Source: Dehalococcoidia bacterium
GTDB taxonomy: Bacteria > Chloroflexota > Dehalococcoidia > UBA6926
Direction: 5' to 3'
Length of the DNA stretch: 64,000 nucleotides
NCBI GenBank assembly: GCA_045562535.1
Contig: JBJKVP010000004.1
Span: 77,070 to 141,069, forward strand
Shown here: positions 1 to 64,000 of the stretch, one piece after another
Layout: every line of letters starts with the position of its first letter
How positions within the stretch are numbered: the first letter of the stretch is position 1
The notes under the pieces: generated by a model
Seen by the model: only the letters and a program-made list of their open reading frames with translations
Told to the model about the DNA's origin: nothing
The model's database searches: none
Position numbers and translations under genes: made by a program

Positions 1-156
1 CCACAAGCAGTAATCATCGCAATAGATAATATTAAACACAAACCAAAACTAATTAATTTAAAACTAATATTCTGAAACAAAATTACACCTTCTAAAAAGT
101 AATTATTTAGCCAAATAAAACGGCCTGGAACAGTCTATTACTACTAACTTTCGATG

Positions 157-393
157 TCAATTAGATGTTCTCATAACCCAGACTTTAAAAACCATTTCCT
201 CAGCAGATTCTGACTCTAGAACCCAATCAACTATCCTCCAATGTGGAGGTGAAAATTTGAGATAAACATTATCGCCTAATCTAGGTTCAATCTTTGATTC
301 AAAAGATAGTTTTTCAGCAAAAGTATCGCTACCCTTCCGCCAAACATTCCAAACACATGTAATTTGAGATGACATATTAAAACCCCTATGCAC
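157..393 (-). CDS. Hypothetical small protein (78 aa), directly downstream of folD on the same strand
   Basis: ORF only; no recognisable motif. It sits 11 nt downstream of folD, so co-transcription is possible. Confidence 0.3.
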   Translation of the reverse strand: MHRGFNMSSQITCVWNVWRKGSDTFAEKLSFESKIEPRLGDNVYLKFSPPHWRIVDWVLESESAEEMVFKVWVMRTSN

Positions 394-404
394 TAATGTG
401 AGTC

Positions 405-1301
405 TTATTCATGTAAATGAGCTGCCTGCACCGTATTTTTCAGTAACATAGCAACAGTCATAGGTCCCACGCCTCCAGGTACTGGGGTAATAGCGCTCGC
501 TACTTCTATGACTTCATTAAAGTTCACATCACCCACCAAACGGTATCCTTTAGGCGATTCGGAATCATCCACTCTATTAATCCCTATATCAATCACTACT
601 GCTCCTTTTTTTACCATTCTACCCGTGATTACCTCAGGAGACCCAACTGCCACAATCAAAATATCTGCCTCAACAGTATGCTTTATTATATCAGGATCAA
701 AAGTATGACATATTGTTACCGTTGGATATTCAGACGAGCCTTTCTGCATCCAAGCTATAGCAATAGGTTTTCCAACAATATTACTTCTGCCAATAATAAC
801 CGCATGCTTCCCTCCGAGCTGTATATCTTCCCGATTAAATAGCTCTATAACTCCAGCAGGGGTAGCAGGTATGAATTGCGAATCACCTATTGCTAAATGA
901 CCTATATTGTTAGGATGAAAACCGTCTACATCTTTAACGGGAACCACAGCTTCAATTACTGCAGACTCCCTAATATGCGGAGGCAAAGGCAATTGGACTA
1001 ATATCCCGTGAATCTTTTTATTATTATTTAGCGAATCAATTAAATTAAGTAATGTTTCCTCGGAAATTTCGTTGCCGAATCGGTGGATTTCCGTATATAT
1101 ACCTACTTCTTTACAGGCACGCTCTTTATTAGAGACATAAACTTTAGAAGCCGGATCGTCTCCTACAAGTATTGCTGCAAGACCTGGGTTAATACCGGAC
1201 TCTTTTAGCTGTAAAACCTCTTGTTTGACCTCTTGCCGTATTTCAGCCGCAATACGACGTCCATCAATTATTTTTGCGCTCACATCTCTCCGAATAATCA
1301 A
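405..1301 (-). CDS. folD: Bifunctional methylenetetrahydrofolate dehydrogenase / methenyltetrahydrofolate cyclohydrolase
   Basis: 298 aa with the characteristic FolD architecture and motifs (GRSNIVGKP, VGDDPAS, NAD(P)-binding C-terminal half). Confidence 0.9.
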   Translation of the reverse strand: MIIRRDVSAKIIDGRRIAAEIRQEVKQEVLQLKESGINPGLAAILVGDDPASKVYVSNKERACKEVGIYTEIHRFGNEISEETLLNLIDSLNNNKKIHGILVQLPLPPHIRESAVIEAVVPVKDVDGFHPNNIGHLAIGDSQFIPATPAGVIELFNREDIQLGGKHAVIIGRSNIVGKPIAIAWMQKGSSEYPTVTICHTFDPDIIKHTVEADILIVAVGSPEVITGRMVKKGAVVIDIGINRVDDSESPKGYRLVGDVNFNEVIEVASAITPVPGGVGPMTVAMLLKNTVQAAHLHE

Positions 1302-1396
1302 ATTTAATTTTTGCTATATTGTAACATCTGAGAATAATTTATAGTTACTAGCAAGAAGTTATTAAAATCAATATTGGTTATAGGAGGTTATTAAAT

Positions 1397-1768
1397 ATGC
1401 TAACAACTGGGGTAGACATGGTAGAAGTATGGAGAATTCGTGAACTTAGAGAGAAATTCGGTGATCGATTCATAAATCGAATATATACTGAAAATGAGCA
1501 ACGAACTTCTCGTATGAGAGATCCCGAATTAGCAGCTAGATTTGCTAGTAAAGAAGCAGTGATGAAATTACTAGGTACTGGCGTAAGAGGAGTCGGGTGG
1601 AAAGATATTGAAATATTGCCCAGGAAAGGGGGTAAACCAGAGGTGCATCTCCATGGAAGAGCACTTAACGTTGCAAACCGCATAGGACTGACAGATATAG
1701 CAATAAGCCAAACTCATTCCATAGAATATGCCATATCAGTTGCTGTAGGAGATGCTGACCAACCGTAG
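1397..1768 (+). CDS. acpS: Holo-[acyl-carrier-protein] synthase (4'-phosphopantetheinyl transferase)
   Basis: 123 aa, typical AcpS size, with the conserved GxD...E...K pattern. The acpS-nnr adjacency is a common arrangement. Confidence 0.85.
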   Translation: MLTTGVDMVEVWRIRELREKFGDRFINRIYTENEQRTSRMRDPELAARFASKEAVMKLLGTGVRGVGWKDIEILPRKGGKPEVHLHGRALNVANRIGLTDIAISQTHSIEYAISVAVGDADQP

Positions 1769-1770
1769 AT

Positions 1771-3435
1771 TTGGTACCTAAAGTTATTATCATGAAAATT
1801 GTTAGCGCTAGAGAAATGAACGCGGTAGAACAAGAAGTGATGCGCTCAGGGACTTCGGAAAACACTTTGATCGCAAACGCAGCAAAGTCGATAAGTAATA
1901 TTGTCAAAACAAGGCTAGGCAGCGTCATTGGCAAAAACATACTCGTATTAGCCGGACCAGGGAACAACGGTAAGGATGCGTTAGCATCAAGTCTTATACT
2001 CGCAAAATGGGGAGCTAATATAACAGTTCACATTGCTGGAAACGATCAATCATCCAATATTTTTGCTGAGTCTATACAGTCTTCAGGTAACATTGTGGTC
2101 AGTTCTCAAAAAATATTTCTAGATTTTTTGGACACTATTGAAAATTCAACTGAACAATATTTATTATTGGACGGTTTATTTGGAACCGGATATCAAAAAC
2201 GGCCCCAATCTATAATGTCTCAACTTACAAGTAAATTGAATAAGTCTACGGGTAAAAATAATGCTTCGATTCAGGTTTTAGCTATCGATATTCCTTCCGG
2301 AATGAACTCTGATGATGGCTCAGGAGACGAAGATATTTTGAAAGCAGACTTTACGGTCGCTATAGGAGCTATCAAAAAAGGACTGTTAACATCTCAAGGT
2401 TTAGAAAAATGCGGAAAAATTATAGTTGCGCCGATAGGCATACCGGAAGAAAGTTTTCCAATATCATCCCCTGAAGTATTAGAACTATCAAAAGTTTCTA
2501 AAATGCTTTCTCTTAGACCACTAGACGGTCACAAAGGTACATTTGGTAAAGCATCAATCATTGGAGGATCACCCACGTATATTGGCGCCCCTTTTATGGC
2601 CGCAAGGTCAGCAATACGATCAGGGGCTGGCCTAGTATCTTTAGTGACTCCTGGGAATTTGGGAGCCGAAACAGCTGAATATTTACCTGAAGCCATCCAC
2701 GAGTCACTTCCAACTAACCCGAGCAATAAATCATTTGATCAAGTCTCTGCCAATGCATTTCTAGAACGCGATTTTAATAATGCTACACTTATCGGTCCTG
2801 GGATTGGTTTAGCTAAATATACCGTGGAATTTATCCACCAAATCATTAAATCTTCTGGTAAAAAGGGAACAGCTTCCCGTTCAAAACAGATAGTTATAGA
2901 TGCAGATGGGATTACCGCCATATCATCTCTCAAAGAATGGTGGGATCAAAACAACAATATCTCCGTTATTACTCCGCATCCCGGAGAAATGGCAACTCTA
3001 TCAAACATACCCACAGAATCTATACAGCAAAACCGTTTAGATACAGTTTATGAGAAATCTCTGCAATGGGGAGTTGTGGTAGTGCTAAAAGGAGCGTTAA
3101 CAGCCGTTGGAAATCCTTATGGGGATATATCGGTTAACCCTCTAGCTTGGCCAGGATTAGCATCTGCAGGTACTGGTGACGTTCTTTCAGGACTGATAAC
3201 CGGCTTGCTCGCTCAGGGACATGAACCGTACTCTGCGGCACAAATAGGGGTATACACACATGGAATATCTAGCATTTTAGCAGCGGAACACCTCGCTGCC
3301 GAAGATCGGGGTATCTTGGCTACCGACGTGGCCGACAACATACCAAAAGCAATTAATATAATGTTAAGTGGCAAAATGGAAAAGTATTTAGTAAATCAAT
3401 TAACAATCGTCACCGAGTCAGTTTACTTATCATAA
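1771..3435 (+). CDS. nnr: Bifunctional NAD(P)H-hydrate repair enzyme (epimerase plus ADP-dependent dehydratase, YjeF N- and C-terminal domains)
   Basis: 554 aa. The N-terminal YjeF_N domain carries LAGPGNNGGDAL-like GPGNNGKDAL. The C-terminal carbohydrate-kinase-like domain carries GDVLSG. Confidence 0.85.
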   Translation: MVPKVIIMKIVSAREMNAVEQEVMRSGTSENTLIANAAKSISNIVKTRLGSVIGKNILVLAGPGNNGKDALASSLILAKWGANITVHIAGNDQSSNIFAESIQSSGNIVVSSQKIFLDFLDTIENSTEQYLLLDGLFGTGYQKRPQSIMSQLTSKLNKSTGKNNASIQVLAIDIPSGMNSDDGSGDEDILKADFTVAIGAIKKGLLTSQGLEKCGKIIVAPIGIPEESFPISSPEVLELSKVSKMLSLRPLDGHKGTFGKASIIGGSPTYIGAPFMAARSAIRSGAGLVSLVTPGNLGAETAEYLPEAIHESLPTNPSNKSFDQVSANAFLERDFNNATLIGPGIGLAKYTVEFIHQIIKSSGKKGTASRSKQIVIDADGITAISSLKEWWDQNNNISVITPHPGEMATLSNIPTESIQQNRLDTVYEKSLQWGVVVVLKGALTAVGNPYGDISVNPLAWPGLASAGTGDVLSGLITGLLAQGHEPYSAAQIGVYTHGISSILAAEHLAAEDRGILATDVADNIPKAINIMLSGKMEKYLVNQLTIVTESVYLS

Positions 3436-3446
3436 ACCCCATCATA

Positions 3447-3962
3447 TTATTTGAGCCCTCTAATGAGTGCTACACCTAGTAGTAAAGTAATCACTCCAGC
3501 ACCCCTTATTATGTCCACTCGGTGTATTGGTAAACCAAATGCTCCAAGATGATCCAGTAGTACTGAACCAATAACTTGTCCAGCTATAGTTGCTGTTACA
3601 AACAACCCAATACCTATTTTAGGGCCTAAGTAACCAGCACCAACTAGCAAAGGGATAGCAAATAAACCAGTAATAAAATAGTAGAAAGGCAACCCTCGAA
3701 GAACCAAGAGTAAGCTCGCAGCGGCGACGATGGAGATCCCTGCAACCAAAAGGATCCTGTTGAATGGCGAAGGAATCACTAATACCCCATTGAATGCACG
3801 ATATGCCATCAAAGCAGCTACTCCCATAACTGTAGCCATCAAAGATAACCATGTTGCCTCAAGAGGGCCTCTGATTCGGCTCATCGCCGAAATCATTGTA
3901 ACTTGTACCGCCATGCCAGACCCTATCAATATACTAAATACAATGTACAGTATTTGATTCAT
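3447..3962 (-). CDS. DMT-superfamily transporter, DUF606/YdcZ-like (5-TM half-size)
   Basis: 171 aa, highly hydrophobic, about 5 TM helices, glycine-rich helices typical of DUF606 (BAT family). Confidence 0.55.
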   Translation of the reverse strand: MNQILYIVFSILIGSGMAVQVTMISAMSRIRGPLEATWLSLMATVMGVAALMAYRAFNGVLVIPSPFNRILLVAGISIVAAASLLLVLRGLPFYYFITGLFAIPLLVGAGYLGPKIGIGLFVTATIAGQVIGSVLLDHLGAFGLPIHRVDIIRGAGVITLLLGVALIRGLK

Positions 3963-3997
3963 TGGTTAACTCTGCTTACTTTGGCCAATAGTGCTCA

Positions 3998-4885
3998 CTA
4001 GTCCAACCATCCAGGCTCTTGCTGTATCCAGTCTTTGACCGACATTAGCGGAATATCCCATTCTTTTTTAAGTTCATCAACGTTAACCTGGTACCCTTCT
4101 CCCTCATAAAATTCATTCATGGTTTTCATTGGCCCGGGGACGCGATCTCTTTGATCTTCAGGTATATGATTGTAATTTACTTCGATTCCTAAGGATTCAG
4201 CAAAAACCTGCGCTACCTCTGGTAGTGTCATTACATCACCTGCAAGATCAATTTCCTTTCCCGAAAAGCGCTCTGGGTTTTCAAATGCTGCTACCGCAAA
4301 GTCAGCGATGTTTTGCACTGCTATGAACCACTGGTTTCTATCAGGAGATAAAATACCAGATAGTCGCCCGTTTTTTATAGCGTCTCTGTTCCTATTAAAA
4401 TTGTCTGTGAAAGATACAGGTCGAAGTATTGTGTAATTAACACCTCCATTTTTTATAATTCCCTCGATTGCTCCTTTTGTTTCAAAATGAGGCACACCTA
4501 TACTTCTGTTACCTCCAGAAACTCCGCTAAACACGATATGGCGGACATTAGACATCTTCGATGCGTCAACTACATTAGACCCTCGGTTAATTTCGGTACT
4601 AGGGTCTTCTCTTCCAATCCCAATAAAATACACTCCATATGCTCCATCCATAGCTTTCTTCAGAGAATTCAAATCATCCATGTCGCCCGCAAATAACTCT
4701 GCCCCTAAACTAGCAACGTCCTTTGCAACATCGGATTCAATAGTACGAGTAAGCACTCTGACGCCATAACCTTTTTCAACCAAAAGCCGTACAACCTTGC
4801 TGCCTTGGGTTCCAGTACCACCAATAACCAATATCGATTTGCTTCCTGTGCTCATTTTTCCCTCCCTATAATGCTTATCCATCAT
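3998..4885 (-). CDS. NmrA-family NAD(P)-binding protein (atypical SDR)
   Basis: N-terminal Rossmann motif ILVIGGTGTQG; NmrA-like length (295 aa). Confidence 0.75.
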   Translation of the reverse strand: MMDKHYREGKMSTGSKSILVIGGTGTQGSKVVRLLVEKGYGVRVLTRTIESDVAKDVASLGAELFAGDMDDLNSLKKAMDGAYGVYFIGIGREDPSTEINRGSNVVDASKMSNVRHIVFSGVSGGNRSIGVPHFETKGAIEGIIKNGGVNYTILRPVSFTDNFNRNRDAIKNGRLSGILSPDRNQWFIAVQNIADFAVAAFENPERFSGKEIDLAGDVMTLPEVAQVFAESLGIEVNYNHIPEDQRDRVPGPMKTMNEFYEGEGYQVNVDELKKEWDIPLMSVKDWIQQEPGWLD

Positions 4886-4923
4886 CTTTCGTTAATTTTC
4901 ATCATAAATAAGTCAAATAACGA

Positions 4924-5787
4924 TTATTTTCCCAGATTGAAGTTGATCATATTGAGCCAATCGTGGAATGTCAGCGTATTGATTTTCCATCTATCTTTCA
5001 ATTTACTGATGTCTTCGTCGTAACCAAATTCTTGGTACCATCGGCTCATAGCTAGTGCGCCCGAAGAAACTCCCGTTCCAATCTCCGTCTGAGTATAACT
5101 TATATCTGAACCAACTACGGAACTCAGGGTTTCAGCAATTCTAGTCATGGTAATAGTTTCTGATGCAATATCAATCTCTTGACCAACAAATTCTCCAGGG
5201 CGAGCTAGTGCTTGCGAAGCATATAGTCCAATATCGTAGCCTGAGATAACTTGTAATTCCTTGTCAGGGGTCAACAAACCGTTTATATTCCCTTCTCTAA
5301 GTGCCGTCCTATTCGATATATAATTTTCCATAAAAGACACGGGACGTAAAATTGTATAGGGTAATCCGCTCTCTCTCACTGATTCGATGATTACCCGCTT
5401 AGAATCCCAATAATCTACACCTCTGTTTGGTTCTTTAGCTCCGCAAGAAGCCGTATAAACTAAGTGATTGACATTTTCTTCAACGCAGATCTCAATGACA
5501 CCACGTCCTTGCTCAATTTCGGTTTCAATAGTGTTTTCATTTTGGACCGAAAAAACCCCATGGCTTCCTCGGATAGCAACACGGAGAGAATCTAAGTCAT
5601 CCATATCGCCTTTAATTATTTCAACTCCTCTGTTCGCCAATGAGCGCGCTGAAGGCGAGTCAGGATTCCTAGTTAAAGCAACTGGATACCACTCTTTTGT
5701 AGTAAGTAAATGGGTTATTAAACCACCACCTTGGTTTCCAGTAGCACCTATCACTAGTACTTTTTTTCTCTCTGTGGAACTAGTCAA
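4924..5787 (-). CDS. NmrA-family NAD(P)-binding protein (tandem paralog)
   Basis: VLVIGATGNQGG Rossmann motif. It is collinear with the preceding NmrA protein, which suggests tandem duplication. Confidence 0.75.
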   Translation of the reverse strand: MTSSTERKKVLVIGATGNQGGGLITHLLTTKEWYPVALTRNPDSPSARSLANRGVEIIKGDMDDLDSLRVAIRGSHGVFSVQNENTIETEIEQGRGVIEICVEENVNHLVYTASCGAKEPNRGVDYWDSKRVIIESVRESGLPYTILRPVSFMENYISNRTALREGNINGLLTPDKELQVISGYDIGLYASQALARPGEFVGQEIDIASETITMTRIAETLSSVVGSDISYTQTEIGTGVSSGALAMSRWYQEFGYDEDISKLKDRWKINTLTFHDWLNMINFNLGK

Positions 5788-5826
5788 ATTAATTGCCTCT
5801 TTTCGTTATAAGTTGATTAAATTTTA

Positions 5827-6375
5827 CTAAAACCCTAATCGGGAAAGTTGTGACAATATTTCATCTGAAGAAGGTCTATCACCAGCATTTTCTCCTATTC
5901 TTCTCCACAAAATTGATCCATCTTTACCAACTATAAAAACTGCTGGCGCAGCAAGGCGATCATCTAAAACATCAAAAACTTGATAGTTTTTAGAAACTGT
6001 GGCTTGATCGTCTGACAATATATGAAAATCAGGTTGAACTAGAGACGTCATGTTTCTGACTTCGTCAAGACTATCAATGCTTATTGCGAGAATCTCTGAA
6101 TTGCGATCTCTAAATTCGCTGTATCTGCTCTGCAACTCTCCGAGTTGGCCACGACAAATACCTCAAAAATAACCCCGGTAGAAAATTAGAACCACCGCTT
6201 GGTTTTCTAGAAGAGTGTTTTCTAAAGAGATTTTATTATCATTTCCATCAGTTAACGTGAAATTCGGAGCAGATGAATTGATAGTGGTATCATCTCCCAT
6301 GTTAGCTAAAAGAATGGTTCCGCCAATTGTTACTGCAACTAAGAAATAAATTATTAGATAAAATGGCCTAAACAA
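5827..6375 (-). CDS. Membrane-anchored Bcp/PrxQ-like redoxin (AhpC/TSA family) with an in-frame TGA (6163..6165) read as selenocysteine, giving a UxxC active site
   Basis: The two adjacent ORFs (6163..6375 and 5827..6135) are in the same frame, separated only by TGA. The joined product reads ...VVLIFYRGYF-U-GICRGQLGELQSRYSEFRDRNSEILAISIDS..., which follows the Bcp pattern FYPKDDTPGCTTE...FRDRYEEF...VLGVSVDS. A 6-bp hairpin (CAACUC-GGA-GAGUUG) starts 15 nt after the UGA. The N-terminal TM helix is followed by APNFTLTDGNDNKISL, a redoxin substrate-binding strand. Confidence 0.55.
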
Positions 6376-6522
6376 AAAAACCTACCTTTTTTAACCTGAT
6401 TGTTCTAAACGTTTAACAACCAATACCCGATATCATATAACACTCGAAAATATATCTAAAGCAAATAAATAAATTCAAAAGTTTTAGGATTTTCCTAAAG
6501 AAGGTTATAATATCGGCTCATC

Positions 6523-7287
6523 ATGTTTCTTGCAGTAGACATAGGAAATACAAGTGTGAAAATCGGGCTTTATACAAGTTCGGATTTTAATTCAATTTGG
6601 AGAATAGAAACAAATGAAACACGCTCACAAATTTTGGATTTTGAATCGATTGAAGCCTGGTTGTTAAAAAACAAAGTAGTTCCTCAGGAAATAGAAAGTA
6701 TAGGTTTAGCAAGCGTTGTTCCAAATTTAACTGAGATGATTACCAATTCATTAAAAAACCACTTTAAAACAAACTTACTAGTCATCGATTCCGATTTAGA
6801 TCTAGGTATTAAATTGAAAGTTGATAAACCAAAAGAAGTTGGTATTGATAGAATCATAAACGCTGTTTCGGCATCCGAGATTTTGCCTACGCCAATAATT
6901 ATCATTGATTTTGGTACTGCAACAACCTTTGATGTCGTAGATAAGAACGGAGATTACATCGGTGGTACAATAGTACCTGGAGTAGAACTATCTTCGAGGG
7001 CACTTGCTTCGAATACAGCAAAATTGCCGGAAATTCCTCTTGAGTTTCCCTCGAAATGGATAGGAAAAAACACGGTTGAATCTATGCAATCAGGTTTAAT
7101 GAATGGGTACATGGGCTTGGTTGAAGGTATGGTTAATGGTATAAATACCGAGCTAGGACAAAATGCTAACGTTATAGCAACAGGAGGGCTAGCGGCTACT
7201 ATATCAAAACGCACAAACTGTATAGGAATAGTAAAGCCAAGTTTAACTCTGGATGGAATTAAAAGGATTTGGGAATTAAATAATTAA
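6523..7287 (+). CDS. coaX: Type III pantothenate kinase
   Basis: N-terminal MFLAVDIGNTSVKIGLY (DxGNT motif) and the ASKHA fold motifs GGTIVPG and ATGGLA. Confidence 0.9.
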   Translation: MFLAVDIGNTSVKIGLYTSSDFNSIWRIETNETRSQILDFESIEAWLLKNKVVPQEIESIGLASVVPNLTEMITNSLKNHFKTNLLVIDSDLDLGIKLKVDKPKEVGIDRIINAVSASEILPTPIIIIDFGTATTFDVVDKNGDYIGGTIVPGVELSSRALASNTAKLPEIPLEFPSKWIGKNTVESMQSGLMNGYMGLVEGMVNGINTELGQNANVIATGGLAATISKRTNCIGIVKPSLTLDGIKRIWELNN

Positions 7288-7344
7288 ATCTACATAACCA
7301 GATAATATGGGCAATTAGGCTGAACAGTATTAGATGGAGCAACA

Positions 7345-8553
7345 ATGGCAGAAATAAACATATTAGATAATAAGCGAATTGTTCTTGGAGTTACAGGGAG
7401 CATCGCAAGCTATAAATCTATAGACCTTGCTTCAAAATTAACACAGTTGGGTGCCAAGGTAGACGTAATATTAACAAGATCAGCTCAAGAGTTCATATCA
7501 GCAATTACTTTTCGATCGCTAACACACCGCAAGGTAATTACAGATTTATTTGATGAAGAGTCTGAGGATCCTGTAGAGCACATAGCATTAGCACAGCAAG
7601 CGGATATTATAGTTGTAGCACCTGCCACGGCTAACATACTTGCTAAGATGAAATATGGATTCGCAGATGATCCACTCACAGCAACTATACTCGCCACTAA
7701 TGCACCACTTATCGTAGCTCCTGCAATGGAATCAAATATGTGGAACAACGAAGCTACTCAAGAAAATATATTGACTCTTACTCAAAGAGGGGTTGAATTC
7801 ATCGGGCCAGTTGAAGGTCATCTGGCTTCGGGAGGCTCTGGATACGGCCGTTTTGACTCAATCGAAAATATTATCGCTGGTATAACGAGAATACTGAAGC
7901 AAGCCAAAGATTTGAGTGAAAAACATATTGTTATATCTGCTGGAGGAACTCAAGAGCCTATCGACGCGGTCAGAGTAATTACTAATCGTTCTTCGGGTAA
8001 ACAAGGATATGCTCTTGCATCTGCTGCGGTATCACGAGGAGCCAGAGTAACCCTTGTAACTGCCCCAACAGCTCTACCCGATCCTCCAGGTGTAACAATA
8101 GTGAAAATCAATACTGCGAGAGAAATGCTTAAAGGCGTCACTGACGCGGTGAAAGACAATGGGGATGCACTTATAATGGCGGCTGCGGTAGCAGATTGGG
8201 AAAGTGACAATCAATCAAAAACCAAGCTAAAAAAGACCTCTGGCGAAAAAACGATGTCGATCAGTTTAAAACAAACCCCAGACATTCTAAAAGCAATGTC
8301 AGATAAGAAAATTATAAAAATTGGATTCGCAGCCGAAACTGAAAACCTTATAGACAACGCTACTGATAAACTAAAAGAGAAAAAATTAGATATGATTGTC
8401 GCAAATGACGTATCTTCAAAAGATTCGGGGTTTAGCGTAGATAATAACCGAGTGGTCATTTTAGATAAAAAGGGTTCGAAAACTGAACTCCCATTACTAA
8501 GTAAATTACAAGTAGCAGATCATATTATTGATCGCCTATCAGAACTGCTATAG
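7345..8553 (+). CDS. coaBC: Bifunctional phosphopantothenoylcysteine decarboxylase / phosphopantothenate-cysteine ligase
   Basis: 402 aa. The N-terminal flavoprotein domain (VLGVTGSIASYK) and the C-terminal DFP/CoaB domain (ISAGGTQEPID, AAAVADW) are both present. Confidence 0.9.
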   Translation: MAEINILDNKRIVLGVTGSIASYKSIDLASKLTQLGAKVDVILTRSAQEFISAITFRSLTHRKVITDLFDEESEDPVEHIALAQQADIIVVAPATANILAKMKYGFADDPLTATILATNAPLIVAPAMESNMWNNEATQENILTLTQRGVEFIGPVEGHLASGGSGYGRFDSIENIIAGITRILKQAKDLSEKHIVISAGGTQEPIDAVRVITNRSSGKQGYALASAAVSRGARVTLVTAPTALPDPPGVTIVKINTAREMLKGVTDAVKDNGDALIMAAAVADWESDNQSKTKLKKTSGEKTMSISLKQTPDILKAMSDKKIIKIGFAAETENLIDNATDKLKEKKLDMIVANDVSSKDSGFSVDNNRVVILDKKGSKTELPLLSKLQVADHIIDRLSELL

Positions 8554-8588
8554 AGAAATATCATATATTAATTCAATCGGAGCTTTAG

Positions 8589-9224
8589 GTGGACACACAT
8601 AACAGCGAGCTACCCGTTTCTATCGTACTCTTAGCGGCAGGATCCTCAGATAGAATGGGGAAACCTAAACAAACTTTAACTTGGTACGGAACCCCATTAT
8701 TAGTACATCAAGTGCAAGCCGCTATAGATTCTAAAGCGAACGAAGTGGTTGTGATTCTTGGAGAAAATTTTAATGAGTATCGATCACTATTAAAAACCCA
8801 CTTAGGATCATCGTTTAACAATATAAATCTTGTCGAAAATGTAGATTGGGGTTTAGGCAAAACCACTTCGGTTAAATTAGGAATTGAAAATGTTTCTCTC
8901 AATTCAAAAGACATCATACTATGGGCAGCGGACTCCCCAAGATCATCTCAATTAATCAATGATCTCACGGAATACCATATATCTAATAATAATCTAATAA
9001 CTTACCCTTGGCACAATAGTAAAGAGGGTCATCCAGGCATCTTTTCTCTTAGCTTAAGAAAGGAACTCCTTTTAATATCAGAGGAGAAACAGGGGCTTAG
9101 AGAAATAGTTAATAAAACCCCTAGTCGAGTGAGCAAATTTATTAGTGACGATCCACTTTCAATTGTGAACATGAACACCTTAGAAGATTATAATCAAGCA
9201 TTATCTTTAACTAACCAAATTTAA
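8589..9224 (+). CDS. MobA/MocA-like nucleotidyltransferase (NTP_transf_3)
   Basis: N-terminal LLAAGSSDRMGKPKQ, the signature of MobA-like molybdenum-cofactor nucleotidyltransferases. Confidence 0.7.
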   Translation: MDTHNSELPVSIVLLAAGSSDRMGKPKQTLTWYGTPLLVHQVQAAIDSKANEVVVILGENFNEYRSLLKTHLGSSFNNINLVENVDWGLGKTTSVKLGIENVSLNSKDIILWAADSPRSSQLINDLTEYHISNNNLITYPWHNSKEGHPGIFSLSLRKELLLISEEKQGLREIVNKTPSRVSKFISDDPLSIVNMNTLEDYNQALSLTNQI

Positions 9225-9314
9225 AATGATTTGGAAGAACATGAACTTCCTTGACCCTGGTAGTTGTAGATATATACAATCTAAATCGCGTTTATCAATT
9301 GAAAGTATGTAATA

Positions 9315-12152
9315 ATGACATCGAAACAGAATAGATCATTTTCAAATTCTATGGCCAGTGCTTACAATCCCCATGAATTCGAGATAAAACGTTATGAATG
9401 GTGGGAATCGAAAGGGTACTTCAAACCTGCAAAAAACAGTACTGGAGACAACCCTCCTTTTACTGTAATCATGCCTCCTCCAAATGTAACTGGTCAGCTC
9501 CATTTAGGCCATGCTCTAACTGCAACTATAGAAGACACTTTGGTGCGTTGGCATCGTATGCAAGGAGATGACACTCTATGGCTACCCGGTACGGATCACG
9601 CAGGAATAGCTACTCAATATATAGTCGAGCAAGCCGTTCGATCTGAGGGGCTTGACCGTCGAACAATGGGACGCGAAAAATTCCTGGAAAGAGTCTGGGT
9701 CTGGGTGAAACAATACGGAGGAGAAATCCAGAAACAGCACAGGCGGTTGGGAGTATCTGCCGACTGGACACGTGAAACATTCACTCTTGATGAAGGGCCT
9801 TCCAACGCGGTTCGAACAACCTTTCATAATTTGTTCGAACAAAACCGTATATACCGTGGAGAACGAATAATTAACTGGTGCCCTCAAGACTTGACCGCAC
9901 TTTCGGACCTTGAAATAGAGTATGAAGATATCGAAGGCCATTTATGGCATATAGAATACCCTACCTCCGATGGATCTGGATCAGTAATCGTAGCTACAAC
10001 AAGGCCAGAAACACTACTCGGTGATACTGCGGTTGCAGTCAATCCCAATGATACAAGGTATTCACATTTAATTGGCAAGCAAGTAGAACTTCCTTTGACA
10101 AACCGTCTAATACCGATTATCGGTGATGACTATGTAGACATAGAGTTTGGTACTGGAGCTTTGAAAATAACTCCTGCCCATGATGTTAACGACTTCGAGA
10201 TTGGAAAGCGAAATAATCTAGAATCGATCAACGTAATGAATCCAGATGGGACTATGGGTGACGTATCAGGTAAATACGCAAACATGGATCGGTTCGAAGC
10301 AAGAGAAATGATCGTATCCGATCTAGAACAAGTAGGTTTACTAAAAAAAATAGAACCATACGATACCCGAATTGGACACTGCTACAGATGCAAAGAAATT
10401 GTAGAACCTCGCCCTAGCTTACAGTGGTTCATTGACATCAAACCGCTTGCCGATCCTGCTATAAAAGCAGTAGTTGACAATAAAATTTCAATAATTCCAG
10501 AGCGTTTCACGCAGATATATATGAATTGGATGGAAAATATACGAGACTGGTGTATCTCCAGACAACTATGGTGGGGGCACAGAATCCCGGTTTGGTATTG
10601 CACAGATTGCGAAGGTGATAAATTAAAAGTGATTATGAATGACGTTTCATCACCTGTCGATGGAAAAGAATTTATAGAACACAATTACAACGATCTCATT
10701 AAATCAGGAATGTCCTTTAAAAAGATTTTAGACGATTCAGAGCGCATCGAATCATCAGAGTCAGCAACACCTATAGTATCTATAAATGATCCAGATCAAT
10801 GCCCAAATTGTGGAAGCAAGCATCTTGTCCAAGATCCCGATGTTTTAGATACATGGTTTTCGTCCGGGTTATGGCCACATTCAACTTTAGGTTGGCCAGA
10901 GAAAACAGAGGATTATGCTAGGTTTTACCCGACATCAGTGATGGAAACTGGATACGATATTCTCTTTTTCTGGGTCGCAAGAATGATAATGTTGGGCATA
11001 GCAAACACGGGCATTCCGCCGTTTAAAACAGTTTACCTTCATGGGTTGGTTCGTGATCCAAATCGCCAGAAAATGTCAAAAACAAAAGGTAACGTTATAG
11101 ATCCTTTAGAAACAATCGAAAAATATGGTACCGATGCTTTAAGAATGGCTTTGACTATTAGTACAACACCAGGAAATGACTTAGCTCTCCCTGACTCTCG
11201 CCTAGAAGCAGGCAGAAATTTTGCTAACAAATTATGGAATGGTGCTAGATTTGTTCTAAATACTATCGAAAGTTCCCAGGTTCAAGTTACTCATGTGACC
11301 CAAAAACCGATTCAATTGGAAGATAAATGGATTATAAGCAGATTGGAAAAAGTTAAGCAAGACGTAAATAAAATGCTTGGCGATTTCCAGATTGGGCAAG
11401 CCGAACAAGTACTGCGAGATTTCTTATGGGATGAATTTTTCGACTGGTACTTAGAAATGGCAAAAATCCGAATAAATAAAAATGATTTCACACCCGTAAA
11501 TATTTTGGCAGAAGTGCTAGAAAAATCATGCCTTTTATTGCATCCATTTATGCCGTTTATCACTGAAGAGATATGGCAAAACCTGGTTAGCATTTCACCA
11601 AACAAGTCCAACGATAAAGAATCGCTGATGATATCGACTTACCCAAAATCAAACAATGCTCTTATAGACGAAAAGGCGGAAGAAGAGCTAAAAGAAATCT
11701 CTGAGGTTATTAGGAGCATACGGAATCTTAGAGCTGAGCTAAAAATAGATCCCTCAATCAATATAGAGACATTATTATCGTCTGAAAAATATATTGACGT
11801 TTTTGAAGAAAACAGGGAAATAATAGAGGTTCTAGGAAAAACAACCCCCCTCCAAATTACAGCTGACCCTAAGCAAGGTTCATCCTTTTTAAACACCACC
11901 TCAACCGTTTTAGATTATTCCACAATTGTAGTTCCACTGGACGATTTAATTGATACAGATGAGGAAAAAATTCGGATAAGTGAAGAAATCAAGACTGTGG
12001 AATTAAGAATCGAACAACTGAAAAAAAGATTATCAGACAATAATTTTATATCCAAAGCTCCTCAAGAAGTTATAGGGAAAGAGAAAATAAGGCTTGAAGA
12101 ATCCGCAGAAAAATTGAAAAATCTTACTTCCCAAATCCAAAACCTAAAATGA
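9315..12152 (+). CDS. valS: Valine--tRNA ligase
   Basis: 945 aa. HIGH motif (PNVTGQLHLGHA), KMSKS motif (KMSKTKGN), and a C-terminal coiled-coil typical of ValRS. Confidence 0.95.
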   Translation: MTSKQNRSFSNSMASAYNPHEFEIKRYEWWESKGYFKPAKNSTGDNPPFTVIMPPPNVTGQLHLGHALTATIEDTLVRWHRMQGDDTLWLPGTDHAGIATQYIVEQAVRSEGLDRRTMGREKFLERVWVWVKQYGGEIQKQHRRLGVSADWTRETFTLDEGPSNAVRTTFHNLFEQNRIYRGERIINWCPQDLTALSDLEIEYEDIEGHLWHIEYPTSDGSGSVIVATTRPETLLGDTAVAVNPNDTRYSHLIGKQVELPLTNRLIPIIGDDYVDIEFGTGALKITPAHDVNDFEIGKRNNLESINVMNPDGTMGDVSGKYANMDRFEAREMIVSDLEQVGLLKKIEPYDTRIGHCYRCKEIVEPRPSLQWFIDIKPLADPAIKAVVDNKISIIPERFTQIYMNWMENIRDWCISRQLWWGHRIPVWYCTDCEGDKLKVIMNDVSSPVDGKEFIEHNYNDLIKSGMSFKKILDDSERIESSESATPIVSINDPDQCPNCGSKHLVQDPDVLDTWFSSGLWPHSTLGWPEKTEDYARFYPTSVMETGYDILFFWVARMIMLGIANTGIPPFKTVYLHGLVRDPNRQKMSKTKGNVIDPLETIEKYGTDALRMALTISTTPGNDLALPDSRLEAGRNFANKLWNGARFVLNTIESSQVQVTHVTQKPIQLEDKWIISRLEKVKQDVNKMLGDFQIGQAEQVLRDFLWDEFFDWYLEMAKIRINKNDFTPVNILAEVLEKSCLLLHPFMPFITEEIWQNLVSISPNKSNDKESLMISTYPKSNNALIDEKAEEELKEISEVIRSIRNLRAELKIDPSINIETLLSSEKYIDVFEENREIIEVLGKTTPLQITADPKQGSSFLNTTSTVLDYSTIVVPLDDLIDTDEEKIRISEEIKTVELRIEQLKKRLSDNNFISKAPQEVIGKEKIRLEESAEKLKNLTSQIQNLK

Positions 12153-12170
12153 TTAGTGAGTAACTAGGTA

Positions 12171-12211
12171 AATAATTTTATTCTTGAGTCGTTAGATGGA
12201 GTAAAATTATT
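12171..12211. terminator. AT-only 10-bp inverted repeat (AATAATTTTA-N21-TAAAATTATT) between the convergent genes valS and the VOC gene; possible weak bidirectional terminator
   Basis: Perfect inverted repeat seen directly. The stem is entirely A/T, so stability is low. Confidence 0.2.
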
Positions 12212-12215
12212 ATCC

Positions 12216-12650
12216 CTATCCAGAAGCTCCTTGATTAGAATAACCTTTTTCTTGTAGTTCAACCAAAACCATTTTAAGGTTGAGAGGATGGACCCAGGCT
12301 ACTTTGTCGTTCCCTTCTTCCCTAATTACTTTGCCACCCATCTCTTCTATGTTTGCCAACGTCTTTTGAACATCATCTACTTCTAAGCAAACCATATAAA
12401 GTCCTTCTCCTAAAGGATTCCTCTCATTTTTGCGCTCCTCCATCATCCGTGCCAAAGCCGTATTAGAATTAGCGGGTGTCATGACTTCAATCACCGCGTT
12501 GCCATCTACACCTAACATTTGTGCGGTAACCCCGAACTGGTTAGTAGAGACTTGGCTGATTGGTTCGAGTCCGAACATCTTTGACCAAATTTCGACGCCT
12601 TCCTCTAAATTCTCTACCATTACAGCATTATATTTTATATTTGTAGCCAT
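12216..12650 (-). CDS. VOC-family protein (glyoxalase / methylmalonyl-CoA epimerase-like)
   Basis: 144 aa, two beta-alpha-beta-beta-beta modules. Family assignment rests on size and composition. Confidence 0.6.
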   Translation of the reverse strand: MATNIKYNAVMVENLEEGVEIWSKMFGLEPISQVSTNQFGVTAQMLGVDGNAVIEVMTPANSNTALARMMEERKNERNPLGEGLYMVCLEVDDVQKTLANIEEMGGKVIREEGNDKVAWVHPLNLKMVLVELQEKGYSNQGASG

Positions 12651-12704
12651 TTAGGTTTCCTCTCTAAATTAATGTACTTAATAAATAATACCAAACAAGT
12701 GGAT

Positions 12705-13328
12705 TTACGAGTTGGATTTTTGGCTTCTTGCCCTTAACTCGGATACAGGATCCCAACTAGCATCCTCAATAACACCTATGAACGGTAAATTCCTATAATA
12801 TTCTTCGTAGTCCAATCCGTATCCAACAACAAACAACGGTGGGATTTCAAACCCCAAGTAGTCAACAGGCACCTCTACCTCTCTTTTAGAAACTTTATCA
12901 AGCAGTGTACAAACCTTTATACTGGTCGGGCTCTGCTCTTCCACTGATTTTATGAGGGCAGCGATGGTATGGCCAGTGTCCACAATGTCCTCGACAATCA
13001 CAACATGTTTTCCTTTTATCATGCTGGAATCTCTAATAGTGCTGCTGATGTTATACTCTCCATCCACAAGTGATCGTTCAATACTTGTAACGCCCACCGT
13101 AAGCGGCAAATCCACGTTTCTAATTAAGTCAGTAAGAAAATATAAAGCACCTTTTAAAACGGCCAAGAAAACAACTTCACGGTTCGAATAATCTCGGGTC
13201 AAAATCTGTCCTAGTTCCTGGACACGGGCATTAACTTGCTGTTCAGTCAGCAGCACGCGAGAGACACCTTTTGATGCCCCATTATCGCTAATAAACAACG
13301 AACCTTGTTTGTAGTCGTCTGATCGCAT
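12705..13328 (-). CDS. hpt: Hypoxanthine phosphoribosyltransferase (true start probably internal, which would shorten the N-terminus)
   Basis: PRPP-binding motif VVIVEDIVDTGHT; the C-terminal FVVGYGLDYEEYYRNLPFIGV matches HGPRT. Confidence 0.85.
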   Translation of the reverse strand: MRSDDYKQGSLFISDNGASKGVSRVLLTEQQVNARVQELGQILTRDYSNREVVFLAVLKGALYFLTDLIRNVDLPLTVGVTSIERSLVDGEYNISSTIRDSSMIKGKHVVIVEDIVDTGHTIAALIKSVEEQSPTSIKVCTLLDKVSKREVEVPVDYLGFEIPPLFVVGYGLDYEEYYRNLPFIGVIEDASWDPVSELRARSQKSNS

Positions 13329-13453
13329 AGATTAATACTAAATGAAATTTACTTGATATGCCAGAATAATTTTCGTAAGCTGAATTAAGTCATTTAAATC
13401 TTTACTATATTCACGTATAAACTAACCCAGCAAGTTGAATTAAGGACCAATTA

Positions 13454-13888
13454 ATGAGCGATACCATACTCGGAGCGGGTCTGGCTGCCTTGGCTGCAAC
13501 ATCTTGGGCAATTGGAGCTATTTTTGCTCGGATTGGTATGCAGCATATGGCATCGACTACCGGTACGTTTTTCTCTTTAATTACAGGCTTTCTACTGATA
13601 CTAGTCATAGCGTTATTCCTCGATTATGAAGCTATGTTTACCGTACCTACAGAGACCATATTATGGTTTATTCTTCTTGGATTTATCCAATTTCCCCTTG
13701 GGAGATTTTTGAATTTTAATGGTATTAAATATGCTGGCGTTGCACCTGCTACCGCGATATTAGGTTCTACTCCAGTATTCTCAGCAATACTCGCCTTAGT
13801 TTTCCTGGGAGAACAGATAACCCTAATGATAGGACTGGGGATAATCGCAGTTGTAGCAGGATTAGCAATGGTACTTTATAGGAGTTAA
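13454..13888 (+). CDS. EamA-domain half-transporter (DMT superfamily, about 5 TM)
   Basis: 144 aa, hydrophobic, with EamA-like topology. It is immediately followed by a second half-size EamA gene. Confidence 0.55.
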   Translation: MSDTILGAGLAALAATSWAIGAIFARIGMQHMASTTGTFFSLITGFLLILVIALFLDYEAMFTVPTETILWFILLGFIQFPLGRFLNFNGIKYAGVAPATAILGSTPVFSAILALVFLGEQITLMIGLGIIAVVAGLAMVLYRS

Positions 13889-13895
13889 ATCAAAG

Positions 13896-14366
13896 ATGAC
13901 AATAGAAGCCAATCAAGTAAAAAGGCAGGTCTACATAGGTTTAGCTTCAGCAGTGGCTGCTGCTGCTGCATATGGGGCCACACAAACAATTGCCAGATCC
14001 CTCGTAACCACCGCTGCACCTGCATCAGTTAGTGCTACTTGGACTATATTTTTTGGTATGATTTTCCTTTTTTTCATGTCGCTAAACAATATAAAAACAG
14101 ATATAAAGGCACCTAAGAAAGCTTTTTTTATGATGGGTCTCGCCGGCATTTTCTCGTCATTTGGAGTATTCTTTATGTTCAGTGCCTTAGCAAACGCACC
14201 CGTAACTGTAGCATCTCCAATTGGCGCAATAAACCCTCTAGTAGCAATGGCTTTAACTCATATTTTCCTTCAAAAACTAGAGCGAGTTACTATACAAATG
14301 GTTGCCGGCTCGGTGCTCGTCCTTTTAGGGGTTACTATGGTGATTTTAGGGAGATTTACCGGGTAA
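13896..14366 (+). CDS. EamA-domain half-transporter (DMT superfamily, partner of the preceding gene)
   Basis: 156 aa, hydrophobic, 8 nt downstream of the first half. Likely a heterodimeric pair. Confidence 0.55.
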   Translation: MTIEANQVKRQVYIGLASAVAAAAAYGATQTIARSLVTTAAPASVSATWTIFFGMIFLFFMSLNNIKTDIKAPKKAFFMMGLAGIFSSFGVFFMFSALANAPVTVASPIGAINPLVAMALTHIFLQKLERVTIQMVAGSVLVLLGVTMVILGRFTG

Positions 14367-14490
14367 CCTGTAGTAACACGTATTTCCGCAACATAATGAT
14401 TGATCTAGCTCAATCAAAGCCATTGAGAACAAACCATACATATATATTTCCCTTAGATAATCAAACATAGTTGCTCAAGCTCTGAATTTC

Positions 14491-14519
14491 TTGACAAATC
14501 ATATTACGGCAAATAGGAT
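14491..14519 (+). promoter_or_regulatory. Candidate sigma70-type promoter: TTGACA (14491..14496), 17-nt spacer, TAGGAT (14514..14519)
   Basis: Perfect -35 and a 4/6 -10 seen directly. The predicted start site falls about at the leader-peptide ATG, which implies a leaderless leader peptide. An alternative promoter further upstream is not excluded. Confidence 0.3.
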
Positions 14520-14525
14520 TGGGGA

Positions 14526-14597
14526 ATGAAGGTATACGATCTTAAGGAATACTTTATTTACTACCGCAGGGAATCTGTGGGAGTGGTGGTCGTCTAG
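14526..14597 (+). CDS. Putative attenuation leader peptide MKVYDLKEYFIYYRRESVGVVVV (23 aa; Y-F-I-Y-Y run)
   Basis: Small ORF between the promoter and an intrinsic terminator, upstream of DAHP synthase. Four of five consecutive codons (14550..14564) encode Tyr or Phe. Confidence 0.4.
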   Translation: MKVYDLKEYFIYYRRESVGVVVV

Positions 14598-14623
14598 CTT
14601 ATTTAATCATAGAAACATAAAAA

Positions 14624-14653
14624 CCCTCCCGATAATAATGGGAGGGTTTTTTT
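14624..14653 (+). terminator. Rho-independent terminator / attenuator (CCCTCCC-GATAATAAT-GGGAGGG followed by TTTTTTT)
   Basis: Perfect 7-bp GC stem with a 9-nt loop and 7 T, about 40 nt upstream of the DAHP synthase start and 25 nt downstream of the leader-peptide stop. Confidence 0.65.
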
Positions 14654-14695
14654 GATGAACAAAAAGGGATTTTCTTTTATAGGAGGAGTAAAACC

Positions 14696-15715
14696 ATGAT
14701 CGTTGTAATGAGTAACGGAGCAACGCAATCAAATTTAGATAATGTTATTGACCAAATCGAAGGTTTAGGATACACGGCAGACGTCGAAAAAGGTCAATTT
14801 ACTAATGTAGTTGCGGTGATCGGTGATACAAGGTCAGGAGGAGCTTCAACCTTAGAGGCATTGGATGGAGTAGAACGAGTGATACCTATAATGAAGCCGT
14901 ATAAACACGTAAGCAGAGAATTCCGAAAAGAAAACACTGTTATAGAATTGCCAAACGGTACGACAATCGGCGGCAACAAAATAGCTATGATGGTAGGCCC
15001 TTGTGCAGTTGAAGATCAAGAACAAGTTAAAACAATGGCGGAAGCCGATAAAGAATTGGGTTTCCCTATTTTAAGAGGTGGTGCCTTTAAACCACGAACG
15101 TCTCCTTACGCGTTTCAAGGCCTTGGTTTAGAGGGACTTAGGATTCTACGTGAAGAAGCAGATAAAAATGGCTTGATGGTAATCACGGAGGTAATGTCTG
15201 AAGCCGACGTGGAAATGTGTGTGGAATATGCAGACATATTACAAATTGGTGCACGAACCATGCACGCTTTTAGGTTACTCAAAGAAGTTGGAAAAACTCG
15301 TAAACCTGTTTTATTAAAAAGAGGCTTCCATGCAACTATAAGAGAATGGCTCTTAAGTGCAGAATACATAATCAGCGAAGGTAATTGGAACGTAATATTG
15401 TGCGAGCGAGGGATAAGAACTTTCGACGATGAATTTTCGAGAAATGTTTTGGATTTAACAGCAGTACAAATCTTAAAAAAAGAATCTCATCTTCCAGTGA
15501 TCGTTGATCCAAGTCATGGTACTGGCCAACGAGACCTGGTAGTGCCAATGGCAAAAGCCGCTATTGCAGCAGGAGCAGATGGGCTAATAATTGAAGCACA
15601 TCCAGACCCAACCAAAGCCTTATCGGACGGACCTCAATCTTTACCGGTAGAAGAATTACCTTCTCTTCGAACAGAATTAGAGAAAGTAGTATCAGTAATG
15701 GGAAGAACTATCTAG
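14696..15715 (+). CDS. 3-deoxy-7-phosphoheptulonate (DAHP) synthase, type I-beta, with N-terminal ACT/ferredoxin-like regulatory domain
   Basis: 339 aa. The C-terminal about 260 aa match the KDSA/DAHPS I-beta barrel (GPCAVE, KPRTSPY, DPSHG). The N-terminal about 75-aa extension resembles Thermotoga-type allosteric (Tyr/Phe-sensing) DAHP synthases. Confidence 0.85.
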   Translation: MIVVMSNGATQSNLDNVIDQIEGLGYTADVEKGQFTNVVAVIGDTRSGGASTLEALDGVERVIPIMKPYKHVSREFRKENTVIELPNGTTIGGNKIAMMVGPCAVEDQEQVKTMAEADKELGFPILRGGAFKPRTSPYAFQGLGLEGLRILREEADKNGLMVITEVMSEADVEMCVEYADILQIGARTMHAFRLLKEVGKTRKPVLLKRGFHATIREWLLSAEYIISEGNWNVILCERGIRTFDDEFSRNVLDLTAVQILKKESHLPVIVDPSHGTGQRDLVVPMAKAAIAAGADGLIIEAHPDPTKALSDGPQSLPVEELPSLRTELEKVVSVMGRTI

Positions 15716-15762
15716 AAAGAACTAGCAATAATAGCTAGTTCAAAGGTAAACTACCCTCTGAT

Positions 15763-15849
15763 GGCAGGATGGCGGAGCGGTCAAACGCACCAGGCTGTAA
15801 ACTTGGCGCCCTTAGGGCTACGGGGGTTCAAATCCCTCTCCTGCCACCA
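15763..15849 (+). tRNA. tRNA-Tyr (anticodon GUA), class II with long variable arm, CCA encoded
   Basis: Folded by hand. The acceptor GGCAGGA pairs with TCCTGCC. The anticodon stem is CCAGG/CTTGG with loop CTGTAAA. The variable arm is GCCC-TTA-GGGC. T-loop is TTCAAAT and the 3' end is ACCA. Confidence 0.85.
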
Positions 15850-15929
15850 ATATGTCTTATTGGAAATATTGTTACAATAAAAGGCGTATCATTGTTATCA
15901 TCAGAGACACTAACAAAGGTAACCAATAA

Positions 15930-17174
15930 ATGAGCCAACAGTCTTTCCACATACCAGAAGCCAACGAAGCTTTAGCAAGCACAACGTTAGATGGACTTGT
16001 TTCTAGAGGGTTAATAGAAGAAATCATTGTCCGAGATGAACTAAATCAAGCGATTGAATCAGGCAATAAACTCACAATTTATCAAGGTTTTGATCCAACT
16101 AGCCCAAGCCTCCACTTAGGACATTATTTATCGCTCAGGATACTGCGCTGGTTTCAATTAAATGGTCATAGAGTAATATTTTTGGTTGGAGATTTCACCG
16201 CGAGAATTGGGGATCCCTCGGAGCAAACAGCTGAAAGGAAACAGCTTTCAAAAGATCAAGTGGTAAGCAACACTTCTAATTGGCTCAATCAAATTTCCAG
16301 GGTACTTGATCTTCAAGAAACTAATCCTGTAGAAATCAAATATAACAGCGAGTGGCTAAGCAAATTATCACTGGAAGATATTATGAATTTATCTTCTCAA
16401 ATAACAGTTCAAAGGCTCATTGAGCGTGACATGTTCCAAAAAAGAATCCAAGAGAATAAACCCTTACACATGCATGAAACTCTTTATCCAATACTGCAAG
16501 GGTATGACTCCGTTGCGATGAACGTTGATATAGAACTAGGTGGTAGAGATCAAATGTTTAATATGCTCGTGGGAAGAGATTTTGTTCGAACTACGCATAA
16601 ACATGCTAAGCATGTATTAATGACTCCTCTAATCCCAGGGCTCGACGGAAGAAAGATGAGCAAAACTTATAACAACACAGTGGACTTAGATGAGCGACCT
16701 GCAGAGATGTACTTTAAATTAACACAAATAAACGACGAGCTTTTACCGTTATTTTTTAGCATCTTTACAGATATACCAGATGATGAATTAGAAGATATCT
16801 CCAAAAAAATCAACAGTAAGGAAGAAATGCGACCAGATAGATCCCGGTTATCTTATGAAATAGTAAAGGTTTTCCATGGAGAGGAAGTAGCTAACAACGC
16901 TAGACGAGAATTTAATAGAGTTATAGCTCAAGGAGAACAAAGAGAAGACCTTTTAGAAATCTCAGTTCCCGTGCAGGAGGAGTTTTCCATACTGGAACTT
17001 TGCATCCTTTCAAATCAACTTTCAAGCAAGGGCGATGCAAGGCGACTTATAAAGCAAGGTGCAATTGAAATCGATGGAGAAAAATATACCGATCCCAACA
17101 AAACAGTCCTAAGCTCAACTATTCAAGGAAAGGTAATTAAAATAGGAAACAGGGGATACTTCAAATTTAAGTGA
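15930..17174 (+). CDS. tyrS: Tyrosine--tRNA ligase
   Basis: 414 aa. HIGH motif (SLHLGHY), KMSKS (KMSKT), and a C-terminal S4-like domain. Confidence 0.9.
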   Translation: MSQQSFHIPEANEALASTTLDGLVSRGLIEEIIVRDELNQAIESGNKLTIYQGFDPTSPSLHLGHYLSLRILRWFQLNGHRVIFLVGDFTARIGDPSEQTAERKQLSKDQVVSNTSNWLNQISRVLDLQETNPVEIKYNSEWLSKLSLEDIMNLSSQITVQRLIERDMFQKRIQENKPLHMHETLYPILQGYDSVAMNVDIELGGRDQMFNMLVGRDFVRTTHKHAKHVLMTPLIPGLDGRKMSKTYNNTVDLDERPAEMYFKLTQINDELLPLFFSIFTDIPDDELEDISKKINSKEEMRPDRSRLSYEIVKVFHGEEVANNARREFNRVIAQGEQREDLLEISVPVQEEFSILELCILSNQLSSKGDARRLIKQGAIEIDGEKYTDPNKTVLSSTIQGKVIKIGNRGYFKFK

Positions 17175-17196
17175 CACCACATATAAAGGCATTACT

Positions 17197-18072
17197 ATGA
17201 ATCAAATTGAAACACCCAAAGTTGGATTTCTTCAGCCGGAATCTACATTTACTCATCTAGCAGCGATGGAACAGTTCGGATCAAACGCAAACTACATTCC
17301 AATGGAAACGTACGCGATTTGCCACGATATAAAGAACTCGTCACTGGATTACGGAGTTCTAGCTATCGAAAACGTATTTGAAGGAACTGTTGGAACAACT
17401 ATGGACGCAGTTCTCACTACCGATCAAGTTAGTGTTGTAGGGGAAATAATACTGCCTATATCTCACCATCTATTATCAAACGATAAGATTAGCGAAATAA
17501 CACGAATTTATTCTCATCAACAAGCTATTAGCCAATGTAGAAAACATATATCTTCATTAGAAAAAGAATTAGGCCACGACATAGAAATTATAACTGAAGC
17601 TAGCACCGCAAGAGGAGCAGAACGAGCTGCTCATTCAGCAGAAAAAGGTTCTGCTGCTATCGCTCCTGCATTAGCTGCAGAAAAATATAATCTTCAAATT
17701 CTCAGGGGAAATATGGAAGATGAAAAAGATAACGCCACTAGGTTTTGGGTTTTAGGACACGACGGATACTCGACACCGAGCGGGAACGATAAAACAACTT
17801 TTAGTTTCGACGTAGAAAATGAGTCTGGCGCCTTAGTTTCAGTTTTGAACACGTTTTCAAGCCGTGGATTAAGTGCAACGATGTTACAATCGAGGCCATC
17901 AAAATTAGATAGATCTGCAGGGATTTGGGAGTACACTTTCTTTGCGGAATTTCTAGGTCATATAACAGACCAACCTCTTAAAGAATCCTATGATTTACTT
18001 AGCAGTGGATCAAATTCTGTATGCAAACAGATAAGACTTTTAGGAAGTTATCCCCGTTTCCTGACAAAATAG
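17197..18072 (+). CDS. pheA: Prephenate dehydratase (PDT plus C-terminal ACT domain)
   Basis: 291 aa. TRF motif (NATRFWVLG) and an ACT domain (FSFDVENESGALVSVLNTF). Confidence 0.85.
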   Translation: MNQIETPKVGFLQPESTFTHLAAMEQFGSNANYIPMETYAICHDIKNSSLDYGVLAIENVFEGTVGTTMDAVLTTDQVSVVGEIILPISHHLLSNDKISEITRIYSHQQAISQCRKHISSLEKELGHDIEIITEASTARGAERAAHSAEKGSAAIAPALAAEKYNLQILRGNMEDEKDNATRFWVLGHDGYSTPSGNDKTTFSFDVENESGALVSVLNTFSSRGLSATMLQSRPSKLDRSAGIWEYTFFAEFLGHITDQPLKESYDLLSSGSNSVCKQIRLLGSYPRFLTK

Positions 18073-18086
18073 ATGTACGGCTCGAT

Positions 18087-19115
18087 ATGACAAATTTTTT
18101 ATTCACAAACGGGCCTGGAATTGTAGTTTGCGTATTTGGTGGAACGCTAGCTTATCTCATGTCTACTATCAGTCATAGCGGGATATTTGACCCACTTTTA
18201 CTAGCCCTTATTTTTGGAATTCTATTCGGTAACTTACCAGGAAATCAAAAATGGCACACCGAAGGAACCAAATTTATCGGGAAGTACTTGCTTGAAATAT
18301 CCATACTATTGCTGGGAGGGAGCATTAGTATGACGTATTTAGTAACAGGTGGTATATCTCTTTCTCTATTAATCATACTTGGAGTTACTCTGGGTCTATT
18401 AGTAGCAATTGTCATTGGAACATATATTTTGAAACTTGATCATAGACTAGCCATTCTTATAGGGGTCAGTAATTCAATATGTGGTAATGCAGCTGCAATT
18501 GCCATAGCTCCCATTGTTAAAGCTAGCCCTTCTCAATTGGCCACGGTTCTTGGAATCAGTAGCGTTATTGGAGCATCTCAAATAATTATTTTGCCACTTT
18601 TATCACCAATCGTGGGTTTGAATGATTATCAGTATGGAATTGTAGCGGGAATGACCGTCTATGCTGTAGCTCAAGTGTACGCAGCATCAGCCAGCGTAAG
18701 TACTGTTTCCGCGTCAGTTGCCACCCTTGTAAAATTATCTCGCGTTATATTGTTAGTACCAGTATTAATTATAAGTCAGCTGTTTGTAAATTTTAGGGAA
18801 ACAAAAACAACAGAACTTCAGAAAACTCAGTTAACAAAATACCTAAGTGTGCTAAACAATGTGCCATGGTTTATCCTGGGATTCGTATTCCTTTCAATAT
18901 TAAACACAACGGGATTTATTAACCAAGAACAATCCGAATTTCTCAGATTCGCATGCCATTATTTATTTATAATAGCAATGGTTGGTATCGGAACAAATGT
19001 GGATCTTGCAGAAATTGTAAAGCTTGGCTCCAAAGTCGCTGTCACAGCATTAGCAGTAATCGGGTTCATGTTAATCTTAAGCTTGGCCATGTCATTATTA
19101 GTATTAAAAGGTTAA
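18087..19115 (+). CDS. YeiH/UPF0324-family membrane protein (putative sulfate-exporter family)
   Basis: Polytopic membrane protein with glycine-rich helices and GxSxxxGNAAAIA-like motifs. I chose the internal ATG at 18087 as start because the six-frame ORF overlaps pheA by 50 nt. Confidence 0.5.
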   Translation: MTNFLFTNGPGIVVCVFGGTLAYLMSTISHSGIFDPLLLALIFGILFGNLPGNQKWHTEGTKFIGKYLLEISILLLGGSISMTYLVTGGISLSLLIILGVTLGLLVAIVIGTYILKLDHRLAILIGVSNSICGNAAAIAIAPIVKASPSQLATVLGISSVIGASQIIILPLLSPIVGLNDYQYGIVAGMTVYAVAQVYAASASVSTVSASVATLVKLSRVILLVPVLIISQLFVNFRETKTTELQKTQLTKYLSVLNNVPWFILGFVFLSILNTTGFINQEQSEFLRFACHYLFIIAMVGIGTNVDLAEIVKLGSKVAVTALAVIGFMLILSLAMSLLVLKG

Positions 19116-19141
19116 GCGATTATTATAGAATAATCACAAAT

Positions 19142-19654
19142 TCATATCGTTCTTAAAGCAATTCCAAGAAAGACGACTACTGGGCCTAAAACGAAAATCG
19201 TGTTCCTTGAATTTACTCGCTTGAACACTTGAATTAAAAATCGGGTTATTGTGTATGAGTTGAATCTGCCAAAAATTCGCGATGAAAAAAACTCCTTCTC
19301 ATTTTCTTTTTGCATTTTTTTTGCAGATTTATATCCCATAATAAACATTAGAAACGATAGAGTTATTTTCAAAGTTAAAATCGTGAAATATGGAATCTCT
19401 ATTCTAGTTGCCAAATTATCTAATGCTAAAAGAGCGCCGGTCAGAATTAATACCCATTTAGACAATTCAACTATTTCACTAAATGACTGACCAAAAGATT
19501 TAGGGAATGGCTTAGAATCAATTTCTTTTGTATTAGGTTTTAGTACAATAAAGAAAATAATATTGCCGCCAATCCACGTTATCGTAGCCATAACATGTAA
19601 CCATCGAATAGCAATAATAATTAAATCACTGAAACTCATAGTGCTGACATCCAT
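19142..19654 (-). CDS. CopD/HemJ-like small membrane protein (about 4 TM)
   Basis: Has an H-x6-W-x-G motif (HVMATITWIGG) like HemJ/CopD-type proteins. A paralog lies at 54125..54646. Confidence 0.35.
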   Translation of the reverse strand: MDVSTMSFSDLIIIAIRWLHVMATITWIGGNIIFFIVLKPNTKEIDSKPFPKSFGQSFSEIVELSKWVLILTGALLALDNLATRIEIPYFTILTLKITLSFLMFIMGYKSAKKMQKENEKEFFSSRIFGRFNSYTITRFLIQVFKRVNSRNTIFVLGPVVVFLGIALRTI

Positions 19655-21555
19655 CTTGAAAATATCTCAGTACATTTTTGATGTGAAGATTTACCAGTTT
19701 GATGATAGATCGATCTGAAAGGATTCAATCCAATATTCCCAAACAATTGTTGTACTGAACAAAGAGGCAAGCCTAATATATTCAACGGACAACCATCATA
19801 TTCTTCCACCGGATTCAATACTTTATCCTGTATTCCGTATCCTCCAGCCTTTTGATACGGGTTGCCTTTGATAATATACTCCTCAATTTCGTCGTCTGTG
19901 CAATCTCTAAATGTAACGCTTGTAGTATTAAAAGCTGAGTCAATTTCTTGGGAGGCAGGGTTAAATAATGCAACAGCCGTTATGACTTCATGAACATTTC
20001 CCCGTAAGTTATATAGCATTTTACGAGCATCATCCGCGTCTTTTGGTTTACCAAAGATTTCTCCTTTCGAAGAAACAACTATAGTGTCAGCTGCGAGAAC
20101 TGGTACTTTAGATTTATTCGCTATTGATTTAGCTTTAGCCAAAGCAATTTCCGTAGCATATGTCGAAGGTGAAATGTTTATCGGTAAACTGTTTGAAAAC
20201 AACTCTTCTTTTAACGCTGGCTCTAGGATTGTTCCTTCAAAATCAACAGACCTTAATAATTCAATCCGCCTTTTTGACGTTGATGCAAGAATATAAGATT
20301 GTCTATTGGCACGTTCAAGAATAGTTAAAGACTCGATATGGGAAGTATGGGGAAACATGTCAATAGGAGTAATTTCTTTAATGGAAAATCCTCCCAAAAC
20401 TAGATATGCTAAATCTCTCGATAAAGTGATGGGATCGCAAGATACATACGCTATCTTTTCTGGTGGGTTTTCTATTATAGAATCTAAAACCGATTTATCA
20501 CATCCTGACCGAGGAGGGTCGAGTATTAAATGGTCAATTATGAAACGCTCGTTCTTCATTACAATTTCAGTTTTTTCTTGAATCAAATCTATATTAGGCA
20601 ATCCTAAGAGATTCTGTTTAGCGTCTTTCACCGCCGCCGCTGACTCTTCAACTGCGATAATATTTGCATAGAAAGGGCAAAGTAGCCCAGCAAAAACTCC
20701 TACTCCGGCATACGCGTCGACTAAAGTTTCCAACCCGTTGGGGTTCAGTTTTTCTCTAATAAGAGTCACCATTTTTTCAGCTTGTCGGGTATTAACCTGG
20801 AAAAACGAGGGAGAGGAAATCTGAAAGTCGAATCCTAACAAATTTTCACTATGCTGAGGCTGACCTGTTTCAACAGAAAGAGTAGTATCTCGATCGGAAA
20901 AGTCAGGTTGAATCATATAAGAATCAGTATTGACTCCTACTCTAACCGACAATTGGCTATCGCTTGAATTTAATGAATTTTGTAGTTGGCTCTTTATCTC
21001 ATTAATTCGAGGATCCATGATACCGCAATGGTCAATAGACTCGAATCGGTGAGTTATCCAATTAGTGAAACCAATCTCCCCATTATTCCTTACGGTAAAT
21101 CTCGCATTGTTCCTATATCCGAAATTGAGTGGGGATTTCATCATCTCTGAAACCAAAGGGTCAACAATTTTAGCGGTTTGTCTTAAAGTTTTAATAACAA
21201 TATCGCGTTTCAATTGGAGCTGTTTATCATAATCTATATGCTGAAGTTGACAACCACCGCACTCACCAAAGTGGGGACATTCAGGCAGTTTACGACTATT
21301 AGAAGCAGAATAGATCTTAACTACCCTACCATAGAGAGTGCTTTCTCTCCGACCAAGAATCTCAACTTGCACATCTTCTTCTGGTATTCCGAAAGCTACA
21401 TCTATACTTTCACCATCTTCTGTAACGCCAGTGGCATCCCCTTGGTTGTTAAAGCCAGTAAGTTTTACATTAACTATCGGGTTCTTAGTATCCAGTTTCA
21501 CTTGAGAAGCAAAGGAAGGATCAAACCTTCTATGTTTTTTACGAGCAGATTTCAT
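19636..21555 (-). CDS. Fusion protein: N-terminal RlmD/RumA-family 23S rRNA (uracil-C5)-methyltransferase (TRAM + 4Fe-4S + MTase) and C-terminal Maf-family nucleoside-triphosphate pyrophosphatase
   Basis: Single 639-aa ORF. Residues 1 to about 430 carry the TRAM domain, the Cys cluster CPHFGECGGC...C, the SAM motif DAYAGVG, DPPRSGC, and the catalytic VSCDP. Residues about 440 to 639 are Maf-like (ILASTSKRRIELL, ADTIVV, GKPKD, GYGIQD). Confidence 0.8.
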   Translation of the reverse strand: MKSARKKHRRFDPSFASQVKLDTKNPIVNVKLTGFNNQGDATGVTEDGESIDVAFGIPEEDVQVEILGRRESTLYGRVVKIYSASNSRKLPECPHFGECGGCQLQHIDYDKQLQLKRDIVIKTLRQTAKIVDPLVSEMMKSPLNFGYRNNARFTVRNNGEIGFTNWITHRFESIDHCGIMDPRINEIKSQLQNSLNSSDSQLSVRVGVNTDSYMIQPDFSDRDTTLSVETGQPQHSENLLGFDFQISSPSFFQVNTRQAEKMVTLIREKLNPNGLETLVDAYAGVGVFAGLLCPFYANIIAVEESAAAVKDAKQNLLGLPNIDLIQEKTEIVMKNERFIIDHLILDPPRSGCDKSVLDSIIENPPEKIAYVSCDPITLSRDLAYLVLGGFSIKEITPIDMFPHTSHIESLTILERANRQSYILASTSKRRIELLRSVDFEGTILEPALKEELFSNSLPINISPSTYATEIALAKAKSIANKSKVPVLAADTIVVSSKGEIFGKPKDADDARKMLYNLRGNVHEVITAVALFNPASQEIDSAFNTTSVTFRDCTDDEIEEYIIKGNPYQKAGGYGIQDKVLNPVEEYDGCPLNILGLPLCSVQQLFGNIGLNPFRSIYHQTGKSSHQKCTEIFSRWMSAL

Positions 21556-21701
21556 AAGTACAGAGTACTAAGCCTAGAGCCACCGTTCAACAAATAAATA
21601 GATTATCTTAAATTAGTGGCCAAATCGTGCACATATATAGGATTAATAAAATAAATGGATTAGAATCTATTTAGTTAAACAAGAAAAAAGAGAACCGAGC
21701 G

Positions 21702-22730
21702 ATGAGCCCAAAAAGCATAAAAGTCGGACTGAGTTTTAAAGAAACCACTGCGTACTTGCGCAGTTGGTTTGAAAATAACACGGACTCTGTAGATGAGCAT
21801 AAAATACAAAATGGGGTCCAATACAAATTACGTACCAAGTATGGGGAACGCAAAATAAACGTATACTATTCGAAATCTAAACCCGGATCGAGAATAGTGT
21901 TTAACGACCCAATATTTGAACAATCAAATATTATTACTACAGGTTTACACGGGAAACCTGGTACCCAACAAAGCTTGCTGGAAACCAAGCCAGCAAACAG
22001 TAACATAACGAGTAAGACGCTTGCGAAATACAGAAATGTAGCTCGTCTAGGGTCAGATGAGTCGGGAAAGGGTGACTATTTCGGACCGATCATCGTATGC
22101 GCCGTACTATTGAATCAAAGTACGGAGAGAAAAATAGAAGAACTATTAAACACACGTATATTTGGTATAAGAGACAGTAAGCAATTCACAGATAACCAAA
22201 ATAGAAATTTAGCGAAGGATTTAAAGAATAACTTACCCGACTTCGAAATATTTAGTTACTCCCCCTTGGACTATAACAAGTTACACGATGCAAAACTTTC
22301 CAACTTGAATACACTAATAGGACTTGGCCACTCGATGGCAATTGAACAGCTACTATCCCGGCAATCTGCAAAAACGAATTCGTTAGCTTTAGATGGGCTA
22401 CCTGTAATAGTAGATCAATTTGATAAAAAAACTATGACAAGACTCCATTCACTACCTGAAAAATACCCACTATTTAACCAAACAAAATTTATCCAAACAC
22501 CCAAGGCCGACGCAAATGACCTTGCAGTAGCCTCAGCATCTATTATTGCTAGAGCAATTTGGCTCGAGGAATTAGATAAACTATCTCAAGAGATTGGTTT
22601 TAATATTTCAAAAGGTGCCGGACCTCAAGTGGATGAAGATGCTCGAAGAATTTTAAGTCAGCAAGGTCTAGGCTGGTTATCTAACAACGCGAAAATGGAT
22701 TTTAAAAACACGACAAGAATATTGCCGTAA
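21702..22730 (+). CDS. rnhC: Ribonuclease HIII
   Basis: 342 aa. An N-terminal TBP-like substrate-binding domain is followed by the RNase HII/HIII catalytic motif GSDESGKGDYFGP. Confidence 0.75.
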   Translation: MSPKSIKVGLSFKETTAYLRSWFENNTDSVDEHKIQNGVQYKLRTKYGERKINVYYSKSKPGSRIVFNDPIFEQSNIITTGLHGKPGTQQSLLETKPANSNITSKTLAKYRNVARLGSDESGKGDYFGPIIVCAVLLNQSTERKIEELLNTRIFGIRDSKQFTDNQNRNLAKDLKNNLPDFEIFSYSPLDYNKLHDAKLSNLNTLIGLGHSMAIEQLLSRQSAKTNSLALDGLPVIVDQFDKKTMTRLHSLPEKYPLFNQTKFIQTPKADANDLAVASASIIARAIWLEELDKLSQEIGFNISKGAGPQVDEDARRILSQQGLGWLSNNAKMDFKNTTRILP

Positions 22731-22754
22731 AAGAATATTACGAGAGGTTTTTAC

Positions 22755-23330
22755 ATGAATATTGGTTTGATATCAGATACCCATTATCCCGAGGCTCCTA
22801 TATCTCTTCCAGACGTAGTTCTGGAAGTATTTTCCTCCCATAAAGTTGAAATGATTTTGCATGCCGGAGATATTTACGATCCTGCTTGTCTTGACTGGCT
22901 CGAAAAAGTTGCGCCTACGCTAGCATGTGAAGGTAATGGTGATTTTTTCAGAAAAATAAAGGACCCCAGAATAGAGCCGACAAGGGTAATTAGTGTGGAA
23001 GGTTTTAATATTGGACTTACTCATGGACTGGCAATCCCAGAAATCCCTCCCAGAAGAACAATAGAATCTGTTATGGATAATGAGTTTGGTCAACCAGTTG
23101 ATATAATAGTATTTGGAGATACCCATACAGAGGAAGTTGTTCAAGTAAAAAACGTTTTGTGCATTAATCCCGGGAGCCCTACTCTACCGCATAACCTAGA
23201 TCACATAATAGGGACCGTCGGAATACTAGAACTAAATGAAGGCTCGCCTCCTATAACAAAAATAATCCACCTAGAATCGATGGAGGAATTAGATATGGAA
23301 AACCCGATAAAATGGTGGAGTGTGAGATAG
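22755..23330 (+). CDS. Metallophosphoesterase (YfcE-like phosphodiesterase family)
   Basis: GLISDTHYP, HAGDI, GDTH and GSPT motifs of the calcineurin-like phosphoesterase fold. Confidence 0.75.
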   Translation: MNIGLISDTHYPEAPISLPDVVLEVFSSHKVEMILHAGDIYDPACLDWLEKVAPTLACEGNGDFFRKIKDPRIEPTRVISVEGFNIGLTHGLAIPEIPPRRTIESVMDNEFGQPVDIIVFGDTHTEEVVQVKNVLCINPGSPTLPHNLDHIIGTVGILELNEGSPPITKIIHLESMEELDMENPIKWWSVR

Positions 23331-23346
23331 GAATATTAAAAAACAG

Positions 23347-24594
23347 GTGTCAAAAATGAATCTAAATGATCCAAGCTCTAATGTGTTTTTTGAAAATGCC
23401 GTTCGTGCATTAAACATACCTGATGGGACCGTAGACTTACTGCGAAGACCTTGGAGGGAACTGACCGTCAGTCTACCCATAAGAATGGACCACGGGGGTG
23501 TAGGAGTTTTTACTGGTTACCGAATTCAGCATAACGGTGCTAGAGGACCATACAAAGGCGGTGTACGCTACCATCCTGCAGCGAATAGACAAGAAGTCGA
23601 ATCACTTGCAAGTTTAATGACGTGGAAAACAGCTCTACTCAATCTGCCATTTGGTGGCGCAAAAGGTGGAATTGAATGTGATCCATTACAACTATCTGAA
23701 AATGAACTTAAGCAATTAACACGCCGATATATCATGAACATTGAGCACATAATAGGGCCTCAAAGGGATATACCAGCGCCAGATATGGGAACTAATTCCA
23801 AAACAATGGGTTGGATGATGGACGCATACGGCCAAGTCCATGGATACGAGCCCGCAGCAGTCACAGGTAAGCCTCTTGAACTTGGCGGCAGTTTAGGGAG
23901 AGAATCAGCTACTGGAAGAGGTGTTGTTTATGTGCTGAATGAATTAGCAAAAGAGATGAATATTCCGGTTGCAAAACAAACATCAATAGCTATTCAAGGC
24001 TTCGGAAATGTTGGTTCTTGGGCAGCCCAATTTGCCCATCAGGAAGGGTATTCCATAGTCGCGGTCAGCGATATTGAATGCGGGGTTTACAATTCCAATG
24101 GTTTAGATATCCCACTACTAGTAGATCATTTAGAAAAGGGTAAGTTAATCAAATCATTCAAAGGCGGAGAGATCATCTCAAATGAAGAATTATTGGAAAT
24201 AAAGACGGATATTCTAATACCCGCGGCAATCGAAAACACCATCACCGTCAACAACATAGATAGACTGCGATGTAAGATAATAATAGAGGCCGCTAATCAC
24301 CCCATAACCCCGGAAGCAGATAAAGAACTACACTCAAGAGGAGTCACGGTGATACCAGATATACTAGCGAATAGCGGAGGGGTCACAGTATCGTATTTTG
24401 AGTGGACACAGAATGTCCAGCAGTTCCAATGGGACGAAATTAGAATCCAAACCGAACTTCAAAAACGAATAAAAACTGCCTACCAAGCCGTCCAAAGCAA
24501 AGTAATAAAAGATAACCTTTCCTATAGGGATGCAGCTTTCCAAATTGGAATATCAAAAGTTGCGGAAGCTGTTGAATTACGGGGTTTCATCTAA
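23347..24594 (+). CDS. gdhA: Glutamate dehydrogenase (Glu/Leu/Phe/Val dehydrogenase family)
   Basis: 415 aa. Lys-containing active-site motif GGAKGG; the Rossmann motif GFGNVG. Confidence 0.9.
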   Translation: MSKMNLNDPSSNVFFENAVRALNIPDGTVDLLRRPWRELTVSLPIRMDHGGVGVFTGYRIQHNGARGPYKGGVRYHPAANRQEVESLASLMTWKTALLNLPFGGAKGGIECDPLQLSENELKQLTRRYIMNIEHIIGPQRDIPAPDMGTNSKTMGWMMDAYGQVHGYEPAAVTGKPLELGGSLGRESATGRGVVYVLNELAKEMNIPVAKQTSIAIQGFGNVGSWAAQFAHQEGYSIVAVSDIECGVYNSNGLDIPLLVDHLEKGKLIKSFKGGEIISNEELLEIKTDILIPAAIENTITVNNIDRLRCKIIIEAANHPITPEADKELHSRGVTVIPDILANSGGVTVSYFEWTQNVQQFQWDEIRIQTELQKRIKTAYQAVQSKVIKDNLSYRDAAFQIGISKVAEAVELRGFI

Positions 24595-24619
24595 TCCGAA
24601 TCAGTTTTATAACATAGCG

Positions 24620-24636
24620 GCCTTGTTTAGCAAGGC
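24620..24636 (+). terminator. Weak hairpin GCCTTG-TTTAG-CAAGGC after gdh (no clean T-run)
   Basis: 6-bp stem seen directly. The downstream sequence is only moderately T-rich. Confidence 0.2.
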
Positions 24637-24653
24637 TTGCTTATATATAATTA

Positions 24654-25007
24654 ATGCCGTTAATCCAACAAATTTTCAGGAGAAATAAGATTTTTTACGC
24701 TGTTTTTAAAACCGGTGGAAAACAATATAGAGTGTCACCAGGGCAAAATATCGATATCGAAAAATTGCCAGGGGAGCCAGGAGACCGGGTTGAATTCGAT
24801 AATATATTATTGTTACAAGATAATGACTCGGTAACCGTAGGTCAGCCCACTGTAAAAGGGGCAAAAATTATTGCAGAAATAGTTGAACAAACAAAGGATA
24901 AAAAGATTGTCGTGTTTAAATACAAAAATAAAACACGTTATAGAAGGAAACAGGGTCATAGACAACCAATTACCCAGCTTTCAATTAGGCAAATATTAAC
25001 CAAATAG
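24654..25007 (+). CDS. rplU: 50S ribosomal protein L21
   Basis: [13 protein letters not shown] matches the L21 core. The annotated N-terminus carries a 14-aa extension, and a strong AGGAGA sits 7 nt before an in-frame ATT, so the true start is uncertain. Confidence 0.85.
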
Positions 25008-25039
25008 GTGTTAAACAAAAACTACAGGGAGAGATAACC

Positions 25040-25297
25040 ATGGCGCACAAAAAAGGTGGAGGAACCACACGAAATGGTAGAGATAGTCAAGGGCAACGCC
25101 TAGGTGTTAAAAAATATGATGGTGAAATCGTTCGAGCAGGAAATATCATCTTAAGGCAAAGAGGAACCCGAATATTTGAAGGGACTAATGTCGGCAGAGG
25201 AAAAGATTTTACCTTGTATTCTAAAATAGATGGAACAGTAAAATTTGAGCACCAAACTAAAGAGAAAAAAAGGGTTAGTGTTTATCCTATAAAATAG
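25040..25297 (+). CDS. rpmA: 50S ribosomal protein L27
   Basis: [16 protein letters not shown] is the L27 signature. Confidence 0.95.
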
Positions 25298-25348
25298 ATG
25301 TAAAGCCAATTGCATAGGGATAAAAGGAACCTAAATAAAGGAACTATT

Positions 25349-25555
25349 ATGAAATCAGAAATACATCCGAAGTACGGCCATTCAGAAGTGACTTGCGCGT
25401 GTGGCAATACTTGGGCCACCGGATCAGTACAGGAAAATATCAAAGTGGATATATGTGATAAATGCCATCCTTTTTATACCGGTCAGCAAAGAATAGTAGA
25501 TACTTTAGGACGAGTAGAAAGACTCCGAAAGAGATACGCACAAAAAGATCAGTAG
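25349..25555 (+). CDS. rpmE: 50S ribosomal protein L31 (zinc-ribbon type)
   Basis: MKSEIHPKY start and a Cys4 motif (CACGN...[10 protein letters not shown]). I chose the internal ATG, which has the AAGGAA RBS. Confidence 0.9.
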
Positions 25556-25643
25556 TAGCGTTTACTAACATTATGGAAAACCCATAGAGACTAATTTATT
25601 TAATAATTAACGAAAGAGCATAAGGTCACTAGCAACACAACAT

Positions 25644-26555
25644 ATGAATCTTCTTACTCAAAAATCATCTGCTAATTACGGTGGCCAAGCCTTGATCGAA
25701 GGCGTTTTGATAAGAGGAATGCACGCTATTAGCGTAGCGGTCAGGCGACCAAATGGCTCAATATTTGTCACAACCGAAAACATAGGTTGGAAATGGGCCC
25801 AGCGTCTACGTACTATTCCTATGATTCGAGGAACGATCGTCCTTGCTGAAATGCTAACGTTGGGTACTAAAGCTCTAATGCTTTCAGCACAAGTTTCAAT
25901 TGAGGAAGAGGATACAACAGAAGATACAACGCTCTCTTCCGTAGCAATTGGAGCTACTCTTTTTACAAGCACAATCCTGAGTATAGGGTTATTCTTCATT
26001 CTTCCCACTGTAGCTACTAATTTTATTGATTCAAATTACGAGACTACAAATATCACCTCTAATATTATTGAAGGAATGTTTAGGTTGATTTTATTTATTA
26101 CTTACCTATTCGTAATTGGGTTGAGCAAAGATGTAAGACGAATTTTTGAATATCACGGTGCAGAGCACATGACAGTCCATGCTTATGAGAATGGACGAGA
26201 ACTTACCATAAAAAATATACGGGATTATGATACGCCTCATCCAAGGTGTGGAACCGCTTTCCTTTTGGTCGTATTAATAATCGCAATAATTGTCCATGTA
26301 TTATGGACACCTCCTATCTTATGGGAACGGATTCTATCAAGGATTATTCTAATACCAATCATTACCGGAATTAGTTATGAGATTATAAAATGGAGCAGTA
26401 AATATTCTTCGTTCACGATAATGAAACTTATTATTGCTCCCAATCTATGGCTCCAGTCTTTGACCACTAAACAGCCAGATGATAGCCAAATAGAAGTAGC
26501 AATACACGCTATGAATGGTGCAATAGAGGCAGATCAACTAATCAATCAACGATAA
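25644..26555 (+). CDS. DUF1385 (YqhQ-like) membrane-associated metal-dependent protein
   Basis: EYHGAEHM and HPRCGT motifs typical of DUF1385. It is often found next to rpmE. Confidence 0.6.
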   Translation: MNLLTQKSSANYGGQALIEGVLIRGMHAISVAVRRPNGSIFVTTENIGWKWAQRLRTIPMIRGTIVLAEMLTLGTKALMLSAQVSIEEEDTTEDTTLSSVAIGATLFTSTILSIGLFFILPTVATNFIDSNYETTNITSNIIEGMFRLILFITYLFVIGLSKDVRRIFEYHGAEHMTVHAYENGRELTIKNIRDYDTPHPRCGTAFLLVVLIIAIIVHVLWTPPILWERILSRIILIPIITGISYEIIKWSSKYSSFTIMKLIIAPNLWLQSLTTKQPDDSQIEVAIHAMNGAIEADQLINQR

Positions 26556-26639
26556 TTGATCTTTCGAGAACTGGCCTATTTCGAGTTTCGATTCTACTAG
26601 TAACCACAACTCATACCAAAAATGTTGCCATGCTGGTGG

Positions 26640-27275
26640 CTACCTCCTGCGATTACTCAAAATTTCTGCAATATCTTGGAGGGGAATATTTTTTGCTTCC
26701 AACAAAACAAGAAGATGGTACAAAAGATCTGCCACCTCATTCTTCGTATTTTCATCAGAATCACCCATCGCAGCTAAAGCTGTTTCACCAGCTTCTTCAA
26801 TTACCTTCTGTCCAATTTTATTAAGACCACCTTTTAATAGTTCCGCGGTATAACTATTATCTGGTAAATCCCGGTTTCGCTGAGAAATAGTGATCGCTAG
26901 TTCTTTAAGCTCCAGGTCGAGACGATCATTAGATTTCATATCTGTACCCCAACCATCTGTAACAAATTCCTGGAAAAAACATGTTTCCTCGCCTGTGTGG
27001 CAAGCAGGGCCATTAGGGTTCACTTTGATTAAAAGGGAATCAGAATCACAATCAGGTTTTATATCCACAACATCCATATAGTTGCCAGATGTTTCACCTT
27101 TGAGCCAAAGCTCTTGTCTAGACCGACTAAAAAACCAAACTTGTTTTGAATCGATCGTTTTCTCCAATGCTAATTGGTTCATATACCCGACCATCAACAC
27201 GCGATTGTCTTCTGCGTGTTGAATAACTGCCGGAATCAGTCCATCCTTATCAACCATTAATATATTCGCTTCCAA
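26640..27275 (-). CDS. hisIE: Bifunctional phosphoribosyl-AMP cyclohydrolase / phosphoribosyl-ATP pyrophosphatase
   Basis: The N-terminal HisI half has the WFFSRSRQELWLKGETSG motif plus a Cys cluster. The C-terminal HisE half is a MazG-like domain (EEAGE...DLLYHLLVLL). Confidence 0.9.
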   Translation of the reverse strand: MEANILMVDKDGLIPAVIQHAEDNRVLMVGYMNQLALEKTIDSKQVWFFSRSRQELWLKGETSGNYMDVVDIKPDCDSDSLLIKVNPNGPACHTGEETCFFQEFVTDGWGTDMKSNDRLDLELKELAITISQRNRDLPDNSYTAELLKGGLNKIGQKVIEEAGETALAAMGDSDENTKNEVADLLYHLLVLLEAKNIPLQDIAEILSNRRR

Positions 27276-27316
27276 TTGATTTTCCTCCTAATCAAAACCA
27301 TCGCTATTTAATCAAT

Positions 27317-28069
27317 TTAATTATTTATAGAATCAACAATTTCAATAATTTCTTTCAAATTAGATACTTCGTATGCAGGTTCGTGTTGAAAACCTTCAGG
27401 CCAATCAGTTCCGTTCCTATTCAACCATATTGCGTTCATCCCCAGAGATTGAGGGCCTTGTATATCTTCAAGAGGCGAATCTCCCACATACATAGATGAT
27501 CCGGCATCAATTCCAAAATAATCTAAAGCAGCTTGGAAAATAGATGGGTGAGGTTTATATACTCTCTCGGTCTCCGAGCATATTATTTTATCAAATATCA
27601 AGCCATTATTCTCTATTGATTTACTCAAAAAATCAGAATCAGCATTACTAATAACACTAACAGAGACAGTGTTACTTAGGTGGTTCAATGTTTGCCTGAC
27701 ATCGGCAAATATCTCTCTCTTATTTAAGTCTTCAAGCATAAAATTCACAGATTCTTCGCTCGAAACCTCTGCTTGGCCAAAATATTCATATGCTCTTTTA
27801 AAGCAGGAAATCCAAGCTTTTTTATACGATGTGAATTCACCTGGAGCTACCCAAACCCCACCTGTAAACAAGACTCTGGTTTCTCGAAATTGTTTTTCAT
27901 ATATCCTCCATCTATCAAGTAAGGTATCTGGGGCAACATTTAATCCAAGCTGAGCAACGATTAAAGAGAATGTTTGAGAAAGTTTCTCAGGTTCGTAATG
28001 AAATAAGGTACCATACGCATCAAAAAAAATAGCTTTAAGTGGTTTCTCTGAAGGCTTTTTGGTTAGCAT
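27317..28069 (-). CDS. HAD-IA hydrolase with haloacid-dehalogenase-type motif I (FFDAYGTLF); candidate phosphatase
   Basis: Motif I is DxYGT (the second Asp is replaced by Tyr). SN and KPHP motifs are present. Motif IV is VGDSPLEDI. The gene is embedded between hisF and hisIE. Confidence 0.7.
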   Translation of the reverse strand: MLTKKPSEKPLKAIFFDAYGTLFHYEPEKLSQTFSLIVAQLGLNVAPDTLLDRWRIYEKQFRETRVLFTGGVWVAPGEFTSYKKAWISCFKRAYEYFGQAEVSSEESVNFMLEDLNKREIFADVRQTLNHLSNTVSVSVISNADSDFLSKSIENNGLIFDKIICSETERVYKPHPSIFQAALDYFGIDAGSSMYVGDSPLEDIQGPQSLGMNAIWLNRNGTDWPEGFQHEPAYEVSNLKEIIEIVDSINN

Positions 28070-28071
28070 TC

Positions 28072-28899
28072 TTAACTCTCCTCATAGCGTACAGAAATTC
28101 CATTATTGAATAAATATTTTTTTGTTTCTTGAATCCTGTTATCACCATAATGGAAAATACTTGCGGCTAGTACCGCATCAACTTTTCCTATACCAAAAGC
28201 ATCTAAAAAATCCTGGTTACCTCCAGCTCCGCCACTCGCAACTACGGGCACTGAAACATGTTGAGATATCGTTTTGTTCAACTCTAAATCGTATCCTTGT
28301 TTTGTACCATCCATATCCATACTGTTTAAGACTATCTCTCCTATTCCTAATCTAACTGAATATTGGGCCCATTTTACGGCATCTATGTTCGTCGATTCTC
28401 CATCTCCACTACCAGTCCTAACTCGCACTTCCCATTGAGAATCTGGGTCAATACTTATGTCCTTATTAATGTTTGAATGGTTGGTGAATCCAGGAGTAAC
28501 AGATTTGGCATCCATACCCAAAACTATACATTGACTTCCAAAGAGCTTTGCAGCATCTTCGATCAACTGGGGGTTTTCAACAGCAGCAGTATTAATACTA
28601 ATTTTATCAGCTCCCGCATTGAGCATTAATCGAATATCTTCAACGGTCCTTATTCCACCACCAACAGTCAATGGAATATAAATAGCTTCTGCAACTTTTG
28701 AAACAACATCGTAAATTATATTTCTGTTATCCGACGAAGCAGTGATGTCATAAAATACGAGCTCATCAGCTCCTTCCGAATCATAATATTTCGCGAGTTC
28801 AACTGGATCACCGACATCGCGATGATCTTTAAACTTAATCCCTTTTACAACTCTTCCTTCTTTTACATCTAAACAGGGAATAATTCTTTTGGATAACAC
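28072..28899 (-). CDS. hisF: Imidazole glycerol phosphate synthase cyclase subunit
   Basis: [20 protein letters not shown] is the HisF start. About 20-aa insertion relative to typical HisF. Confidence 0.9.
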
Positions 28900-29026
28900 T
28901 CTAGAATCTCCTTAAATATACATCAATCTTATCCAAGCAACCCTTTACGCACAAACTAAAATATATGACACTATTCAATCAAGGGCTAATTATTAAAGTA
29001 ACAGTTCAAAGAAAGAGGGATTTCCC

Positions 29027-29452
29027 ATGACTGAGAATACACTCAATATTGACACCAAAAAAGTTTTTGAATTTACAAAAGTTTTGACCGCAGGTGATGT
29101 GGAAAGTTTTGCAGAGGCGTCCGGTGACACTCAACCTCTTCACTTAGACGATGAGATGGCTGGTAAATCACGGTTTAAGAAAAGAATTGCTCACGGGATT
29201 CTTACAGCGGGTATTATATCTGCAGCTATAGGAACACAAGTAGCACCTGGACAAGTGGTTATTTATATGGGTCAAAGCCTCAAATTTTTGGCCCCAGTAT
29301 ATTTAGGGGATTCTGTAACTGCGAAGCTATCCGTTATTAGTATTAATGTTCCTCGTCGACTGGTCACCTTAAAAGCAACGGTAGAAAATCAAAAAGGAGA
29401 AGAAGTACTTACAGGTCAATCTGAAGTAATGATCGAGCCTTATGAGGCATAA
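29027..29452 (+). CDS. MaoC-like (R)-specific hydratase/dehydratase, hotdog fold
   Basis: 141 aa with a hotdog-fold pattern. It is inserted in opposite orientation between hisF and hisA. Confidence 0.7.
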   Translation: MTENTLNIDTKKVFEFTKVLTAGDVESFAEASGDTQPLHLDDEMAGKSRFKKRIAHGILTAGIISAAIGTQVAPGQVVIYMGQSLKFLAPVYLGDSVTAKLSVISINVPRRLVTLKATVENQKGEEVLTGQSEVMIEPYEA

Positions 29453-30181
29453 TTAATTATCAAGGATACTCTTGAGTTCCACAAAGTCTATAGCTCCACT
29501 GTAGAGTGATTTTCCGATTATCACTCCTTCTAAACCCATAACTGATAAATCTACAACATCTTTTATTGATGAGACTCCTCCAGAAGCAATCACGTTCGAA
29601 GGTGACGAAGCTACTATAAATTTACTGAGTTCATCAATATTAGGACCAGCCATAGTGCCATCCCTTGAAATATCTGTGTACACAAATCTCTTGGCACCTC
29701 TTGAAGTAAGTTCTTTTGAGATACTAAAAACATCCGCGGTCGATTCTTTTTCCCAACCCTCAACCATTATGGATCCATTTTTGGCATCAAGGCCGCATAT
29801 TATTCGATCTCCAAAAGTTGAGATAGCATCAAAAGCCATAGTCGGATCAGCAACAATAACACTTCCGATTACAACTCTCTGGACACCCAAATTTAATACT
29901 TCTTGTATAGCCTCTAAAGTACGCAACCCTCCGCCCAGTTGTATAGGTACAGACACTTGGTTAACTATTTCATCAATGACACGTAGATGGTGTATCGAAC
30001 CTTCCCTTGCGCCATTTAAATCTACGATATGAATTCTCTCGGCACCCATGGTTTCCCATTTTTTCGCTGTGTCGACAGGGTCACTAGAAAATACTGTCTG
30101 GCTACTGTAATCCCCTTGATATAACCGAACTACTTTTGAATCCAACAGGTCGATTGCAGGGATTAATTCAAAATCTATCAA
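29453..30181 (-). CDS. hisA: ProFAR isomerase (1-(5-phosphoribosyl)-5-[(5-phosphoribosylamino)methylideneamino]imidazole-4-carboxamide isomerase)
   Basis: MIDFELIPAIDLLDSKVVRLYQGDY is the HisA start. TIM-barrel motifs GGGLR and SGGVSS. Confidence 0.9.
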   Translation of the reverse strand: MIDFELIPAIDLLDSKVVRLYQGDYSSQTVFSSDPVDTAKKWETMGAERIHIVDLNGAREGSIHHLRVIDEIVNQVSVPIQLGGGLRTLEAIQEVLNLGVQRVVIGSVIVADPTMAFDAISTFGDRIICGLDAKNGSIMVEGWEKESTADVFSISKELTSRGAKRFVYTDISRDGTMAGPNIDELSKFIVASSPSNVIASGGVSSIKDVVDLSVMGLEGVIIGKSLYSGAIDFVELKSILDN

Positions 30182-30819
30182 TTCTGCCTCTCTTTAGCCC
30201 CCAAAAAAAAGTTTTTATATATGCTGATTCCCACTTCGGTGCTTTTTTCTGGGTGGAATTGAGTAGCTAACAGATTATTGTCAGCGACTATACTCGGAAA
30301 TTTATTACTATAAACAGTTTCTCCTACAACCAAATCTGAATCGGCAGGAACTGCATAATAACTATGAACGAAGTAAAATTGAAATTTATCAGGTATATCT
30401 TTAAATGCATAATGGTGTTTTATCATCTCTACATTGTTCCAACCCATATGGGGCACTTTCAAATCATGATCAAATCTAGAGTTCCCTCCATTTAAAATAC
30501 CTAAACATTCAGTATTCTCTTCATCCGAATTCTCAAACATAAGTTGTAAACCTAGACAGACTCCAAAAAAAGGGCCGCCAGATAAAACATAATCTTTCAA
30601 GGCAGAGTCCAAACCTTTCGTTTTTAACGAATTCATAGCATGGCTCGCTATCCCCTGCCCTGGGAAAACTATCCCATCGCTATTCTTAAAATCATCTGGG
30701 TCGCTTGTAATAGAAACCATAAATCCAATTTTATCCAGAGCTTTTGCGACAGAGCGCAGGTTCCCAGCACCAAAGTCCACTACTGCAATGCGCATTTGGC
30801 TCGCTTTATTGGTTATCAT
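30178..30819 (-). CDS. hisH: Imidazole glycerol phosphate synthase glutaminase subunit
   Basis: MRIAVVDFGAGNLRSV start, a class-I GATase Cys (GVCLGLQ), and the HPE motif. The stop overlaps the hisA start. Confidence 0.9.
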   Translation of the reverse strand: MITNKASQMRIAVVDFGAGNLRSVAKALDKIGFMVSITSDPDDFKNSDGIVFPGQGIASHAMNSLKTKGLDSALKDYVLSGGPFFGVCLGLQLMFENSDEENTECLGILNGGNSRFDHDLKVPHMGWNNVEMIKHHYAFKDIPDKFQFYFVHSYYAVPADSDLVVGETVYSNKFPSIVADNNLLATQFHPEKSTEVGISIYKNFFLGAKERQN

Positions 30820-31393
30820 TTAATAATTCCGAATCAATGCCTCGGTCTTCATATCTCGCCAGGATAAAAAGTAAATCTGAAACCCTATTTATATAGGGTA
30901 ATATTGAAGAGTCATCTCTGATCGATCCACTTTGATCTAAAGAAACCACCAATCTCTCTGCCCTCCGTAAAACTGATCGAGCCAAATCTATCCCTGCTGA
31001 CGCTGGTGTTGCCCCAGGTAAAACAAAGAACGGAGGTAATTCGAAATCCTCTTGTAACTCATCAATAAGATTTTCAATTTCGTCGACCATACCATTATCT
31101 ACCGGTGTGAAATGTTCAAGGAATTTATCATAGTGTTCAACATCAGTTGCAAGTTCAGCTCCAACCGAAAATAGATCCCTTTGCAATTTTAAGATGATCT
31201 CTTTTACCTTAGTGTCCTGTGAAAAACTACGGCCAATCCCTAAAGCCGATACAGCCTCATCTATCGTGCCATATGCGTCAGTCCTAGGATCATTCTTTTT
31301 TATCCGACCACCATATAGAAGCCCCGTCTCACCGGAATCTCCATGACGAGTATAAACCTTAGGCATCTTATAAACCCCAATCAAGTCATTCAA
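30806..31393 (-). CDS. PduO-type ATP:cob(I)alamin adenosyltransferase (MMAB family)
   Basis: YTRHGDSGETGLLYGGRIKKNDPRTDAYGTIDEA matches the PduO-type N-terminus (YTRTGDKGETSL...). It overlaps the hisH start by 14 nt. Confidence 0.7.
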   Translation of the reverse strand: MNDLIGVYKMPKVYTRHGDSGETGLLYGGRIKKNDPRTDAYGTIDEAVSALGIGRSFSQDTKVKEIILKLQRDLFSVGAELATDVEHYDKFLEHFTPVDNGMVDEIENLIDELQEDFELPPFFVLPGATPASAGIDLARSVLRRAERLVVSLDQSGSIRDDSSILPYINRVSDLLFILARYEDRGIDSELLNDNQ

Positions 31394-31461
31394 TATCTTG
31401 TACAGTTTAACCTAGATGATGCCGTTTTACAGCTTTAACTACTAACAGGGAGTTATATTTG

Positions 31462-31490
31462 TTGACAATGCTATTGTCATATTTTATGAT
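31462..31490 (+). promoter_or_regulatory. Candidate hspR promoter TTGACA (31462..31467), 17-nt spacer, TATGAT (31485..31490), with embedded perfect palindrome TGACAAT-GCT-ATTGTCA (31463..31479)
   Basis: Seen directly. The palindrome overlaps the -35 element and the spacer, as expected for a MerR-family (HspR) operator. Confidence 0.4.
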
Positions 31491-31544
31491 GCTTGTAATG
31501 AACATAAGTTAACAAAATAATTATATTAGTATTCGTCAGTTAAG

Positions 31545-31871
31545 GTGGACTCAATAATGCGTAATCGACAAGAGCCGGTATTCTCAATACGAATAGCTGC
31601 AAGGCTCGTTGGGCTCCATGTTCAAACACTACGTTATTACGAAAGAAATGGCATGGTTAAGCCTCAGAGATCAAGGGGAAATGTTCGATATTACAGCGAA
31701 GAAGATATAACGATGATTAACAACATAAAGTCTCTTATAGACGATCTAGGAGTTAACCTAGCCGGAGTACAGGTCATAATGAAAATGAACGAACAAATGA
31801 GCACCATGAAAGAACGAATCAACTATTTAGAGTCACAGTTAAGTAAGCGAAAACAAAATATAGAAGAATAG
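31545..31871 (+). CDS. hspR: MerR-family heat-shock repressor
   Basis: N-terminal HTH (FSIRIAARLVGLHVQTLRYYERNGMV) with a coiled-coil tail, immediately upstream of clpB. This is the canonical hspR-clpB arrangement. Confidence 0.7.
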   Translation: MDSIMRNRQEPVFSIRIAARLVGLHVQTLRYYERNGMVKPQRSRGNVRYYSEEDITMINNIKSLIDDLGVNLAGVQVIMKMNEQMSTMKERINYLESQLSKRKQNIEE

Positions 31872-31911
31872 ATCATACAACACAAGTATTACATTGTAAG
31901 GAGTCCCTCTG

Positions 31912-34332
31912 ATGATGCGCCCCGAACGTTTTACAGAAAAAGCGCAAGAAATATTAGCTTCTTCCCAAGAACTGGTACAAAATATGAACCACACTCAATG
32001 GGATGTTGAGCATGTCTTGTTAGCAATTTTAGAGCAGAATTCCGGTTTAGGATTTGAGATTCTAGAAATCGCGGGTGTAGACGTAGCCATGCTGAGGCGA
32101 GAGGTACAAAAATCCTTAGATAAAGCTGCAAAAACTTCAACTGTAAATAATAGCCAGATATTTATAACACCAAGTCTACAAGAGCTTCTACAAAATTCCG
32201 ACAACGAAGCAAAACGACTACAGGATGAATACATCGGTATTGAACATCTTTTAATTAGCATGACAAAAGAACGAGTAGGCAATATCGCTAGCATATTAAA
32301 AGAATTTCGTATTACAGAAGAACAACTTTACGCGGCACTGCAAGAGGTCAGGGGAGAGGCAAGAATCGATGATCCTAGAGCGGAAGAAAAATATAGATCT
32401 TTAGCTAAATACAGCATAAATTTAACTGACCTCGCTAGAAAAGGAAAACTAGATCCCGTCATCGGAAGGCAGAGTGAGATCCAAAGAGTTATGCAAATAT
32501 TGGTAAGAAGAACCAAAAACAATCCTGTAATAATTGGCGAAGCTGGGGTTGGAAAAACTGCAATCGCGGAAGGTCTAGCAGAACGTATTGTTGCAGGAGA
32601 TGTACCTGAGTCTTTACAGAGGCACGAGGTAATGGCACTTGATATGGGAGCTCTGGTAGCAGGTGCGAAGTTTCGGGGTGAATTTGAAGAACGATTAAAA
32701 AATGTCCTTGACGAAGTCCGTACGGGAAAAGGGGAAATAATACTCTTTATAGACGAACTTCATACAGTCGTGGGAGCAGGAGCGGCAGAAGGCGCTATAG
32801 ACGCCTCAAACATGTTAAAACCCGCCTTAGCACGTGGCGAACTACAAACCGTGGGCGCAACCACTTTGGATGAATACCGTCGCCACATAGAAAAAGATTC
32901 CGCACTAGAAAGGCGTTTTCAGCCCGTATATGTTGAAGAGCCAAATTTAGAAGATGCGCTTTCTATATTGAAAGGGATTGGCCCAAAATATGAAGCACAT
33001 CACAAGGTAAAAATTACAGAGCAAGCATTGGAAGCTGCAGTGAAATTAAGTGCTAGATATCTGACCGAAAGACATCTTCCAGACAAAGCGATTGATCTGA
33101 TTGATGAAGCAGCTTCACGACTTCGGATTGATGCCGAATCATTCCCTCAAAGCCTCAAAGATAGTGAGCAGGTCATCCGTCAGTTACAAATACAAGAAGA
33201 AGCTGCTTCCCAACGAGGCCAATTTGAGCAAGCAGCTCAATTAAAACAAAAAAATATACAGCAGCAAGAAAACTATGATACCGAGCTGCAAAACTGGAAA
33301 AAGGAGAAGGAAATAAGGGATGAAGTATTAGAGAAAGATATTGAAGAGCTGGTTTCAGAATGGACAGGCATACCTGTATCAAAAATGTTGGAAGGTGAAT
33401 CAACACGATTGATAAGAATGGAAGATGAACTACACGAAAAAGTAGTGGGCCAACATAAAGCAATTACCGCCCTATCTGATGCAATTCGAAGGGGTCGATC
33501 AGGGCTTAAGGACCCTAAACGACCCATTGGAAGTTTCATTTTTCTGGGGCCTACTGGTGTTGGTAAAACAGAATTAGCAAAAACATTAGCCGAATTTCTT
33601 TTCGACGACCCAGAAGCTCTAATAAGGTTCGACATGTCAGAATTCGCCACTCCTCACGAGGCATCAAAATTGATTGGTGCCCCTCCTGGATATGTAGGTT
33701 TTGAAGACGGAGGTCAGCTAACAGAATTAGTGAGAAGAAGGCCTTACAGAGTCATATTGTTTGATGAAATCGAAAAAGCACATCCAGATCTATTTAACAC
33801 GCTACTACAGATATTGGAAGATGGCCGACTTACTGATGGCCAGGGGCATACCGTAGATTTCCGAAATACAGTCATTATTATGACAAGTAATCTTGGGACT
33901 GAGATTCTCAATAAGGAAAAAATAGGGCTGCTTCCTGAGTCAAATAACGACCAATACATTGAATTGCAAAAATCGGTAGAACAAGCGATGAAAAAAACAT
34001 TCCGCCCAGAATTTCTTAACAGAATTGACGAAACTATAATATTTGAACCTCTTTCAAAAGATGAAATTCTATCTATAGTAAACCTGATGGTGATCGAAGT
34101 AAAAAATCGTTTAGCAGAACGGGATATATCAATAAATTTATCCGATAAAGCTATCGAATGGTTAGGTAACACTGGCTTCGACCAAACTTATGGTGCAAGG
34201 CCTTTAAGAAGGGCGATACAAAGGCACATCGAGAATGTTCTTGCGCGAGACATACTGGCCGAAAAATTCAACTCTGGAGACCAAATCAACATAGATGTTG
34301 ACAACGATTCTCTAAGCTTCAAAAAAGGGTAA
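31912..34332 (+). CDS. clpB: ATP-dependent chaperone ClpB
   Basis: 806 aa. It has the N-domain, two AAA+ modules (GEAGVGKT and GPTGVGKT Walker A), and a middle coiled-coil. Confidence 0.9.
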
Positions 34333-34628
34333 CCAACCGTTTCCAATATGGCAAAAATAATTCCAGTATGTTGCCGCAACTGAAACAACGGAGTGAGAAG
34401 AACCTAGTCCCACATGAAAGTTAGTATCTAGATCAATAGATACCACTGCAGGCTTACCTTACCAACTCTCTTATTCGCTTTTTTTCGCCTAGAAGCTTAG
34501 CTTGATAATGCTAGATCCACGATGGTAATCAGATATAATATTATTGCAATAGATTTCCAAATGGGAACTTTAGTCAAAGCCACGCTATATATTTTGGTCA
34601 CTAAATCGGGTTGGAGAATGTATAGATA

Positions 34629-37600
34629 ATGTTTACGCATCTACATACTCATTCTGAATACAGCTTACTCGATGGTCTCTGCAAAATAACAGATCTAATT
34701 GATGAAGCAAGAAACTTGGGTTCTGATTCAATCGCATTGACCGACCACGGATCACTATACGGAGCAGTAGAATTTTATAGAAAATCGAAAGCCGCCGGCA
34801 TAAAACCAATCATAGGTGTAGAGGCATATGTTGCCCCAAATGGGAGACATTCCCGCTTACCTGGAGACAACCAACCGTATCATTTAGTATTACTCGCTAA
34901 AAACAAGGAAGGTTATCACAATCTATTGAAATTGGTCACCCTAAGTCATCTAGAGGGTTTTTATTATCGACCGAGGATTGATAGAGAACTACTAAAGCAA
35001 TATAGCGGTGGAATCATTGCTTTATCCGGGTGCCTAGCCGCAGAGATTCCAAGAGCTATCTCAGAAGGTAGATTAGAAGATGCCAGAGAAGCTGCAATAT
35101 GGCATCGAGACGTTTTTGAGGACTATTACTTGGAAGTACAACGGCATGATTCTGTAGAAGATCTAGAAGCCGTCAACAACGAACTAATAAAAATATCTAG
35201 CGAACTATCCATACCATTAGTTGCAACCAACGATTTACATTATGTCCATTCTGACGACGATCAAGCTCAAGACGTCCTTTTATGTATACAAACAAATTCG
35301 ACTCTCGAAGATACTAACAGGATGAAAATGGACGGCGGGTCATACTACTTGAAATCTGAAGAAGAAATGAGAGAGCTTTTCAAGGACATCCCCCAAGCAG
35401 TAGACAACACGGCTGTCATTGCTAACAAATGTGAATTAGATCTAGAGTTCAATCGCCTTCGATTACCACAGATTGACATACCAGAAAACCAAACTTCATT
35501 TGACTATCTAGAATCCATTTGTAGGGAAGGTTTTAAAAAACTGTATGAACCTGGAAATTCTAGCGCTGTAGAGCGCCTCGAATATGAGCTTAGAGTAATC
35601 AAAGAAATGGAGTTTTCGGATTATTTTTTGGTTGTCTGGGATATCGCTAAATACGCAAGAGAAAAAGATATCCTGATAGGGGTAAGAGGCAGCGCAGCTG
35701 CAAGTTTAATTTTATATTGCCTGAATATCACAGATATAGACCCTCTGGAATACGCTCTAGTTTTCGAAAGATTCTTAAATTTAGAGAGAATTGAAATGCC
35801 GGATATCGACCTCGATATCGAAGACACTAGACGAGATGAAATATTAGATTATGTAATGGCTAGGTTCGGCGAAGATAGAGTAGCTCAGATCATCACTTTC
35901 GGCACATTAGGACCAAGAGCAGCTATACGAGATGTTGGGAGAGTATTGGGTATTCCTTATTCCGATGTTGATGAAATAGCAAGACTGCTACCTAATACAG
36001 GCGCCAAATCTCTAAACGAAGCTGTAGAGGAAAATGCTGAGCTCAGTGAAGCTTACGAAAAAAGACCCTACGTTAAAGAACTGATCGATACCGCGAAAAA
36101 ACTGGAAGGCGTTTCCCGGCACGCCAGTACTCATGCAGCGGGGGTAGTAATATCACAGGAGCCGTTATCTAATGTAGTACCACTCCAAAGACCTACACGA
36201 ACCGGAAGCGATAATTCCATGCCTATGACTCAGTGGGATATGAATACTGTAGCAGAAGTAGGTCTACTGAAGATGGATTTCCTTGGACTGAGCAATTTAT
36301 CAATATTAGGCAGAACATGCGATTTGATTAAATCGACGCAAGGAATAGAAATAGACCTAAAAACGATCCCTTTAGATGATGCTAAAACTTTCGAATTACT
36401 TTGCTCAGGGGAAACAACAGGCCTTTTCCAACTAGAAGGGAGCGGAATGCGAAGATGGATAAAACAACTAAAACCAGAAAACATACAAGAAATTTCAGCA
36501 ATGATAGCTCTCTATCGACCAGGTCCTATGGAACATATCCCGAGATTCATAGATGCTAAGTTCGGACGAATACCAATAACATATCCACATGAAGATCTAG
36601 CTGAACTATTATCTGAAACATACGGCATCATAGTGTACCAAGACCAAGTATTGAAAATTGCACAAAAATTTGCCGGCTACACTCTTGGTCAAGCGGACAT
36701 CGTTAGAAAAGCAATGGGTAAAAAAATATCGTCTATAATGTCGGAAGAAAGAGATGGCTTTCTCGCGGGCGCATCAAACCAAGGCTACTCTCATAATGAA
36801 GCAACCGCGGTTTTTGACCTTATAGAACCATTTGCAGGATATGCTTTTAACAAGGCACATAGCGTAAGCTACGCATATATCGCGTACCAAACAGCTTTCC
36901 TCAAAGCAAATTACCCAACAGAATATCTAACGTGTTTATTAAACTCCAGTCTTGGTCAGCAAGATAGGATGGGAGTTATAGCAGAAGAATGTAAAACATT
37001 AGGAATCGAAGTAAAACCTCCATCAGTAAGCTATAGCGAACACAATTTTTCTATAGGATTCGATAAAAATCAAGCTTTCATTATGACTGGTCTTACAGCA
37101 GTAAAAAACGTCGGGGTTAACGCTGTTGAAAAGATAATTGGAGAGCAAAAAAACAAAGGTCCGTATACGTCTTTAGAGAATTTCATAGAACGTGCGGATC
37201 TTCGATCGCTAAACAGAAGAGGACTCGAAAGTTTGATCAAAGCGGGGGCGTTAGATGATCTCGGAGAAAGAGGAACTCTCGAAAAATCAGCAGAAAAAAT
37301 ACTTAATTTATCCATCCAAGAGAGTAAGAGGCGTGACTCAAACCAAACGACTATGTTTGACATGATGGAGGGAAACACTACTCTCGATATGCCGAGCATC
37401 AATTTAATAGAAAATAATGTGACAGAAGAAGAAAAAGGAACTTGGGAAAAAGAGATGGTAGGAATATATTTCACCTATAATCCTTTTGAGCTCCTAACAA
37501 ATAATTTGGACGAAAATACCATAAACTGCGGGGACATCGGGGAATCTTATAAAGGAAAAGCAGTGGACATGATAGGTATTGTTATATCAAAAAGAACGTT

Positions 37601-38201
37601 TCCAATTCGCAATGGACAAACAGCAATGAGTGTAACAATCCAGGATACAACCGGTTCTACAGAAGTAACCGTTTGGCCGGACATTTTGAAAAATACTGAG
37701 GATGTGTGGAACATAAATTCCCCTGTCGCAATTCATGGCAAAGTTAGAGGGCAGGGAGAAAGGCTAACGGTATCGTGTGAGTCTGTAGCAACTTTAGATA
37801 TAAATGCTAACAACGACAAAAGAAACAATAAACTACAAGAGACAGAAAAGCAAAATAGCTCTACTCCTGAACAACGCCCAACTGACCCTAAACCCATCGA
37901 AGATCAACCCCAAAATAGCTTCTCAGAAAACCAGAACAATGATAACTCTCTACCTGTAAAGGTAACTTTAGAGCTTCGCGAAACCGATAACAAAGATTTA
38001 GACGTTAATATTCTCACACATCTTGTAGGAATATTAAGGGAATTCCCAGGTAATGATCTAGTTCACCTAAACATAATTGTTGCGGATCAACGAGTCGATG
38101 TAATTATGCCACAAAAAGCTCAATTCAACGAAGAATTTAAACAAGCCGTTGAGAACATTCTAGGTGAAGGAAAAATGTCTATACAAAGGCAACTGATCTA
38201 G
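34629..38201 (+). CDS. dnaE: DNA polymerase III alpha subunit
   Basis: 1190 aa. N-terminal PHP domain (HLHTHSEYSLLDG), polymerase core and an OB fold. The C-terminal about 140 aa are a low-complexity, Asn/Gln/Asp-rich linker plus a small extra domain. Confidence 0.95.
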   Translation: MFTHLHTHSEYSLLDGLCKITDLIDEARNLGSDSIALTDHGSLYGAVEFYRKSKAAGIKPIIGVEAYVAPNGRHSRLPGDNQPYHLVLLAKNKEGYHNLLKLVTLSHLEGFYYRPRIDRELLKQYSGGIIALSGCLAAEIPRAISEGRLEDAREAAIWHRDVFEDYYLEVQRHDSVEDLEAVNNELIKISSELSIPLVATNDLHYVHSDDDQAQDVLLCIQTNSTLEDTNRMKMDGGSYYLKSEEEMRELFKDIPQAVDNTAVIANKCELDLEFNRLRLPQIDIPENQTSFDYLESICREGFKKLYEPGNSSAVERLEYELRVIKEMEFSDYFLVVWDIAKYAREKDILIGVRGSAAASLILYCLNITDIDPLEYALVFERFLNLERIEMPDIDLDIEDTRRDEILDYVMARFGEDRVAQIITFGTLGPRAAIRDVGRVLGIPYSDVDEIARLLPNTGAKSLNEAVEENAELSEAYEKRPYVKELIDTAKKLEGVSRHASTHAAGVVISQEPLSNVVPLQRPTRTGSDNSMPMTQWDMNTVAEVGLLKMDFLGLSNLSILGRTCDLIKSTQGIEIDLKTIPLDDAKTFELLCSGETTGLFQLEGSGMRRWIKQLKPENIQEISAMIALYRPGPMEHIPRFIDAKFGRIPITYPHEDLAELLSETYGIIVYQDQVLKIAQKFAGYTLGQADIVRKAMGKKISSIMSEERDGFLAGASNQGYSHNEATAVFDLIEPFAGYAFNKAHSVSYAYIAYQTAFLKANYPTEYLTCLLNSSLGQQDRMGVIAEECKTLGIEVKPPSVSYSEHNFSIGFDKNQAFIMTGLTAVKNVGVNAVEKIIGEQKNKGPYTSLENFIERADLRSLNRRGLESLIKAGALDDLGERGTLEKSAEKILNLSIQESKRRDSNQTTMFDMMEGNTTLDMPSINLIENNVTEEEKGTWEKEMVGIYFTYNPFELLTNNLDENTINCGDIGESYKGKAVDMIGIVISKRTFPIRNGQTAMSVTIQDTTGSTEVTVWPDILKNTEDVWNINSPVAIHGKVRGQGERLTVSCESVATLDINANNDKRNNKLQETEKQNSSTPEQRPTDPKPIEDQPQNSFSENQNNDNSLPVKVTLELRETDNKDLDVNILTHLVGILREFPGNDLVHLNIIVADQRVDVIMPQKAQFNEEFKQAVENILGEGKMSIQRQLI

Positions 38202-38795
38202 CTATATATTTTTTATAAAGGTACTTACCTGGACTGATCTTTTTGCAGGTTTAAAATTCTTACGGCGTTCCGTTCTTAATTTTTGTTTCCCGGCGTCGGG
38301 CCTTCCTTCTAGCCGTAACAATTTTTCTTTAAAATCAAGTCCATGACCAAACCCGGTAAGTGAGCCATCGGCTCCTACCACTCTGTGACACGGAACGACT
38401 ATTGTATACGGGTTAGATCCAACAGCCTGCCCTACAGCTCTGGCCGATTTTGGTCTATTTATATTATCGGCGATTTTTCCGTACGTTGTCACTGTTCCGT
38501 ATGGGATCAACTTCAAATTATCCCAAACCTGCGACTGAAACTCTGTGTATCCATCCATATCCAAAATATAATCAAACGATTTTACTATACCATCACTGTA
38601 TTTTAGAAATTGTTCTCCTAATTCACCTAATCCTATTTTATCAATTTTTATAGAACCAAAATTTACATCGATTATTTGCTCCAAGGCTCCAAAATTATCT
38701 TCCGGTCCAATAACGGCTTTTAGGCCTTTATTTGATGCTACAAAAGCAAAATTGCCAAAGGCAGTTTCTAGCAAGAATTTTGTGCTAGCTTTCAT
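38202..38795 (-). CDS. ogt: Methylated-DNA--protein-cysteine methyltransferase
   Basis: Active-site motif VPCHRVV. N-terminal domain is present, and there is a basic about 30-aa C-terminal tail. The stop abuts the dnaE stop with 0-nt spacing (convergent). Confidence 0.8.
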   Translation of the reverse strand: MKASTKFLLETAFGNFAFVASNKGLKAVIGPEDNFGALEQIIDVNFGSIKIDKIGLGELGEQFLKYSDGIVKSFDYILDMDGYTEFQSQVWDNLKLIPYGTVTTYGKIADNINRPKSARAVGQAVGSNPYTIVVPCHRVVGADGSLTGFGHGLDFKEKLLRLEGRPDAGKQKLRTERRKNFKPAKRSVQVSTFIKNI

Positions 38796-38798
38796 AGA

Positions 38799-41102
38799 TT
38801 ACTCATTTCCCATCTTAGTAAAACTAAATATTTTTTTGTTGGCTAGAGCCAATAACTCTTTTGATAAATTTCGCCAATCCTCAATCGATATTCTAACATT
38901 ATGCTGATCACGGTTGTAGGTAGCTTTCCCATACGAATCGCCTATTAGGTTCACATATGTAGAGGAACGACGAACTGCTCTCGAAAGCCGATTTGTGTAT
39001 TCCGTTGGAGTTTCTCCCGATTTTAATCGAATACCTGCTAAACGACCCAGTCTCAACAATTTGAAATATGCAGATTCAACGGTTTGAGGATAAGAAAATA
39101 TAGCTCGCCAAATAATTAGTAAAAAGGCGGCCAGTGCCATCACAATTAGAGCGATAATAAGTAGAGCAATAATAAATGAGGTTTCTATAATCGAACCAAA
39201 AATATTAGTGTAGTCAGCAGCAGGCGAAAAATCGTCAGTTGACACGTCTGAACTAAGCAAATCTTCATCTTCAAAAGCAAAACCTGCCAGATCAGCAAGG
39301 GTCATCCTATTAATTGACTGAGTCTTCTCTAAATGGCTATAAAAAGGTGCACCAATAATCCCTACTTCTCTACCAGGTGTAGGTTCAAAAGGAACCCAAC
39401 CATAATTAGAAAAATATGCCTCTGGCCAAGCATGAGCTCCTGATTCTCGGACTATGTAAACATTATTTTGATCATCATATTCTGAATTTAAATAGCCTAC
39501 TGCTAGGCGACTAGGTATATCAATTGCTCTTAACATTACAGCCATAGAAGAGCCAAAATAATCGCTATACCCTGCTTTTTCGTTAAAGATAAAATGGTAA
39601 ACTGCATCTTTGCCTGGTGGGGGCGCTGGAATATCTTGAGAATACTTCAAGTTTTCTCTCAAAAAATCACGGATAAGTATAGCTTTTTCGTAATTATTAT
39701 CGGTTTCTTTAGTTATTTCTTCAGAAAGATTCGAAAGCTCTCGAGGAAAATTATCGGGCAGCGCTAAATAAGCATTGGATATATTAGAAGAATAATTATT
39801 TTCTGAAGAAAAACTTTCGACGAAGCCAAATTGTGGCACATATATTTGCACGGTATATTTCTCACCCGGCTGCATAATACGATCACTCTCAAATTTAACG
39901 AAATTCTGCCTGGAGTTCACATCCTTTTTTAAGTAAGTAATTTCCCCAGGTAAACTAGTCCTCAGTGTTATACCCGAGTTATAAAGAGTTTTTGTCGGAG
40001 ATTTAAGTTCAATAGTCACATTATGGATGCATTCAGAGCACTCGCTAAACTGATCCGAGAGCATGATCGGATCTAAAGTACCCATTGGTTGCGAAACGGT
40101 TTGGCTGGTTGACCAACCCCAACTATTATATTGATTATATGTCCGGGCTCTCCAATAGAACGGTAACCTCGAATCCACTTCCATAACAACATCATCATTA
40201 AGAGAAATATTACCTCTAAAAGGCAAATCTGATCCGAACGAATATAAAGCCATAGCTCTTCTAGCTGGTAAAGAAGCGAATACCCTTGTCAAGTTCGTTT
40301 CTAATTGCCCGATAGGAGCCCTAAGACGGTTCCAAGTCTCGCCTACGACACTTGGCCCACCCTCTATAGCTGGCAAAAAACTTGAAACTAAAACTACAAA
40401 TAGCGAGTATGTTATGCCTGCTACCAAAAATCTTCGTTTAATACCTCGAGAGAAACTAACCCCTTCACTGTTCCATCGATTGTACATTCCCACAAAAACA
40501 AGCCACGAAAGCAAAGATCCCGCCATAATAAGATACAAATACATCCAGTTCCCAGAATCTCTTGGCAAATAGGTCAAATTAGCAATCAGAACAAATCCAG
40601 AAGGTATGATCGAGTAGACACTTTGATATCTAACGGCAACAAATACAGTTATATAGCTGACTGAAAAGATAAGATAAAGTATAAGAGCGATGAATGGTAG
40701 CCTATCTGTGCTAGCTCCACCTTCAATCAAAGCTAATGCCCAAAAATCTAATCTCCAAGCAAATGACAAGATTTGAGATTCCAAACTTGTACTATCAATA
40801 GTGTAAATAGAAAAAAAACATACAACTATGAGCCCCAAAAAATGAGCCAATAAATGAGGCATTATTACAAACCTTGTTGTTCCAGAAATGGCTAACGCTA
40901 TAAATGCGCTTAAAACAATCAATGGCACTACGCCTGGTAATGATGGAACCCAGTTCGCATCAACAAATGAATAAGCGACAACAGCACTCACTAAAATCGC
41001 CAAAACCCAAATAATCCAAACCTGAATAAGTGTGTTTCGAATTGTATACGTAGCTGTTACCAGTTGTGAGCTTATCCATCCATTTAGTTGAGAAAACTTC
41101 AA
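38799..41102 (-). CDS. Transglutaminase-like domain membrane protein (DUF3488/TGase-like), with altered catalytic triad
   Basis: 767 aa. The N-terminal half is multi-TM. The C-terminal TGase-like core reads AGYSDYFGSSMAVMLRAIDIPSRLAVGY...GAHAWPEAYF...GWVPFEPT, where the consensus is G-x-C...HAW...D. This is the third gene of a MoxR-DUF58-TGase operon. Confidence 0.75.
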   Translation of the reverse strand: MKFSQLNGWISSQLVTATYTIRNTLIQVWIIWVLAILVSAVVAYSFVDANWVPSLPGVVPLIVLSAFIALAISGTTRFVIMPHLLAHFLGLIVVCFFSIYTIDSTSLESQILSFAWRLDFWALALIEGGASTDRLPFIALILYLIFSVSYITVFVAVRYQSVYSIIPSGFVLIANLTYLPRDSGNWMYLYLIMAGSLLSWLVFVGMYNRWNSEGVSFSRGIKRRFLVAGITYSLFVVLVSSFLPAIEGGPSVVGETWNRLRAPIGQLETNLTRVFASLPARRAMALYSFGSDLPFRGNISLNDDVVMEVDSRLPFYWRARTYNQYNSWGWSTSQTVSQPMGTLDPIMLSDQFSECSECIHNVTIELKSPTKTLYNSGITLRTSLPGEITYLKKDVNSRQNFVKFESDRIMQPGEKYTVQIYVPQFGFVESFSSENNYSSNISNAYLALPDNFPRELSNLSEEITKETDNNYEKAILIRDFLRENLKYSQDIPAPPPGKDAVYHFIFNEKAGYSDYFGSSMAVMLRAIDIPSRLAVGYLNSEYDDQNNVYIVRESGAHAWPEAYFSNYGWVPFEPTPGREVGIIGAPFYSHLEKTQSINRMTLADLAGFAFEDEDLLSSDVSTDDFSPAADYTNIFGSIIETSFIIALLIIALIVMALAAFLLIIWRAIFSYPQTVESAYFKLLRLGRLAGIRLKSGETPTEYTNRLSRAVRRSSTYVNLIGDSYGKATYNRDQHNVRISIEDWRNLSKELLALANKKIFSFTKMGNE

Positions 41103-42325
41103 TTCATCAACCTCTCACTTGTGGGTTGTCGCGCATACGTAAAACTTAATGCTTTTGATAAATCATCGCCCTTCCGAACGGAATAAATTGGTATATTAGT
41201 ATCCAAGTTTTCCTGAATTTCTGGGTTATCCACATTGATCAACCCAAATGATTCAAGATCTATAGAAACTAATGCTCCCGGGGCATTGCGTGCAGATAAA
41301 TAGTTAGTTGCAGCCGTAATTCGCTCAGAATCAGACGTAGTTATAATTACAACACCAGCTTGACGACTTAGTCTCGAGATATCTTGTGAAAGCATATTTT
41401 TTATTGGTGTGACACCATCGGATCTACAAGAAGCTAAATATTCGAATATATAGGACAATTGGCGATCTCCTGACCTGGGAGACAGAATAAATTCTTGTGC
41501 ATCATTTCCCACCAAACCTACTGAGTTGCTATTATAAATAAAATGGTTAGCAATCGAAGCAGCAACTGTCACGGCAGTTTCTTCGGTACCATCCAATCCA
41601 GTTCCCTGATGAGCGTCCACATTCAGATCTAAAATTATCCATAAATCATTTTGTATTTCCAACTCAAACTCTTTAACCATTAATTGATTCATCCGTGCGC
41701 TGCTAACCCAATGAATTCGATTCATGCTATCACTTGAGTTATAACGTCTTACAGAAACAACATTTGGAGTTACATCTGCTGACGCCAAAAATTGAGATGA
41801 ATCGGAACCGGGATCCACCGATGACAAAGCAAAATCAGTTATATCTACCACACGAGGATGGACTATTATCGATACGTTACTCCGAATATTGCGATCAGAT
41901 ACAAACAGTCCCAGAGGATCACCAGATGAAATATTGATGTCACCCCATTCATACCGACCTCTATTTTGTAAAAGAGCGGGGATTCTATACCATCCCCTGG
42001 GTGATCGACCACTAATCCCAGTGACCAGAGACTTGACCCCAGGCAAATTTCCCATAGATCTGATTTGGACCCACAATCTTGGCAAAAAAGACCCATTCTC
42101 GATCCAAACTAAACGCTCAACCTCTTGCCCAACATGGCCAATATCTGGGGTCTTATCAATACCTATGGTTAGCCCTTTCAGAGAAAATTTATTCAAACAA
42201 TAAGAAACTACAAATGAAACTCCTATAACAATAGCGAGAACCGACATCGGCAGAAATCCTGAAGACAAAGCAAGTATTAGTGCTGTCAGAAATAAAACAA
42301 TAAATACGAAACGCCTAAGTAACAC
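41099..42325 (-). CDS. DUF58-domain protein (vWA-like, MoxR partner)
   Basis: 408 aa with two N-terminal TM helices followed by a DUF58 region. Its start overlaps the MoxR stop region, and its stop overlaps the TGase start. Confidence 0.75.
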   Translation of the reverse strand: MLLRRFVFIVLFLTALILALSSGFLPMSVLAIVIGVSFVVSYCLNKFSLKGLTIGIDKTPDIGHVGQEVERLVWIENGSFLPRLWVQIRSMGNLPGVKSLVTGISGRSPRGWYRIPALLQNRGRYEWGDINISSGDPLGLFVSDRNIRSNVSIIVHPRVVDITDFALSSVDPGSDSSQFLASADVTPNVVSVRRYNSSDSMNRIHWVSSARMNQLMVKEFELEIQNDLWIILDLNVDAHQGTGLDGTEETAVTVAASIANHFIYNSNSVGLVGNDAQEFILSPRSGDRQLSYIFEYLASCRSDGVTPIKNMLSQDISRLSRQAGVVIITTSDSERITAATNYLSARNAPGALVSIDLESFGLINVDNPEIQENLDTNIPIYSVRKGDDLSKALSFTYARQPTSERLMN

Positions 42326-42336
42326 TCAGAATACCC

Positions 42337-43311
42337 CTAGTCTTTCAACCAGCTCCTTGGAGCTGCCCCTGGAATGGGGATATCTTCGACAATTTCTCGA
42401 ATTACTTCGTTTACTAAAGTTCCTTGCATTCTGGAATTCGAAGTCAGGACAATTCTGTGAGAAATAATTGGTTCTAATAAGTTCTTGACGTCATCTGGTA
42501 AAACATAATCTCTACCTTCGATAAGTGCTCTAGCCTGGGCCCCTCTCACCAAATTAAGTGAACCTCGGGGTGAAGCACCAAGAAAAATCGCGGGATGCTT
42601 ACGGGTAGCCTGGACGATATCCACGGCATATTTTTTCACTAAATCGTCTATGTAAATATTTCTCACTGATTCTTGCAAGTCCAGTATTAATTCTGCTGAA
42701 ATTACTGAATTGAGACTATCGATTGGATGTTCCAATCTCGTCAATTCAACTATTTCTAACTCTGTTTCAGCGGATGGGTAACCTAGATTTATCCGTAGGA
42801 AAAATCTATCCCTCTGGGCCTCAGGAAGAAGAAAAGTTCCTTCATGTTCCAAAGGATTTTGTGTGGCTATCACAAAGAAAGGCTTTGGAAGTAAGTGAGA
42901 GACCCCATCGATTGTAATTTGCGATTCTTCCATAGCTTCAAGTAAAGCTGATTGAGTCTTGGGAGTTCCTCGATTAATCTCATCTGCAAGAACCATATTG
43001 GACATAATCGGCCCTGGCCGAAATTCAAATTCGCTAGTCTGTTGATTAAATAAGTTAACCCCTATTAGATCACTAGGCAGTAAATCAGGAACAAATTGCA
43101 CTCTATTAAAAGTCAACCCCAAAGACACCGCAAGACTCCGAGCAAGCATTGTTTTACCAACTCCTGGGAGATCTTCAATCAATATATGCCCGCCACTAAT
43201 AATTGCCGTAACTGCCAATTCTGCAACCGACCTTTTTCCTATTATTACTTTTTCCAAATTATCAATGACAGATAATGCAGCCTGTTTTTCTGCACCTAAT
43301 TCACTAGCCAT
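42337..43311 (-). CDS. MoxR-family AAA+ ATPase
   Basis: 324 aa. Walker A GVGKT, and typical MoxR length and motifs (LLEAMEE, Walker B DEINR). Confidence 0.85.
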   Translation of the reverse strand: MASELGAEKQAALSVIDNLEKVIIGKRSVAELAVTAIISGGHILIEDLPGVGKTMLARSLAVSLGLTFNRVQFVPDLLPSDLIGVNLFNQQTSEFEFRPGPIMSNMVLADEINRGTPKTQSALLEAMEESQITIDGVSHLLPKPFFVIATQNPLEHEGTFLLPEAQRDRFFLRINLGYPSAETELEIVELTRLEHPIDSLNSVISAELILDLQESVRNIYIDDLVKKYAVDIVQATRKHPAIFLGASPRGSLNLVRGAQARALIEGRDYVLPDDVKNLLEPIISHRIVLTSNSRMQGTLVNEVIREIVEDIPIPGAAPRSWLKD

Positions 43312-43408
43312 TTACAAATTACCCTCCACAAGCTCTAATATACCAACTAATCATGATGATTTAGTATTAACATCTATAAGCAAATATGAATAAAGGACTA
43401 CAGTATAA

Positions 43409-44086
43409 ATGTTTGAAGAGCAGGAACCAATGAGATCGGCGTTAATTGTGGCTGGCGGCGATCTTAGCATGACCCCAAGAATTCAAACAATCATAGATGC
43501 AGCAGATTACATCGTTGCAGCAGATTCAGGGGTTGAGCATTGCCTTAACTATAAAATCACCCCCGATTTAGTCATAGGAGATTTTGACTCTGCTTCATCA
43601 GCATCCATAGAAATTGCTAAAAAACTTAACTGGAATATCGATACTTTCCCTAAAGAAAAGGATAAAACCGACGGTGAATTAGCATTGCTAAAAGCATTGG
43701 AGACCAAATCTAAAAAGATTTGGATTATCGGAGGAATTTCTGGAAAAGACAGATTCGATCACGGAATTGGGAACCTGTTTCTCATAACCTCTGAGATCCT
43801 AGAAAATACCCTTGTATCAATGGTTGATGGTAACCGCGAGATTCATATACTTAGATCGAATCAATCTATCCAGTTAGAAGGAACCTTTGCTGATACCATT
43901 TCAATGATTTCGGTCGAACGAGAAACACAAGGGGTGACATCTTGGGGTTTAAAGTATGATTTGTTAGGCATAAGTCTCTCTAGAGGTTCAACACGAGGTA
44001 TAAGTAATTCCTTTATATGGGCTAAAGCAGAAGTTTCCATTACAAAAGGTTTACTATTAATTATTATAGATCGAAAAATCAAATAA
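43409..44086 (+). CDS. Thiamine pyrophosphokinase
   Basis: 225 aa with N-terminal GGD...ADSG...IGDFDS catalytic motifs and a C-terminal thiamine-binding beta domain. Confidence 0.7.
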   Translation: MFEEQEPMRSALIVAGGDLSMTPRIQTIIDAADYIVAADSGVEHCLNYKITPDLVIGDFDSASSASIEIAKKLNWNIDTFPKEKDKTDGELALLKALETKSKKIWIIGGISGKDRFDHGIGNLFLITSEILENTLVSMVDGNREIHILRSNQSIQLEGTFADTISMISVERETQGVTSWGLKYDLLGISLSRGSTRGISNSFIWAKAEVSITKGLLLIIIDRKIK

Positions 44087-44114
44087 TACTCAACTATCAC
44101 CATTTGCTAATGCA

Positions 44115-45188
44115 TCACCAAGGTAATAGTTCGGTTTCATCCAGTTTGATATGAAGATTAGTATAATCCCCAACCTCGAATTCCTGAGTAACGGTAACAA
44201 TATTTTCTCTAGATATTAGTATATATTCGTTATCCACAAGTATTCGATATTCGAAATACCCTGGGCCTACGCTGACCTCTTGGATCTCGCCTCTCAAAGA
44301 ATCATTGGTTTCGTCATTTAAAACAATAGAATAGGGAGAAATTATTAGAGTATGCTCGCTCTTTAAATTATCAATATCAAATTTGCCCACAGGTAGTTCC
44401 CAGCGGCCAAAAAAACTATCAATGACTAACTTATTATTTATATATTTGGGCTGCACGGAAAACATATTAGGAGTACCTAGAAAATCCGCAACGAATTTAG
44501 TAGCAGGCCTTGAAATCATTTGTATTGGAGTTCCCATTTGTTCAATCAAGCCATCATTCAATAGAATAATTCGATCTCCTATAGTAAACGCTTCTTCTTG
44601 GTCATGAGTTACATATAGTACAGACAATTCCATGCTTCGAAATAGATCTTTCATTTCTCTAAGAAGTTCATATCGGAGTTTACGATCAAGTGAACCCAGT
44701 GGTTCATCAAGCATCAACACGGGAGGATTGGGAGCCAGGGCTCTCGCTAACGCCACTCGTTGGCTTTCTCCTCCAGATAAAGTATCTGTAGATCTCGAAT
44801 TAAGGTGGGATATTCTAAGAAATGAAAGTAAGTCTTCTACTCTGTTCTTTATATCGGGTTTACGCCAGTTATCCATCCTGAGACCAAAAGCTATATTATC
44901 AAACACATTTAAATGCGGGAAAAGAGAAAGATCTTGAAACATTAATCCAATCCCTCTTTTATGAGGAGCCAGTCCCGAAACATCCAAATCGTTCAATGTA
45001 ATTGTTCCAGAATCCAAAGATTCTAAACCTGCAATCAACCTAAGTAGAGTACTTTTCCCAGAACCACTGGGACCTAGCACTGCAATAATTTCTTTTTTTG
45101 AAAGAGAAAAATTCACTCCAGAAAGAACGCCTTGATTCCCATCAAAGGTTTTCGATATATTATTAACTTCAAGGATTGAATGTTCCAT
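44115..45188 (-). CDS. thiQ: ABC transporter ATP-binding protein with C-terminal TOBE domain (thiamine importer ATPase by context)
   Basis: Walker A GPSGSGKST, signature LSGGESQRV, Walker B LMLDEP. It lies in an operon behind a TPP riboswitch. Confidence 0.7.
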   Translation of the reverse strand: MEHSILEVNNISKTFDGNQGVLSGVNFSLSKKEIIAVLGPSGSGKSTLLRLIAGLESLDSGTITLNDLDVSGLAPHKRGIGLMFQDLSLFPHLNVFDNIAFGLRMDNWRKPDIKNRVEDLLSFLRISHLNSRSTDTLSGGESQRVALARALAPNPPVLMLDEPLGSLDRKLRYELLREMKDLFRSMELSVLYVTHDQEEAFTIGDRIILLNDGLIEQMGTPIQMISRPATKFVADFLGTPNMFSVQPKYINNKLVIDSFFGRWELPVGKFDIDNLKSEHTLIISPYSIVLNDETNDSLRGEIQEVSVGPGYFEYRILVDNEYILISRENIVTVTQEFEVGDYTNLHIKLDETELLPW

Positions 45189-46843
45189 CAGAAATCACCC
45201 CACCCCTTATATCTAAATTTCTCAATAAAAATAAAACCAGCCACCGCTATCGCCATCAGAATACCGCTCATCGCTAAAGCATGTTCAAAATTGGATTGGC
45301 CTGGTTGAGATAGATATCTATAAATATGCACAGGGATTGTAGAATGCTCGGGTCTACTTATCAATAAACTCGCGCCAAATTCACCCATTGATATAGCAAA
45401 TGAGAAAACCGCGCCAACCAGTATAGATCTTGAGATTATGGGTAATTCTAACCGGGCAAAGAGAGCCCATGGAGAAGCTCCTAAACTAATTGCAGAACCG
45501 GTCAAATTCGGTCCGATCGAATTGAGTGTTGGCAATATTATCCTTACAACAAAAGGATACGAAATTAGAATATGAGCCACTACTAAGGGTATCCACGTTG
45601 TTCGAAAATCAATAAATGCAGTATGCAGCCCAGTGAGCAAAGCAAGACCTAAAACTACGGAAGATATTCCTAATGTGGACATATAAAACGAATCAATCAG
45701 ACTTTTATATTTAGATTTTCCTTTAGACAAATAATAACTAACACAAATACCTAAAGGAACTGAAAATAATACCGTTAGCATCCCAAATAATAGAGAGTTA
45801 CCAACTACTTTGATAGGAGAAAGAAAAAAGTACGAATCATTAATATTTATAAATAGGCTTTTATATGAATCAAAACTAAAAGCTCCGTCTGACAAAAAAG
45901 ATCTCATAAGTAAAATTAAATAGGGTGACATGATAATAATTATAGTTACGAGAAATAAGCAAACCTGAATGAAATCTTTTTTGGAATTTATCTTTGTGTA
46001 GCGCCGTTCCCCCTTAGCTAATTTAAGAGTTCTATTGGCACGAGTTTGAAAAACACTATAAATCAGTAGAATCAACGTGGTGAATATGATTTGTATAAAG
46101 GAGAGGCAAACCGCAACCGATAGATCAAGATATTTAAAAGTAGAATAATAAATTTCAGTTTCAAGAGTTGAAAAAAGTCCGCCTCCAAGGATTAAAATTA
46201 CACCAAAACTGGTAAAGGTAAACATGAAAACTAGAGAGCTCGCTGCGATTAATGCGGGCTTGAGAACGGGTAATGTAACATTAAAAAATATTTGGTTCGG
46301 TGAAGCACCTAACACAGAAGCAACTTCCGTAATATTCTTATTGAGGTTAGACCAAAAATTTGACACCAACCTAACAACAATACTGAACTCAAATATTACA
46401 TGGGCAATTAAGATAAGGACTAAACTTCCATTATTTCCAAAACCGGAAAAATTAATATGCTGAAAAAAGGTATTCATAAGAGGGTTCTGAGGACCAAAAA
46501 ATACCAACAAAGCTATAACTAAAACGATGGGCGGCATAATAAAAGGTACTGTCAATAAAGCTAGAACTATAGATTTACCAGGGAATTCATATTTTGATAA
46601 AATATAGCAGCATGGCATAGCTGTAAGCAAAACCAGAATAGTAGATACCGTCGCCTGACTTAAGGTAAAACCAATAACATCCAAATAATATGGATCTCGA
46701 ACTACTGAAAACAAAGTTTCTAAATATGATCGGCTGTTTAACTCATCTACCGCCAGTGCTAAGTTTACAATCGGAATATACAAGAACGCAGCCAAAAAAA
46801 GCAGTGGGGAAACTTTGACCAAAATTGAAAGATTCATGATCAC
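45188..46843 (-). CDS. thiP: ABC transporter permease with two fused transmembrane domains (ThiP-like)
   Basis: 551 aa, two tandem BPD_transp_1 permease domains as in E. coli ThiP/FbpB. The start overlaps the thiB stop. Confidence 0.7.
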   Translation of the reverse strand: MIMNLSILVKVSPLLFLAAFLYIPIVNLALAVDELNSRSYLETLFSVVRDPYYLDVIGFTLSQATVSTILVLLTAMPCCYILSKYEFPGKSIVLALLTVPFIMPPIVLVIALLVFFGPQNPLMNTFFQHINFSGFGNNGSLVLILIAHVIFEFSIVVRLVSNFWSNLNKNITEVASVLGASPNQIFFNVTLPVLKPALIAASSLVFMFTFTSFGVILILGGGLFSTLETEIYYSTFKYLDLSVAVCLSFIQIIFTTLILLIYSVFQTRANRTLKLAKGERRYTKINSKKDFIQVCLFLVTIIIIMSPYLILLMRSFLSDGAFSFDSYKSLFININDSYFFLSPIKVVGNSLLFGMLTVLFSVPLGICVSYYLSKGKSKYKSLIDSFYMSTLGISSVVLGLALLTGLHTAFIDFRTTWIPLVVAHILISYPFVVRIILPTLNSIGPNLTGSAISLGASPWALFARLELPIISRSILVGAVFSFAISMGEFGASLLISRPEHSTIPVHIYRYLSQPGQSNFEHALAMSGILMAIAVAGFIFIEKFRYKGWGDF

Positions 46844-47941
46844 TTATCGGCGAACAACTATATCCACCCAATCCGAAATCCATTTATCCAAGTCTTGAGC
46901 AGAAGCATTTAATTGAATTTCTGGTTTAGAATCAGGTTCAGGAGCAAATTGGAATATTTTTGGAACAAGCGCTTTCTTGTTTACAGGATAAACCCACATT
47001 CTTGTAGGAAAATCCTCTTGGAATCTTTTATTTAGAGCATAATCGATGAAACGTTCTGCCAGTCTCTGATTGTTTGAACCTCTTAAAATTCCAATTGTTT
47101 CTACTTGCAAAAACACAGCGTTCTTGTTCATCAAAACGCCAGTCGGAGGAGAGTCCATTGTTCCATCAGAATAATATACTTCAGCTGCAGGGCTAGTTGA
47201 ATAACTTACAACTAAGGGTCGGTCACCACCCCATAAACTAAACGCCGTATAGTAGGCATCGCTCCATCCATCGCTTACCTTTACATCGTTAGACTTAAGA
47301 TCAGACCAATATTCTTTCCAAGTATAGTCTCCGTCCTCACCAAATCTATTAATTGTTGTCAGCAAAAATGCCAATCCAGGAGAAGAAGTCGCCGGGTTCT
47401 GAACAACAAGTTTACCTCTCCATTTTTCAGTAGTTAACTCATATAAATCGCTGGGAGGTGTCAATTGGTTAGAATCTATCCATGATAAATCATAATTAAC
47501 TGCAACATATCCGTAATCAATAGGAGTAACCCTATATTTTGGATCAATATGAAATTTTTCCGGTACCTGATCTACCAAAGGAGATCTATAAGGAATGAAA
47601 AGGGATTCTTTTAAAGCTCTATTTAAAAAAGTATTATCTATTCCGTAAATCAAATCTGCTATGGGAGCATCTTTCGTTAAAATTGCTTTAGTTAAGATTT
47701 CCCCTGCATCTCCGCCTTTTTGAATAATCACTTCTACATTGTAATCATGTTCAAATTGATCGATCAGCTCTTCCCCAATATCAAAGCTATCATGAGTCAA
47801 TATAATAAGTGGCTTATCCGTTGAGTTATCAATCGTACAGCCCTGCACTACCGTAGCTAAAATAATAACAGCGAGTAATAATTTGGATTTGTTTTTGAAC
47901 AACCGTAACCATCGGTCCATGACTAATAGGTTTAGCTTCAT
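46844..47941 (-). CDS. thiB: Thiamine/TPP-binding periplasmic lipoprotein (ThiB/TbpA-like); start moved from the six-frame ORF to ATG 47939..47941
   Basis: Lipobox LATVVQGC. Blocks matching E. coli ThiB recalled from memory (DYGYVAVNYD, GWSDAYY, LVVSYSTSPA, MWVYPV, WISDWV). The longer six-frame ORF would translate the riboswitch itself. Confidence 0.75.
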   Translation of the reverse strand: MKLNLLVMDRWLRLFKNKSKLLLAVIILATVVQGCTIDNSTDKPLIILTHDSFDIGEELIDQFEHDYNVEVIIQKGGDAGEILTKAILTKDAPIADLIYGIDNTFLNRALKESLFIPYRSPLVDQVPEKFHIDPKYRVTPIDYGYVAVNYDLSWIDSNQLTPPSDLYELTTEKWRGKLVVQNPATSSPGLAFLLTTINRFGEDGDYTWKEYWSDLKSNDVKVSDGWSDAYYTAFSLWGGDRPLVVSYSTSPAAEVYYSDGTMDSPPTGVLMNKNAVFLQVETIGILRGSNNQRLAERFIDYALNKRFQEDFPTRMWVYPVNKKALVPKIFQFAPEPDSKPEIQLNASAQDLDKWISDWVDIVVRR

Positions 47942-48040
47942 GATAGTTTTCCCTCCGCCGGAATTACCCAGACAGGTTCTAACGGTCGCCTTAATCAAAT
48001 TAAGGCCTCTCAGCCAGGAAACCTAGCTCCCGAAGACGTT
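47942..48040 (-). ncRNA. TPP (thiamine pyrophosphate) riboswitch, THI element, with the P1 3' strand overlapping the thiB Shine-Dalgarno
   Basis: The minus-strand RNA reads CUUCGGGAGCUAGGUUUCCUGGCUGAGAGGCC...GACCGUUAGAACCUGUCUGGGUAAUUCCGGCGGAGGGAAAACUAUCAUG. This matches the consensus GGGGUGCCC...CUGAGA...ACCCUUUGAACCUGAUCUGGAUAAUGCCAGCGUAGGGAA. Confidence 0.75.
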
Positions 48041-48196
48041 ACTCGATATTTATAACAGGAGAATTTTAATAAGTAAATAGTTTACATTTGCCGCGAGAAT
48101 CGATTGGCTAGTAGAATGATAGATAACAGATCTTTAGAGGATACTAAATATATTTAAGATGGATATTAATTAATTGGGAAGTGAGGATTAATTATT

Positions 48197-49078
48197 ATGG
48201 ATCAAGATCCATGGCTTTTGAAAACAGGTTTGGCGAAAATGTTAAAAGGTGGAGTGATAATGGATGTTGTCACACCTGATCAAGCAAAAATTGCCGAGGA
48301 TGCTGGAGCATGTGCTGTTATGGCTCTAGAAAGAGTACCCGCAGACATTAGAGCAGACGGAGGCGTGGCAAGAATGTCTGATCCTGGACTAATAGAAGAA
48401 ATCATGGAATCCGTTAGTATCCCTGTAATGGCAAAAATTCGTATTGGGCATATTGTAGAAGCTAAAGTGTTAGAAGCAATAGGAACCGATTATATTGATG
48501 AATCTGAAGTGTTAACACCAGCAGACGAAAACAATCACGTATGGAAGCACGATTACAAAATACCGTTTGTGTGTGGAGCGAGAGATCTGGGAGAAGCATT
48601 ACGTAGAATTTCAGAAGGCGCAGCAATGATTAGAACCAAGGGAGAAGCTGGAACTGGGAATATCGTTGAAGCTGTCAGGCATATGCGCTCAATACAATCT
48701 GAAATCAGAATCGTAGTAGGATTGCCTGAAGATGAGCTACCATCGTATGCTAAATCAATTTCTGCTCCCCTTGAACTAATAAAAGATGTTCATAAATTGG
48801 GAGAATTACCAGTAGTAAATTTCGCTGCGGGAGGAGTAGGAACACCAGCAGATGCCGCTCTAATGATGCATCTTGGCGCAGAAGGTGTATTCGTCGGATC
48901 AGGTATATTCAAATCGGATGACCCCGCTCCCAGGGCAGCAGCAATAGTAAAATCCGTGACACACTTTAATGATCCTGCAATTATAGCTGAAGTTTCGAAA
49001 GGCCTTGGTGACGCTATGTCAGGAATCGATGTTAAAACCTTGAATCCAGAGGATTTATTAGCAACCAGAGGTTGGTAA
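48197..49078 (+). CDS. pdxS: Pyridoxal 5'-phosphate synthase lyase subunit
   Basis: 293 aa with the highly conserved PdxS sequence ([34 protein letters not shown]). Confidence 0.95.
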
Positions 49079-49082
49079 AGAT

Positions 49083-49718
49083 TTGTCTAGTAATTCAATA
49101 AATCAAAAAGCAAGGATAGGGATTCTTGCCCTCCAAGGAGATTTTAATGAGCATGCAGCGGTACTATATAAAATGGGTTGCGCCGCTATTCACGAGGTAA
49201 GGCTACCAAAAGACTTAGACAATATAGATGGATTAATTATCCCAGGTGGAGAAAGCACCACAATGTCTAAGTTAATCGAGAATTATGATTTTCGCAGTTC
49301 CCTTATCGAGTTCCACGGAAAAAATAAACCCATATGGGGAACATGTGCCGGCACGATATTAATTGCAAAAGAAGTAACGGGTTTAGAGCCATGGAAACCG
49401 TTAGATTTAATAGATATTTCTGTTCAAAGAAACGGTTACGGACGTCAATTAGATAGCTTTCAAACTAATTTAACAATTAGTAACCTCAAGCCACCGACTC
49501 CTTTTGTAGGAGTATTTATTCGAGCCCCGAAGATCAATGGTATAGGCACAGGAGTCGAAACATTATCTACTTTAAACGCCAAGGAACCTGTCGCCGTAAA
49601 ACAGAATAATGTTATTGCTACAACATTCCATCCTGAGTTGACAGGAGATTCCCGATTCCACCAATTATTTTTAGACCTAGTGTCCAATAATTTATTAGAT
49701 CAACTTCATCAGAAATAG
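49083..49718 (+). CDS. pdxT: Pyridoxal 5'-phosphate synthase glutaminase subunit (TTG start)
   Basis: IGILALQGDF start, GTCAG Cys nucleophile, HPE triad. Confidence 0.9.
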   Translation: MSSNSINQKARIGILALQGDFNEHAAVLYKMGCAAIHEVRLPKDLDNIDGLIIPGGESTTMSKLIENYDFRSSLIEFHGKNKPIWGTCAGTILIAKEVTGLEPWKPLDLIDISVQRNGYGRQLDSFQTNLTISNLKPPTPFVGVFIRAPKINGIGTGVETLSTLNAKEPVAVKQNNVIATTFHPELTGDSRFHQLFLDLVSNNLLDQLHQK

Positions 49719-49742
49719 AACAAACCCTGTAGTAAGGCAATT

Positions 49743-50693
49743 ATGTTACACACTGTTTATCCAAAAGATGTATCGGGATTACTAGGGTTAGGTATACATC
49801 AAGGGGTTAATTTAGCTATGCCTTACAGCGATTTCCATAACCAAGGATCTAGGAATTTTGCTTGGCAAACACTTTCTTCAATAATCAGAGAGAAAAATAA
49901 AAATATACAATCAATTCTAGTAACTGATGGGTTGCAAAATTCCAGTTTGCTAACATTGGAAAACGCACATCAATCTCCTACATGGGAGATAAAATTATTA
50001 CTAATTGAAGCAATACATTTAGATATACTAGCAAAACTGTTGTCAGAGGCTATCAATATTAGTATCCGCAACAATGGTAGAAGAATATTACTAAGAGTCG
50101 GATCACAATCCAGGCTTGCCCAAAAAGTTACTTTACATGGGTTTAGATCATATTCAACAGAAAATTACTATTTATCAAATAATGATCAACATCGATCTAA
50201 GCTAAGCCAAAATGCCGAAAGTAATCACTTGAGTTTCAGAAATAAAGAACAAAAAGACGATTACCCGCTTTTTACTTTATACAACAAAGTTATGCCCTAC
50301 AAAATGCGATTAGCAGAAGGATTAACTTTTGAACATTGGATAGAAACTATAAATAGCCAGTGGACAGGTGCAGAATTTACAAAGGACATTGTTTTTACAA
50401 AAGATAATTTAATTCAAGGGTGGGTTAGATTTGCTAAATTTAGCAAGGATCATAGCCTTACAAAATTAATGCTGGCAATGCCAGAAGATATAAATTTTGA
50501 CCCTTTTTATATCGCTCGATTGAATTTGAAACTAGTGCCTAAAGCAACCTTTATATCACTACCGGTCGATTCCAATATTTCACATACTCAGATGGGATCT
50601 TGGGGGTATAAATATCACGGTAGTTACATTAATTTAGTTAGAGAATTTGGCAAAACCGTGCCAGAAAGCATCTTTGCCGCGGCTAGTTTGTAG
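49743..50693 (+). CDS. Hypothetical protein (316 aa), no recognisable domain
   Basis: Long ORF with good coding appearance, tightly followed (25 nt) by the SpoIIIAA/Ycf45-like ATPase gene. Confidence 0.4.
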   Translation: MLHTVYPKDVSGLLGLGIHQGVNLAMPYSDFHNQGSRNFAWQTLSSIIREKNKNIQSILVTDGLQNSSLLTLENAHQSPTWEIKLLLIEAIHLDILAKLLSEAINISIRNNGRRILLRVGSQSRLAQKVTLHGFRSYSTENYYLSNNDQHRSKLSQNAESNHLSFRNKEQKDDYPLFTLYNKVMPYKMRLAEGLTFEHWIETINSQWTGAEFTKDIVFTKDNLIQGWVRFAKFSKDHSLTKLMLAMPEDINFDPFYIARLNLKLVPKATFISLPVDSNISHTQMGSWGYKYHGSYINLVREFGKTVPESIFAAASL

Positions 50694-50718
50694 TAGTATT
50701 TAGGGGGGGATAATTAAA

Positions 50719-52299
50719 TTGCTTGAACTGTTTAAAGAAAACAATAATGTAGCCAATGATCTGGACATTCTTTTTACATGTATACCAGATGAAATCGCTT
50801 CAGTACTAACAAACGAACCACGAAATAATGATTTGATTGAAATCATTATGGATCTTGGTCGACCACCAAAAGCTCGGTTCCCCGAAGGCGAAGAAATTAT
50901 TCTGGATATAGAAATTACAAAAACCCATCTTAACTACGTGGCCGGTAAAATAGGTCCTTTCAATGATGATAATAGAGCTGGTATAGAACGCACATTGCAC
51001 CGTATATCGGCGATGCGTAATAGGCAAAACGAGATAATCGCTTTAACTTTAAGAGTTGGTCGAGCAATTTTTGGAACCATAAAAATCATAGATGATTTAG
51101 TTAGTTCAAATAGTAATTTATTACTCCTTGGCCCACCAGGAATAGGTAAAACCACAATGTTGAGGGAAGTAGCAAGAGTCCTAGCAGATGATCTTAATAA
51201 AAGAGTTGTAATAGTAGATACTTCAAACGAAATTGCAGGCGATGGAGATATTCCTCACCCTTCCATAGGTAAATCAAGAAGAATGCAAGTACCTCAACCA
51301 AGTTTACAGCATAAAGTAATGATAGAGGCCGTAGAAAATCATACCCCTGAGATAATCATAATAGATGAGATCGGTACTGAAGCAGAGGCAGCTGCAGCTC
51401 GAACTATAGCCGAACGTGGGGTCAAATTAATAGGTACTGCCCACGGCACTAGCTTAGATAATTTAGTACGCAATCCAACTTTAGCCGACTTAATTGGAGG
51501 GATCCATGCAGTAACTCTTGGAGACGACGAAGCAAAAAGAAGACGCACCCAGAAAACTGTCTTGGAAAGAAAGTCTGCTCCGACCTTCAATGTTGTTGTA
51601 GAGTTAAATAGTAGATCACAAGTATCCGTGCATTCCAATGTTTCCAAAACAGTGGATATGATGTTAAGAGGTGCAGTCATTAAACCTCAGATTCGTCTCA
51701 TAAACGAAAAGGGTAAAATAGAGCATATCGACGATGATCAATCTGATTTACTAAAAGAAGCTTACCAATCTGATCTCGAGGAACAATTTGATGAATCATT
51801 TGAATCTGAAAACAAAAGATCTGCGATCTCTGTATTTCCCTACGGAGTTGTAAAATCAAAACTAGAAGATTCTATGAGTGATCAAAAAATACCTTTTGTA
51901 GTTGCAAATGATTTATCTAAAACAGATGTGGTCCTTACTACTAAGCAAATGTACAAGAAACGTTCCGATCTAATCAAATCTGCTGAATCAAACGGAATAC
52001 CAGTTATTGTGCTGCGGCGAAACACTCCTAATCAGATCAAAGATGCACTTAGAACTTTGGTTGATAAAAGCGTTACGGAAGATGTTATTGGTACTATATT
52101 AGATAACACTTCACAAAGTTTATTAGCTTTAATCTCAGGAGAAGTAAACGAGATCGAGTTGAGTCCACAAAATTCATATGTCCGAAAATTGCAGCATCAA
52201 TTAGCTGAAAAAGAGCACCTTTATTCCTTCTCTTCTGGACGTGAACCCAACCGAAGGGTTAAGGTCTTCCGCCAATCAATAAAGCAAGATAATAGATAG
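50719..52299 (+). CDS. SpoIIIAA/Ycf45-family AAA ATPase with C-terminal R3H-like nucleic-acid-binding region
   Basis: Walker A GPPGIGKTT and Walker B IIIIDEIGT. The N-terminal region resembles SpoIIIAA (DLGRPPKARF...LRVGRAIFGT). The C-terminal about 200 aa are basic/acidic and resemble Ycf45 tails. Confidence 0.5.
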   Translation: MLELFKENNNVANDLDILFTCIPDEIASVLTNEPRNNDLIEIIMDLGRPPKARFPEGEEIILDIEITKTHLNYVAGKIGPFNDDNRAGIERTLHRISAMRNRQNEIIALTLRVGRAIFGTIKIIDDLVSSNSNLLLLGPPGIGKTTMLREVARVLADDLNKRVVIVDTSNEIAGDGDIPHPSIGKSRRMQVPQPSLQHKVMIEAVENHTPEIIIIDEIGTEAEAAAARTIAERGVKLIGTAHGTSLDNLVRNPTLADLIGGIHAVTLGDDEAKRRRTQKTVLERKSAPTFNVVVELNSRSQVSVHSNVSKTVDMMLRGAVIKPQIRLINEKGKIEHIDDDQSDLLKEAYQSDLEEQFDESFESENKRSAISVFPYGVVKSKLEDSMSDQKIPFVVANDLSKTDVVLTTKQMYKKRSDLIKSAESNGIPVIVLRRNTPNQIKDALRTLVDKSVTEDVIGTILDNTSQSLLALISGEVNEIELSPQNSYVRKLQHQLAEKEHLYSFSSGREPNRRVKVFRQSIKQDNR

Positions 52300-52306
52300 G
52301 TTTAAT

Positions 52307-52960
52307 ATGTTCATAACTTTTGAGGGAGGGGAAGGCGCTGGAAAATCATCTCAAGTAGATCTATTGGGAGAATCGATCAAAGAGAAAGGGTACGATGTCA
52401 AGTTACTTCATGAGCCGGGCGGGACCCCTTTGGGAGAAATGATCTATTCTTGGATCAGTGACCCGGATAGTAGGGTACTAAAGCGTCTATATAGCCGCTG
52501 GTCCTCTTCCCAAAAAGCAACTCATCTAGATAGCCTTGCAGAGCTTTTCCTTTTTGAATCCGCCAGAGCTCAATTAGTAAATCAAGTGATAAAGCCTTCG
52601 TTAGAACAGGGGCAAGTAGTAATTTGTGATAGATTTTCAGATTCAACTATAGCTTACCAAGGCTACGGTAGAGGACTCGAAATAGACCACGTACGGCGGA
52701 TCAATGATATAGCAACTGGCGGATTAAAACCCGATTTAACGATACTACTAGATGTTCCTCCAAAAATTGGCCTGCAAAGAACTCGTGGAAAAAATCATAG
52801 AATGGAGAATGAAGGCCTATTATTTCATGATAAAGTTCGCAAAGGATACGATGCGATCTCCTCTGAAGAGCCTGAAAGGTTCTTTATCTTAGATGGAACG
52901 AAAGACAAAAATTACATCCAAGCAGCGATATGGGAAAGAGTATCTCAGGACCTAATTTAG
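52307..52960 (+). CDS. tmk: Thymidylate kinase
   Basis: MFITFEGGEGAGKSSQ P-loop, a DRF-like motif (CDRFSDST), and the lid region. Confidence 0.85.
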   Translation: MFITFEGGEGAGKSSQVDLLGESIKEKGYDVKLLHEPGGTPLGEMIYSWISDPDSRVLKRLYSRWSSSQKATHLDSLAELFLFESARAQLVNQVIKPSLEQGQVVICDRFSDSTIAYQGYGRGLEIDHVRRINDIATGGLKPDLTILLDVPPKIGLQRTRGKNHRMENEGLLFHDKVRKGYDAISSEEPERFFILDGTKDKNYIQAAIWERVSQDLI

Positions 52961-53011
52961 TTTAACTATAATTTTCTGGCAAAATAGATAAGCACAAGGA
53001 GAAAATATCTT

Positions 53012-54058
53012 ATGCCCAGTTTGTTCGACCCAGTACAATTCCGATCTATAACATTGCGTAATCGAATAGGTGTATCGCCGATGTGCCAGTATTCAGCGAC
53101 GAGCGATGGGTCAGCAACTAACTGGCATCTGGTACATTTAGGATCTCGGGCAGTCGGTGGAGCCGGACTAATTATGACCGAGATGACCTCTGTAGAAAGT
53201 AAAGGCCGTTTGAGCCACAAAGATCTCGGAATATACGATGATATACATATTGAACCCTTAAAACAGATTGTAGACTTTGTACATGCTCAAGGAGCATCAA
53301 TTGGAATGCAGTTGGGTCACTCAGGCAGGAAAGCTTGGACATCCTCAAAAGGAGCTGACTCACTAGAAAGATTAGTTGCGCCAAGTGCTATAAATTTTGA
53401 CCAGGGATGGAAAACACCAGATCCTCTAACTGAAAACGAGATATCAGGCATAGTCGAGAACTATACTCAAGCTGCTATTCGAGCGGATAAAGCTGGATTT
53501 GATGGTCTAGAAATTCACGCAGCTCATGGTTATTTAGTCCACCAATTCTTATCCCCATTATCCAACGTACGAAATGATTCATTTGGTGGTAAGTTCGAAA
53601 ATAGAATCCGCTTTTTAACAACGATTGTGTCGGAAATAAGGCGTGTCCTACCTAAAGAAAAATTTTTGGCTGTTCGCATATCTTGCACAGATTGGATTGA
53701 TGGTGGTTGGGATCTTGATGAATCGATTAAATTAGCTAGACAATTGAGTACTTTAGGTGTCGACTTCATAGACTGTTCTTCGGGAGGATTATCACCTCAA
53801 CAGAACATTCCTGTCGGTCCAGGGTATCAAGTGCCTTTTTCTGAAGCAATAAAAAAACAAGCTAACATCGACACTGCAGCCGTTGGAATGATAACTACAT
53901 CAACTTTCGCGGATCAAATAATAAAAGACAACAAAGCGGATATTGTGTTCTTGGGTAGAGAATCACTTAGAAACCCTCAGTTTGCTTTAACAGCATCAAA
54001 CGATTTAGATCATCTGATTGACTACTGGCCCGACCAATATAGATTGGCAAGACCATAA
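53012..54058 (+). CDS. NADH:flavin oxidoreductase, Old Yellow Enzyme family (YqjM/NamA-like)
   Basis: SPMCQY, HAAHGYL and GGK motifs of the OYE TIM barrel. Confidence 0.85.
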   Translation: MPSLFDPVQFRSITLRNRIGVSPMCQYSATSDGSATNWHLVHLGSRAVGGAGLIMTEMTSVESKGRLSHKDLGIYDDIHIEPLKQIVDFVHAQGASIGMQLGHSGRKAWTSSKGADSLERLVAPSAINFDQGWKTPDPLTENEISGIVENYTQAAIRADKAGFDGLEIHAAHGYLVHQFLSPLSNVRNDSFGGKFENRIRFLTTIVSEIRRVLPKEKFLAVRISCTDWIDGGWDLDESIKLARQLSTLGVDFIDCSSGGLSPQQNIPVGPGYQVPFSEAIKKQANIDTAAVGMITTSTFADQIIKDNKADIVFLGRESLRNPQFALTASNDLDHLIDYWPDQYRLARP

Positions 54059-54124
54059 CTGTTTTATCAGTTGAAAAATACATGAGCTCAAACTGTGAGA
54101 AATAAATTTAGTCAGGGGTAACTT

Positions 54125-54646
54125 TTGGACAATTTACATCAAATATTAATGCCCTTCATGAAGGTCATTCACATAATTGCGGGTGTTTTCTGGGTAGGCA
54201 CGATCGCCTTTCTAACCTTGGTCTTGGAACCTCACTACCGTAAACAAGGTAGAAACATACTGCGAAACCAGATGACATCTATTTTACCAGTAATGGGCCC
54301 GTTTCTACTCGTAGCAACAATACTGAGTGTAATATCTGGCGCTGCGATGATTTATATACTAGGTTATTCTTGGGTAACAACATTAAACGGGCAAATAATT
54401 ATTATTGGTGCTATTGCCGCTATTGTCGCTTTTTTTGTTGGCGATATTTGGGTCAGAATTGAACGAAATAGATTACGTGATTATGGAGAACAACTCGCGA
54501 TACAAACTTTAGAAGGTAACCCGCCTGGGGCCGAAGAATCAAACAAAGTAAAACGCTTGGAAGACCGTCTTTGGTTTATTGGACGGCTGAACTTCGGTAT
54601 ATTATTAGTTGCACTAACGTGTATGGCCATAGCACAGTATCTATAA
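54125..54646 (+). CDS. CopD/HemJ-like small membrane protein (paralog of 19142..19654)
   Basis: The N-terminal HIIAGVFWVGTIAF parallels HVMATITWIGGNIIF of the other gene; about 4 TM. Confidence 0.35.
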   Translation: MDNLHQILMPFMKVIHIIAGVFWVGTIAFLTLVLEPHYRKQGRNILRNQMTSILPVMGPFLLVATILSVISGAAMIYILGYSWVTTLNGQIIIIGAIAAIVAFFVGDIWVRIERNRLRDYGEQLAIQTLEGNPPGAEESNKVKRLEDRLWFIGRLNFGILLVALTCMAIAQYL

Positions 54647-54658
54647 CTACCGGGGGGG

Positions 54659-55156
54659 ATGATGGAATCAATAGATAGAACAATCGTTGTAGAAAATCAA
54701 ATTGAAATCGAAGGACAACCACCTTTTGTTTGGAATATTTTTAGAGATCTGGAAAATTGGCCGGTTTGGAATTCTGTTTGTACCAATGCTATTTGGTTGG
54801 ATGGACCCTCATGGGTACAAGGTTCCAAATTTAACACAAAAATAGAAATTGGTAATGAATTAGTGGACCAAGAAGCAAAGTTGCTTAACTCTGATATTCC
54901 TTGGGTAATAGAGTGGGTCAGTATCAATAATGAATTCGAGGAAAAACGTAAATTTGAATTGGATTGGCGGGGTAGAATCACTATAGTAATAGATACAATC
55001 ACTTTAGAATTTAAATCTGATCCAACAAACACTGGAGAACTAACCTCTAGGTATAAAGAAATGTCTGATCAGTGGCTATTAGACTTAAAAAAAGAGGTTA
55101 AGAAAAACGGCGACAAATTGTGGAACCTCAGTGCAGCTGAACGCCCCAGAAACTAA
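54659..55156 (+). CDS. SRPBCC-family (Bet v1 / polyketide-cyclase-like) protein
   Basis: 165 aa, with the IEIEGQPPFVWNIFRDLENWPVWNS pattern typical of SRPBCC ligand-binding proteins. Confidence 0.55.
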   Translation: MMESIDRTIVVENQIEIEGQPPFVWNIFRDLENWPVWNSVCTNAIWLDGPSWVQGSKFNTKIEIGNELVDQEAKLLNSDIPWVIEWVSINNEFEEKRKFELDWRGRITIVIDTITLEFKSDPTNTGELTSRYKEMSDQWLLDLKKEVKKNGDKLWNLSAAERPRN

Positions 55157-55170
55157 ATCCTGATCATAAA

Positions 55171-55944
55171 TTATTTAATGTAAGCAGCAACAACAGTAAT
55201 ATTATCCTCTGAAGGCTTTTGGTTTGCTATAGCAATTAACTGCTCACACAACCTTTGGGAACTATCATGATTATTAACCATTATTTGTTTTATCTCAGAA
55301 TCGCCCAAGGATTCTGTTAAACCATCGGTACATACAATAATTCTATTACCTTTTCCAATATCTAGATGTGTTATATGCGGTTTGACACTCAATGTTAATC
55401 CCAATACTTGGGTCATTACTCGCCCCCAAGTCTCTCGTAATCCAGATATATTGAAACCTCTTTCCGATAGTTCCGTTAAATATGAATCTTGAGAGAAGAC
55501 CCTTTGAAGCTCATCAGAACCCATTACATATATTAAGCTATCACCCAGTGCTCCACAGTGAATAGTTTGAGGTTCAATATTGTTAAAAACCACAGCAGCT
55601 ATGGTCGTTGCGTAGGAATCTGCAGCTGTCTCGGCATCTTCAAGCAATCTTCTATTAGTTTCTAATATGGCTTTTTCAAGAATTGGCCCGATTTGTTCAA
55701 CAAAAGATACTTTGATTGAGTCGTGACTAATAATATCAGCAAAAAATGCTGCGGCTTTCCGTGCCGCAATATCTCCATTGGGAATACCACTTGCCCCATC
55801 AAAAACAGCAACAACTGATTCACACCAACTAGGAAGTACCTGCTCATTTGAACGAATAATTAACAATGCGTCCTCGTTCTGAGAGCGCTTTCTCCCAATA
55901 TCTGTTATACCTGATATTTCTATTTCATCGATCATTATGCGCAA
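55171..55944 (-). CDS. PP2C-family Ser/Thr protein phosphatase
   Basis: Motif DIGRKRSQNEDA near the N-terminus and metal-binding DGASG and DGLT motifs. Confidence 0.8.
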   Translation of the reverse strand: MRIMIDEIEISGITDIGRKRSQNEDALLIIRSNEQVLPSWCESVVAVFDGASGIPNGDIAARKAAAFFADIISHDSIKVSFVEQIGPILEKAILETNRRLLEDAETAADSYATTIAAVVFNNIEPQTIHCGALGDSLIYVMGSDELQRVFSQDSYLTELSERGFNISGLRETWGRVMTQVLGLTLSVKPHITHLDIGKGNRIIVCTDGLTESLGDSEIKQIMVNNHDSSQRLCEQLIAIANQKPSEDNITVVAAYIK

Positions 55945-55965
55945 TTCATTTAGCCCAACAGAATC

Positions 55966-56712
55966 CTATCTACCCGGCAACTGCTCTCTGGGACCTACTT
56001 GCTCTATAATCCATCCAATTAATTTCTCATAAAGGTCTTCTTTAATTTCATTCAATCCGTGGCCTGCTTTTTCGTAAATAACAAGTTCTTTTGGTTCTTT
56101 CGCCCAGTCATAAATACGTTGCGCATCAGAATACGGCAATACTTGATCCGATTTACCATGGATCACCAGTAGATTACGAGGTGCGATTTCAGAAACATCT
56201 TGGGCACCGAAAGTCTGTCCAGCCAGAGAGGCGACAGAAGTTACAAGGTTCGAGAAATTAGCAGACTTAATCGCAACTGCGCCGTTAGAAGAATGGCCGA
56301 CAAGGGCGATTCTGGCGGCGCCTATACCTTTTAAAAATGAAATAGCCGCTAATGTATCCCCAACGCATTCCACAAAGATATCTGGTTTGCGCTGCCCTAC
56401 TCTCATAGAAGTTACTCCTTTTTCAGCTAATTCTTTAGCAAGGTTCTCATAAATACCTCCTGCGGGTCCTTTCAAATCAGAACCTCCTCCAATAAACATA
56501 ACAACACCATCTTGACCTTCACATGGGTGTAATATCGCAGGAGTATTCCCTCTATTTGTCTCCATTACTATTTCAACAGTTCCATCCTCACGGGGTTCCG
56601 CTGAAACTCCTTTAAAATTTATTACGAGGTCATCTTCTCGAATTTCGTCATTAGATTTGGAGGAATCATTCAAATGACCGTTGCTATCAGCTGGTCCTTT
56701 CGAACTCGTCAT
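55966..56712 (-). CDS. Alpha/beta-hydrolase (dienelactone-hydrolase-like)
   Basis: GHSSNG nucleophile elbow (G-x-S-x-G), with a C-terminal His in the GHGL motif. Confidence 0.6.
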   Translation of the reverse strand: MTSSKGPADSNGHLNDSSKSNDEIREDDLVINFKGVSAEPREDGTVEIVMETNRGNTPAILHPCEGQDGVVMFIGGGSDLKGPAGGIYENLAKELAEKGVTSMRVGQRKPDIFVECVGDTLAAISFLKGIGAARIALVGHSSNGAVAIKSANFSNLVTSVASLAGQTFGAQDVSEIAPRNLLVIHGKSDQVLPYSDAQRIYDWAKEPKELVIYEKAGHGLNEIKEDLYEKLIGWIIEQVGPREQLPGR

Positions 56713-56756
56713 AATCGATTACCTCCATTTTAATCTGCTAGATTAGTTCTCAAGCA

Positions 56757-57953
56757 TCAATTATTATTAGTCTGCTTCTCTACGAATCTTCCAATACGGA
56801 AAATTGCCTCTTTAATATCCTCTACGCTTGCAGCATAGCAGCATCTTATAAAGCCTTCTCCGGATGGGCCAAAAACATTCCCCGGGACAACTGCGACTCG
56901 CTCTTCCAATAATAATTTCTCTGCAAAAGATTCAGAGGATAACCCTGTACTCTTTATTGATGGAAAAGCATAAAAGGCACCATCAGGCTCAACGCAATCT
57001 AATCCAATATTATTTAATCCACTCAAAAGCAATCTTCTTCGCATAGCATAAGCATCCAGCATCTCGGTTAAACTATTTTCACCGTTTGTTAATGCTTCCT
57101 TTGCTGCATATTGAGCAACTGTAGGGGCAGACATCATAGTGTATTGATGCAATTTAGTCATTCCCGCTAGGATTTCTTCTGGCCCTGTCGCATATCCAAT
57201 TCTCCAACCGGTCATAGCGTAGGATTTTGAAAATCCATTAAGAGTTACAGTTCTTTCAAACATTCCCGGTAAAGAAGCGAAGTGAACAAACGAATCCTTA
57301 TTACCATAAATTAAGCGATCGTATATCTCATCTGCTATCACAACCAGATCATTATCAATAACAAATTCAGCTATTTGAGAAAGTACTTCTTTGCTGATAA
57401 CAGTTCCTGTAGGGTTGTTAGGGTTATTGATCAGTAATACTCGTGTTTTATCTGTCAGATTACTTTCTAAATCTTTTACACTTGGAATGAATTTATTTTC
57501 CATCGAAGTGTTAATTCCAATAAACTCTCCTCCAGCCATATGAACTATTGGACCATATGCTACAAATGAAGGTTCTGGAACCATTATTTCATCACCGACT
57601 TCCGTAAGAGTTCTAACGGCGAGATCTAGCCCTTCACTTACACCAACTGTCACCAGAATCTCAGTATTGGGATCGTATGATTTACCCATTCTGTTTTTCA
57701 GATGTTTAGATAGCTCTCTTCGAAGATCTAAAGATCCATTGTTAGATGTATAGTGAGTATGGCCACGTTCAATAGAATAGATTGCAGCTTCGCGAATATT
57801 CCAAGGGGTTATAAAGTCGGGCTCTCCAACCCCCAAAGATATGATGTCGTCGGATGATGCTATAAGATCAAAAAATTTTCTGATACCAGAGGATGGAATG
57901 CTATCAACTCTGCTAGATACTCTCGAATATTTATTAGTCGTTGTTTCTGACAT
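56757..57953 (-). CDS. Pyridoxal-phosphate-dependent aminotransferase, class I/II (aspartate aminotransferase family)
   Basis: 398 aa. NPNNPTG motif and the PLP lysine block (SFSKSYAMTGWR). Confidence 0.85.
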   Translation of the reverse strand: MSETTTNKYSRVSSRVDSIPSSGIRKFFDLIASSDDIISLGVGEPDFITPWNIREAAIYSIERGHTHYTSNNGSLDLRRELSKHLKNRMGKSYDPNTEILVTVGVSEGLDLAVRTLTEVGDEIMVPEPSFVAYGPIVHMAGGEFIGINTSMENKFIPSVKDLESNLTDKTRVLLINNPNNPTGTVISKEVLSQIAEFVIDNDLVVIADEIYDRLIYGNKDSFVHFASLPGMFERTVTLNGFSKSYAMTGWRIGYATGPEEILAGMTKLHQYTMMSAPTVAQYAAKEALTNGENSLTEMLDAYAMRRRLLLSGLNNIGLDCVEPDGAFYAFPSIKSTGLSSESFAEKLLLEERVAVVPGNVFGPSGEGFIRCCYAASVEDIKEAIFRIGRFVEKQTNNN

Positions 57954-57970
57954 GATCTACATATAGAAGG

Positions 57971-58453
57971 TTAAAGAGAAACCGGAAGGCGTCCCTCAGA
58001 CGTATCATCTCCTCCAATAAGCGTACCGTCCTCTTTGTATCGCTTTAGCACAAATCGGGTTGATGTACCTTGGACCGCGTCAATAGTAGATAAAGTATTC
58101 GTTACGAAATTTGATATGTCATATATGTTTTTACCTTCTATTTGAGCAGAAAGATCATAGTCACCCGAAACTAAATGCATAGACTTTACTTCAGGAAAAC
58201 GGGCTATTCTCATAGCAATCGCATCAAAACCTACATCTCTTTGGGGAGCTATTTTGACCTCTATGATCGCAAGTACTGGACCATCTCCTATTTTACCCCA
58301 ATCGATTTGAGTCTTGTACGAAAGAATTATTTTATCCTTTTCAGCTTTGGTGATTAACTCTCTAACTTCTTCTTCTTTCAAGCCAGTGAGTTCTGATATT
58401 TGAGTTGCATCGATACGACCATTGTTCTCGAGGATCCGGAGTATTTCTTCCAT
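57971..58453 (-). CDS. Lrp/AsnC-family transcriptional regulator
   Basis: 160 aa. An N-terminal HTH (ISELTGLKEEEVRELI) plus a C-terminal RAM domain. Confidence 0.8.
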   Translation of the reverse strand: MEEILRILENNGRIDATQISELTGLKEEEVRELITKAEKDKIILSYKTQIDWGKIGDGPVLAIIEVKIAPQRDVGFDAIAMRIARFPEVKSMHLVSGDYDLSAQIEGKNIYDISNFVTNTLSTIDAVQGTSTRFVLKRYKEDGTLIGGDDTSEGRLPVSL

Positions 58454-58471
58454 AATAACTTCCTTAATGAC

Positions 58472-59953
58472 TCAAATTTGAGGTGCTCTGTCATGCCAAT
58501 TAGTTGCTTGTTCAAAGGAATAGGCAGTTCTCAGTAATTTCTCTTCAGCCAAAGCTCCACCCATTAAATGTAATCCTATAGGTAATCCATCGGAAAAGCC
58601 ACATACGAGACTTATAGCAGGTATTCCTGCAATGTTTGCGGGTATCGTACACATATCACTTCTATACATTTCCAAAGGATCACTTAATTTCGCACCCAGC
58701 TCAAATGGAAGAGTGGGTGTCGTAGGAGTAACTAAAATATCGTATTTCTTAAATGCTTGTTCAAACTCAGATTTTATAAGCGTACGAACTTCCTGCGCTT
58801 TTTTGTAGTAAGCATCATAGTACCCGGCTGAAAGAGCGTATGTCCCTAAAAATATTCTGCGTTTTACTTCCGAACCAAATCCTATGCCGCGAGTATTCTC
58901 CATAGCCTCCCACATAGATCCTTCACCATCCCATGAATAGCCATATTTTACGCCATCATATCGAGCTAGATTGGAAGAAGCTTCGGAAGGGGCAAGTATA
59001 TAATATGCCGCCATCGCATATTTTGTTGAGGGCAAAGAAACATCCCAATCCACGATGGCTCCCAAATCTTCAAATTGAGAAACCGCCTTCATTACCGCAT
59101 CACTTACAGGAGCATCTACCCAATCACCAAACATCTCTTTTATTACACCTATTTTCATGCCTGATATGTCTTCAGTAATCGATGCAGTATAATCTGTGTT
59201 GTTGTTTTCCAACGATTTTAAAGATGTTGAGTCCATGGGGTCATACCCCGATATTACGTTCAAAACCATAGCAGAATCCATAACATTTTTTCCAACAGGT
59301 CCGATTTGATCTAATGACGAAGCAAAAGCAACTAAACCGTATCTGCTAACCAAGCCGTAAGTTGGTTTCATTCCTACAACCCCGCAAAAAGCCGCAGGTT
59401 GCCTAATTGAACCACCTGTATCAGATCCCAAAGCAAATAAACTTTCTCCTGCAGATACTATGGCGGCGGATCCGCCTGAAGAACCACCTGGAACTCTTTG
59501 TAAATCCCATGGATTATGTGTTGGGTGAAAAGCTGAGTTCTCAGTCGAAGACCCCATTGCAAATTCATCCATATTGGCCTTCCCTACCAAAACAGCCCCA
59601 GAATCGATTAATTTCTGTACTGCAGTAGCAGTATAAGGAGGGACAAAATTCTCCAATATCTTGGAAGCACAAGTTGTTGGAACACCAGTCATACACATAT
59701 TATCTTTAATAACTCCAGGAATACCGGTCATAGGAGTAAAATCGCCAGATTGTATTCGTTTATCCGCTCGCTCGGCGCTTGCAATCGCATCTACCTCATT
59801 TATATGCAGAAATCCTTTTACTTTAGGTTCTACTTGCTGAATTCGCCCAATAACTGATTTCGTTAATTCAACGGAAGAAATTTCCCTCTTAGCTAGTAGA
59901 GATGATGCCTCACTTATCGTCATCTCATATAAATCATTAGTTTTCATCGTCAA
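58472..59953 (-). CDS. gatA: Glutamyl-tRNA(Gln)/aspartyl-tRNA(Asn) amidotransferase subunit A
   Basis: 493 aa with the amidase signature (GGSSGGSAAIV, a Ser-cisSer-Lys triad region). Confidence 0.9.
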   Translation of the reverse strand: MTMKTNDLYEMTISEASSLLAKREISSVELTKSVIGRIQQVEPKVKGFLHINEVDAIASAERADKRIQSGDFTPMTGIPGVIKDNMCMTGVPTTCASKILENFVPPYTATAVQKLIDSGAVLVGKANMDEFAMGSSTENSAFHPTHNPWDLQRVPGGSSGGSAAIVSAGESLFALGSDTGGSIRQPAAFCGVVGMKPTYGLVSRYGLVAFASSLDQIGPVGKNVMDSAMVLNVISGYDPMDSTSLKSLENNNTDYTASITEDISGMKIGVIKEMFGDWVDAPVSDAVMKAVSQFEDLGAIVDWDVSLPSTKYAMAAYYILAPSEASSNLARYDGVKYGYSWDGEGSMWEAMENTRGIGFGSEVKRRIFLGTYALSAGYYDAYYKKAQEVRTLIKSEFEQAFKKYDILVTPTTPTLPFELGAKLSDPLEMYRSDMCTIPANIAGIPAISLVCGFSDGLPIGLHLMGGALAEEKLLRTAYSFEQATNWHDRAPQI

Positions 59954-60275
59954 AAACTCCCCTCACCCTAACGTATCCTTCTTGAGATAAAGGGGCATTA
60001 TCAAGAACTTGTTCACGGCTCATAGATTCAGCAGATAAATCATCTCGGTAAACATTTGAAATACCTGATATATGACGTGTTGCTTCAACATTGTCAGTAT
60101 CCGCTTCAGAAAGTATCCCAATGCTATTCAATATATCATTCAACTGAGAATTTAGAGTTTTCAACTCTTCCTCGCTGAAAGACACTCGGGAAAGTTCAGC
60201 AATATGTCTGAGTTCGTCAATATTCAATATCTGGTCATTATCGTTCGATTCTTTCATCTTATAATTTCCAATCAC
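59937..60275 (-). CDS. gatC: Glutamyl-tRNA(Gln)/aspartyl-tRNA(Asn) amidotransferase subunit C
   Basis: 112 aa. Overlaps the gatA start. HIAELSRVSFSEEELKTLNSQLNDIL is GatC-like. Confidence 0.8.
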   Translation of the reverse strand: MIGNYKMKESNDNDQILNIDELRHIAELSRVSFSEEELKTLNSQLNDILNSIGILSEADTDNVEATRHISGISNVYRDDLSAESMSREQVLDNAPLSQEGYVRVRGVFDDEN

Positions 60276-60292
60276 TCCATTAACTTATTGAA

Positions 60293-61213
60293 CTATATTT
60301 GATGTTCGGGATCCACAAGTGAATCTAAATTGGTCCATGCAAGCTGTGTCGCGGGATGAGTTTCTCCTCTGGTATTACGAAGGATCTGGTAGGACCTATC
60401 GTACAGTTTTCTTGCACCCTCAAGATCACCCATGTACTGTAATATTCCTCCGAGATTATTCGCTCGAATCGCAACCATTGAATTATCGGGCCCGTACGCC
60501 GATTCATCAATCTTCAAAGCTCGCTCATAGTAGTGCTTTGCCTGCTCCATTTCGCCTAAATCCCTCATGATTCCTCCCAGGTTATTAGTAACCGCAGCAA
60601 CACGAGGATGATCAGGTCCTAAAATTTCTTCATCTACAGTAAGAGCCTTTTCGTACAACTCTCGGGCGAGTTCCAGATCACCCATCTCATGAGCGAGCCC
60701 ACCCAAATTATTAACTACTGCAGAAACATCAGCGTGCTTGGGGCCATGAATTGATTGCAGGACACTCAGAGCACGATCAAAGTATTTTTTTGAAGTTTTT
60801 GTATGCCCTAATTCTTGCATCACTCCGCCAAGATTATTCAGTATGGTTGCAACAGTGGTATTTTCAGGTTCTTCTAGGGACTCAGCAATCTTCAAAGCTT
60901 TCTCGTAATGCTCTCTTGCCCCTCCCATATCGCCTAATTCTTGAAAAACGCTCGCAAGATCATTAAGGTCGACAGATACTGTAGCATGCTCTATACCTAA
61001 TGTTTTTTCGTCAATGGTCAACACTTTTTGGGAATACTCCCATGCTGAAAGTGGATCGCTTTCTTCCCTAGCAATTCGCGATAAATTCCTCAAAGCAGCG
61101 GTCACTTTCATATGATCCTCGTGCTCTTGCTTATCGTAACTTTCTACTATCTCCAAATAATGCTCTTTTGCTTCAGTATTTGAAGAGAAGTTCATAGAAT
61201 CCTCAGATGACAT
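60293..61213 (-). CDS. Tetratricopeptide-repeat protein (TPR_12 / kinesin-light-chain-like repeats)
   Basis: At least six 42-aa repeats of the form A-x-x-Y-E-K/R-A-L-x-I...LG-x-x-HP. Confidence 0.75.
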   Translation of the reverse strand: MSSEDSMNFSSNTEAKEHYLEIVESYDKQEHEDHMKVTAALRNLSRIAREESDPLSAWEYSQKVLTIDEKTLGIEHATVSVDLNDLASVFQELGDMGGAREHYEKALKIAESLEEPENTTVATILNNLGGVMQELGHTKTSKKYFDRALSVLQSIHGPKHADVSAVVNNLGGLAHEMGDLELARELYEKALTVDEEILGPDHPRVAAVTNNLGGIMRDLGEMEQAKHYYERALKIDESAYGPDNSMVAIRANNLGGILQYMGDLEGARKLYDRSYQILRNTRGETHPATQLAWTNLDSLVDPEHQI

Positions 61214-61430
61214 ATAATTTCCCTTTATTCATTTAAAGTATTCCTTTTGTATCACTCTCTCGAGAGCTCATTGTAAACCTTAGTATATTCAATTAACTCC
61301 ACTTGCTGGGCATCATAACCAAGATTAAATCAAAAACAACAATTTAATAATATAAGATTTATTAGTTCAGTGGTAGAATATACCTTATTAGTTAGTTATT
61401 AATGATGGCGATTTACTAATTAAATCAATT

Positions 61431-63674
61431 ATGGGAGAAGGTATTATTATGTGTGCAAAAAAAGTTGTTGGAGAAGCAATAGCGAGAATCGATGGGCCAG
61501 AGAAAATTACCGGTAAAGCGTTCTACGGTTTAGACGCTAAATTGCCTGGAATGCTTTGGATGAAAATCCTAAGAAGCCCTTTCCCTCATGCTCGAATAAA
61601 AAATATTGATACTTCGGCAGCTGAGTCACTTCCTGGCGTTACTCTAGTCCTAACAGGAGAAGACTTGCAGGGCAAGTTGACCGGAAATATGATAAAAGAC
61701 CAGCCGCTACTCTGCTGGGATGAAGTTAGATTAGTTGGTGACTGTGTAGCAGCTGTAGCAGCAGTTGATGAAGATACTGCCCAGGAAGCTGTTGCCCTTA
61801 TAGACGTTGAATACGAAGAACTTCCATCAGTTATAGATGCCGTTGATGCACATTCAAGTAGTGCCCCAATATTGCATCCCGATTTTAATAACTATGTTGG
61901 AGCCCCTCCTATGGACGCCCCTGGAAACAGATACGCCGGGTTGAGCCATGAAAAAGGTGATATTGATAAAGGCTTTGATGAAGCAGATATTGTAATTGAA
62001 AATACCTATAGAACGCCTTTAACACATCCAGGATATTTAGAACCTCATGGATGCCTTGTATATATTGACGACGAAGGAATCGTACAAGTTTGGGATAATA
62101 ACGATTCTCCAAACGCAGCTCACCAAGAGCTCGCAAGAATATTCGACATCGACCCAGATAACATCAATTTCAACGTAACTTATGTGGGCGGATCTTTTGG
62201 AGGTAAATCTACAGGCATAATGGTTCCCCTAACATATGCGTTTGCAGAAAAAACAGGTCTACCAGTAAAATGGGCTTCAGATTACGACGAAGAATTTCAA
62301 AATATGACGATGCGCCACCCTGCAACAATGCGGGTTAAAGCTGGAGTAAAAAAAGACGGCACGATTACGGCTTGGGAATCGGAAATTCATTTCGCTGGTG
62401 GAGCTTATGCAGGGTACGCGCCTTTGCCTGCAATTACCGGGATCTTATCAATAGTTGGTCCGTATGATATTGCTCATGTACGGGTTAACTCTCACCAACT
62501 CTACACCAACACTTCTCCATGTACGTATGTCAGATCGCCAGGGCACCCTCAGGCTCATTTTGCCGGTGAATCACATATGGACATTCTAGCACGAGCTGTA
62601 GGAATGGACCCTTTGGATTTTAGACTCCATAACATCGTTAAAGATGGTGCAGAATACCCTACAGGTGAAGCGTGGCAAAATGTTCGAGCCGAAGATGCGT
62701 TACGTCAAGCAGCTGAATCTGCCGGATATAACAAAGCAAAAGGCAAAAACGTAGGGCGTGGAATCGCAATTGGTAGCCACAGCCAAATTGGAGCGACAGC
62801 GCACGTGGTTATGAAAGTACTTAAAACCGGGAGAGTAGAAATTAATCATCCTCTTTTTGATGGTGGCGTTGGAACGGCTACAATATTGGCTCAAATAGCC
62901 GCAGAAGAGCTAGATATACCAACCACACTTATCGATATCGCCCCTTGGTCGACCCGTGAAGGGAAAACTCCAGACATGGGTGTTGGAGGAAGCAGAGGGG
63001 CAAGAGTCTATAGTGAAGCAGGATTCGGAGCTTCCCAAGAGTTAAAAGGTAATCTAAAACGAATCGCTGCAGAATTTAATGGTTGGGATGAAGATCAGAT
63101 AATATTCGAAGATGGACACTTAGTAAATGGAGCAGACCAATCAGAGAAGATCGCTTTAGGAGATATTGCCGACCGCGTCGGGGAACCAGTTGTTGGAAGA
63201 ACCGATGAGGAACAAGGCTTTGACAGCCCTTGGACCGGTTTTGGGGTCCATGTTGTCGATGTGTCTGTAGATCCAGAAACAGCAGAATTTAAGGTGCTAA
63301 ATTATACTGCCGTACAGGAAACTGGTCGTATATTGAACACCATAGGATTTCATAGCCAAATTGAGGGAGGTATAGTTCAGTCAATTGGTTCGGCCATGAT
63401 GGAAGGCCTCTTCTTTGATGAGAGTGGTCGAGTATCAAACCCATCATTCGCAGATATGAAATTACCAACATCAAGAGATATACCGCCTTTGAACACCGTT
63501 GTATTAGAATCAGACGACGGACATGGTCAATACAAAGTTAGAGGAATAGGAGAGCATACGAATGCGATGGCTGCTCCTGCCATAGCTAACGCTATCGCGG
63601 ATGCAGTAGATGCTCGATTGTATTCTATGCCTCTAACATCTGAAAACCTGTATAACACGTTAAATACAAAATAA
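61431..63674 (+). CDS. Xanthine dehydrogenase / aldehyde oxidase / CO-dehydrogenase family molybdopterin-binding large subunit
   Basis: 747 aa. Has the Ald_Xan_dh_C N-terminal domain (GEAIARIDGPEKITGKAFY) and GGSFGGK (GGGFGGK-like), and an overall CoxL-like length. Confidence 0.85.
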   Translation: MGEGIIMCAKKVVGEAIARIDGPEKITGKAFYGLDAKLPGMLWMKILRSPFPHARIKNIDTSAAESLPGVTLVLTGEDLQGKLTGNMIKDQPLLCWDEVRLVGDCVAAVAAVDEDTAQEAVALIDVEYEELPSVIDAVDAHSSSAPILHPDFNNYVGAPPMDAPGNRYAGLSHEKGDIDKGFDEADIVIENTYRTPLTHPGYLEPHGCLVYIDDEGIVQVWDNNDSPNAAHQELARIFDIDPDNINFNVTYVGGSFGGKSTGIMVPLTYAFAEKTGLPVKWASDYDEEFQNMTMRHPATMRVKAGVKKDGTITAWESEIHFAGGAYAGYAPLPAITGILSIVGPYDIAHVRVNSHQLYTNTSPCTYVRSPGHPQAHFAGESHMDILARAVGMDPLDFRLHNIVKDGAEYPTGEAWQNVRAEDALRQAAESAGYNKAKGKNVGRGIAIGSHSQIGATAHVVMKVLKTGRVEINHPLFDGGVGTATILAQIAAEELDIPTTLIDIAPWSTREGKTPDMGVGGSRGARVYSEAGFGASQELKGNLKRIAAEFNGWDEDQIIFEDGHLVNGADQSEKIALGDIADRVGEPVVGRTDEEQGFDSPWTGFGVHVVDVSVDPETAEFKVLNYTAVQETGRILNTIGFHSQIEGGIVQSIGSAMMEGLFFDESGRVSNPSFADMKLPTSRDIPPLNTVVLESDDGHGQYKVRGIGEHTNAMAAPAIANAIADAVDARLYSMPLTSENLYNTLNTK

Positions 63675-63696
63675 TTAGTGCTATATATACGTAAAG

Positions 63697-64000
63697 GAGT
63701 ACACCATGAAGTTGGTATTTTTTGACGATTTTGTTCCTGGCGTGTTACGAGAAGGAGAAGTAGTTGATATATCTAGTGTGCTAGGTGACCTTAAAGTTGA
63801 AGACGCACAGCAAACACTTCAAAATATCATTGAAAATTTTGAACAACTAAAACCAGGTTTAGACGTAGCTTTAGATAAAGGAAAGGGCAAAGATTTAGGC
63901 ACCGTAAGATTGCGCCAACCTGTTCCAAGACCGAGCAAAATATTATGCATGATTGGTAATTACAAAGAAGGAGTTCAAAGACCTATAAGACCAATTGATA
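63697..64000 (+). CDS. Fumarylacetoacetate-hydrolase (FAH) family protein, 5' partial (runs off the window)
   Basis: N-terminal MKLVFFDDFVPGVL...PSKILCMIGNYKEG matches FAH-family N-termini. Truncated at the window edge. Confidence 0.55.

Follow-up and report, generated by a model that had tools for sequence, protein, structure and literature searches.

The 64 kb window, by which we mean the whole stretch of DNA that was analyzed, carries on its minus strand two adjacent open reading frames of 70 aa (6163..6375, TGA included) and 102 aa (5827..6135). The segments 6375..6166 and 6162..5827 are in one shared frame and the sole break in this frame is a TGA at 6165..6163, just as a prior sequence-only reading of this locus had described. 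When read through, the complete gene (5827..6375, minus strand) has 182 codons including the putative selenocysteine (Sec) codon, followed by a TAG stop at 5829..5827. The start codon is a TTG (6375..6373, minus), and both this start and the N-terminal peptide are kept across orthologs, where the internal Met26 is replaced by Ile. The read-through product of 182 residues begins with M-FRPFYLIIYFLVAVTIGGTILLAN, contains AAPAVFIVGKDG further along, and ends in LSRLGF. The in-frame UGA, a putative Sec codon (6163..6165, minus), corresponds to residue 71 and is the first position of a U71-G-I-C74 redox motif. The peptide around it reads VVLIFYRGYF-U-GICRGQLGELQSRYSEFRDR...ILAISIDS, where the stretch after U is also given as GICRGQLGELQSRY.

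With Cys placed at the TGA, the read-through product matched PF00578 (AhpC-TSA) with E=1.1e-26 (93.6 bits, where the cutoff is 26) over residues 33-156, which lie on both sides of the TGA. The match to PF08534 (Redoxin) also crosses the TGA (E=4.7e-19). The best profile match is the peroxiredoxin Bcp (2cx3), and these results agree with the proposal that the read-through is colinear with the Bcp/PrxQ framework. There are 19 pairs of open reading frames joined by a TGA in the 64 kb window, and a redox motif is found only in the 5827..6375 pair; the remaining pairs were rejected as further selenoprotein candidates.

Downstream of the redoxin gene and in the same direction are two NmrA-like genes (5787..4924 and 4885..3998, minus) and a DMT_YdcZ gene (formerly DUF606; 3962..3447, minus), all assigned from Pfam matches. 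Between the redoxin stop and the first NmrA start there is a gap of 39 nt that contains no terminator-like site, and promoter-like sites occur upstream of the redoxin at approximately 6478-6432. The NmrA-NmrA-YdcZ block (3447..5787, minus) is probably part of the same operon. Neighboring genes also include a divergent type III pantothenate kinase gene and a YjeF-type NAD(P)HX repair gene, and the other annotated genes between approximately 400 and 21,600 have housekeeping functions (folD, coaBC, valS, tyrS, aroG-type, pheA-type, and others). Neither an electron donor of the CcdA/DsbD type nor a selenium-related gene was found among the annotated neighbors in this interval (approximately 400-21,600). 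The order redoxin-NmrA-NmrA-YdcZ is kept in the close relatives L001, L012, and L013 and was not found in L014-L016 or in other phyla. Thus, the "redox-flavored cluster" of the sequence-only reading has the genes described, two NmrA paralogs and a DUF606 transporter, but it is conserved in close relatives only. Because of this restriction (L001-L013), gene order says little about function, and we rejected the idea of a conserved functional link between the redoxin and the NmrA and YdcZ genes.

Divergence across this block is uneven. In comparison with L013 (Dehalococcoidia bacterium UBA6926; 3447-7287), identity is 97.6% for the first NmrA protein, 92.9% for the second, and 87% for YdcZ; the selenoredoxin is 76% identical, CoaX 75%, and YjeF 66%. 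This pattern suggests that the NmrA genes were covered by a recent recombination event or that the redoxin has evolved unusually fast. Elsewhere in the window, the only tRNA is a tRNA-Tyr(GTA) at 15763-15849 (+), directly upstream of the tyrosyl-tRNA synthetase gene (15930-17174, +). A TPP riboswitch (RF00059) at 47933-48043 (–) scores 59.6 bits, above its gathering score, and a 639-aa open reading frame at 19636-21555 (–) encodes an apparent fusion of a tRNA (uracil-5)-methyltransferase with a C-terminal Maf domain.

The N terminus of the read-through product contains a predicted transmembrane signal-anchor (6304..6363, minus; approximately residues 5-24), and with this anchor the redox domain would lie on the outer side of the cytoplasmic membrane. 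Mean Kyte-Doolittle hydropathy reaches 2.33 over residues 5-23, residues 5-27 are helical in the AF2 model, and this hydrophobic segment has one Arg ahead of it and acidic residues behind. Most homologs begin with a transmembrane domain or with a signal peptide of the lipoprotein or secretory type. Because of this hydrophobic segment with its flanking charges and the N-terminal signals of the homologs, we infer that the redox domain is likely to be membrane-anchored and to face outward. The N terminus is more elaborate in some lineages. Homologs from Poribacteria (L017-L050) have an N-terminal extension of approximately 240 residues behind a lipoprotein-like signal, and in homologs from Acidobacteriota and Verrucomicrobiota (L051-L090) a multi-transmembrane N-terminal domain is fused to the Sec-redoxin.

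Databases hold this gene chiefly in pieces. Among 5.8 billion proteins searched, the only matches were C-terminal halves of 102-110 aa and one distant full-length Cys homolog (P0007); the clusters also contain N-terminal halves (70 aa), pieces of 74 aa, and two entries of 182 aa that have Trp at residue 71. Fragments and Trp entries of this kind are the usual footprint of a Sec codon missed by gene callers. The NCBI protein MFL2640324.1 is a 110-aa "peroxiredoxin family protein" (5827-6159 of the window) with a non-canonical start inside the UxxC motif (MCRGQ...). None of the seven family members tested reached an NCBIfam cutoff, including those of SelL_rel_redox, ResA, and any peroxiredoxin equivalog, which is probably why only a 110-aa fragment is annotated at NCBI. 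Because no NCBIfam cutoff is reached and databases mostly hold protein halves, it is likely that the family is systematically mis-annotated in Dehalococcoidia, Poribacteria, Acidobacteriota, Verrucomicrobiota, and others.

To describe the fold, we used an alignment-based AF2 model (pLDDT 86.4, pTM 0.79); a single-sequence AF2 model had a pLDDT of 49 and was discarded as unusable. The modeled sequence was P0012, which has Trp at residue 71, and the model is used here for the fold and not for local active-site geometry. It has a peroxiredoxin/thioredoxin fold in which residue 71 is N-terminal to a helix at residues 72-83. The structures nearest to the model are Bcp4, LsfA, AhpE, a 2-Cys peroxiredoxin, and ResA. 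Similarly, a profile search of PDB sequences returned Aeropyrum pernix Bcp (2cx3, E=7e-22), Sulfolobus Bcp1 and Bcp4, and Mycobacterium tuberculosis AhpE, followed by ResA. In the profile alignment, U71 occupies the position of the peroxiredoxin Thr/Ser, C74 that of the peroxidatic Cys, and P144 (AA-P-AVFIV) that of the peroxiredoxin Arg (AK-R-AVFIV). Thus, the earlier placement of Sec on the Thr of the peroxiredoxin TxxC motif, giving UxxC, holds at the level of the alignment. From the peroxiredoxin triad of Thr/Ser-x-x-Cys plus Arg, the Cys is kept, the Thr/Ser is replaced by Sec71, and the Arg is replaced by the family-invariant Pro144.

These replacements bear on the likely chemistry. A CxxC-like motif together with a Pro before beta-3 is the arrangement of thioredoxin-fold thiol:disulfide oxidoreductases. 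Because only one of the three peroxiredoxin catalytic residues is kept and this arrangement is present, selenylsulfide/disulfide exchange is favored, and a thioredoxin-like selenylsulfide oxidoreductase seems more likely than a peroxidase. The description of the protein as Bcp/PrxQ-like therefore stands for its fold but not for its likely chemistry, since the peroxiredoxin Arg is replaced by Pro. It could be that the protein is a genuine selenoprotein that acts as a peroxidase, either as a Sec-based peroxiredoxin or in a manner similar to glutathione peroxidase (GPx). The leading sequence and structure matches (Bcp 2cx3 at 7e-22, Bcp4, AhpE, LsfA) are indeed peroxiredoxins, C74 fills the peroxidatic Cys position, and Sec reacts readily with peroxides, as established from the chemistry of GPx and Sec-peroxiredoxins. 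However, with an invariant Pro for the Arg and Sec or Cys for the Thr, the site becomes a CxxC-type motif with a cis-Pro-like residue, ResA is also among the leading family and structure matches, and the UxxC form is classed apart from the TxxU Sec-peroxiredoxins (PMC1088965, PMC9312934). We consider peroxidase activity unlikely and favor the thiol:disulfide oxidoreductase.

The TGA is conserved over long evolutionary distances. It is present in all nine orthologous loci found in metagenomes from Tara Oceans and other marine samples (approximately 75% aa identity), which have the context VLIFYRGYF-U-GICR[GS]QLGELQ and the same synteny. Values of dS in comparison with five of the metagenomic orthologs are 1.0-1.4, which is near saturation, and dN/dS is 0.13-0.19 over codons 2-70 and 0.10-0.12 over codons 72-182. 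At a dN/dS of 0.10-0.19 before and after the TGA, both halves are under purifying selection and are therefore translated in the shared frame. The TGA also occurs in the GTDB genomes L012-L016, including L014, a high-GC member of the Dehalococcoidia at 44% identity. L016 (complete Dehalococcoidia MAG chromosome OZ244903.1) has three tandem Sec-redoxin paralogs at 3025-4700, each with an in-frame TGA and its own hairpin; the two shorter paralogs have lipoprotein-like signal peptides.

A scan of GTDB with one genome per species identified 257 relatives, and the best 80 of these were fetched. The aligned column in 82 motif instances from these best 80 of 257 relatives, a sample that is skewed toward relatives of a Sec-containing query, is TGA in 68 cases and a Cys codon (TGT/TGC) in 14. 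In homologs at 30-44% identity, the TGA is found in at least five phyla. Among the best 80 of 257, the TGA forms are from Dehalococcoidia (L012-L016), more than 30 Poribacteria, Acidobacteriota, Verrucomicrobiota, a Polyangiaceae MAG, and an Anaerolineae MAG; the Cys forms are chiefly from Bacteroidota, Gemmatimonas, and Blastocatellia. In P0007, the first Cys of CxxC stands at the position of residue 71, and around P0007 there is a Cys-type family of 2,684 database proteins at E<=1e-10. In an alignment with 70 Cys homologs, the residue 71 column is the near-invariant first Cys of a G-W-C-P-x-C motif, and C74 and P144 are invariant. Column 71 is thus a Sec/Cys pair across phyla.

Just downstream of the UGA there is a stem-loop, CAACUC-GGA-GAGUUG (6133..6147, minus), with a 6-bp stem and a GGA apical loop, which is a putative bacterial selenocysteine insertion sequence (SECIS). 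It begins 15 nt after the UGA (14-15 nt among the sequences that share this GGN-loop hairpin). The sequence and the minimum free energy (MFE) fold both bear out the perfect hairpin that had been noticed there. The MFE structure adds a lower stem, GUAUUUG (6161..6155) paired with CAGAUAC (6127..6121), to give an extended SECIS candidate at 6121..6161 (minus). Folding of 6175..6100 gives an MFE of –19.6 kcal/mol (z = –2.27), a stability matched by 5 of 200 shuffled sequences, so that the fold energy by itself is only moderately unusual. The 15-mer of the hairpin occurs once in the 64 kb window, where 0.17 copies are expected with up to two mismatches. A permissive Rfam scan of 5800..6420 gave only chance-level matches, none of them to a bacterial SECIS model. 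The geometry, with a loop of 3 nt that starts with G at 21 nt after the UGA and an upper stem of 6-7 bp, fits what we take to be the bSECISearch consensus.

Conservation of this hairpin extends to synonymous sites. In close orthologs, none of the five hairpin codons (CAA-CUC-GGA-GAG-UUG) varies synonymously, in comparison with 73 of 100 degenerate codons for conserved residues elsewhere; the synonymous constraint on codons 77-82 is significant (Fisher p=0.008). Across 42 distinct sequences from several phyla, 95.6% of stem cells are paired as opposed to 15-54% when the partner is slid. Compensatory changes occur at two stem pairs (G-C/C-G and A-U/G-C) in these 42 sequences and four of the seven pairs are invariant. 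Because covariation is this sparse, the RNA evidence comes chiefly from synonymous-site conservation. One instructive case is L014, where CAA..UUG is changed to CAG..CUG, a synonymous double change that preserves both the peptide and the pairing. The sequence (G)CAACUC-GGN-GAGUUG(C) is found at the same distance from the UGA in Poribacteria and other Dehalococcoidia with only the third loop base varying freely. Pairing in the lower stem is held in close orthologs by one-sided changes (U-G to C-G, G-C to G-U). The lower stem is less certain because its register differs in Poribacteria. The hairpin is thus conserved in the Sec-containing orthologs, including at synonymous sites and with some compensatory changes.

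Two classes of SECIS candidate were seen in the 60 nt after each TGA in L012-L091 (best 80 of 257 relatives). GCAACUC-GGN-GAGUUGC, with the peptide footprint QLGELQ, accounts for 39 cases from Dehalococcoidia, Poribacteria, and others. AACUCCG-AGUUR-CGGAGUU, which lies 9 nt after the UGA and has the footprint NSELRSF, accounts for 23 cases from Acidobacteriota and Verrucomicrobiota. Both peptide motifs are absent from the Cys homologs. It is conceivable, though doubtful, that the gene and its recoding signal have spread together by horizontal transfer, which would account for the near-identical SECIS candidates of Dehalococcoidia and Poribacteria.

We also looked for the machinery of Sec incorporation. 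In the 64 kb window, ARAGORN and Rfam found no tRNA-Sec, and tblastn with Escherichia coli SelA, SelB, and SelD gave no match below E=0.2. These three proteins likewise had no tblastn match in the 90 related loci that were fetched, and no tRNA-Sec was seen in the flanks of these loci. Chloroflexi were among the Sec-decoding phyla already in 2006 (PMC1794560), and in BSepDB, 49 and 46 selenoprotein genes are recorded for two MAGs of Dehalococcoidia (PMC13326102). A literature search joining SAR202 with selenoprotein returned no papers. From the lineage and the conservation described above, the host genome would be expected to decode Sec.

Another explanation is that the UGA is read as Trp, Gly, or Cys, through reassignment of TGA or near-cognate suppression, rather than as Sec. 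The two database entries with Trp at the site (P0012 and P0014) are in keeping with this. However, they come from contigs of approximately 800 bp, for which the gene caller probably picked an alternative genetic code. Global recoding of TGA is ruled out by stop-codon usage, since TGA is the stop of 10 of 52 long open reading frames in the window, valS among them; long genes are unfragmented and the coding density under the standard code is 88%. Moreover, all non-TGA homologs have Cys at this column, inside a CxxC redox motif, and the conserved hairpin, which has a G-rich triloop at its apex, is spaced from the UGA as a SECIS would be. A standard amino acid at this codon is therefore very unlikely. 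Least probable, to the point of being negligible, is that a Cys (TGY) codon has newly mutated to TGA and left a dead, split redoxin, because, even though gene callers and NCBI annotate fragments only and no Sec machinery is seen in the window, all orthologs keep the TGA at approximately 75% aa identity with dS of at least 1 and purifying selection on both halves, the TGA recurs in homologs at 30-44% identity from at least five phyla, synonymous sites in the downstream hairpin are additionally constrained, and assembly artifacts in the orthologs are implausible across independent assemblies. The recent nonsense mutation that the sequence-only reading had held out as its alternative is thus excluded.

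The UxxC selenoprotein that it had put forward is supported by the conserved TGA, the Sec/Cys column, and the conserved hairpin. We conclude that 5827..6375 is one gene for a membrane-anchored redox protein that very probably has Sec at the in-frame UGA. Judged from sequence evidence, this is with high probability a real selenoprotein gene, and a selenoprotein with a membrane anchor and oxidoreductase activity is, with only slightly less assurance, the best explanation of the locus. We propose that codon 71 is decoded as Sec during translation, directed by the SECIS stem-loop inside the coding sequence just 3' of the UGA. This stem-loop would double as the code for QLGELQ and is presumably bound by SelB with Sec-tRNA(Sec). 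The predicted product has an N-terminal transmembrane anchor and an AhpC/TSA domain with U71-G-I-C74 at the start of helix alpha-1, in which two of the three peroxiredoxin catalytic residues are not kept: Sec takes the place of Thr, and Pro144, at the thioredoxin-type cis-Pro position, that of Arg. It most likely acts as a thiol:disulfide oxidoreductase of the thioredoxin/ResA type. The attack on a substrate disulfide, or on some other oxidized sulfur or selenium species, would come from Sec71, and Cys74 would then resolve the intermediate to form an intramolecular selenylsulfide. The reaction is predicted to occur at the outer face of the anchoring membrane.

Among known systems, Bcp/PrxQ and AhpE are the closest solved structures and sequences, and Cys74 aligns with their peroxidatic Cys. 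By contrast with these proteins, the Thr and Arg of the Thr/Cys/Arg triad are not retained here. ResA, TlpA, and CcmG are similar to this protein in having an N-terminal membrane anchor, an extracytoplasmic thioredoxin-fold domain, a CxxC-type motif, and a cis-Pro. However, the overall fold here is nearer to peroxiredoxins (Bcp/AhpE), no cytochrome-maturation or CcdA genes are nearby, and the match to ResA (NF002854), which is the second-best NCBIfam match, scores 55.9 bits against a cutoff of 170. The best NCBIfam match is the SelL-related redox protein (NF040769), related to eukaryotic selenoprotein L, which shares the peroxiredoxin-like fold and a redox motif like that of thioredoxin. At 57.9 bits, where the cutoff is 120, the protein described here falls outside that family; five other members of its own family score 40-72 bits, and the SelL motif is UxxU as opposed to UxxC. 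SelL has been mentioned as a peroxiredoxin-like protein (PMC2398784).

The Cys-type "peroxiredoxin-like family protein" with the motif FYRGGW-CPYC has the same fold and motif register as the protein described here. It also shares the invariant Pro in place of the peroxiredoxin Arg and an extracytoplasmic location, which is reached there by a lipoprotein signal or signal peptide. It differs in having Cys for Sec and 22 additional residues inserted ahead of the cis-Pro strand, and identity is only approximately 25%. We take this family to be PRX_like2 of CDD.

Agreement is closest with the peroxiredoxin-like thiol:disulfide oxidoreductase selenoproteins (UxxC/UxxU), known first from Geobacter and other Deltaproteobacteria and from Sargasso Sea/GOS metagenomes. 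Such UxxC proteins have been catalogued from marine metagenomes since 2005 (PMC1088965, PMC2398784). The Sargasso Sea data contained 22 sequences of a peroxiredoxin-like UxxC family (pfam00578; PMC1088965), and "Prx-like 1 (pfam00578, UxxC)" is abundant in marine metagenomes, with 225 sequences in 37 GOS samples (PMC2398784). Compared with the description of this family, rather than with its reference sequence WP_010940744.1, the protein here has the sequence-level features of a member: a PF00578 match above the gathering score, a UGA within UxxC with CxxC homologs, a marine origin, and, just 3' of the UGA, a SECIS-like stem-loop with a G in its small apical loop, here a GGN triloop. Its N-terminal transmembrane anchor and local motif FYRGYF-U-GIC set it apart from the family as described, and its host is a member of the Dehalococcoidia from the aerobic ocean whereas the family was first seen in anaerobic Deltaproteobacteria. 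It could be imagined that the Dehalococcoidia copies are a distinct transmembrane- or lipid-anchored FYRGYF-U-GIC subfamily in which an extracytoplasmic selenoredoxin, co-transcribed NmrA NAD(P)H-binding proteins, and a YdcZ exporter form a new envelope redox/detoxification module of oxic-ocean bacteria, although we regard this as doubtful, and a shade more so than peroxidase activity. Because UxxC peroxiredoxin-like selenoproteins were known from ocean metagenomes, the gene alters no concept. With it, a marine lineage of Dehalococcoidia gains a probable envelope-located selenoprotein, in agreement with reports that this class is rich in selenoproteins.

Follow-up and report, generated by a model that had tools for sequence, protein, structure and literature searches.

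The gene for a feedback-regulated DAHP synthase in a 64-kb stretch of DNA from the class Dehalococcoidia (hereafter the window) is very probably controlled by a classical ribosome-mediated leader-peptide transcription attenuator. Each testable prediction that a trp/pheA-type attenuator makes at the sequence level was borne out, and we infer that the switch would respond to the supply of aromatic amino acids. The decisive support for this candidate attenuator is its conservation in relatives. When the window was re-read, the promoter, the 23-codon open reading frame (ORF), the terminator and the DAHP synthase gene were found at the positions given in the original prediction. The features of the locus are as follows:

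14491..14519, plus strand: promoter as read from the sequence, with -35 hexamer TTGACA (14491-14496), a 17-nt spacer and -10 hexamer TAGGAT (14514-14519)
14526..14597, plus strand: leader ORF of 23 codons followed by TAG (14595-14597), encoding the peptide MKVYDLKEYFIYYRRESVGVVVV
14550..14564, plus strand: putative regulatory codons Tyr9-Phe10-Ile11-Tyr12-Tyr13 (UAC UUU AUU UAC UAC)
14558..14586, plus strand: predicted 1:2 hairpin (anti-antiterminator, possible pause hairpin), UUACU.CCGCAG / CUGUGG.AGUGG, -11.9 kcal/mol by RNAfold
14578..14587, plus strand: segment 2, the predicted 5' strand of the antiterminator, UGGGAG(u)GGU, lying inside the ORF and ending 8 nt before its stop codon
14620..14631, plus strand: segment 3, the terminator 5' arm, AAAACCCUCCCG, of which 14623-14631 can alternatively pair with segment 2
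14639..14653, plus strand: segment 4, the terminator 3' arm UGGGAGGGUUUU together with the T7 run at 14647-14653
14681..15715, plus strand: Shine-Dalgarno sequence AGGAGG (14681-14686) and the DAHP synthase gene from its ATG at 14696 to 15715, 339 aa

The TTGACA/TAGGAT site, with 10 of 12 matches, was the top promoter-like site in a scan of positions 13300-16200, and its -10 hexamer is separated by 7 nt from the A of the leader ATG. Tyrosine codons dominate the leader peptide, which has an additional tyrosine at position 4 and, as had been claimed, four Tyr or Phe codons among the five at 14550..14564 (YFIYY). The T run ends 42 nt before the ATG of DAHP synthase, in agreement with the predicted distance of about 40 nt. 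The encoded DAHP synthase, which catalyzes the first common step of tyrosine, phenylalanine and tryptophan synthesis, belongs to Pfam PF00793. The N-terminal regulatory domain that had been proposed for it was also borne out, by a match to PF18152 (a ferredoxin-like regulatory domain) over residues 1-67 and by a full-length match to PDB 1RZM/3PG9 (E = 4e-108).

Folding of the leader RNA gave three mutually exclusive pairings. The terminator (3:4) is a 12-bp stem followed by T7, with a predicted energy of -17.4 kcal/mol (RNAfold, 14620-14653) and with a core formed by CCCTCCC at 14624-14630 and GGGAGGG at 14640-14646. The antiterminator (2:3) joins 14578-14587 to ACCCUCCCG at 14623-14631 by 9 bp with one bulge, at -13.1 kcal/mol, and the 1:2 hairpin has the codons for Tyr12 and Tyr13 in its 5' strand. 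RNAfold therefore yields the exclusive 2:3 and 3:4 structures for which a folding check had been suggested, and the 1:2 hairpin in addition. The antiterminator originally proposed, GGGAG with CUCCC, does exist, but it is longer than the claimed 5 bp, and its GGGAG lies at 14579-14583, 2 nt downstream of the 14577-14581 first given. In the window alone, the duplex between segment 2 and the terminator 5' arm (-14.3 kcal/mol) was significant against shuffled sequences (p = 0.012), and the leader as a whole had a folding z score of -4.0 against shuffles. A simple terminator scan of 13300-16200 did not list the attenuator hairpin, likely because its stem extends into the flanking A/T runs and leaves too few T's for the tail rule. 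A separate scan of the entire window found it to be the sole strong hairpin with a T5 run just upstream of a long ORF.

The effect of translation on these structures was simulated by masking a ribosome footprint codon by codon through the ORF, under four assumptions about the position of its edge. At each codon we counted the bases of the terminator arm, 12 in all, that pair with segment 2 while the 3' arm is still untranscribed. With the A site at any codon from Tyr9 to Tyr13, 7-9 of the 12 bases paired with segment 2 at every footprint edge. How far this pairing dropped at Arg14 and Arg15 varied with the assumed edge; it fell to 0-2 bases from Ser17 on and was 0 with the ribosome at the stop codon, so that the antiterminator is possible only with the A site at or before Tyr13/Arg14. 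The footprint scan thus agrees with the original proposal that a ribosome stalled on the Tyr/Phe codons leaves segment 2 free and one at the stop codon masks it. Without a ribosome no arm bases paired with segment 2, because the 1:2 hairpin forms. At full length the terminator was present in every minimum-free-energy fold, and a stalled ribosome made no difference to this; antitermination must accordingly depend on kinetics, as it does in known attenuators.

In the mechanism that we propose, transcription from the TTGACA/TAGGAT promoter would start at or next to the ATG at 14526, and a ribosome would load on the leaderless 5' end and translate the 23-codon ORF while RNA polymerase proceeds. 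If charged tRNA-Tyr or tRNA-Phe were scarce, the ribosome would stall on YFIYY (14550-14564) and occupy segment 1, preventing the 1:2 hairpin. Segment 2 (14578-14587), just beyond the stalled footprint, could then pair with 14623-14631 as soon as this arm had been made, the terminator could not fold, and the polymerase would enter the DAHP synthase gene. With plentiful tyrosine and phenylalanine, the ribosome would reach the TAG at 14595 and cover segment 2, allowing 3:4 to form and transcription to stop at T7; in the absence of translation, sequestration of segment 2 in the 1:2 hairpin would lead to termination as well. Entry into the shikimate pathway would come under two levels of control, attenuation being added to the allosteric inhibition exerted via the N-terminal ferredoxin-like domain.

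For comparison we fetched the loci of 20 Chloroflexota relatives, whose DAHP synthases are 60-94% identical to that of the window and whose leaders range from 31 to 64% GC. Relatives L039-L041 derive from marine metagenomes of the Tara type. The original prediction had suggested looking for a conserved short YF-rich ORF upstream of DAHP synthase, and despite strong nucleotide divergence a short aromatic-rich ORF was found in all 20. Each keeps the same layout of a short ORF with an aromatic cluster, a G-rich complementary segment within the ORF, and a terminator. The cluster survives through synonymous and aromatic-for-aromatic changes (YRYYYF, YYYFAF, YFWSFY, FYYFYF and others). Segment 2 starts 13-27 nt past the last aromatic codon, with its end 0-18 nt short of the stop codon, and independent folding of each sequence under ribosome masks gave a stalled-state fold with the antiterminator in 20 of 20. 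A hairpin equivalent to 1:2 is predicted directly after the aromatic codons in most relatives; in several high-GC ones the antiterminator is still present in the fold without a ribosome, and a "default off" state set by 1:2 is less clear there. The position of the bulge and the length of the spacer differ between groups of relatives. In the more distant set L007-L012 (Latescibacterota and others, about 50% identity), there was no comparable aromatic-rich short ORF upstream of the DAHP synthase start. In P0006, a 35-aa gene is called upstream of DAHP synthase.

The pairing between segment 2 and the terminator arm has been kept while its sequence has changed: UGGGAG : CUCCCG in the window is replaced by GCGGGG : CCCCGC in the relative L003, by UGCGGAGG : CUUUCGCA in L042, and by GGGAGGGUCGG : CCGACCCUCCC in L061. 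MAFFT alignments of the leaders, and of the stretch from segment 2 to the terminator, put the pairing segments out of register. Because this register was too inconsistent for a count of covariation, support for the pairing comes from per-sequence folding and shuffle tests. When shuffle tests on 11 divergent leaders were combined by Fisher's method, the aromatic clusters had a p of about 2e-10 and the duplex one of 1.5e-7; these values are indicative only, as the 11 lineages are related to each other.

These data bear on the alternative that the gene is unregulated: the hairpin would then end transcription of the upstream EamA gene, or terminate constitutively but incompletely, and both the ORF and the complementarity would be fortuitous. 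Intergenic hairpins are common, and in the AT-rich DNA of the window the Tyr/Phe cluster by itself is marginal (p about 0.09 against dinucleotide shuffles). However, the clusters are highly unusual in the GC-rich relatives, with p <= 0.005 in six of them, and the duplex is significant in most relatives. Moreover, a conserved promoter precedes the terminator, which is located 258 nt beyond the EamA stop codon, and the leader stays with the DAHP synthase gene in relatives whose upstream neighbours differ or run divergently. Absence of regulation is already contradicted by the comparative data, and we regard it as extremely improbable.

The ORF could also be translated and gate the terminator while reporting general translation capacity rather than the supply of tyrosine and phenylalanine, or the peptide itself could be functional. 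Any stall before Arg14 had the same RNA outcome in our simulation, and a Gly-rich or hydrophobic C-terminal part recurs among the leader peptides. The recurrence of glycine is, however, explained by the G-rich RNA of segment 2, and residues outside the cluster vary freely even between relatives at 93-94% identity. The Tyr/Phe/Trp cluster is the sole peptide feature common to all lineages, it stands at the last positions where stalling can free segment 2, and the regulated gene encodes the first step shared by the synthesis of these three amino acids. A general or peptide-based function is accordingly quite improbable beside a sensor of aromatic amino acids.

A third possibility is a genuine switch that is operated by a factor acting in trans on the leader RNA, whether a TRAP- or PyrR-like protein, a metabolite, or an uncharged tRNA in the manner of T-boxes, with the ORF being incidental. 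T-boxes or TRAP regulate tyrS and aromatic genes in many Gram-positive-type bacteria, the leader folds better than its shuffles by the z score given above, and a UGGU in segment 2 superficially recalls the T-box bulge. Against this, T-box, PyrR and the other Rfam families all stay below their thresholds in the window and in the loci of 17 relatives. The leader spans only about 125 nt between transcription start and terminator and lacks a Stem I or specifier architecture, and no evenly spaced GAG or UAG triplet repeats were seen on reading it. Across leaders of 31-64% GC, conservation is seen in an in-frame aromatic cluster and in the distances from it to segment 2 and to the stop codon, rather than in an aptamer-like fold. 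Control by a trans-acting factor is therefore very improbable.

The Rfam searches also define how the leader stands toward known families. At gathering threshold, no relevant family was found in the window or in the 17 relatives' loci. Within 14300-14760, neither T-box (RF00230) nor Trp_leader (RF00513) gave a match even at E <= 10, and since nothing relevant appeared in any of these searches, we rejected T-box, TRAP/PyrR and riboswitch readings. On the plus strand, sub-threshold scores were obtained for Phe_leader RF01859 (18.4 bits against a threshold of 55), Leu_leader RF00512 (21.8 against 50) and His_leader RF00514 (16.4 against 49); these weak matches, and one to ncr1575, are driven by the terminator.

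The attenuator ORF is probably leaderless, with transcription starting at or next to its ATG, as judged from promoter geometry. TTGACA-N17/18-TAnnnT occurs at the same place in 15 relatives, in surrounding DNA that has diverged, and in 13 leaders the start codon follows the -10 hexamer by 7-11 nt. The relatives' leaders have no conserved Shine-Dalgarno sequence before the ORF start; L001, for example, has no purine-rich stretch of this kind before its ATG (TAGGATTAGCAAATG), whereas L055 and L057 carry AAGGAG instead. Leaderless mRNAs are known to be translated well in Corynebacterium and Mycobacterium. Leaderless genes have been predicted to be infrequent in Chloroflexi, at about 5% in 4 of 12 genomes (PMC3160421).

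Downstream of DAHP synthase are three genes that could be drawn into the same regulation:

15763-15849, plus strand: tRNA-Tyr(GTA), downstream of DAHP synthase
15930-17174, plus strand: TyrRS, downstream of tRNA-Tyr
17197-18072, plus strand: prephenate dehydratase, downstream of TyrRS

A more speculative reading, which we consider rather improbable, is that a leaderless, Tyr-dominated attenuator family is ancestral to much of Dehalococcoidia and that read-through also governs tRNA-Tyr, TyrRS and prephenate dehydratase. Read-through past DAHP synthase is proposed because no terminator separates these genes, the scan of 13300-16200 having found no intrinsic terminator between DAHP synthase and tRNA-Tyr. 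A TAnnnT hexamer is conserved 10 nt upstream of tRNA-Tyr in all relatives, including L003, in which a 657-aa ORF stands between DAHP synthase and the tRNA; this suggests that the tRNA-Tyr unit has its own promoter, and the coupling would be at most partial. The hexamer weakens the idea of the attenuator as the sole control of tRNA-Tyr and tyrS. Were the proposal true, one sensor of Tyr/Phe-tRNA charging would co-regulate precursor supply, the sensed tRNA, its synthetase and phenylalanine synthesis, and the attenuator would stand in for the T-boxes that control tyrS in other Gram-positive-type lineages. We found no literature on attenuator-controlled tRNA-Phe genes.

The leaders described here would constitute a regulatory RNA family with good support, absent from Rfam, in the Chloroflexota class Dehalococcoidia. 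The members of this group are mostly uncultured, their gene regulation is almost unknown, and we found no description in the literature of aromatic attenuators in Chloroflexi or Dehalococcoides. The results suggest that ribosome-mediated attenuation of aromatic synthesis reaches well beyond the Proteobacteria and Actinobacteria, and leaderless leader peptides probably do likewise. The 20 divergent leaders are a ready seed for a covariance model and for annotation of metagenome-assembled genomes. As the mechanism is a textbook one, it may satisfy specialists more than it surprises them.

Among known systems, tyrS and aromatic genes of Firmicutes are usually under the control of the T-box (RF00230), a leader of at least some 200 nt that binds the tRNA directly. 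It shares with the attenuator proposed here a response to tRNA charging and a choice between terminator and antiterminator, but translation is not involved there, and no T-box was detected here. The E. coli trpL and pheL (pheA) leaders share with ours a four-segment organization with the regulatory codons in segment 1 and alternative 1:2, 2:3 and 3:4 pairings, an antiterminator weaker than the terminator so that the choice is kinetic, and an intrinsic terminator that precedes the first structural gene by a few tens of nt. They differ in that the leader studied here does not belong to their Rfam families (Phe_leader, 18.4 against 55 bits; Trp_leader, no match at E <= 10), in that its ORF is probably leaderless whereas theirs are led by a Shine-Dalgarno sequence, and in that its segment 2 lies wholly inside the ORF. 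Unlike the attenuated gene proposed here, E. coli DAHP synthase is controlled by the TyrR and TrpR repressors (PMC11802643).

Leaderless leader-peptide attenuators have been described in Streptomyces lividans (trpL, leuL, ilvL, thrL and others), with their starts mapped by RNA-seq (PMC8079986). As in our proposal, the ORF begins at the transcription start without a 5' UTR and is followed by hairpins, often with a U run; such leaders stand before both biosynthetic and aminoacyl-tRNA synthetase genes (PMC8079986). The leaderless start is mapped in Streptomyces, whereas here it is deduced from a -10 hexamer 7-11 nt before the start codon, and no aromatic or DAHP synthase example is listed in PMC8079986.

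The original prediction held that aromatic leader-peptide attenuation is described mainly in Proteobacteria; this needs correction, as it is documented in Actinobacteria, including the aroR-aroF attenuator of Corynebacterium glutamicum (Neshat et al. 2014, as reported in PMC11802643 and PMC4046766). By function as described, rather than by sequence, aroR-aroF is the closest known analogue of the attenuator proposed here. As reported in those two papers, a short leader peptide with a Phe-Tyr-Phe run lies directly upstream of the DAHP synthase gene, and stalling at its aromatic codons raises downstream transcription, only limitation for phenylalanine having had an effect (PMC11802643, PMC4046766). 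Both systems place an aromatic leader peptide before DAHP synthase outside the Proteobacteria, one in Actinobacteria and the other in Chloroflexota, and the leader described here is longer and dominated by tyrosine (YFIYY plus Tyr4) in place of Phe-Tyr-Phe.

The leader elements lie in a 329-nt intergenic region between the EamA genes and the DAHP synthase gene. In the following list, those from the -35 hexamer to the DAHP synthase ATG were read from the sequence.

13454-14366, two half-size EamA transporter genes, 5' of the leader region
14491-14496, -35 hexamer TTGACA
14514-14519, -10 hexamer TAGGAT, 17 nt after the -35 hexamer
14526 (ATG) to 14595-14597 (TAG), leader ORF of 23 codons, MKVYDLKEYFIYYRRESVGVVVV
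14550-14564, Tyr-Phe-Ile-Tyr-Tyr codons of the leader ORF
14624-14630, terminator 5' arm CCCTCCC
14640-14646, terminator 3' arm GGGAGGG
14647-14653, T7 run of the terminator
14681-14686, AGGAGG before DAHP synthase
14696-15715, DAHP synthase, ATG at 14696
15763-15849, tRNA-Tyr(GTA), between DAHP synthase and tyrosyl-tRNA synthetase
15930-17174, tyrosyl-tRNA synthetase
17197-18072, prephenate dehydratase
next after prephenate dehydratase, PF03601 membrane protein

The promoter, 23-codon ORF, Tyr/Phe cluster, terminator and DAHP synthase start are as the original prediction described them; its GGGAG at 14577-14581 was misplaced, the real position being 14579-14583. The TTGACA/TAGGAT pair was the top promoter-like site of a local scan (10/12 matches). 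The terminator hairpin was missing from the output of a consensus terminator scan, probably because its stem runs into flanking A and T tracts; in our own scan of the 64-kb window it was the sole strong hairpin with a T-run just 5' of a long ORF. An inverted repeat about 65 nt 5' of the -35 hexamer (CTCAAT-N7-ATTGAG, 14409-14427), present also in the 93-94% relatives, which are too close to inform, may represent an operator, or else a hairpin at the 3' end of the upstream gene.

Mutually exclusive antiterminator (2:3) and terminator (3:4) structures, as anticipated for an attenuator here, were both predicted in the window, together with an anti-antiterminator hairpin (1:2).

14558-14586, 1:2 hairpin UUACU.CCGCAG / CUGUGG.AGUGG, -11.9 kcal/mol, with the Tyr12 and Tyr13 codons within its 5' strand
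14578-14587 (segment 2) with 14623-14631, 2:3 antiterminator UGGGAG(u)GGU / ACCCUCCCG, -13.1 kcal/mol including the loop (duplex -14.3)
3:4 terminator, -17.4 kcal/mol (RNAfold)

The E. coli trp attenuator has a similar energy ranking. In a footprint simulation, a ribosome mask was moved codon by codon and the RNA preceding the terminator 3' arm was folded. Segment 2 paired with 7-9 of the 12 terminator-arm bases for every A-site position from Tyr9 to Tyr13. Pairing dropped at Arg14 and Arg15, to an extent set by the assumed footprint edge, and from Ser17 on was limited to 0-2 bases, reaching 0 at the stop codon. The Tyr/Phe cluster thus marks the last positions where a stall can give antitermination, and the proposal that a stall frees segment 2 while a ribosome at the stop codon blocks the antiterminator is borne out in the simulation. 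Pairing was likewise 0 without a ribosome, because 1:2 forms. The full-length minimum-free-energy fold keeps the terminator, stalled state included, and in this model the switch must be kinetic, as in known attenuators.

Orthologous loci were taken from GTDB genomes, JGI metagenomes and other assemblies reached through homologous proteins. The closest relatives of the window (39% GC) are metagenome-assembled Dehalococcoidia (Chloroflexota), and 20 Chloroflexota loci with upstream DNA were compared (DAHP synthase 60-94% identical; leader GC 31-64%). In all 20, an intrinsic terminator follows a short ORF that contains an aromatic cluster, the conservation expected under the original prediction; example peptides are MRLYDFKEYFIYYCRESAGVVVV, MNYQTFKYYFMYADGICTAEVFSRSR, MMIGTGYRYYYFSYPLRGGSPVLPV, MARSAYYYFAFTYAREMGAATAIE, ..AWSYYRFFYGPDKAGGFSRL, MLNRAIRSLYFWSFYPPQGEWEDLGRR and ..GWFGFYYFYFALDATGGSATAAMD. 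The footprint simulation came out the same way in 20/20. Segment 2 begins 13-27 nt past the final aromatic codon and leaves 0-18 nt before the stop codon, and its complementarity to the terminator arm tracks sequence change across leaders (L numbers denote relatives' loci).

Window, UGGGAG : CUCCCG
L003, GCGGGG : CCCCGC
L042, UGCGGAGG : CUUUCGCA
L061, GGGAGGGUCGG : CCGACCCUCCC

When the exposed segment was shuffled for comparison, the segment 2 duplex gave p = 0.012 in the window and also reached significance in most relatives; combining 11 divergent leaders by Fisher's method gave p 1.5e-7, which is indicative only, the lineages being related. TAY/TTY/TGG clusters are very unlikely to arise by chance in GC-rich leaders (p <= 0.005 in six); in the AT-rich window the p value of the cluster by itself is about 0.09, and the combined value for the 11 leaders, 2e-10, is again indicative only for related lineages. 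That the ORF is a chance one adjoining an unrelated terminator is contradicted by these comparative data. Beyond the aromatic cluster the peptides are unconserved even among 93-94% relatives, save for recurring Gly residues, which result from the G-rich RNA segment. This limited conservation, and the placing of the cluster exactly where stalling counts, disfavour a general translation sensor or a peptide functional in itself. There is no support for control of the terminator by a T-box, a riboswitch or a site bound by a protein. No Rfam family reached threshold at this leader, whether in the window or in the loci of 17 relatives; the leader spans just about 125 nt; and it is a codon cluster with its spacing, not an aptamer, that has been conserved. 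Upstream neighbours in L054-L061 are different or divergently oriented, and the leader therefore belongs to DAHP synthase.

In a MAFFT alignment of the leaders, a UUU Phe codon followed by A (TTTA, about 14553-14556 in the window) is near-invariant, leaders of 55-64% GC included, and UAU is likewise a frequent Tyr codon in this block. Selection for wobble-decoded, slower codons may be responsible.

The TTGACA-N17/18-TAnnnT promoter is conserved among the leaders, and in 13 of them the first in-frame start codon falls 7-11 nt past the -10 hexamer, the usual transcription start zone. No purine-rich sequence precedes the leader ATG in L001 (TAGGATTAGCAAATG), and in the window GGGG stands just 2 nt from the ATG. 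These features suggest that translation of the ORF probably starts on a leaderless mRNA; L055 and L057 differ in having AAGGAG 5-6 nt ahead of a GTG. Actinobacteria are documented to encode leader peptides of the leaderless kind (PMC8079986), and some Chloroflexi have been predicted to contain a small share of leaderless genes (PMC3160421).

DAHP synthase is certainly placed downstream of the putative attenuator. Its synteny with tRNA-Tyr(GTA), tyrS and pheA is conserved across relatives, and the terminator scan found no intrinsic terminator from DAHP synthase to these genes. A TAnnnT hexamer lies 10 nt 5' of the mature tRNA end in all 14 tRNA-holding loci (window, L001-L006, L021, L042, L045, L052, L054, L056, L057): TAAACT at 15747-15752 in the window and TAGAAT, TACAAT or TAAAAT in relatives. 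L003 retains it though a 657-aa ORF parts the tRNA from DAHP synthase. This conservation argues that the tRNA-tyrS-pheA unit probably has a dedicated promoter, in which case attenuator control over it would be partial at most. Right after the DAHP synthase stop, a perfect 8-bp hairpin without a T-run (GAACUAGC / GCUAGUUC, 7-nt loop, 15719-15741), with counterparts in L001 and L006, may protect the mRNA 3' end once tRNA 5' processing is done.

TyrRS was compared in the window, L002, L004, L005, L052, L054, L056 and L057, plus L001 and L006. It has 414 aa in the window and 417 aa in L001 and L006, and reaches 678-700 aa in L052 (DAHP synthase 84% identical, leader 52% GC) and higher-GC relatives, where a B3_4 domain (PF03483) stands at its N terminus. 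This domain is of the type found at the PheRS beta-subunit editing site, and the long TyrRS is a fusion with a possible Phe/Tyr proofreading module.

The regulatory-type N-terminal domain ascribed to DAHP synthase was found as a ferredoxin-like domain (PF18152). Along its entire length the protein matches PDB 1RZM/3PG9, the enzyme of Thermotoga maritima, in which the N-terminal domain confers Tyr/Phe feedback inhibition. The EamA-family transporter is encoded by adjacent genes (13454-13888, 144 aa; 13896-14366, 156 aa); since L052, L053 and L057 show this split too, it is probably a genuine gene pair rather than a frameshifted pseudogene. Elsewhere in the window, a TPP riboswitch (RF00059) lies at 47933-48043 on the - strand (59.6 bits, exceeding the gathering threshold).

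The pairings, the footprint simulation and the 20/20 relatives support, at the sequence level, the predicted ribosome-mediated attenuator before DAHP synthase. On these grounds the leader is a real, conserved element, not catalogued before, and very probably belongs to a well-known kind of regulator; its predicted mechanism is of the classical trp/pheA type. It belongs to none of the Rfam leader families, and the literature that could be searched gave no account of aromatic attenuation by leader peptides in either Chloroflexi or Dehalococcoidia. It is useful for annotation and for grasping regulation in an uncultured phylum, and offers no mechanistic surprise. In a Thermotogae MAG (L013, CAXXJZ010000013.1, about 3820-3980), a Shine-Dalgarno-led short ORF, MRENLFINRNTFEYYYFRSNRIRP, is followed by two hairpins with U-runs and then by a ferredoxin-domain DAHP synthase. 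It appears to be a comparable aromatic attenuator from a different phylum, although its architecture differs from that of the window, the antiterminator partner lying outside the ORF. The closest functional analogue is in C. glutamicum, where the aroR leader peptide (Phe-Tyr-Phe) precedes the DAHP synthase gene aroF (PMC11802643, PMC4046766).
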